DNA from: Bacilli bacterium
GTDB lineage: Bacteria; Bacillota_I; Bacilli_A; RF39; UBA660
Assembly: GCA_022791215.1 (NCBI GenBank)
Contig: JAAVYQ010000036.1
Location: 1 to 29,892 of the forward strand
DNA length: 29,892 nt
Direction: 5' to 3'
The notes under the pieces are model-generated. The model saw nothing but the letters and a program-made list of their open reading frames with translations. It was not told the origin of the DNA and searched no databases. The position numbers and the translations under genes were made by a program. Of this stretch, positions 1-29,892 are shown piece by piece (position 1 is the stretch's first letter; each line of letters starts with the position of its first letter).

Positions 1-6
1 CTCCAT
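1..6 (-). CDS. Probable start (ATG GAG) of a gene running off the left edge of the window
   Basis: Minus strand reads TAGAGGGAAGTT-ATG-GAG, an RBS-like GAGGGA upstream of an ATG at position 6. Only two codons are visible. Confidence 0.35.
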
Positions 7-100
7 AACTTCCCTCTAAACATTATTTTAAACTAAATTGGTAATATATGGAAGAATTTTCTTAAAATAAAAGAAAAACCATCAAATAATTTGAAAAGTT

Positions 101-898
101 TTACTTATTCATATCAACAAACTTAGACACAATATCCCTATCAAAAAGAACTCCCTTACCACCTTGCTCTAAAGGAGTACTACACAAAATAAGTTCATCC
201 AAAGCATCATGTACACTCTTTCCCTTTTTATAAACCCTATTTGTTACCATAGTATCAAAACTATCAGCGATCCCCAAAATTCTAGCACTCAAATCAGGAC
301 TATTACCATTTGGATAACCACTACCATCAAGTCTCTCATGATGCGACATAATTGTATTAAGAACATCGTCACTCAAAAAATTATGTAAAATATCATAAGC
401 ATAATCCGTGTGTTTCTTCATAATTCTATACTCAGAACTATCTAACTTACCTTGCTTACCAACAATCTTATCAGGAATCAAATATTTACCAGTATCATGT
501 AAAATTGCTGCCATATAAATATCCTTACACATAGACTCACTTAACTTTAACTCTCTAGCCAAATCATAAGCATACTTACCAACTCTAAGCAAATGACCCA
601 AACAACCCTCCTCTAACATCTCTATACTTTCATTCATCTTAAAAAACTCTTGAAGTTTTGATAAATCCACATTCTTAGTAAAAGAAACATCTAAATTACT
701 CACATAATCTCTAACATTCACAATAGGTATCTCTAACATTTTATACAAAAGCAATAACTCTTCAGGAACATCATCTACATTCTCAATAACCAAAGGACAA
801 GCCAAATTATACAAATTTTTTTCAACATCAAAACTATTCTTAGGAAGAGAATCTTTGTACTTTTCACTAACCTTATAATAACCAACCATAACCTTCAA
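101..898 (-). CDS. HD-GYP domain protein (putative cyclic-dinucleotide phosphodiesterase)
   Basis: Motifs GHLLRV, LHDTGK, KKHT, HHERLDGSGYP and IADSFD. About 90 aa of unrecognised N-terminal region. RBS AGGAGAG. Confidence 0.85.
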   Translation of the reverse strand: MKVMVGYYKVSEKYKDSLPKNSFDVEKNLYNLACPLVIENVDDVPEELLLLYKMLEIPIVNVRDYVSNLDVSFTKNVDLSKLQEFFKMNESIEMLEEGCLGHLLRVGKYAYDLARELKLSESMCKDIYMAAILHDTGKYLIPDKIVGKQGKLDSSEYRIMKKHTDYAYDILHNFLSDDVLNTIMSHHERLDGSGYPNGNSPDLSARILGIADSFDTMVTNRVYKKGKSVHDALDELILCSTPLEQGGKGVLFDRDIVSKFVDMNK

Positions 899-979
899 CT
901 CTACTCTCCTATAATATAATATTCCCTAATAAACATTACTTATACAAAAAAACATATAATTTAATAATAAACAAAAATA

Positions 980-988
980 TGATATAAT
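980..988 (+). promoter_or_regulatory. Extended -10 promoter (TGATATAAT) for the nfeD-SPFH operon
   Basis: TATGATATAAT lies about 25 nt upstream of ATG 1013. The same 11-mer precedes the genes at 7342 (7309-7319) and 26435 (26410-26420). Confidence 0.6.
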
Positions 989-1012
989 CTAAGTAGATTT
1001 GGAAGTGATCAA

Positions 1013-1450
1013 ATGAATATAAGTATAATTTGGATAATAATATTTATACTTTTAACAATCATAGAACTAGCGACAATAAATCTAGTCTCAATATGGTTTA
1101 TAATAGGAGCAATTGCGAGTTTCATAACAAGTTTAATAACGACAAACATAACCATACAAATAGCAACATTTATAATAGTAAGTTTTATAAGTTTAATAAG
1201 CACTAGAAAAATTACAAAAAAAATAAAAACAAAGAAAATCATACCTACCAATTTAGACAGAATAATTGGAATGAATGGAATAGTAACCGAAACAATAGAT
1301 AAATACATAGAAGGCGAAGTTAAAGTTGATGGAAAACTTTGGACAGCCAAATCAAAAGAAAAGATCAATAAAGGTAGCAAAGTAGAAATACTTTCTATAG
1401 AAGGAGTAAAATTATCCGTCAAAGAAATTAAGGAAGGTGAAGAAAAATGA
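1013..1450 (+). CDS. NfeD family membrane protein (short, YbbJ-like)
   Basis: Hydrophobic N-terminal half plus C-terminal OB-like segment (IIGMNGIVTE...GEVKVDGKLWTAKS...EGVKLSV). ATGA overlap with the SPFH gene. Confidence 0.9.
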   Translation: MNISIIWIIIFILLTIIELATINLVSIWFIIGAIASFITSLITTNITIQIATFIIVSFISLISTRKITKKIKTKKIIPTNLDRIIGMNGIVTETIDKYIEGEVKVDGKLWTAKSKEKINKGSKVEILSIEGVKLSVKEIKEGEEK

Positions 1451-2340
1451 TATGGATATTTTTAGGTATAATTTTATTTATCATAATCATAGGAGTTAAA
1501 ATAATACCACAATCAAGAGCAAAAGTCATCGAACGTTTAGGCTCATACCATGCAACTTTAGGAACCGGATTACACTATGTAATACCATTCATAGATAGAG
1601 TAGCGCAAGATGTAAGTCTAAAAGAAATAGTAAAAGACTTTGTTCCACAACCAGTAATAACAAAAGACAATGTTACAATGCAAATAGACACAGTAGTATA
1701 CTTTCAAATAACAGATCCAAAACTCTATACATATGGAGTTGAAAATCCAATAAATGCGATTGAAAACCTAACTGCAACAACACTAAGAAACATAATTGGA
1801 GACTTAGAACTAGACCAAACACTAACAAGTCGTGACATCATAAACACAAAAATGCGTGCAATACTAGACGAAGCGACTGATCCTTGGGGAATAAAAGTCA
1901 ATCGTGTAGAAGTCAAAAACATAATACCACCTAGGGACATACAAGAAGCGATGGAAAAACAAATGAGAGCCGAAAGAGAAAGGCGTGAAAAAATACTACA
2001 AGCCGAAGGTGAAAAAAAGGCAGCAGTACTAATAGCGGAAGGCGAAAAAGAAAGTGCTATACTAAGAGCAGATGCAAAACGCGAAACACACATTCGAGAA
2101 GCAGAAGGAGAGGCTCAAGCAATAATAAAAATACAAGAAGCAAATGCTCAAGGAATCAAACTTCTAAAAGAAGCAGGTGCTGATGAATCAGTATTAAAAC
2201 TCAAAAGTTATGAAGCGATGATAGAAGTAGCAAAAGGAAACTCAACAAAAATAATAGTACCAAGCGACTTACAAAATCTTGTAACCACAGGAACAATATT
2301 ATCAGAAACAATCAACAAAGATAAAAAACAAGAAAAATAA
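1447..2340 (+). CDS. SPFH/band-7 (stomatin/QmcA-like) protein
   Basis: N-terminal TM, VIERLGSY, QPVITKDNV, WGIKVNRVEVK and an AEGEK coiled-coil. Canonical NfeD-SPFH pairing. Confidence 0.93.
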   Translation: MIWIFLGIILFIIIIGVKIIPQSRAKVIERLGSYHATLGTGLHYVIPFIDRVAQDVSLKEIVKDFVPQPVITKDNVTMQIDTVVYFQITDPKLYTYGVENPINAIENLTATTLRNIIGDLELDQTLTSRDIINTKMRAILDEATDPWGIKVNRVEVKNIIPPRDIQEAMEKQMRAERERREKILQAEGEKKAAVLIAEGEKESAILRADAKRETHIREAEGEAQAIIKIQEANAQGIKLLKEAGADESVLKLKSYEAMIEVAKGNSTKIIVPSDLQNLVTTGTILSETINKDKKQEK

Positions 2341-2345
2341 AAAAT

Positions 2346-2385
2346 AAAGTAGAGAACAAACTTAACAAACGTTCCCTACTTTTTT
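2346..2385. terminator. Bidirectional intrinsic terminator between SPFH and the ABC transporter
   Basis: AAAGTAG-A-GAAC / GTTC-C-CTACTTT stem with A-run before and T-run after, between convergent genes. Confidence 0.75.
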
Positions 2386-2391
2386 AATACC

Positions 2392-4509
2392 TTAAAGTTC
2401 AAACTGTGAATTATACAAATCGGCATAAAAGCCTTTCTTACTCATCAATTCCTCATGATTACCAGTCTCTATAATATTACCATCTTTCATAACTAAAATC
2501 AAATCAGCATTCTTAATAGTAGAAAGTCTATGTGCAATAATGAAAGACGTTCTACCTTCCATAAGTTTATCCATAGCATGTTGAACCAATTCCTCAGTTC
2601 TAGTATCGACATTACTAGTAGCCTCATCCAAAATCAAGAATGGAGCATCCTCTATCATACCACGAGCAATAGTAAGAAGTTGTCTTTGCCCTGCAGAAAC
2701 AGTATCATTTTGACTAATATCAGTATCAAATCCCTGAGGTAAAGTCTTAATAAAATGAGTAAGTCCTACAGTATCACAAACCTCATTAATCTTATCATCA
2801 CTAATATCAACTCTATTATAAACAATATTTTCCTTCACTGTACCGCTAAACAACCAAGTATCCTGAAGAACCATAGTAAATAGAGAATGAATATTCTCTC
2901 TAGAAAGTTCCTTAGTTGAAACTCCATCTATCAAAATATCACCTGAATTAATTTCATAAAACTTCATAAGCAAATTAACCATAGTAGTCTTCCCTGCTCC
3001 AGTTGGTCCCACAATAGCAATCTTTTGACCAGACGATGCCTTAGCGCTAAAATCATTAATAATAACTCTAGACTCATCATATCCAAACTTAACATTCTTA
3101 AATTCAATATTACCTTTAACATCAGCCTTATCTAACACTTTAACTATATTATGTTGATCATCCATTTCTTCCTCATCAAGAAATTCAAACACTCTCTCAC
3201 TAGCAGCAGCCGTACTTTGCAAACTATTCATAGCCTGAGCGATCTCTGCCAAAGGAGAAGTGAACAACCTAACATAAGTAATAAAAGCAACAATAACACC
3301 AAAAGTAATACTACCATTAATAGTAAGAAGAGCACCAACAATACAAACTGCTACATACCCAAAATTACCAATAAACATCATCATAGGTTGCATAATACCT
3401 GCTAAAAATTGACTCTTTCTATTAGCATCATAAACCTTTTTATTAATATCATCAAACTTTTCATTAGAAACAGCCTTACCATTATAAGCCTTAACCACTA
3501 ATAAACCAGAATAAACTTCCTCTATATGAGAATTAAGTTTTCCAAGTTCCTCTTGCCTAGCCCTAAAATATTTTTGAGACTTACTTAAAATAATAAACAT
3601 AAATACAAAACCAATCAAACTAGCCACAATAGCAGTAATTGCCATCAAATAATTAGTAACAAACATCATCAAAACAGTACCAAACAAAAGAGTAGTCGCA
3701 CTAACCAAAGTTGCTAAAGACTGATTCATACTTTGAGCAATAGTATCAACATCATTAGTAACCCTTGAAAGAACATCTCCAGTTTGATTCCTATCAAAAT
3801 ACTTTAAAGGTAGACGATTAATCTTAAAAGAAATTCTATTTCTAAGTTTTCTAGCAAAATTATTAGACACAACAGTCATAATAATACCTTGAAAGAAATT
3901 AAGCAAAGCACTGATCAAATATAAACATCCCAAAAATATAGAAATCTTCTTAACCCTATCTAAATTCATAAAAGGCTTAACTGCTTCTCTAATAGACTCA
4001 GGACATTCATCAATACTTTTATATAACTCATTAACATCGTTTTTATTTTGAAGACCACTTAAAACGCTCATAAACTTAAGTTGATCATCAGTACTAATAA
4101 CAACTTTTTCAACACTAAACTTTGGCAAAATAATTTCAAGCGTATTCTTAGAAAGACCCATCAAGTCATTTATAAATTCTTCACTAGACTTACTACTAGA
4201 ATTAGTCATAACTGTCAAAAACTCATTCTTTTCCAAATCATTCAATTTATAACTACTAATAACCTCATTAACATTAATATTAGCAAACTTATTATTAACA
4301 GTATTAACAATACTCTCAAATTTTTCTTGATTAACAACAAGCCCACTTGAAATAGTATCAGTTAATTTAGAAAGTTGATTAGGTGCGACAATAGAAAGAA
4401 CACTACCACTAACAGCAAAAACCAAAGCAATAAAAATCAAAATTCTAAAACTTCTAAGTTCAGTAAAGAGCCTTTTAATAGATTGTCCAAAATTCTTTGA
4501 CTGTTCCAT
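2392..4509 (-). CDS. Type IV ABC exporter subunit (TMD+NBD), TM288-like, with a large extracellular insertion
   Basis: Walker A GPTGAGKT, signature VSAGQ, Walker B ILDEA, H-loop AHR. Start moved to ATG 4509 (MEQSKNF), which has RBS AGAGGAGG. Confidence 0.92.
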   Translation of the reverse strand: MEQSKNFGQSIKRLFTELRSFRILIFIALVFAVSGSVLSIVAPNQLSKLTDTISSGLVVNQEKFESIVNTVNNKFANINVNEVISSYKLNDLEKNEFLTVMTNSSSKSSEEFINDLMGLSKNTLEIILPKFSVEKVVISTDDQLKFMSVLSGLQNKNDVNELYKSIDECPESIREAVKPFMNLDRVKKISIFLGCLYLISALLNFFQGIIMTVVSNNFARKLRNRISFKINRLPLKYFDRNQTGDVLSRVTNDVDTIAQSMNQSLATLVSATTLLFGTVLMMFVTNYLMAITAIVASLIGFVFMFIILSKSQKYFRARQEELGKLNSHIEEVYSGLLVVKAYNGKAVSNEKFDDINKKVYDANRKSQFLAGIMQPMMMFIGNFGYVAVCIVGALLTINGSITFGVIVAFITYVRLFTSPLAEIAQAMNSLQSTAAASERVFEFLDEEEMDDQHNIVKVLDKADVKGNIEFKNVKFGYDESRVIINDFSAKASSGQKIAIVGPTGAGKTTMVNLLMKFYEINSGDILIDGVSTKELSRENIHSLFTMVLQDTWLFSGTVKENIVYNRVDISDDKINEVCDTVGLTHFIKTLPQGFDTDISQNDTVSAGQRQLLTIARGMIEDAPFLILDEATSNVDTRTEELVQHAMDKLMEGRTSFIIAHRLSTIKNADLILVMKDGNIIETGNHEELMSKKGFYADLYNSQFEL

Positions 4510-4519
4510 GCCTCCTCTT

Positions 4520-6283
4520 CTATTCATTATTTAATTCCTCCTCTGAAAGTTGTGAAAGGGCTATTTGCTTATAAACCTCACAACTATTTAAAAGTTCTTT
4601 ATGTGTTCCCATACCGACACAATTCCCACTATCTAACACCAAAATCTTATCAGCATTCATAATAGTACCAATTCTTTGAGCAACTATCAAACAAGTAGCA
4701 TTCTTAGTATGTTTCTTAAGTTCCTTACGAAGAGTCAAATCAGTCTTATAATCAAGAGCAGAAAAACTATCATCAAAAATATAAATCTCTGGATCTCTTG
4801 CAATCGCACGAGCTATAGCCAATCTTTGCTTTTGACCACCTGACACATTATTACCACCTTGAGCAATATGAGCATCGTACTTTCCATCCATCTTTTCAAC
4901 AAAATCCGATCCTTGTGCTATCTTAACTGCCTTCTTAATATCATTTTCACTCTTATCCCCACGACCATTGTCACCATAAGCAACATTAAACTTTACAGTA
5001 CCATCAAACATAACTGCTTTTTGAGGGACATAACCAATCTTATTATGAAGAACATCTTGCTTATAATCCTTAACATTAACTCCATCAATCAAGATTTCAC
5101 CCTCAGTAACATCATAAAATCTAGGCACTAAATTAATAAGAGTACTCTTACCACTTCCAGTACTACCGATAAATGCAACTGTATCTCCCTTATTTGCCTT
5201 AAAAGAAATATTTTTAAGTAAACACTCTTCAGCATCTGGGTACTTAAAACTAACATTCTTAAACTCAACAACACCAACTAAACCAGTATCAACCTCATCA
5301 ACATCTCCATCCTTAATACTAATATCACTTTCCATAACTTCATTAATACGCTCAGCAGAAACTTGAGCCCTTGGAACCATCATAAAAATCATTGCTAACA
5401 TCAAAAACGACATAATAACTTGCATAGCATAAGAACTAAACACTACCATATCTCCGAACAAAATCAACTTATCAGCCATCAAAGCAGAATCAATAATATG
5501 AGCCCCAATAAAATAAATAGCCAAAGTCAAAAAATACATGATCAAATACATAATTGGAGACATAATACTAAAGGCTTTTTGATTAAACAACTGAGTATTA
5601 GTCAACTCATCATTAACATCACTAAACTTTTTCTCCTGATACTCTTCCGCATTAAAAGCACGAACAACCCTAATACCTGTAACATTTTCTCTAGTAATAC
5701 CATTAATCTTATCGATTAACTTTTGAACCTTTTTAAATCTAGGAAGAACAATAACCATAAGAGAAATCACTGTACTCAAAAGAACCAAAACAGCAACTGC
5801 CACAACTGCACTCCACTGCCAATTTTTATTCAAAATCTTAGTAATAGCCCACACAGCCGTAATAGGTGCTTTAATAATTAACTGTAATCCCATAGAAATA
5901 AGCATTTGAATTTGAGTAATATCATTAGTAGTTCTAGTAATTAAACTACTAGTAGAAAATTGCTTAACCTCATGAATGCCCAATTCCTCAACCTTACTAA
6001 ACAGTTTCTTTCTAACCTTCATAGAAAAATTAGCAGAAATATTAGAAGCAGTATACCCCACAATAATCGCAGAAGTCAAACTACCTAATGCACACAAAAG
6101 CATATATCCACCATTCAAAAGAATATCTTTAATACTGCTTCCTTCAGTTTGAACCAAAACAGTAATTTGTGACATATAATCAGGCAATCTCAAATCAAGC
6201 CAAACTTGTCCAACTATCAAAAAAATAACAAACAAAATTAACAAAACATCTTTCTTACTAAAATTCTTAAAAATCTTAAACAT
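4520..6283 (-). CDS. Type IV ABC exporter subunit (TMD+NBD), TM287-like degenerate partner
   Basis: Walker A GSTGSGKS, signature VSGGQ, degenerate Walker B IFDDS and switch VAQR. Start moved to ATG 6283 (MFKIFKNF), which has RBS AAGGAGGT. Confidence 0.92.
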   Translation of the reverse strand: MFKIFKNFSKKDVLLILFVIFLIVGQVWLDLRLPDYMSQITVLVQTEGSSIKDILLNGGYMLLCALGSLTSAIIVGYTASNISANFSMKVRKKLFSKVEELGIHEVKQFSTSSLITRTTNDITQIQMLISMGLQLIIKAPITAVWAITKILNKNWQWSAVVAVAVLVLLSTVISLMVIVLPRFKKVQKLIDKINGITRENVTGIRVVRAFNAEEYQEKKFSDVNDELTNTQLFNQKAFSIMSPIMYLIMYFLTLAIYFIGAHIIDSALMADKLILFGDMVVFSSYAMQVIMSFLMLAMIFMMVPRAQVSAERINEVMESDISIKDGDVDEVDTGLVGVVEFKNVSFKYPDAEECLLKNISFKANKGDTVAFIGSTGSGKSTLINLVPRFYDVTEGEILIDGVNVKDYKQDVLHNKIGYVPQKAVMFDGTVKFNVAYGDNGRGDKSENDIKKAVKIAQGSDFVEKMDGKYDAHIAQGGNNVSGGQKQRLAIARAIARDPEIYIFDDSFSALDYKTDLTLRKELKKHTKNATCLIVAQRIGTIMNADKILVLDSGNCVGMGTHKELLNSCEVYKQIALSQLSEEELNNE

Positions 6284-6516
6284 ATAATTTACCTCCTTGA
6301 AACTTACTATTAGATAATAACTTAAAATCAAATAACCAAAACTTATTACGAACACAAAAATTATATAGTTATATAAAAACAAAGTCAATAACTATTATAT
6401 TACAATTACTGTTATTTAGCACAAATTTTACAAAAATTTCACAAATGTAAAAGTCACGTAAAAACAACAAAGAAACTTGTAAAATTTTACGCTTTTATTT
6501 TTCATAAAAATAAATA

Positions 6517-6546
6517 AAAGCATTTTAGGCTACTTTTGTCGAATAA
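6517..6546 (+). promoter_or_regulatory. SigmaH-like promoter upstream of the peptide gene
   Basis: AAAGCATTT-N12-GTCGAATAA, compared with the B. subtilis sigmaH consensus RNAGGAWWW-N11/12-RNNGAATWW (one mismatch). Confidence 0.5.
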
Positions 6547-6590
6547 AGAAGTAGAGGGGAAAAACAAACCCTCTAGAAAGGAGAAGAAAA

Positions 6591-6707
6591 ATGAATAAAA
6601 GTGAATTACAAGCCGTACAAGGCGGCATGATATTTTTACCATTCAAAAACGTACTTACAAAAGCAGCAAGTATGGTCTACAAAGTAGTAAAAATGATCTT
6701 AGGCTAA
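6591..6707 (+). CDS. Double-glycine leader peptide precursor (bacteriocin/pheromone-like), 38 aa: MNKSELQAVQGG|MIFLPFKNVLTKAASMVYKVVKMILG
   Basis: Translated by hand; below the ORF-track cutoff. RBS AGAAAGGAG. Leader has E(-8), L(-7), V(-4), GG. Core has 4 Lys and no acidic residue. Confidence 0.8.
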   Translation: MNKSELQAVQGGMIFLPFKNVLTKAASMVYKVVKMILG

Positions 6708-6807
6708 AACTTAAAAAGCAGGTTCTTAAAAACATACATAAAAAAACATCATAATAAAAAAGGACCTACATCGTATATTTGAGAACCATAATTTTTAAGT
6801 CAAAAAT

Positions 6808-6838
6808 AAAAACTGTTATGACCCATAGCAGTTTTTTT
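6808..6838. terminator. Bidirectional intrinsic terminator between the peptide gene and dfx
   Basis: AAAAACTGTTATG-ACC-CATAGCAGTTTTTTT hairpin. Confidence 0.8.
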
Positions 6839-6846
6839 AGAATATT

Positions 6847-7206
6847 CTATAAATTCTTCCACAAAGAGTGTTTATTACAAAAAGCATAAACCTCTAAACC
6901 TTGTTCAAAAGGAACAACACACTCAGGCTTTTCACCTGGATTAAAACTAATCAGCCTAGAATTCTTATTACTAATAACAAGAATCCATTTAATATAATGA
7001 TCCACATCCATAGGATGTTCAACCTCACCTACTCTAATAAAAACTTGATCATCTTCGATTTGAAGAACAGGTCTATGCTTAACATCTCCGTCTCCACTCA
7101 TAACTAAAACTTCAGACAAAGGCTCACTACAACAAGACAAAAGTCTTTCATTACCTTCCAAAACAGTAACAATATTCCCACATTTATTACACATTAAAAT
7201 TCTCAT
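6847..7206 (-). CDS. dfx: Desulfoferrodoxin / 2Fe superoxide reductase
   Basis: Centre I CNKCGN...CC. Centre II KHRP, HPM...HYIKW, CNKH. Confidence 0.88.
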   Translation of the reverse strand: MRILMCNKCGNIVTVLEGNERLLSCCSEPLSEVLVMSGDGDVKHRPVLQIEDDQVFIRVGEVEHPMDVDHYIKWILVISNKNSRLISFNPGEKPECVVPFEQGLEVYAFCNKHSLWKNL

Positions 7207-7341
7207 ACACTATCTCCTTATTAAGGATATTATACAACATAAAAAATAAAAATTCCACAAAATTATATGCACAAACAAAAATAAACATTATAAAAAAGTT
7301 TTACATTTTATGATATAATATATACAAAGTAGGAGTAAAAA

Positions 7342-8055
7342 ATGAAAAAAGAAACCAAAACAAAAGATGCTAAAGAAAGCACAAAAATATTTGCAAAAGG
7401 ACTATGTTGGCAAAAATTATTAATAATATTCATAATAGGATGCCTATTCGGAAACTACTATGAAATGATATTAAACCTAGTAAGACACTACCTTAGAGAC
7501 GGATCAATATTTTGGGAAGTAAGAAGAGGGTTCATATACTTTCCACTAAGTCCTGTATACGGAGCAGGAGCAGTATTAATGACATTAGCATTTGCCGAAA
7601 AAAATTACAAATGGCATCAAATATTAGTATATGGAGCAGTACTTGGAGGATCATTTGAATACATAATAAGTTTTTTACAAGAAACATTTACTGGAACAGT
7701 ATCATGGAATTACACAAAATATCCATTAGACATAAATGGAAGAACTACAATACCAATAATGATATTATGGGGAATACTATGTGTAATATTCATAAAACTA
7801 ATATACCCATACCTAAACAAAATAATAGAAAAAATCCCTTACAAAATAGGAAACACAATTGCAAAAATATTAATAATAATAATCACACTAGACGCAATAA
7901 TATCATTCACAGCAGTATTACGACAAACACTAAGAAGAGAAGGAATAAAACCAATCACGTTTATAGGAGAAATTTGTGACAAAATATACACTGACGAAAG
8001 ACTAAAAAAAGCATATCCAAATATGAAAATACCTAAAAGGAACGTGAAAAAATGA
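7342..8055 (+). CDS. Putative ABC-transporter type IV permease family (CmpB/TMEM229-like) membrane protein
   Basis: GNYYEM, RRGF...PLSPVYGAG, FEYIISFLQE, WNY, INGR and WG motifs; several TM segments. Confidence 0.75.
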   Translation: MKKETKTKDAKESTKIFAKGLCWQKLLIIFIIGCLFGNYYEMILNLVRHYLRDGSIFWEVRRGFIYFPLSPVYGAGAVLMTLAFAEKNYKWHQILVYGAVLGGSFEYIISFLQETFTGTVSWNYTKYPLDINGRTTIPIMILWGILCVIFIKLIYPYLNKIIEKIPYKIGNTIAKILIIIITLDAIISFTAVLRQTLRREGIKPITFIGEICDKIYTDERLKKAYPNMKIPKRNVKK

Positions 8056-9260
8056 TATTATACACAGGAATTACAATACTACTAATTGGAATAATTCTAA
8101 ACCTTTCAAAAAAAATAATTTCAAAATTTAACAAAAACTATCCAACTAAACAAAAAATCGAAAATCCAAATTTTTGTATACTAATACCAGCAAGAAATGA
8201 AAGTGCAGTAATAAGCGAACTATTAGAAAGCATAAAAAAACAAACACAAAAAATAGATATGAAAAATATTTATGTAATTATAGAAGACTTAACAGACCCA
8301 ACATTAAAAATAGTCAAAAACTATGGAGCGACAATAATAATGAGAAAAAAGATTCACCTCAAAAGAAAAGGTTATGCGCTTATGGAAGCGATAGAATACT
8401 TAAATGAAAGAAAAAAATATTATGACGCTTACTTTATATTTGATGCAGACAACATATTAAACAAAGACTATTTAAAAAATATGACTGAAACCTACAAAAG
8501 TGGCTACGACATTGGTATAGGCTATAGAAACATAAAAAACGGAAATGCAAATGCTATCTCAGCCTCATCAAGTTTAATATTCTCAATAATCAATACGATA
8601 GGAAACCAAAGAAAATCAAAACACACCCTCAACAGCACGATATCAGGAACAGGATTTTACATAAATGGAAAACATATAAAAGAGTGGAAAACATATCCAT
8701 TCCACACACTTACTGAAGATTATGAACTAACACTATATGCAATAACAAACAACATGACAACATACTACAATACAAAAGCAATATACTATGATGAACAACC
8801 AGAAAGTTATAAACAATACAAAACACAAAGAACAAGATGGATAAAAGGATACTTTGAAGCAAGAAAAATTTACAACAAAAAATTAAGAAAACAACTAAAA
8901 TTTTCTAATAAAAACATTGGCTCAGTATATAATGAACTAATTGGAATATGGGATATCATAATAATCATAATCGGACTTATACTAATAATAATTAACACGA
9001 TCATAAACAGCATAACAAAAACAATAATAAGTAATTTACTAGTATTAATCCTAACAATATACTTAATTCTAATAACCATAACTATTTACCTACTAATAAA
9101 AGAGCAAAAAAGATTTAAACTAACAAAAAAAATATTTATAAAATCCATATTTCTACATCCAATATTACTAATAACATATATACCATGTGCGATAGAAGCC
9201 ATACTTACAAAAAATCTAGAATGGAAACCAATAGAACATAAAGGCAAAAAAATAAATTAA
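8052..9260 (+). CDS. Membrane-bound processive GT2 glycosyltransferase
   Basis: IPARNE, FDAD, LTED and QRTRW (D,D,D,QxxRW). C-terminal TMs. ATGA overlap with the upstream gene. Confidence 0.9.
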   Translation: MILYTGITILLIGIILNLSKKIISKFNKNYPTKQKIENPNFCILIPARNESAVISELLESIKKQTQKIDMKNIYVIIEDLTDPTLKIVKNYGATIIMRKKIHLKRKGYALMEAIEYLNERKKYYDAYFIFDADNILNKDYLKNMTETYKSGYDIGIGYRNIKNGNANAISASSSLIFSIINTIGNQRKSKHTLNSTISGTGFYINGKHIKEWKTYPFHTLTEDYELTLYAITNNMTTYYNTKAIYYDEQPESYKQYKTQRTRWIKGYFEARKIYNKKLRKQLKFSNKNIGSVYNELIGIWDIIIIIIGLILIIINTIINSITKTIISNLLVLILTIYLILITITIYLLIKEQKRFKLTKKIFIKSIFLHPILLITYIPCAIEAILTKNLEWKPIEHKGKKIN

Positions 9261-9294
9261 AAAATTAATGTTAATAACTTAACACTTACACACA

Positions 9295-9330
9295 AAAAAG
9301 TTTCTAAGAAAAAATCCTAGAAACTTTTTT
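9295..9330. terminator. Bidirectional intrinsic terminator
   Basis: Perfect 12-bp inverted repeat AAAAAGTTTCTA / TAGAAACTTTTT between convergent genes. Confidence 0.85.
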
Positions 9331-9347
9331 ACATAGTTAAAAACTAA

Positions 9348-9737
9348 TTATTTACAAGTAAAACCTTGACCTTCCAATGCTTCCTTAGTATCGTCATAAC
9401 TAGCCTTAGACTCACCTAATTTTAAATCTTTAAAAAATTTACTTTCAGCATCAGCAGTAAGTTTCAACCCTTTTTCAGACTCTTCAACTTTAAAAGTTTG
9501 TGCTTCAAAAGAACTCTTTAATAACTCTTTTTGTTCTTGTAAAGATTCAGGAATTTCAACATCCATAGTCATATTCATATCTTCAACAGTTTTCCCATCA
9601 AATTTTATAACTACTTCAGAGTCCATCTTCACACCATTTTGAGTTTGACTCATAGTACAAGTTAACTCTTTCTTACCACAACCAGTTAAAACTAAAATAG
9701 TAACTAAAGATAATAAAACTAATTTACCACTCTTCAT
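9348..9737 (-). CDS. Lipoprotein of unknown function (129 aa)
   Basis: Start moved to ATG 9737 (RBS GAGGAGG). Signal peptide MKSGKLVLLSLVTILVLTG-C with lipobox. Confidence 0.85.
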   Translation of the reverse strand: MKSGKLVLLSLVTILVLTGCGKKELTCTMSQTQNGVKMDSEVVIKFDGKTVEDMNMTMDVEIPESLQEQKELLKSSFEAQTFKVEESEKGLKLTADAESKFFKDLKLGESKASYDDTKEALEGQGFTCK

Positions 9738-9821
9738 AGTACACCTCCTCTTACCATTCAATATTAACATTTTATGAAAATTTTTTCAATAGCATTCAAA
9801 AAAATCTAAAAAATACTAAAA

Positions 9822-10694
9822 TTAATTTACATTAAACTTACTCCCAATTTTCATACCACATTCTACAAGAGTTTCCACATCTTCAGCAGTATTTTTTAAA
9901 ATATCATCATCTAAAACTACCATATTCTTCTTAACCAACAAAACTATAGTAGAACCACCGAACTCAAAATGACCCTTTTCCTCTCCTCTTTTAAATTGCC
10001 ACTCTCCATGATAATTGCAAATCTTTCCAACTAACATTGCACCGACTTCTATTTGAACAACATCTCCAAAATTTTGAGTTCTCAAAAGAGTATACTCCCT
10101 AGAATTTCTTTTATAAACAGGCTTACTTTCCAAAGCAATAGGCCTCACAGTATGCAAAATACCAGGTATCTTAACATTTCTAGACTTAGAACCATTATCA
10201 ATATAAACATATCTATGATAATCTTTAGGTCTTAACCTAAAAATCATAATATAACCATCCTTAAAATCATTACAAATAGAATCACCATTCAACAAATCAC
10301 TAACAGTATAATAAGAATTCTTTATCTTAAAATCACTATTCTCACCTATCTTATAAACTAACAACTTAGCATCACAAGGAGAAATAAAACTATTAGAATT
10401 ATAATCAATATGAATAAATTCACGTTTCTTCAATCTAGTAAAAAATTCATTAAAACTACTAAAATCACTTTTTTCAAACAAACTCAAATCAATATTATTC
10501 TCCAAAACAAACTTTTTAATCATATGATTTGACAAAGAACTATTCAAATACAAAGCACTCATCTTAGAGACAAAAGGACAAGCCAAAACTCTAGCAATCA
10601 ACCTACCAAACTCATTACCATACAAAAACTTCATAAACTTAGTATCCTTATCAATATCTAACTTACCATTTCTATCTCTACCTACTATAACCAT
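9822..10694 (-). CDS. psd: Phosphatidylserine decarboxylase proenzyme
   Basis: FNEFFTR, SPCDAK, PKDYHR and the autocleavage motif GHFEFGGSTIV. Confidence 0.9.
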   Translation of the reverse strand: MVIVGRDRNGKLDIDKDTKFMKFLYGNEFGRLIARVLACPFVSKMSALYLNSSLSNHMIKKFVLENNIDLSLFEKSDFSSFNEFFTRLKKREFIHIDYNSNSFISPCDAKLLVYKIGENSDFKIKNSYYTVSDLLNGDSICNDFKDGYIMIFRLRPKDYHRYVYIDNGSKSRNVKIPGILHTVRPIALESKPVYKRNSREYTLLRTQNFGDVVQIEVGAMLVGKICNYHGEWQFKRGEEKGHFEFGGSTIVLLVKKNMVVLDDDILKNTAEDVETLVECGMKIGSKFNVN

Positions 10695-10705
10695 AATTTA
10701 CATCC

Positions 10706-11644
10706 TCATTTTCCCTTATATTCCTCTAAAGAACTAAACAATTTCACAATATTTTTTTCAGGAATCAACATATTAATATCCTTATTAATTGTAAAAAGAA
10801 AATCTCTAGTATCATGTTTAAATTCTTCGCCATCAATAACCCAACTAGGAGGTATTTGATCAAAAATAATTCTAAACCTATTAGTCTTAAAAACCTCTAA
10901 ACCAGGCATACTCTTAACTTCCCCTGCAAGAATTTTAGTTCCAATAAGAGCAAGCTCAGCTTTAGACTTAGCTGTACAAAGAACGACTTCAAACATATCA
11001 TCATCTAATTTAACATCCTTATAAATATTATTAAAACCACCCATTCTACAAGTATTAGAAACAAATACAAAAGAATAAGTACCACTAACAACTTTATCAT
11101 CCACTTCATAAGTCAAATCAAATAACCTAACCTTATCTTTAAGTTCAACCAAAGTATGCATAAAATATGCAAGCCTACCAAATTTTTTCTTAAGTTTTCT
11201 AGGAGTATTAAAAGAAGCATCCACATAACTACCAATACATGCAACATAAACAAAAGGTTTACCATTTAACATACAAACATCTATATTTCTAACACTGCCA
11301 TCGCACAACATCTGTGCATTCACAACCATATCTTTAGTAAATCCATACATACTACCAACATCATTAACAGTACCCACTGGCAAATGACCCATAAGCAACT
11401 TTTTATCTCTAGCCAAATTTCCAGTAACACCTTCATTTAAAGTACCATCTCCACCACAACATATAACTAACTCAGTATCATCAGACAAATCTTTAATAAT
11501 ATTAATCGCATCCTTAGGACCTTTAGTAGGACATAATCTTGCCTCATATCCATTTATTTCTAAAATAGAAGGTAACATTTTTATATCTTTTTTATCTCTA
11601 GATTTACCACTTTCCGGATTATAAACTACTGCACATTTCTTCAT
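10706..11644 (-). CDS. Diacylglycerol kinase family lipid kinase (DagK/YegS-like)
   Basis: YNPESG, GGDGTLNE, PVGTVND, IDGE motifs. Confidence 0.9.
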   Translation of the reverse strand: MKKCAVVYNPESGKSRDKKDIKMLPSILEINGYEARLCPTKGPKDAINIIKDLSDDTELVICCGGDGTLNEGVTGNLARDKKLLMGHLPVGTVNDVGSMYGFTKDMVVNAQMLCDGSVRNIDVCMLNGKPFVYVACIGSYVDASFNTPRKLKKKFGRLAYFMHTLVELKDKVRLFDLTYEVDDKVVSGTYSFVFVSNTCRMGGFNNIYKDVKLDDDMFEVVLCTAKSKAELALIGTKILAGEVKSMPGLEVFKTNRFRIIFDQIPPSWVIDGEEFKHDTRDFLFTINKDINMLIPEKNIVKLFSSLEEYKGK

Positions 11645-11668
11645 ATAATCACCCTAAAATATAATTTT

Positions 11669-11697
11669 ATTATACTAGTTTTATTATATATTTTCAA
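11669..11697 (-). promoter_or_regulatory. Sigma70-type promoter of the dagK-psd operon
   Basis: TTGAAA-N17-TATAAT on the minus strand. Confidence 0.65.
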
Positions 11698-11774
11698 TTA
11701 TTCTACTGTCTACTATACACTTCTTTTTAAAACTTTTTCATAATAAGAATTAACTTCATCTAAATCTTCATATC

Positions 11775-12122
11775 CTAATCCAAAATTTTCATATCACTAC
11801 GTGAAACTCCTAAAAATTTAGCATTTTGCATAACTCTACCAGTCAAATCTATCTTCCAAGGCATAGTTTTTCCTATTTCATAAACTGCCAAATAAAAGTT
11901 ACTTCTATCTACATCAAATCGTGCTCCATATATAGGACACTGAGTAGGAAAGATAAAAATTTCTCCTTCCTGAGTAGTAAAAGAAATACCATAATGTTCT
12001 CCTCCAAATACTACTCCTAAAGAATCACTTAAATATTCAAAATTTTCCCCAACATAAAATCTATTACCATCCTTAGCATCATCCAATATATAAATAGGAT
12101 TATCATATTTAAAATAAATCAT
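11775..12122 (-). CDS. Hypothetical protein (115 aa)
   Basis: Open frame with RBS AGGAAGTG and the codon bias typical of minus-strand genes. No motif recognised. Confidence 0.6.
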   Translation of the reverse strand: MIYFKYDNPIYILDDAKDGNRFYVGENFEYLSDSLGVVFGGEHYGISFTTQEGEIFIFPTQCPIYGARFDVDRSNFYLAVYEIGKTMPWKIDLTGRVMQNAKFLGVSRSDMKILD

Positions 12123-12172
12123 ATTAACACTTCCTAAACATAAACTATTTTAACATTAAGAATTATTTTCGT

Positions 12173-12205
12173 AAAAAAAAAGCCATAGAATTTAATTCTA
12201 CAACT
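12173..12205 (-). terminator. Intrinsic terminator after htrA
   Basis: GTTGTAGAA-TTAAA-TTCTATGGC followed by T8 on the minus strand. Confidence 0.7.
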
Positions 12206-13288
12206 TTAATTACTTGAAAGTTTTACTTTAACTTTTTCTTCTTTACCATCTCTAAGAACAGTTATCTCTATAGTTTCATCAGGAGAATAACTATAAAGCC
12301 TATATCTAAACTCAGCAATATCACTAACCCAGTCATCACCGACCTTAACAATAATATCACCACGTATCAAACCTGCCTTATCACCAGGACTACCACTTTC
12401 AATTTCAACAACCACAACACCATCTTGAACATCTTTATCTATTCTAAGACCAGCATAAGCAAGTTGCATAGTACTACTAGCATTCAACATACTAACCCCA
12501 ATATAAGGTCTACTAATACTGCCCTTTTCTCTTAGACTATTAGCATAACTAACTGCATCTTCAATCGGAATAGAAAATCCTATACCTTCGATAGTATCCT
12601 TAACAATCTTTAAAGAATTAATACCAATAACCTCACCATTAGCATTACACAAAGGACCACCACTATTTCCAGGATTAATAGCCGCATCCGTTTGCATAAC
12701 ATTCATAATCCAATCAGCCTGACTAGAATTAACATTCACAGAAACAAGTCTATCCTTACCACTAAGAATACCTCTTGTAACAGTTCCTCTGAAATCTATT
12801 CCCATTGGACTACCGATAGTAAAAACAGTATCTCCAACTTTCATATCATTACTCTTACCGATATCAGCAACACTTTTAATATCTTCCTTAGGAATTCTAA
12901 GAACAGCAATATCAGCATACTGATCACTACCAACTACACTAGCAGTACCTTCACTATCATCACTATAAGTTATCTTAATATCACCAGCATCCTCAATAAC
13001 GTGATGATTAGTCATAATATAACCAAAATCTTCATCCTGATCATACACAAATCCAGTTCCCGTACTAACTAAATTTTTTCCACTATAAACCTCAATAACA
13101 ACAACTGCATCTTTAATCTTATCTACAGCCGCGCTAATTCCAGTATCAGTAATATTTACATTTTCCTCTCTAATAGTTTTAACAACAGTTTTAGGATACA
13201 AATAGAGAACGCCAAACATAACCCCTGCACCCATAACAAAACATAACAAACCTAATAAAACATAAATAATCTTTTTTCTCAAACTCAT
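12206..13288 (-). CDS. htrA: HtrA/DegP-family serine protease (TM + trypsin + PDZ)
   Basis: TNHHV (His), DIAVL (Asp), TDAAINPGNSGGPL (Ser) and a C-terminal PDZ domain. Confidence 0.93.
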   Translation of the reverse strand: MSLRKKIIYVLLGLLCFVMGAGVMFGVLYLYPKTVVKTIREENVNITDTGISAAVDKIKDAVVVIEVYSGKNLVSTGTGFVYDQDEDFGYIMTNHHVIEDAGDIKITYSDDSEGTASVVGSDQYADIAVLRIPKEDIKSVADIGKSNDMKVGDTVFTIGSPMGIDFRGTVTRGILSGKDRLVSVNVNSSQADWIMNVMQTDAAINPGNSGGPLCNANGEVIGINSLKIVKDTIEGIGFSIPIEDAVSYANSLREKGSISRPYIGVSMLNASSTMQLAYAGLRIDKDVQDGVVVVEIESGSPGDKAGLIRGDIIVKVGDDWVSDIAEFRYRLYSYSPDETIEITVLRDGKEEKVKVKLSSN

Positions 13289-13289
13289 C

Positions 13290-14225
13290 TCATCCTTCCA
13301 TATACATAATATCTCTATAATTAGGTGGAAACCCCATCTTATCTAAAACATCATCTAAAGTAATAGTATGCAACTTTCCACAAAGTCTATCAAACTCATA
13401 ATTAATTTCATTCATCATCATTTTAAAATCCACAGAAGTAAGGAGAAATTTCAAAATAATAATAAGAGCAAAAATATCATTTTTACCATAAATATATTCA
13501 TCATTAGTTTTATCAATATTTAACAAATTATGATACTTATTATCAGGAATAACTCTCTGAGTAAAATGATCAAAAACAATATCTTCATGAGCACACAAAT
13601 TTCTATAATTAGCAAGAATTGGCAAAAACACTTCCATTTCCTCAGGAGTAATATGATAAATATTTGCTATCTCTTCCTTATTATGATACTTAAGTACACT
13701 AAACATCTCGCTCATAATACCAAAACTAATAACCTTAATACCAATCCAAAGAGGGATATAACCATAATTATCCATATAATGACTAGTCGCTCCATGATTT
13801 TTACCATTTATTCTAAACTGTCTCTTAATTTTCCTAACCAAATCATTAATCTGACGACTCTTTTCCTTACTAGTATCAAAGTTTCTACTATTCAAATAAT
13901 CTTTCTCTTTATAACCATAATCTTTACTTAAAACATAACTAAAAATAGATTTATAGTTATTCTCAACAATAAGTATATTCTTAAATATAATATTTCTAAA
14001 CATTCTATCAAACACGAAAAGACTATACAATTCTTCAAAAGTAGATCCATCCTTAAACTTTCTAGACGTATCATGCTTAACAAACAAATGCCTATAACCC
14101 ATGATAAAGAAATAATTTTCACGAAGCAAAATCTCCTTAGCATACTCTTCATCATTAACTAAAAGCCCCTTATCCTTTAAAATATTAATTTGCTCATCTA
14201 AATTTTTAAAAACTTTATTTGCCAA
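13290..14225 (-). CDS. Abi family (AbiD/AbiF-like) HEPN protein
   Basis: EQINILKDKGL, NYFFIMGYR, FDRMFRN, PLWI and the HEPN Rx4H motif RNLCAH (13587-13604). TTG start with AGGTG RBS. Confidence 0.85.
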   Translation of the reverse strand: MANKVFKNLDEQINILKDKGLLVNDEEYAKEILLRENYFFIMGYRHLFVKHDTSRKFKDGSTFEELYSLFVFDRMFRNIIFKNILIVENNYKSIFSYVLSKDYGYKEKDYLNSRNFDTSKEKSRQINDLVRKIKRQFRINGKNHGATSHYMDNYGYIPLWIGIKVISFGIMSEMFSVLKYHNKEEIANIYHITPEEMEVFLPILANYRNLCAHEDIVFDHFTQRVIPDNKYHNLLNIDKTNDEYIYGKNDIFALIIILKFLLTSVDFKMMMNEINYEFDRLCGKLHTITLDDVLDKMGFPPNYRDIMYMEG

Positions 14226-14340
14226 CCCTCGTCACCTGAATAAATTCTATCATAAACTTAACGCTTTAACCATATATTTCACACAATTTTCTTTTTAAAA
14301 TACACATTTTATGTTAATATTATGCTAGGAGGGATAAAAC

Positions 14341-14733
14341 ATGAATGACACAAGTAACATTATACAAACATTTGAAAAAGAAATATACAGGAGTTACATC
14401 TTTGAAACAATTAACTGCCTAGAAAAACTTTATGACAGAGACAATGGATATATAGTTGGAAAAGCAACACTAGTACCATTAGAAAATGGAAAAATAAAAA
14501 TAAGTGTACCAATTTCTAAAAAGCAAATAATAGAAGGAACACATGAAGAAGTATTTGTAAAGTCATGTTCACCAAGTGATGTATCAAGTATAATTGAAGG
14601 ACTAACAAACACATACACAAAAGACTCAGGGTGGACTATTGGAGAAAGAGACATAATAGAAGTTGACGAATTTTCTTCAGTTGTAAGAGTAGAACTAAAA
14701 AAAGCCGCTAAAGGCCCATTTCTTAATAACTAG
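14341..14733 (+). CDS. Hypothetical protein (130 aa)
   Basis: RBS AGGAGGG. Its stop shares the palindrome CTAG (14730-14733) with the convergent gene. Confidence 0.7.
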   Translation: MNDTSNIIQTFEKEIYRSYIFETINCLEKLYDRDNGYIVGKATLVPLENGKIKISVPISKKQIIEGTHEEVFVKSCSPSDVSSIIEGLTNTYTKDSGWTIGERDIIEVDEFSSVVRVELKKAAKGPFLNN

Positions 14734-15051
14734 TATAATCTAGTTTTTTTTAATTTATTAATATGCTTTTCTAAACTATCATCTAATTCTACGGTTCCAT
14801 AATCATGAACATTTTCCACAAATGTACCACTAGTTCCAATATAACTTTTCCATTTATCATGCTTATCACTTAATTCAAACTTTGGTAATCCAAACTCTTC
14901 CAAGAAAACTGCCATTAGTTTATCATCATCAAGCAAAATTGGATACTTTTGTTCTAAATTTTTACAAAATTCTTTTCTTTCTCTAGTATCATATCTAAAA
15001 AATAAATTGATGCCTATATTCTTCCATTAAAAACTTCGCAACTTTTTCCAT
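14730..15051 (-). pseudogene. Frameshifted hypothetical gene (about 106 aa if one base is removed from the T6 run)
   Basis: RBS GAGGTGG + ATG at 15051 gives MEKVAKFLMEEYRHQFIF* (TTT-TAG). The +1 frame continues RYDTRERKEF...LLDDDKLMAVF into the tracked 14730..14936 ORF. Confidence 0.65.
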
Positions 15052-15082
15052 ATAACCACCTCATATCACTTCCAAAACACAA

Positions 15083-15110
15083 ACAAAAAGTCCGAAATAA
15101 ATCGGACCCA
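15083..15110 (-). terminator. Intrinsic terminator after rpsI
   Basis: GTCCGA-TTTATT-TCGGAC-TTTTTG. Confidence 0.85.
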
Positions 15111-15112
15111 AA

Positions 15113-15511
15113 TTATCTCTTACTAAATTGTGGAGCACGTCTTGCCTTCTTAAGACCGTATTTCTTACGTTCTTTAATTCTAGCATCTCTAGTTATCATA
15201 CCAGCACCCTTTAAAGTAGGTCTATAAGCTTCACTATTAACTTCTAATAAAGCTCTAGCAATGCCTAATCTAGTCGCACCAGTTTGACCATCAAAACCTC
15301 CACCTTTAACTGTCACTTCAATATCAAAATCACTTTCAGTTCCAGTAAGAACAAGAGGTTGTTTCAAATCCATAACTAAAGTTTCATAAGGGAAATAATC
15401 ATTAACATCAATACCATTAACAGTAATATTTCCTTTACCACTTACTAAAACAACTTGTGCTACTGCTCTTTTTCTTCTACCAGTAGCAGTATATTTCTTT
15501 GCCTCTGCCAT
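15113..15511 (-). CDS. rpsI: 30S ribosomal protein S9
   Basis: [35 protein letters not shown]. Confidence 0.98.
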
Positions 15512-15520
15512 AGTTTCCTC

Positions 15521-15949
15521 CTATAAATCTATTCTTTGTGGTTTCTGAGCTTCATGCTTATGTTCACTACCTTCATAAACATAAAGATTTCTAAACATAT
15601 CTCTTCCCAATCTATTCTTAGGAAGCATTCCTTTAATTGCTCTTTCTACCATTTCAATTGGATATTTCTCTTTCATAACTTTAGCAGTTCTTTCTCTCAA
15701 ACCACCAGGATATCCACTATGATTATAATAAACTTTCTTATCAAGTTTATCTCCAGTAAGATTAACCTTACCAGCATTGATGATAACAACTGCATCTCCG
15801 CAATTAACATGAGGAGTAAAAGTAGGTTTATGCTTACCACGTAAAATATGCGCAGCCTTACTAGCGACTCTACCCAAATTTTGTCCCTCAGCATCAATAA
15901 CGAACCATTTAGTGTCAACATCTTCTTTTCTTAACATAAATGTTTTCAT
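15521..15949 (-). CDS. rplM: 50S ribosomal protein L13
   Basis: [37 protein letters not shown]. Confidence 0.98.
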
Positions 15950-16035
15950 ATATAATATATCTCCTTCTATATTCCTTAAATATTATGCCTTCCCACAGCA
16001 TTAATACCAAGAACAATAAAAATGTACCAAGTATC

Positions 16036-16063
16036 ATTATACTATAAAGTTTCACAAAGTCAA
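16036..16063 (-). promoter_or_regulatory. Sigma70-type promoter of rplM-rpsI
   Basis: TTGACT-N16-TATAAT on the minus strand, about 85 nt upstream of rplM. Confidence 0.7.
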
Positions 16064-16149
16064 ACAAAATTTCTAAACTTTCGTAAAAAACACTAATAAT
16101 TGATACCAAAATCATCATAAAAACCAAAGTAAAGAGTAAAATTAGATAG

Positions 16150-16178
16150 TTGACATAAAACTGCATATATTATAAAAT
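16150..16178 (+). promoter_or_regulatory. Sigma70-type promoter of the surface-protein gene
   Basis: TTGACA-N17-TAAAAT. Confidence 0.7.
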
Positions 16179-16221
16179 AAACATATGATAAAAAGAGTAA
16201 GAAGTTGGAGGAAAAAAACTT

Positions 16222-17340
16222 ATGAAACAAAAAAATAAAAAAGGATTAATAATTACTTTAATCATACTAATAATTACATGTATATTATGTGGAACAGTAG
16301 GATTCCTAGAAAGCAAAAAAGAGGATGATCCAAAAGACAAAGATAAAAACAAAAACTATAAAGTAACATACATGTACTATATAGACAATGAAAAAGTTGA
16401 TGAATTACCTGAAAAAGAAGAATTAAAAGTTATAAATCCAGATTTTGAAGGAGCAGAAGATGACACATTAGTTTATCAATTTGAAAAAGCAGCATGTACA
16501 AATATAAAAACACCAAATGAAAATGGAACATGGGATGACGAAGAATGGGAATTCACACCACCTGAACTAACAAATAATTCAACATGTAGACTATATTTTC
16601 TAAAAAGCCTACACAAAGTAACAGTCAAAGCAAGTAATGGAGAATTACCAAACAAAGAAAATGAACAAGAATTTGATGCATTAATAAATGATGAAACAAT
16701 AGTAATAGTTAAACCTAAAGAAGGTTACAAATACGATAGTGAAATCAAAGCAACATGTACAAATGGAGCAAAAGCAGAATATGACGAAACAACAGGAGAC
16801 TTAAAAATAACTGATGTAACAAAAGATTCAACTTGTACAATACCTTTCAAAATAAGTGATTATACTGTAGAAATAGAAGCAAACTTTGGAACAATAACTG
16901 GAGAAAGATCTAAAACAGTAAATCATGGTGGAAATGTAGAATTTGAAATCAAAGAAGCCGAAAACTACATATATGATGATTACACTTGTACAAACGACCA
17001 AAAAGCATCATTTGTAAATGGAAAACTTACAGTTAGAGAAGTTACAAACAATACTAAATGTACAGTAACATTCAAACCTAAAAAATTATCAGTAACTCTT
17101 ACTATAGAAGGAGGAAAACTTGACAGTGGATATTCTAGTCCATTAGAAGTATCAGAAGGACAAACAGCCACATTCATAGTAAAAGCTAACGAAGGATTCA
17201 GTTACTCTAATATGAACGTAGATTGCGATGGAAGTACAAAAGGAGACTATCAATCAACTGGAGATTCTGCAATAGTTAAAATATATGATGTAAAAACAAA
17301 TGCAATATGTAAAGTTACACTTAAGAAAGTAGCAGATTAG
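16222..17340 (+). CDS. Membrane-anchored surface protein with four tandem Cys-paired beta-rich repeats
   Basis: Basic N-terminus + TM, then four ~75-aa units, each with C-T/D-N/G...(S/T/A)xC-x-(L/I/V)-x-(F/L). Confidence 0.75.
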   Translation: MKQKNKKGLIITLIILIITCILCGTVGFLESKKEDDPKDKDKNKNYKVTYMYYIDNEKVDELPEKEELKVINPDFEGAEDDTLVYQFEKAACTNIKTPNENGTWDDEEWEFTPPELTNNSTCRLYFLKSLHKVTVKASNGELPNKENEQEFDALINDETIVIVKPKEGYKYDSEIKATCTNGAKAEYDETTGDLKITDVTKDSTCTIPFKISDYTVEIEANFGTITGERSKTVNHGGNVEFEIKEAENYIYDDYTCTNDQKASFVNGKLTVREVTNNTKCTVTFKPKKLSVTLTIEGGKLDSGYSSPLEVSEGQTATFIVKANEGFSYSNMNVDCDGSTKGDYQSTGDSAIVKIYDVKTNAICKVTLKKVAD

Positions 17341-17386
17341 AAAAAACTAATTTGCTTTTTTTCATATATAAAAGTATAATTAACAC

Positions 17387-18367
17387 ATGAAGTGGAAAAT
17401 AGGAAATATAACAATTAAAAATCAAATCGTATTTGCGCCCATGGCAGGAGTCTCTAACATAAGTTATAGAACAATAATCAAAGAAATGGGGGCCGGATTA
17501 ATATACTCAGAAATGATATCATCTACAGGAATAACATATGGAAGCAAAAAAACTATTGACCTCATAAATTTCAACGATGAAGAAAGACCAATAAGTATAC
17601 AAATATTTGGACACGATGTAAATTCATTTGTAACTGCAGCCAAATATATAGAAGAAAACTTTCATCCTGACATAATAGATATCAACATGGGATGTCCTGT
17701 ACCAAAAGTCGCAATCAAAAGCCAAGCAGGAAGTGCATTACTAAAAAATCCAGACAAAATATACGAAATAGTAAAAAATGTAGTAGAAAACACAAACACA
17801 CCTATAACAGTAAAAATAAGAAGTGGATGGGACGAATCAAACATAAATGCTATAGAAATAGCAAAAAAAATAGAACAAGCCGGAGCATCTGCGATTGCTA
17901 TTCATGCAAGAACTAGAAGTCAAGGATACAGTGGAACAGCAAATTGGAACATAATAAAACAAGTAAAAGAAAATGTAAAAATACCTGTCATTGGAAATGG
18001 AGATATCAAAACAATCGAAGATGCAAAAAAAATGTTAGAAACAACAAAATGTGATGCGATTATGATAGGCCGTGCAACTTTAGGAAACCCTTGGATTATC
18101 AAAGAATGTGTAGAATATATAGAAAACAACAATATAATTTCGACACCAACACCAAAAGACAAAATAAATATGATAAAAAGACACTACGAACTATTAAAAA
18201 AATATGAAAACACAAATGTAGCATTACTAGAAATAAGAACACATGCGTTATGGTATCTAAAAGGCATTCCAAATGTAAAAGAAATAAAAAATAAAATAGT
18301 AACTTGCAAAACAGAAGAAGAATTCATGAACACTTTAAAAAATATAGAAAAAATAGCAAAAAACTAG
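17387..18367 (+). CDS. dusB: tRNA-dihydrouridine synthase B
   Basis: APMAGVS, DINMGCPVPKV, AGSALL, TVKIRSGW, IHART, IGNGDI, MIGRA. Confidence 0.95.
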   Translation: MKWKIGNITIKNQIVFAPMAGVSNISYRTIIKEMGAGLIYSEMISSTGITYGSKKTIDLINFNDEERPISIQIFGHDVNSFVTAAKYIEENFHPDIIDINMGCPVPKVAIKSQAGSALLKNPDKIYEIVKNVVENTNTPITVKIRSGWDESNINAIEIAKKIEQAGASAIAIHARTRSQGYSGTANWNIIKQVKENVKIPVIGNGDIKTIEDAKKMLETTKCDAIMIGRATLGNPWIIKECVEYIENNNIISTPTPKDKINMIKRHYELLKKYENTNVALLEIRTHALWYLKGIPNVKEIKNKIVTCKTEEEFMNTLKNIEKIAKN

Positions 18368-18393
18368 ACATAATTTACTAATTAATGTATAAT
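18365..18393 (+). promoter_or_regulatory. Sigma70-type promoter of the candidate ncRNA
   Basis: TAGACA-N17-TATAAT overlapping the dusB stop. No ORF lies downstream on this strand before the terminator. Confidence 0.7.
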
Positions 18394-18399
18394 ATAATT

Positions 18400-18535
18400 A
18401 CTGAAGAAGAAATTCTTCATCTTAGGTCTGAACAGCATTACAACGTAAGTTGAGATATAAGTCTGGTAAGGACCCGACCGGGACTAGTGTAAACGCTAGT
18501 AAGAAGACTGCTCTTGTGGAGTGGTTTTTCTTTTT
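18400..18535 (+). ncRNA. Candidate structured ncRNA adjacent to a DUF3800 gene
   Basis: Hairpins TGAAGAA-GAAA-TTCTTCA, CAAC-GTAA-GTTG (both GNRA loops), GTCTGGT-AAGG-ACCCGAC and ACTAGTG-TAAA-CGCTAGT; closing TCTTA/TAAGA helix; own promoter and terminator. Confidence 0.7.
18503..18535 (+). terminator. Intrinsic terminator ending the candidate ncRNA (may also serve the convergent DUF3800 gene)
   Basis: GACTGCTC-TTGTG-GAGTGGTT followed by TTTCTTTTT. Confidence 0.7.
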
Positions 18536-19212
18536 ATTTAAATCTTTTATTTTTAAGCAAATTAATAATTTCCTTTATCTTTTTATCATTAAAAAAATCT
18601 TTTTCACTCCTATTAAATGAAATTTTATTCTTTATTTTATAACATAATTTATCTATTACAGTAAGCATATCTGCTACTTGAAATATCCTATTATCTTCAT
18701 GATCAAAATCGGATACTAACTCTATATTATCAAACATTAAAAACGCATCCATTATAATATCACTCAAACTATCTTGTCCATTATCATAATATACAATTAC
18801 TTTTTTAAAAGAAGATATATATTTATAGTTATGTTGTATAATCTTTGCCATTTCGTCCTTCAACTTTTTCTTTAATTGTAATCTTGTATTAGAATATCTT
18901 TTATCAACAACGATACTCTTCAACTTAATATCTATCTTCCTAGCGAAATTATAAAATGTATAAAAAATACTTTTTCTATTCTTTAAATCAAACTTATTAT
19001 TCATTTTTTCTAGAAACAAGTAAAGCTGTATGTACCATTCCATTATGTCCCAACTCTAAAAGTCTCTTATTAAGAAAACTTACATCTTTATCTATAGAAT
19101 TAATATCATTATAAAAAACAAAAGAAACAACATATAACAATGAACTTCCATCACTAAAACCAAAGTCACCACTTTCATCTATATAAATATGCAAAATATT
19201 ATTACCATTCAT
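18534..19212 (-). pseudogene. DUF3800 domain protein, split by a frameshift near 19000 (about 225 aa if restored)
   Basis: N-terminal fragment ILHIYIDESGDFG...HTA; C-terminal fragment VYYDNGQ...FQVADML. These are the tracked ORFs 18997..19227 and 18534..19043, offset by +1 at an A6 run. RBS GGGGAG before ATG 19212. Confidence 0.75.
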
Positions 19213-19301
19213 CGATTCACTCCCCACTGAAAATAAAATTCACAAAGTATCTCTTATAATATCGCACATCACAACATTAATCAACAATTTTGAATTAACA
19301 A

Positions 19302-19330
19302 TTGACAATTACAAATAAGTATTATAAAAT
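19302..19330 (+). promoter_or_regulatory. Sigma70-type promoter of the lysS leader
   Basis: TTGACA-N17-TAAAAT. Confidence 0.8.
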
Positions 19331-19333
19331 GTA

Positions 19334-19556
19334 GCCATAAATCAATGAGAAAGACGAGTAATATTAGAAACTATTTATAGAAAGCCAAGTAAGATGGAAA
19401 TTGGTAACAAGACTAATGTGAATAAAAACTTTCGAGTGGCATTAAGCCCGGCTAAAAACCGTTATAAATAAAGAGTTCAAGTTATTGATAAAAAAGGGTG
19501 GTACCACGTACTAACTGTTCGTCCCTTATTATTAATAACTTTTTTATTAGGAGGAG
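19334..19556 (+). promoter_or_regulatory. T-box riboswitch with a Lys (AAA) specifier upstream of lysS
   Basis: T-box AAGGGTGGTACCACG (19494-19508) pairs with CGTCCCTT. Stem I is closed by GCCA/TGGC and GAAAG/CTTTC, with an AG box, an apical CCAA..GGAA..TTGG hairpin, specifier loop GAATAAAAAC and CCGTTA. Confidence 0.9.
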
Positions 19557-19564
19557 AAGAGAAA

Positions 19565-21040
19565 ATGAGAGAACTAACAGAACAAGAAATAGTAAGAAGG
19601 GAAAAATTAAAAAACATAGCTGAAGTATGTAATCCTTACCCTGAAAAATTTGAGCGCACACATACATTAAAAGAAGCACAAAACCTTAATGATGGAGAAA
19701 CAAACATATCATTAGCGGGGAGAATAGTATTCATGAGAAAAATGGGAAAACTAAGTTTCATAAAAATAAGAGATTTAGAAGGAAGTATGCAACTAGAACT
19801 TAAAATAGACTTAGTAGGAGAAGAAAAATATGACTTCTTCAAAAAACTAATCGACACAGGCGACTTTATAGGTGCGACTGGAGAAATATTTACAACACAA
19901 ACAGGAGAAAAAACACTTAGAATACACTCATACGAATTTCTAGGAAAAGCACTAAGACCATTACCAGAAAAATTCCATGGACTACAAGACACTGAAATAA
20001 AATATAGACAAAGATACGTTGACCTAATAACAAATGAAGAATCAAGAAATATATTTTTAGGAAGAAGCAAATTTTATTCATTCCTACACAAATACCTTGG
20101 AGAAAATGGATTCTTACAAGTAGAAACCCCAATACTTCAAACGGCTGTATCTGGAGCATCAGCTAAACCATTCTTCACACATCACAATGCACTAGACATA
20201 GACTGTAACCTAAGAATTGCACCAGAAATATATTTAAAAGAATGTATTGCTGGAGGATTCGACAAAGTATACGAAATATCTAAATGCTTTAGAAACGAAG
20301 GAATGGACACAGAACACTTACAAGAATTCACTCAAGTAGAATGGTATGCATCTTACTGGAACTTTGAAGACAATATCAAATTCTATACTAACTTTATAAA
20401 AGAACTACTTAAAGAACTAACTGGCGGAACCGCTATAGAATATCAAGGAAACACACTTGACTTTGGAAAAGAAGAATGGAATAAGATCAATTACTGTGAA
20501 GAAATGAATAAAGTGTTTGATTTTGATTTTCTAAAAATTGAAGAACCAGAAGAATTAAAACAAAAAATAATAGAAAAAGGACTATTCACAATGGCTGAAT
20601 TAGAAGACTACCATTCACTAAGCCAAATAATAGATTTTGTATACAAAAATAAAATTCGTAAAAACATAATCGAACCGACAATAATTTATAACTATCCAGC
20701 AGTACTTATCCCCTTAGCAAGAAGAAATGATAAAGACTCAAAAAGAATAGATGTTTTCCAAGTAATCGCAGGTGGAACTGAACTTTGTAAAGCATACTCA
20801 GAATTAGTTAATCCGCAAACACAAAGAGAAACATTTGAAGAACAACTAAAAGCTAAAAGCCAAGGCGATGATGAAACTATGGACCTAGACGAAAACTTCT
20901 TATTAGCAATGGAACAAGGAATGCCACCAATATCAGGACTAGGGTTCGGAATAGATAGACTAATGATGTTAATATACAATACTGATTCTATAAGAGACGT
21001 TGTCTTATTCCCACTTATGAAGCCAGAAAATAATAATTAA
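19565..21040 (+). CDS. lysS: Lysine--tRNA ligase (class II)
   Basis: OB domain GRIVFMRKMGK, YRQRYVDL, LRIAPEIYLK, FRNEG, GIDRL. Confidence 0.98.
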   Translation: MRELTEQEIVRREKLKNIAEVCNPYPEKFERTHTLKEAQNLNDGETNISLAGRIVFMRKMGKLSFIKIRDLEGSMQLELKIDLVGEEKYDFFKKLIDTGDFIGATGEIFTTQTGEKTLRIHSYEFLGKALRPLPEKFHGLQDTEIKYRQRYVDLITNEESRNIFLGRSKFYSFLHKYLGENGFLQVETPILQTAVSGASAKPFFTHHNALDIDCNLRIAPEIYLKECIAGGFDKVYEISKCFRNEGMDTEHLQEFTQVEWYASYWNFEDNIKFYTNFIKELLKELTGGTAIEYQGNTLDFGKEEWNKINYCEEMNKVFDFDFLKIEEPEELKQKIIEKGLFTMAELEDYHSLSQIIDFVYKNKIRKNIIEPTIIYNYPAVLIPLARRNDKDSKRIDVFQVIAGGTELCKAYSELVNPQTQRETFEEQLKAKSQGDDETMDLDENFLLAMEQGMPPISGLGFGIDRLMMLIYNTDSIRDVVLFPLMKPENNN

Positions 21041-21051
21041 AGGAAGAGAAA

Positions 21052-21378
21052 ATGAAAATAAAATTACTAGAATATTTAAAAAGACAAATAAAAGGAAGAG
21101 AACAAAAACAAGAAACACAACAAACTTATAATATGGAAAATATAGAAGTAATCATTGAAAATGACACTGGTTTATTTGAAAATGAAGTAGAAATTATAAA
21201 ACAAAATGCCATAATATTATATGAAAACAAACTAGTAGAAACTATAGAAGATGGAATAATAATTACTGCTGTAATATTTAGAGGTTTAAAACGCAAAAAA
21301 GTAGAAAAAGACAAAAACGGAAAAATTACTATAACATTACTAGATGCAAGCAATCAAAAGGTTCTAAAAAAAGAATAA
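21052..21378 (+). CDS. Hypothetical protein (108 aa)
   Basis: RBS AAGGAAG, 11 nt after lysS. No motif recognised. Confidence 0.6.
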   Translation: MKIKLLEYLKRQIKGREQKQETQQTYNMENIEVIIENDTGLFENEVEIIKQNAIILYENKLVETIEDGIIITAVIFRGLKRKKVEKDKNGKITITLLDASNQKVLKKE

Positions 21379-21407
21379 TTTACTATAGAGTTAATAAATG
21401 TTATAAT
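21379..21407 (+). promoter_or_regulatory. Sigma70-type promoter with extended -10
   Basis: TTTACT-N17-TATAAT with TGn. Confidence 0.6.
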
Positions 21408-21432
21408 ATACAACCAAGGGGAAAAGTAAAAA

Positions 21433-22149
21433 ATGGAAAAATTAACTTTATATGAAAAATTAGGAGCACTTAAATTTAAAAAAGTAGTCTTAAAATTAGA
21501 AGAATTAAAATTTAAAATACCAAAACCTTTTTATTTAATAAATTTGAATGATAAAATATTAGATAAAAAACTAAAGAAAATGTTAAAAAAAGAAACAAAC
21601 GAAGAAAAAAAGAAAATATTAATAAGATACTTTAACAAAGAAAAGTTAAGAGCAAGAATAGAATATAACAACAAAGAAAATAGAAACTATCACTTTAACG
21701 CATTAAATCCTAGAGAAACACTTAATTATCTCAACATTAACAAAAATATTCATATAAATGGAATTAAATCTAACTTATTATATGTTTCTATTTCAATAGT
21801 TGGAATAATCTTCATAAAAAGCATTATTATCCCTTTAATAATATCAATTTGTTTTAACCTAATTAGTATATTTATAAACTTTGAGTGTATTAATTTACAA
21901 AATTATAATATAACTAGAATAGAACAAAAACTAGAGAAACTAAGCAAAATTAGAAAACAAAAATTAAATCAAAAAATTAAACTATACAGAGAAATTTCAA
22001 AATCTCTAGCACTTCTCTTAGAAAGAGATAAAAAAATACCTAGCAAAGAAGACATTATCGAATGTATACAAACAGAAGAAGAAATAATAGAATTAAAACA
22101 ATTAATTGAAAATACAATTCATTTATATTTGGAGGGAACAGTACTTTGA
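21433..22149 (+). CDS. Hypothetical membrane protein, possibly a distant CrtO-like acyltransferase family member
   Basis: LYEKLG...FKK, IH, two TMs, then CINLQNYNITRI, which resembles CrtO-family YxxLGIxxxK / H / IxxQRYNRxR. The family call is recalled, not searched. Confidence 0.55.
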   Translation: MEKLTLYEKLGALKFKKVVLKLEELKFKIPKPFYLINLNDKILDKKLKKMLKKETNEEKKKILIRYFNKEKLRARIEYNNKENRNYHFNALNPRETLNYLNINKNIHINGIKSNLLYVSISIVGIIFIKSIIIPLIISICFNLISIFINFECINLQNYNITRIEQKLEKLSKIRKQKLNQKIKLYREISKSLALLLERDKKIPSKEDIIECIQTEEEIIELKQLIENTIHLYLEGTVL

Positions 22150-22421
22150 TTTTAGGAACTGCATCATCTCCATCAATATCTACAACTTTTTCCGATGAAA
22201 CCTTACAATCATTTTTTTCTGAAGACTCACCATCTAGTTCTTCATATTTAACTATAAGTTCTGTAAGTTCAGCACTTATGAATAATGCTAATGCAATGAA
22301 CGTTGAAACACAAGTAGAAGATACACAAATGATCATAGAATCAATGAGCATAGAAGAATTAAACGAACTTAAAGACTTGATAGAAGAAAAAGAAAACACT
22401 CTAACACTATATAAACGCTAA
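22146..22421 (+). CDS. Hypothetical acidic Ser-rich protein (91 aa)
   Basis: TTG start overlapping the upstream TGA, with GGAGG upstream; followed by a terminator. Confidence 0.55.
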   Translation: MILGTASSPSISTTFSDETLQSFFSEDSPSSSSYLTISSVSSALMNNANAMNVETQVEDTQMIIESMSIEELNELKDLIEEKENTLTLYKR

Positions 22422-22440
22422 TACTTATATAGTGTTTTTT
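22414..22440 (+). terminator. Intrinsic terminator
   Basis: AACGCTA-N9-TAGTGTT-TTTT. Confidence 0.65.
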
Positions 22441-22530
22441 ATTTAAATTTGTAATTTTTGTGAAACTAACATAAAAACTTGTAAAACTTGACATCTTTAG
22501 TGTATAATTGTAACAGGAGGTAATAAGAAA

Positions 22531-24204
22531 ATGAAAACGAACGCTAAGTTCAAAATGATTGCAAGCATTGCGTCAGTCATACTAATAATTGTAGGAATGT
22601 TTGTTCCAAGCAATATTGGAATGCCGATGGAAATAATAGGAATGACAACTATATTTATACTTTCCATAATAAAATGGATTGTACCATCAGAAAAAAATAC
22701 AATTCTAAAATTATTAGGAATAATAGTGCTTTACCTAGGAGCACTAAGTTGGGTAATACCAGCAGCGACATTCCAATACGGAGAATTTCAAAGTTTAGGA
22801 TTAGAAAGGATGACACTATTTAATCTAATAGACTATCCATACCTATCAATACAATTCTTCTTACAACCAATGCTATTCATATTTGCGGTTGGAGGATTAT
22901 ATGGAATATTGTCTGAAACAGGAAAATTCAGAAATGTTTTAGACAAAATAGTCAAAAAATTAAAAGGAAAAGAAGAATATTTCTTAATAGGATCTTCACT
23001 AATACTAACAGTAGTAAGTGCCTTATTCGCGGCTAACGTTGAAAAAGGTGGACTATATGGACCTAACCTAGTATTATTCTTAATAATACCAACAATATCA
23101 GCAATAATACTACTAATGGGTTACGATAAAATGACTGCATTTTTAGCAAGTTTTATATCACCAATAATTGGTATAATTGGAGGAATCTACAGTCCAGCAA
23201 CTAGTTACATAAATGAAGTAGTTGGAAGTGATTACAGCACTGAACTAATATGGAAAATAGCATTATTAGTAATATGCTATGTAATGTACTTATTTGTACT
23301 TCTAAAACAAGCAAAAAAATCTAAAGAAAGAAAAATAGAAACAGAGAAAGATACAAAAGAAGAAGTAAATAAAAACAACATTCCTTTAATAGGTGAGAAA
23401 AAGCAAAGTAAAAAAGCAAGTTGGCCAATAATGTTAATACTTGGATTACTAATACTAGTAATGATATTAGGAATGTTCAACTGGGAAAAAATATTCAACA
23501 TTACGCTATTCTCAGACATACACACAAGTATAACTGAATTTGAAATAGGAAATCATAGAATATTTAATTATTTAATCGCAGGAATAACAGCCTTTGGAAC
23601 ATGGACATCACTATCAGAAATAACAGTTTTAACACTAGCAGCAGCATTAATAATAAGTCTTATATACAAGTTAGACTTTGAAACAATAATCACATCATTC
23701 ACAAAAGGTGTAAAACAAGTATTAAAACCTGTGATAATAATGACATTAGCATACACAATAGTAATAATAACTGCATACAATCCTTTCTTCATGAGCATAA
23801 CTGATTGGTTAATCAACTCACTAGGTGGAGGAATAATAGATGCTTTAGGAAAAGTAAGTTTCCTAAGTGGTGCTATGGACGTAATAAAACAAATAGTATA
23901 TATAATAGTTTGTGGACTAGATACTATAATAAGTACAATACTAAACATAGACATACTATATGTAATACAATCAGGATTACCTTACTTAGTAAGTTCATAC
24001 CCTGAAGCAACAAACTCACTTGCAATCATAACACAATCTTTGCATGGATTAACACTAATAATCGCACCTACATCAGCATTAATGTTAGTAGGGCTTGAAT
24101 ACTTAGGAATCTCATACAAAGAATGGTTAAAAACAAGTTGGAAACTAGTATTACAACTATTAGCAATCATTTTAATAGTAATACTAATAATAGTATTCAT
24201 ATAA
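22531..24204 (+). CDS. YfcC/DcuC-family (C4-dicarboxylate anaerobic carrier / ArcD-like) transporter
   Basis: ALSWVIPAATF, GGLYGILSETG, LLMGYDKMTA, IIAPTS...GLEYLGISYKEWLK; many TMs. Confidence 0.75.
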   Translation: MKTNAKFKMIASIASVILIIVGMFVPSNIGMPMEIIGMTTIFILSIIKWIVPSEKNTILKLLGIIVLYLGALSWVIPAATFQYGEFQSLGLERMTLFNLIDYPYLSIQFFLQPMLFIFAVGGLYGILSETGKFRNVLDKIVKKLKGKEEYFLIGSSLILTVVSALFAANVEKGGLYGPNLVLFLIIPTISAIILLMGYDKMTAFLASFISPIIGIIGGIYSPATSYINEVVGSDYSTELIWKIALLVICYVMYLFVLLKQAKKSKERKIETEKDTKEEVNKNNIPLIGEKKQSKKASWPIMLILGLLILVMILGMFNWEKIFNITLFSDIHTSITEFEIGNHRIFNYLIAGITAFGTWTSLSEITVLTLAAALIISLIYKLDFETIITSFTKGVKQVLKPVIIMTLAYTIVIITAYNPFFMSITDWLINSLGGGIIDALGKVSFLSGAMDVIKQIVYIIVCGLDTIISTILNIDILYVIQSGLPYLVSSYPEATNSLAIITQSLHGLTLIIAPTSALMLVGLEYLGISYKEWLKTSWKLVLQLLAIILIVILIIVFI

Positions 24205-24230
24205 AAATATCACGAAAGTGATGTTTTTTT
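24204..24230 (+). terminator. Intrinsic terminator
   Basis: AATATCAC-GAAA-GTGATGTT-TTTTT. Confidence 0.85.
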
Positions 24231-24284
24231 GTATAAAAATTACTTAAAACACACAATATAACATAGAATATAAGAGAGGTGTTT

Positions 24285-26399
24285 ATGAATAAATATACAG
24301 AAGAACTAAAAAAAGTTTTAAAAGGAAGCGAAAACGAAGCAATAGAAAACAATGACACACTAGTTGGAACTGAACACGTACTACTAAGTATACTTAAAAC
24401 AGAGACTAGCATAACAGAAAACCTAAAAAAAGAAGGACTAACATACACCAAAATAAAAAACAAAATACCAAAAGGAAACAAAAAAGAAGATTACATATTT
24501 TACAAAAAAGAATTATTAAAAATAATAGAAGACATAATAATCAAAAAAAGTGATTTTGAAAGTGAAATAACACTACCAACACTAATGAGCAAAATTTTAG
24601 AAAATAACAACACTACAGCATATAAAATACTAAAATCATTAGAAATAGACATAATAAGTTTAAAAAACAATCTAATAGAAACTGACACAGAAGGCAAAAC
24701 ATTAGTCATAAAAGAACTTGCTACTAATCTAAACGAACTTGCTAAAAAAAACGAATTAGATAAAGTAATAGGAAGAGATAAAGAAATAGAAAGACTAATA
24801 GAAGTATTAGCAAGAAAAAACAAAAACAATCCTATACTAATAGGAGAAGCAGGTGTTGGAAAAACTGCGATAGTAGAAGAACTTGCAAGGAAAATAGTAA
24901 ATGGAGAAGTTCCAGAATTTCTTAAAAATAAAGAAATACTAAACCTAAACATAGCATCAGTAATCGCAGGAACAAAATATAGAGGAGAATTTGAAGAAAA
25001 ACTAGCAAATATAATAAAAGAATTAGAAAACAATAAAAATCTAATACTATTTATAGACGAAATACATACCATAGTAGGCGCAGGAGGAGCAGAAGGAGCG
25101 ATAGATGCATCTAACATACTAAAGCCAGCCTTAGCGAGAGGAAAAATAAAATGTATAGGAGCAACCACAAATGCCGAATTCAAAACAAGCATAGAAAAAG
25201 ACAAAGCACTAGAAAGAAGATTTCAAAAAATTTATATACATGAACCCAACGAAGAAGAAACAAAAAACATACTAAAGAAAATAAAAAAAGACTACGAAAA
25301 ATTTCACAACGTAATAATACCCGACAAAATATTAGACGAGATGATAAGACTTGTAGGAAAATACATAATAGATAGAAATGAACCCGATAAAAGTATAGAC
25401 ATACTAGACGAAATATGTGCAACTACAAGTATAATAGAAAAAAACAATGAATACAAAAAAATAAACTCAAAAATAGAAGAACTAAACAAAGAGAAAAACA
25501 AATATTTAATACAAAAAGACATACTAAATGCTAGTCTAACAAAAGAAAAAATAAACAATTTACAAAACAAACTAGCGCAAACGAAAAAAGAAAAAAACAA
25601 AAACAAAGTAACAATGAATACACTCAAAAAAGTATTAGAAAATAAAACTAACAGTAAAATATTTGAATTAGAAGACAAAAAATATCTAACAAACTTAAAC
25701 ACGCAACTAAAAAACATAATAGTTGGACAAAACGAAGCAATAGATAAAATAACAAAAATAACATCTAACTACACAGAAAAAACAACCAACAAACCATACT
25801 CTATACTAATAAAAGGAAGCATAGGAACAGGGAAAACAACATTAATAAAAGAATATGCAAAAATACTTAAATATAATCTATTAACACTAGACATGAACGA
25901 ATTTACGAATGAAATATCAATAAATAAAATAATAGGAAGTCCTGCAGGATATGTAGGATACGATGAAAAAAATACAATATTTGAAAGTCTAAAAAACTTC
26001 CCACTATCAATAATTGTAATAGATAACTATGAAACCGCACATAAAGAAGTATCAAATACAATCAACAAAATACTTGAAACAGGAGAACTAAAATTATCAA
26101 ACAATCAAACAATCAAATTCAACAACACACTATTTATATTTACAACAACAGACACAAAAATAAAAGAAAACATAGGATTTATAAAAAACAATAATGAAAA
26201 CAAAAGAGAAAACTTTAACACTATAATAGAATTACAAGAACTAAGTTTAGAAAACATAAAAGAAATAATAAAAAGAAAAAACAAAAACATAACTGAAAAA
26301 ACAATAAATGAAATAATAAATAAATCTAATTACAAACACTATGGAGCAAAACATATAGAAACTCTTATAAATGAAAGTTATATGGAAATTATAGTATAG
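24285..26399 (+). CDS. clpC: ClpC/ClpA-family AAA+ ATPase with a degenerate second AAA module
   Basis: Clp-N GTEHVLL; D1 VIGRDKEI, GEAGVGKT, IDEIH, ALERRFQ; D2 GSIGTGKT, GYVG, IDNYE, IGF. ATG 24285 chosen over GTG 24279. Confidence 0.85.
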   Translation: MNKYTEELKKVLKGSENEAIENNDTLVGTEHVLLSILKTETSITENLKKEGLTYTKIKNKIPKGNKKEDYIFYKKELLKIIEDIIIKKSDFESEITLPTLMSKILENNNTTAYKILKSLEIDIISLKNNLIETDTEGKTLVIKELATNLNELAKKNELDKVIGRDKEIERLIEVLARKNKNNPILIGEAGVGKTAIVEELARKIVNGEVPEFLKNKEILNLNIASVIAGTKYRGEFEEKLANIIKELENNKNLILFIDEIHTIVGAGGAEGAIDASNILKPALARGKIKCIGATTNAEFKTSIEKDKALERRFQKIYIHEPNEEETKNILKKIKKDYEKFHNVIIPDKILDEMIRLVGKYIIDRNEPDKSIDILDEICATTSIIEKNNEYKKINSKIEELNKEKNKYLIQKDILNASLTKEKINNLQNKLAQTKKEKNKNKVTMNTLKKVLENKTNSKIFELEDKKYLTNLNTQLKNIIVGQNEAIDKITKITSNYTEKTTNKPYSILIKGSIGTGKTTLIKEYAKILKYNLLTLDMNEFTNEISINKIIGSPAGYVGYDEKNTIFESLKNFPLSIIVIDNYETAHKEVSNTINKILETGELKLSNNQTIKFNNTLFIFTTTDTKIKENIGFIKNNNENKRENFNTIIELQELSLENIKEIIKRKNKNITEKTINEIINKSNYKHYGAKHIETLINESYMEIIV

Positions 26400-26434
26400 A
26401 CAAGCTAAATATGATATAATTTAAAACAAGGAGA

Positions 26435-27106
26435 GTGTATATGGAAACATTAAGTATATTAGTAATTATATTTTTACCCTTAATCGCACAACTATATATA
26501 AGTCTCACATACAAAACAAGTCTAAAAAAAGAAGCAAGCAAAGAACAAACAGGATTTGATGTAGCGAGACAAATACTAGACAAACATGGATTACAGGATG
26601 TCTTAATATTAGAAACAAATGGAACATTAACAGATCACTACGATCCATCAAGAAAAGTAGTAAAACTATCAAAAAACATATATAGAGGGACAAATATAGC
26701 TGCTAACGCAGTAGCAGCACATGAAGTTGGACATGCCATACAAGACAAAGAAGGTTACACATTTTTAAAAATAAGAAGTCTAATATTCCCAATAGTAAGC
26801 ATAACATCAAGATTATCTTACATAATAATACTATTAGGATTCTTCTTCGAAGCAACAAACCTAATATGGCTAGGAATAATAACTGTAGGAATAGGCGTAA
26901 TATTTCAAATAATAACATTACCAGTAGAATTTAATGCATCAAGCCGAGCATTAATCGAACTAAATGAATTAAACCTAGTAAACGAAAAAGACTTAGCAGA
27001 CATGAGGAAAATGCTTTCGGCAGCAGCATTTACTTATGTAGCAAGTACAATAGCAGAAATATTCCAACTAATGAGACTAATAAACATGGTAAACGATAGA
27101 AACTGA
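26435..27106 (+). CDS. Putative neutral zinc metallopeptidase (YugP-like)
   Basis: LTDHYDP, AAHEVGHAIQ, TLPVEFNASSRA, AAAFTYVA. Confidence 0.9.
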   Translation: MYMETLSILVIIFLPLIAQLYISLTYKTSLKKEASKEQTGFDVARQILDKHGLQDVLILETNGTLTDHYDPSRKVVKLSKNIYRGTNIAANAVAAHEVGHAIQDKEGYTFLKIRSLIFPIVSITSRLSYIIILLGFFFEATNLIWLGIITVGIGVIFQIITLPVEFNASSRALIELNELNLVNEKDLADMRKMLSAAAFTYVASTIAEIFQLMRLINMVNDRN

Positions 27107-28277
27107 AAACCTCAGTTTTTTTCTTTACACTTAAAACAAAAGATTTAAGAACGCTATAAAACTTAAACAAATATCTATAAAGCAAATAATAAATATAATT
27201 AACAACTAGATCAAATTCTCCAATATATTCCACTACATAACCACCAAATCCACGTTTAAATTCATAAATACCATAACTTTTAGAATCCTTATTAAAATCC
27301 CCACTAATACCACCAAAATCATAAACAGAAAGATTATTACTCAAAGCATAATTAATCATTAAAAACTGCATCTTATACTGAAAATTAAAAGCCATATAAT
27401 CCTTAAAAGTCCCACCATAAACATAATGCAAACTATTACTATCAACAATAAAAACACCTGCAGTTACTGGAATAAAATCTCTATTATCCATTTTAATCTT
27501 ATCATATAACTTATCACCTTCAAACGATTTAAGAAACTCGTCCCTAACAAGATAAATAATAAGTAACTTTGCTTTCTCTCTAAAAGACTTCATAATTTGC
27601 ACATAATAATCCAAAGAACGGTCGTAACAATTATGTCTATTACAAGTATGCTCCATAATAGACTTAAAATCCGATAAATTACTATCATCAACTTCCCTAA
27701 CAACATACGGATAAATATCACTCTTTCTAATACATCTCTTGCATCTCTTATCCATACCATCAAACAAATTATAACTCTTATCCAAATTCAAATAAAAAGA
27801 CCACCTAAATTGAATATCATTACTAAACCCAGTAGTAAACCCCATATGCTTATAACCCAAACTTTTTAAAAATTTGACTAACACCATATTATTATTTTCC
27901 CCTACTACATTTCCATTCAAATCCCTATCACAATAAGAAATCAAAGGATCCATCTTAAAGAAAAAACCTCCATTAGACTTAACAAACTTCTTAATATTAA
28001 TTGTAAAAAACTCTAACAAATCCAAATCATTAAAATCACACAAAAAACCTCTAGGAGCATAAAAAATCTTTTTTCCAAAAAAGACATTCTTAGAAAGTAG
28101 CAAAGAAGCAGCAACAAACTTTTCACCATCATAAACAGCAACAAAGAAACTACTCCAACCTGTTAATGATTTCAAACCACCCCAACTTACAGTTTGAAAA
28201 TAACTACTATTAAGAAAATTATTTTCTATATACTTAAATTCTTGTTCCGTAATTAACATAAAAGTTAAATTTCTCAC
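27030..28277 (-). CDS. FemABX/MurM-family peptidoglycan peptidyltransferase
   Basis: YFQTVSWG.LK, YAPRGF, FFKMDP, YVYGG, YDFGGISG, GIYEFKRGFGG...EYIGEFD. GTG start with AGGTGA RBS. Confidence 0.9.
   Translation of the reverse strand: MRNLTFMLITEQEFKYIENNFLNSSYFQTVSWGGLKSLTGWSSFFVAVYDGEKFVAASLLLSKNVFFGKKIFYAPRGFLCDFNDLDLLEFFTINIKKFVKSNGGFFFKMDPLISYCDRDLNGNVVGENNNMVLVKFLKSLGYKHMGFTTGFSNDIQFRWSFYLNLDKSYNLFDGMDKRCKRCIRKSDIYPYVVREVDDSNLSDFKSIMEHTCNRHNCYDRSLDYYVQIMKSFREKAKLLIIYLVRDEFLKSFEGDKLYDKIKMDNRDFIPVTAGVFIVDSNSLHYVYGGTFKDYMAFNFQYKMQFLMINYALSNNLSVYDFGGISGDFNKDSKSYGIYEFKRGFGGYVVEYIGEFDLVVNYIYYLLYRYLFKFYSVLKSFVLSVKKKTEVFSFYRLPCLLVSLVGIFLLLYLLHK
27099..27122. terminator. Intrinsic terminator overlapping the peptidase stop
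   Basis: AAACTGA-AAACC-TCAGTTT-TTTT. Confidence 0.75.
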
Positions 28278-28388
28278 ACAATCACCTACTTTAATAATAA
28301 TAAATAAATTATACTAACTATTAAAAATAAGTGTTTTAACAATTTCTTATAAAATTCTTAAATTTTTATTAACATTAATTTAAAACAT

Positions 28389-28414
28389 AAAAAAACAGCA
28401 TAACTAAATGCTAT
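28389..28414 (-). terminator. Intrinsic terminator after rpsR
   Basis: ATAGCAT-TTAGTT-ATGCTGT-TTTTTT. Confidence 0.8.
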
Positions 28415-28626
28415 TTCACAAATGGAATTAATCCCATAAATCTTGCTCTTTTAACTTGCATAGCAATATATCTTTGATGTTTAGAACAAGCACCTGTCAT
28501 TCTCTTAGGTAGAATTCTACCTCTTTCATTTATATACTTACTAATAATTGGTACATCCTTATAATCAACACTCTTATTAGCACACATTTGACAAATTTTC
28601 TTTTTTCTAGGATAAAAATCCTTCAT
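28411..28626 (-). CDS. rpsR: 30S ribosomal protein S18 (Zn-binding Cys form)
   Basis: RKKKICQMC, DYKD, ERGRILPKRMTGAC, KRAR. Confidence 0.97.
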   Translation of the reverse strand: MKDFYPRKKKICQMCANKSVDYKDVPIISKYINERGRILPKRMTGACSKHQRYIAMQVKRARFMGLIPFVK

Positions 28627-28642
28627 AATATTTCCTCCTCAC

Positions 28643-29128
28643 TTAAAATGGTAAATCATCATCACTTAAAGACACTTCACTACCAAAATTTTTAAATGGA
28701 TCCTCAACAGAAACATCAACTCCCATTTCAGGGCTTGGTTCATCCATATAAACTGAACTTGTAGTATCCACATAAGCATTAACAGGACCTTGAGAAGAAG
28801 AAGCATTATTCTTTCCACTACTCATAAACTCAACATTATCTGCTATAACTTCAGTAACATATCTCTTGCTTCCATCTTGAGCATCATAACTTCTCGTTTG
28901 AATTCTCCCATCACAACCTATTAAACTACCCTTAGTAACATACTTACCTACATTTTCAGCTTGTCTACCAAATACTGAAACATTTATAAAATCGGCATCA
29001 ACATTGCCATCCTTATTTTTAAAAGTTCTATTAATAGCCAAAGAAAACGAAGCCACAGTATTCCCTGTTGGTAAAGTTCTAACCTCTGGATCCCTAGTAA
29101 GTCTTCCCACTAGTATTACTTTATTCAT
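28643..29128 (-). CDS. ssb: Single-stranded DNA-binding protein
   Basis: MNKVILVGRLTRDPE, GRIQTRSY, C-terminal DDDLPF. Confidence 0.98.
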   Translation of the reverse strand: MNKVILVGRLTRDPEVRTLPTGNTVASFSLAINRTFKNKDGNVDADFINVSVFGRQAENVGKYVTKGSLIGCDGRIQTRSYDAQDGSKRYVTEVIADNVEFMSSGKNNASSSQGPVNAYVDTTSSVYMDEPSPEMGVDVSVEDPFKNFGSEVSLSDDDLPF

Positions 29129-29132
29129 ACTA

Positions 29133-29423
29133 CTACACTTCCTCTCTTATAATTAAATGTCTTAAAATCTTTTCATCGATTAAGGCTTTTCTATCAAACT
29201 CTTTGACAGCGTCGCTATTACATTCAACATTAAGTAAGTGATAGTATCCTCTAACTTGTTTCTTAATTTCATAAGCTAATTTCTTTTGTCCCAAATCCTT
29301 AGAACTTTCAATCTTAGCACCCAAATCAGTCAAAACATTTTCAAAAGACTTAACAGTTTCTTTAACTTCATCCTCTGTAATATCAGCTCTTACAATGAAC
29401 ATAATCTCATACTTATTCATCAT
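29133..29423 (-). CDS. rpsF: 30S ribosomal protein S6
   Basis: KYEIMFIV, GQKKLAYEIKK, LRHLII. Confidence 0.97.
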   Translation of the reverse strand: MMNKYEIMFIVRADITEDEVKETVKSFENVLTDLGAKIESSKDLGQKKLAYEIKKQVRGYYHLLNVECNSDAVKEFDRKALIDEKILRHLIIREEV

Positions 29424-29425
29424 TT

Positions 29426-29472
29426 CACCTCCTTATGGTCTAAATGGCTTCTTAATAATAAGAAGCAAGGAG
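29426..29472 (-). promoter_or_regulatory. S6:S18 ribosomal protein leader (autoregulatory RNA)
   Basis: CTCCTTG-[CTTCTTA-TTAT-TAAGAAG]-CCA-TTTAGA-CCA-TAAGGAGG: anti-SD/SD helix, inner hairpin and CCR motifs as in Bacillota rpsF leaders. Confidence 0.8.
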
Positions 29473-29491
29473 CTTTTGCTCTTTCGTTCGT

Positions 29492-29520
29492 ATTATAACA
29501 AATATAACTTCATTTGTCTA
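29492..29520 (-). promoter_or_regulatory. Sigma70-type promoter of rpsF-ssb-rpsR
   Basis: TAGACA-N17-TATAAT with TGn. Confidence 0.75.
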
Positions 29521-29583
29521 GGAAAATAATATGTCAATACGAAAATAAAATGTACAAAAATATAGAAAAAAGAACTCATGTTA

Positions 29584-29892
29584 CTATAAGTTCTTAATCT
29601 TTTTTAACTCATCATAATACATTGTAAGAGACACTGTTGAATAAGGAACTACATAAATAAGTGCAATACCTAAAGTTAACATACAAAGAAAATACCATCC
29701 TATAAAACTTAACATAAACAAAAGAATATCTCCCTTATAACCGTTAGTAAGTCTTTTACTTTCAGAAAGTATATCATTAACAGCAAGATCACAATTATCT
29801 ATTAAGACATAATTACACATAGAATATGATAAATAAGCTATAATTCCTGGTACTACGAATAGAAATGCCCAAAGTACACTAAACAACGATAC
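29584..29892 (-). CDS. DUF975-family membrane protein (3' part; 5' end outside the window)
   Basis: VPGIIAYLSYSM, GYKGDILLFMLSFIGW, TLGI...VVPY, YYDEL. Confidence 0.75.
   Translation of the reverse strand, partial: VSLFSVLWAFLFVVPGIIAYLSYSMCNYVLIDNCDLAVNDILSESKRLTNGYKGDILLFMLSFIGWYFLCMLTLGIALIYVVPYSTVSLTMYYDELKKIKNL

Follow-up and report, generated by a model that had tools for sequence, protein, structure and literature searches.

A conserved 38-codon gene of uncultured mouse-gut Bacilli encodes a double-glycine peptide that is probably exported by a PCAT encoded elsewhere

The stretch of DNA analysed in this study (29,892 nucleotides, hereafter the window) carries a 38-codon open reading frame which was found to be a real, conserved gene, and the product of which we regard, with a probability of about 0.6, as a membrane-active, bacteriocin-like effector that is exported by a C39 exporter (PCAT) and made as a double-glycine precursor transcribed from a promoter module of the PCAT type. 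According to this proposal, the precursor would consist of a minimal 12-residue leader and a 26-residue cationic amphipathic core, and its gene would be transcribed alone, from one copy of a module, comprising promoter and 5' leader, which also drives an operon for a PCAT and a two-peptide bacteriocin. The PCAT, encoded elsewhere in the genome, would bind the leader, cut after Gly-Gly and export the core, and outside the cell the core would most likely be helical on membranes and act in a bacteriocin-like manner against competitors or sibling cells. We regard as established that the gene is genuine, that its leader and promoter are homologous to those of the PCAT operon, and that genomes with the orthologue have a PCAT; the cleavage, export, timing and membrane action of the peptide are the parts of this scheme that we infer. 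The peptide family is new and very small, and of a well-known kind, i.e., bacteriocin or signal peptide. The features of the locus are collected in Table 1.

Table 1. Positions of the peptide gene, its control elements and its neighbours in the window
Feature	Positions	Strand	Remarks
Two-subunit ABC exporter genes, 587 and 711 aa	2392-6283	-	Pfam ABC_membrane and ABC_tran only, no C39
Sigma-70-type promoter of the divergent ABC pair	6360-6388	-	TTGACT-17-TATAAT, 11 of 12 matches; conserved in G007 and G008
Three GTAAAA repeats	6447-6484	+	At 6447, 6458 and 6479; conserved in G007 and G008
Promoter module	6517-6545	+	AAAGCATTT (-35-like, 6517-6525); 13 nt; TCGAATA (-10-like, 6539-6545)
7-bp stem-loop in the 5' leader	6552-6575	+	Directly before the RBS
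RBS GAAAGGAG	6576-6583	+	Read directly; ends 7 nt 5' of the ATG
ORF, 38 codons	6591-6707	+	ATG start, TAA stop
Leader peptide, 12 codons, Gly-Gly end	6591-6626	+	Invariant residues, PCAT-substrate pattern
Core peptide, 26 residues, cationic amphipathic helix	6627-6704	+	Charge, hydrophobic moment, invariant residues
Stop codon TAA	6705-6707	+	Position identical in all variants; indels absent
Two-way terminator hairpin	6808-6840		13-bp stem between an A run and a T run; common to the convergent desulfoferrodoxin gene

The gene and its precursor peptide

The initial annotation had described a 38-residue open reading frame with a strong ribosome binding site (RBS) on the forward strand, and both coordinates and RBS proved exact. 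The conservation that it proposed to look for in related genomes was also found. Among 10 congeners, two (G007 and G008) carry orthologues of 38 residues with 50-53% identity to the peptide, and a profile search of 1.84 billion representative proteins matched two clusters, both of them orthologues, which gave two further variants from metagenomes at an identical locus. The five sequence variants are each 38 residues long and each located at the same place, between the ABC pair and the desulfoferrodoxin gene, and GAAAGGAG is kept in the orthologues. One of the metagenome variants comes from a strain of the same species with flanks 98.5% identical to the window, and its peptide gene shows 2 non-synonymous and 0 synonymous differences, too small a number to interpret. 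Between species the dN/dS is 0.2 to 0.5 and indels are absent. Frame +1 is the sole frame that is open in all four species, every other frame being stopped, and the variable columns number 27 at third codon positions in comparison to 16 and 15 at the other two; the G+C content is 27% to 33% in the window and 29% in the genome. The exact 38-residue protein is present, nameless, in a public protein collection (NCBI/ENA/Logan) and was therefore called by some pipeline. No paralogues of the peptide were found by tblastn in the source genome, a scan of metagenome contigs returned no homologues beyond the known variants, and positions 6100-7000 of the window matched no RNA family in Rfam.

The suggestion that the first 12 residues form a double-glycine leader was borne out at every position. 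The published consensus is L(-12)xxxE(-8)L(-7)xxxxG(-2)G(-1) (PMC6959990), and the corresponding residues of the peptide are Met(-12), which is the start Met itself, Glu(-8), Leu(-7), Val(-4) and Gly(-2)Gly(-1). All five variants have hydrophobic residues at -12 and -4 and keep Glu, Leu and Gly-Gly. Residues M1, E5, L6, Q10, G11 and G12 are invariant across three species, the Gly codons changing synonymously. A DNA pattern combining the RBS with a 12-residue leader gave one match in the source genome and three in each of G007 and G008, where the matches are two PCAT-linked peptides plus the orphan peptide studied here and nothing else, and one or two in G001, G003 and G005. In 80 other genera of the family any match at all was obtained in only 3 genomes, and the reversed pattern, used as control, had 0 matches in 81 genomes of the family. 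The leader match thus exceeds chance. Among family models, Pfam PF10439 (Bacteriocin_IIc) matched over the leader only, with 13.1 bits against a cut-off of 27.1, and neither Pfam PF03047 (ComC) nor NCBIfam produced a match to the peptide.

The description of the core as Cys-free, amphipathic and with a charge of about +4 also agrees with our calculations. The core contains four Lys, no acidic residue and no Cys, giving a charge of +4 in the source genome and +4 to +5 over the variants, and its best 18-residue window has a helical hydrophobic moment of 0.57, a value reached by 0.2% of shuffles; for the orthologues the range is 0.57-0.71. Eight core residues (M1, I2, P5, F6, T11, K12, Y18 and I24) do not vary among the five variants, and no GxxxG motif was found. 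In a profile comparison, the core aligned to the N-terminal half of the second PCAT-linked peptide with a score of 15.8, which was reached by none of 300 column shuffles (mean 7.1, maximum 14.2), while the hhalign probability for this pair was weak at 15% to 17%; no alignment was obtained with the first PCAT-linked peptide. On the basis of this likeness, the orphan may be a shortened copy of the second member of a two-peptide pair.

Promoter module and C39 exporter

The approximately 170 nt located 5' of the ORF are better conserved than the ORF itself in the source genome, G007 and G008, and the last 130 nt or so of them can be aligned to the sequence that precedes the PCAT gene of seven congeners. 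The elements common to both occur in one order: (T/C)GTAAA repeats one helical turn apart, AAAG(C/A)(G/A)TTT, exactly 13 variable nucleotides, TCG(T/A)ATA, and (T/A)AGTAAGTAG(A/G)GGG, with the 13-nt spacing being fixed in the module that precedes the PCAT gene of the congeners. Judged by this alignment, the upstream region of the ORF is homologous to the PCAT operon promoter. The core module pattern matched 6 times in G007, 8 times in G008, 3 times in G003 and 4 times in G005, while the reversed pattern controls gave 0 matches, and the source genome has a second module copy on contig C41. Since the module is common to the orphan and the PCAT operon, production of the peptide should coincide with that of its likely exporter, irrespective of the factor that reads the module. 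The (T/C)GTAAA repeats, spaced 11-12 bp, stand upstream of most module copies, PCAT operons included, and the three GTAAAA repeats of the window are a likely binding site for an activator, located 5' of the promoter. Positions 6389-6446, which separate the ABC promoter from these repeats, form a near-invariant block in three species, in which CACAAAT occurs twice, 20 bp apart.

The stem-loop of the 5' leader has a folding energy of -10.8 kcal/mol (z -3.6), and none of 200 shuffles was as stable. A hairpin is found at the same position in most module copies outside the PCAT operons, with a few compensatory changes, and in these copies the TAGAGGG stretch pairs into the hairpin directly 5' of a second RBS; the structure may play a role in mRNA stability. 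At the other end, the terminator hairpin lies between the peptide gene and the convergent gene, and the transcription unit thus comprises one gene; G007 has its own hairpin directly 3' of the peptide stop codon. The stretch after the stop codon differs among genomes: the source genome has about 100 extra nucleotides before the terminator (6708-6807) in comparison to G007 and G008, and in another variant (L041:310-1147) this position is occupied by an inserted PDDEXK_2 gene together with one more ORF. Genes similar to PDDEXK_2 are also seen behind module copies in G008 (contigs C13 and C17).

A C39 match above the Pfam cut-off was present in 8 of the 10 congeners, in 7 of them as a PCAT of about 688 residues, and both near-complete genomes with an orthologue of the peptide (G007 and G008) have one PCAT each, encoded elsewhere. 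The Cys16 and His94 motifs of the PCAT are intact. Wherever the sequence of such a locus extends beyond the PCAT gene, two small genes come directly after it, of which the first encodes a Gly-rich peptide of 42-47 residues with GxxxG motifs and a weak Pfam LcnG-beta match (E 0.004, under the cut-off) and the second a peptide of 51-53 residues. In eight congeners the PCAT-linked peptides have 12-residue leaders of the form M-x-x-x-E-L-x-x-(V/I)-x-G-G, the exception being the second peptide of G001 with 14 residues; as an example, a PCAT-linked leader reads MNKSELTQVVGG and that of the orphan MNKSELQAVQGG. No obvious immunity gene follows the PCAT-linked pair in G007 and G008. Each peptide of the pair after the PCAT gene (L027:10694-11014; matching sites L014, L015 and L028-L032) contains one Cys, located close to the C-terminus, and a disulfide between the two peptides is conceivable.

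A complex fold of the C39 domain and the orphan, both from G007, scored 0.82 in comparison to 0.00 for the best of 3 controls. Of 80 solved complexes 55 attained this mark, as did 3 of 110 mismatched pairs. The score expresses a likeness rather than a proof of binding, and because leader-C39 complexes have already been solved, it may reflect solved structures known to the prediction model. In the predicted complex, Gly-Gly of the docked leader is placed at the active site of the C39 domain. Leader residues 1, 3 and 6-12 and the first four core residues make contact with this domain, and the contacts of leader residues 6-12 involve C39 residues 13-17 and 91-95, the regions of the catalytic Cys and His.

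In the source genome, Pfam Peptidase_C39, the PCAT-linked peptides and a LytTR regulator were not found in its 55%-complete assembly, and all PCAT-flanking genes known from G007, among them the gene for ribosomal protein S16 (rpsP), were missing as well. The window is contig C56 of this 685-kb assembly, and a missing PCAT is uninformative there, because the assembly is 55% complete and the whole PCAT neighbourhood is unassembled. The initial annotation had seen neither a C39 transporter nor a histidine kinase or immunity gene in the window, and C39 domains, kinases and small immunity-like genes were likewise absent from it in our analysis. The annotation had also placed the C39 partner in trans, a proposal that is supported by the PCAT of G007 and G008, the similar 12-residue leaders, the shared promoter and the complex fold. 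As to the PCAT and LytTR/histidine kinase system that it suggested looking for in the genome, the PCAT is present in congeners, neither PCAT nor LytTR was found in the 55%-complete source genome, and the LytTR of the congeners is part of an agr-like locus.

Role of the mature peptide

The format of the peptide, compared with characterized ones, would fit a one-peptide bacteriocin and a pheromone of the plantaricin A type alike (PMC3769724), and we favour an effector, with export included in the probability given above, over a pure signal. Counting against a bacteriocin role is the fact that a self-toxic bacteriocin normally needs an adjacent immunity gene, and no such gene was found beside the ORF: there is no small ORF between the stop codon and the terminator, and the next gene is the convergent desulfoferrodoxin gene.

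The main alternative is that the mature peptide is a PCAT-exported pheromone like plantaricin A, BriC or CSP, with a kinase or other receptor elsewhere, and that it may feed back on the module. This we consider unlikely, although several observations speak for it. Plantaricin A also has a core of 26 residues that is cationic, amphipathic and free of Cys (PMC3769724), the gene stands alone without an immunity gene, the promoter is common to the exporter operon as is the case for autoinducers, the repeats upstream of the module suggest an activator, and the language-model neighbours of the peptide include BlpC and ComC clusters at 0.80-0.82, a lead at most. However, the domain search of the window showed no adjacent kinase or regulator, and the three-component pheromone layout of PlnA, ComC and BlpC, i.e., an adjacent kinase and LytTR regulator, was not found in the window. 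The genus has a single LytTR regulator, encoded in an agr-like locus that includes an AgrD of its own and has promoter repeats of another kind. Moreover, six congeners have the PCAT operon without the peptide, and the three of them that were searched (G001, G003 and G005) also have the module; the peptide is therefore not needed to switch the regulon on.

The agr-like quorum-sensing locus (L053:5964-8796 in G007, L054:2962-5709 in G008, and L055 and L056) consists of a LytTR regulator and a membrane kinase of about 390-420 residues and, divergent from them, an AgrB-like gene of about 205 codons and a 39-residue AgrD-like peptide ending in DEEEMPESLLK. The LytTR gene occurs in the same 8 of 10 congeners as the PCAT. 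Direct agr-like control of the module was considered and is unsupported, the agrB repeats (TGCAYKAAAT, 21-22 bp apart) differing from GTAAAA.

A second alternative concerns the precursor rather than its function: translation could start at the invariant Met13 and yield a leaderless 26-residue peptide, or the 38-residue product could remain uncut and intracellular, functioning as a small membrane protein or a toxin. Leaderless bacteriocins of comparable composition are known, and the residue after Gly-Gly is Met in each of the five variants but not in the PCAT-linked peptides. Against this, the strong RBS is positioned for Met1 and none is well spaced for Met13, the leader residues are kept through synonymous changes, and the leader is like that of the PCAT substrates of the same genus, all of which makes either version very unlikely.

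About equally improbable is the explanation that the peptide serves the neighbouring ABC pair, as cargo or small regulator, with the Gly-Gly leader being a mere look-alike. The divergent arrangement and the highly conserved intergenic region shared by both sides in all peptide-carrying genomes would suit such a link. The ABC pair, however, is a core gene set with orthologues in 9 of 10 congeners (67-87% identity; 86-87% in G007 and G008 and 67-73% in six further ones), and upstream of it the six peptide-less congeners have no peptide gene and no promoter module; in the other congeners no such peptide was seen beside the ABC pair or beside the 119-aa neighbour gene. The pair also has its own sigma-70 promoter and, as the initial annotation had stated of the adjacent exporter, no C39 domain, and leader and promoter connect the peptide to the PCAT operon instead. 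A functional link is thus unlikely, and the exporter is probably unrelated to the peptide. In the 711-aa subunit (2392-4527, reverse strand), the first membrane helix is followed by about 150 inserted residues, and the Pfam ABC_membrane match of this subunit begins only at residue 190, at profile position 38.

The weakest explanation, that the ORF is a chance open frame or a functionless decaying remnant, could appeal to its shortness and its restriction to a few close species, but has next to no probability in view of a same-length open frame in four diverged species, in a 29% G+C genome and with the other frames stopped, a dN/dS less than 0.5, and a conserved promoter, RBS and terminator.

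Known systems and a possible regulon

With the PCAT-exported effector as the preferred reading, several known systems offer themselves for comparison. Stand-alone double-glycine peptides that are exported in trans are known, e.g., BriC (PMC7595303). Like BriC and other stand-alone peptides of Streptococcus pneumoniae (PMC7595303), the orphan is encoded by a single small Gly-Gly gene away from the exporter, and it resembles BriC further in co-regulation with an exporter regulon and in trans export by a PCAT (ComAB or BlpAB for BriC), both probable here, and in having no adjacent receptor. The two differ in that they show no sequence similarity, the leader here has 12 residues, BriC is driven by ComE boxes in contrast to the alternative-sigma-type-looking promoter with GTAAAA repeats, and the host is not the pneumococcus but a group of uncultured, small-genome, spore-gene-bearing gut Bacilli. 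Plantaricin A of Lactobacillus plantarum C11 (PMC3769724) likewise combines a Gly-Gly leader with a 26-residue cationic amphipathic peptide, and both coexist and share a regulon with two-peptide bacteriocins; plantaricin A, which is both a pheromone and membrane-active, induces two of them (PMC3769724). Unlike the present gene, plnA is co-transcribed with a kinase and two regulators, no such genes being adjacent here, and again the sequences are not similar.

CibAB, a two-peptide bacteriocin that the pneumococcus induces in competence, is an example of Gly-Gly peptides used against siblings within a developmental programme (PMC7595303). Unlike the orphan, it has an immunity gene, cibC. No competence genes were seen among the module targets here. 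Control of CibAB lies with the alternative sigma factor ComX, which would parallel the cin-box-like or sigmaH-like promoter found before the PCAT, the two-peptide operon and the orphan. In relation to class IIb bacteriocins such as lactococcin G and the PCAT-linked pair of the congeners, the orphan has the same leader type as that pair, the same promoter, probably the same exporter and a weak core likeness, but it is a single gene without the GxxxG, the C-terminal half or the single Cys of both paired peptides. The two adjacent genes and GxxxG motifs that define class IIb are present in the congeners' PCAT-linked pair and absent from the orphan.

The genes found under the module are the PCAT operon, the orphan peptide, thioester-adhesin and transglutaminase-like proteins, and a few others. 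Among them, a protein of 359-381 residues has a signal peptide, to which the C41 copy of the source genome adds a C-terminal anchor. On contig C41 (L081), the minus strand from 8814 downwards reads the 381-aa protein, a 115-aa spoIIAA-like gene, a 217-aa sigma gene and spoVAC/D/E-like genes, the anchored protein thus preceding the spoIIAA-like, sigma and spoVA genes; a sigma gene is also located downstream of the 359-381-aa protein in G007 and G008. In C41 the sigma gene directly follows the spoIIAA-like gene with no spoIIAB-sized gene between them, and collagen-like ORFs with GxT repeats lie upstream. This cluster has the appearance of a reduced complement of sporulation genes, in a genome that measures about 1.2 Mb. 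Another module-driven protein, of 190 residues, has clear homologues only in G007 and G008, with one weak match in G005 (E 3e-4), and no Pfam match; as an immunity protein it was set aside as probably not one, since by eye it has no long hydrophobic stretch and sits before a recD2-like gene.

The module resembles the sigmaH consensus, RNAGGAWWW-N12-RNNGAATWW, and the streptococcal cin-box, TACGAATA. The source genome has a sigH-like gene after rlmB, with a score below the curated cut-offs, and the module was not found in the spo0A promoter; sigmaH is for these two reasons no more than a candidate reader of the module. Just after the sigH-like gene on contig C5 (L080:2771-4654) lies a 375-aa ORF, reverse transcriptase-like by eye, flanked by ORFs of 117 and 136 residues.

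A wider reading is that the orphan peptide, the PCAT and two-peptide operon, several surface proteins and the gene before the spoIIAA-like/sigma/spoVA cluster form one small regulon under a sigma factor of the sigmaH/ComX kind and a repeat-binding activator, in which Gly-Gly peptides would be released at a sporulation-like onset as sibling-killing or timing factors. We regard this as quite doubtful; if true, it would parallel pneumococcal fratricide or Bacillus cannibalism in gut Bacilli with reduced genomes. The promoter module itself delimits a small regulon that is directly testable.

The leader is of interest in its own right. A 2009 review quoted 14 residues as the minimum leader length (PMC3769724), which the 12-residue leader undercuts, and it is the same part of the leader as is bound in PCAT structures; it may thus represent a natural minimal export tag, usable in peptide secretion work. 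The common leader format and common promoter module tie the orphan to an exporter without gene adjacency, and for these little-known uncultured mouse-gut bacteria with genomes of about 1.2 Mb, the peptide would add a third exported member to what is apparently their complete double-glycine set.
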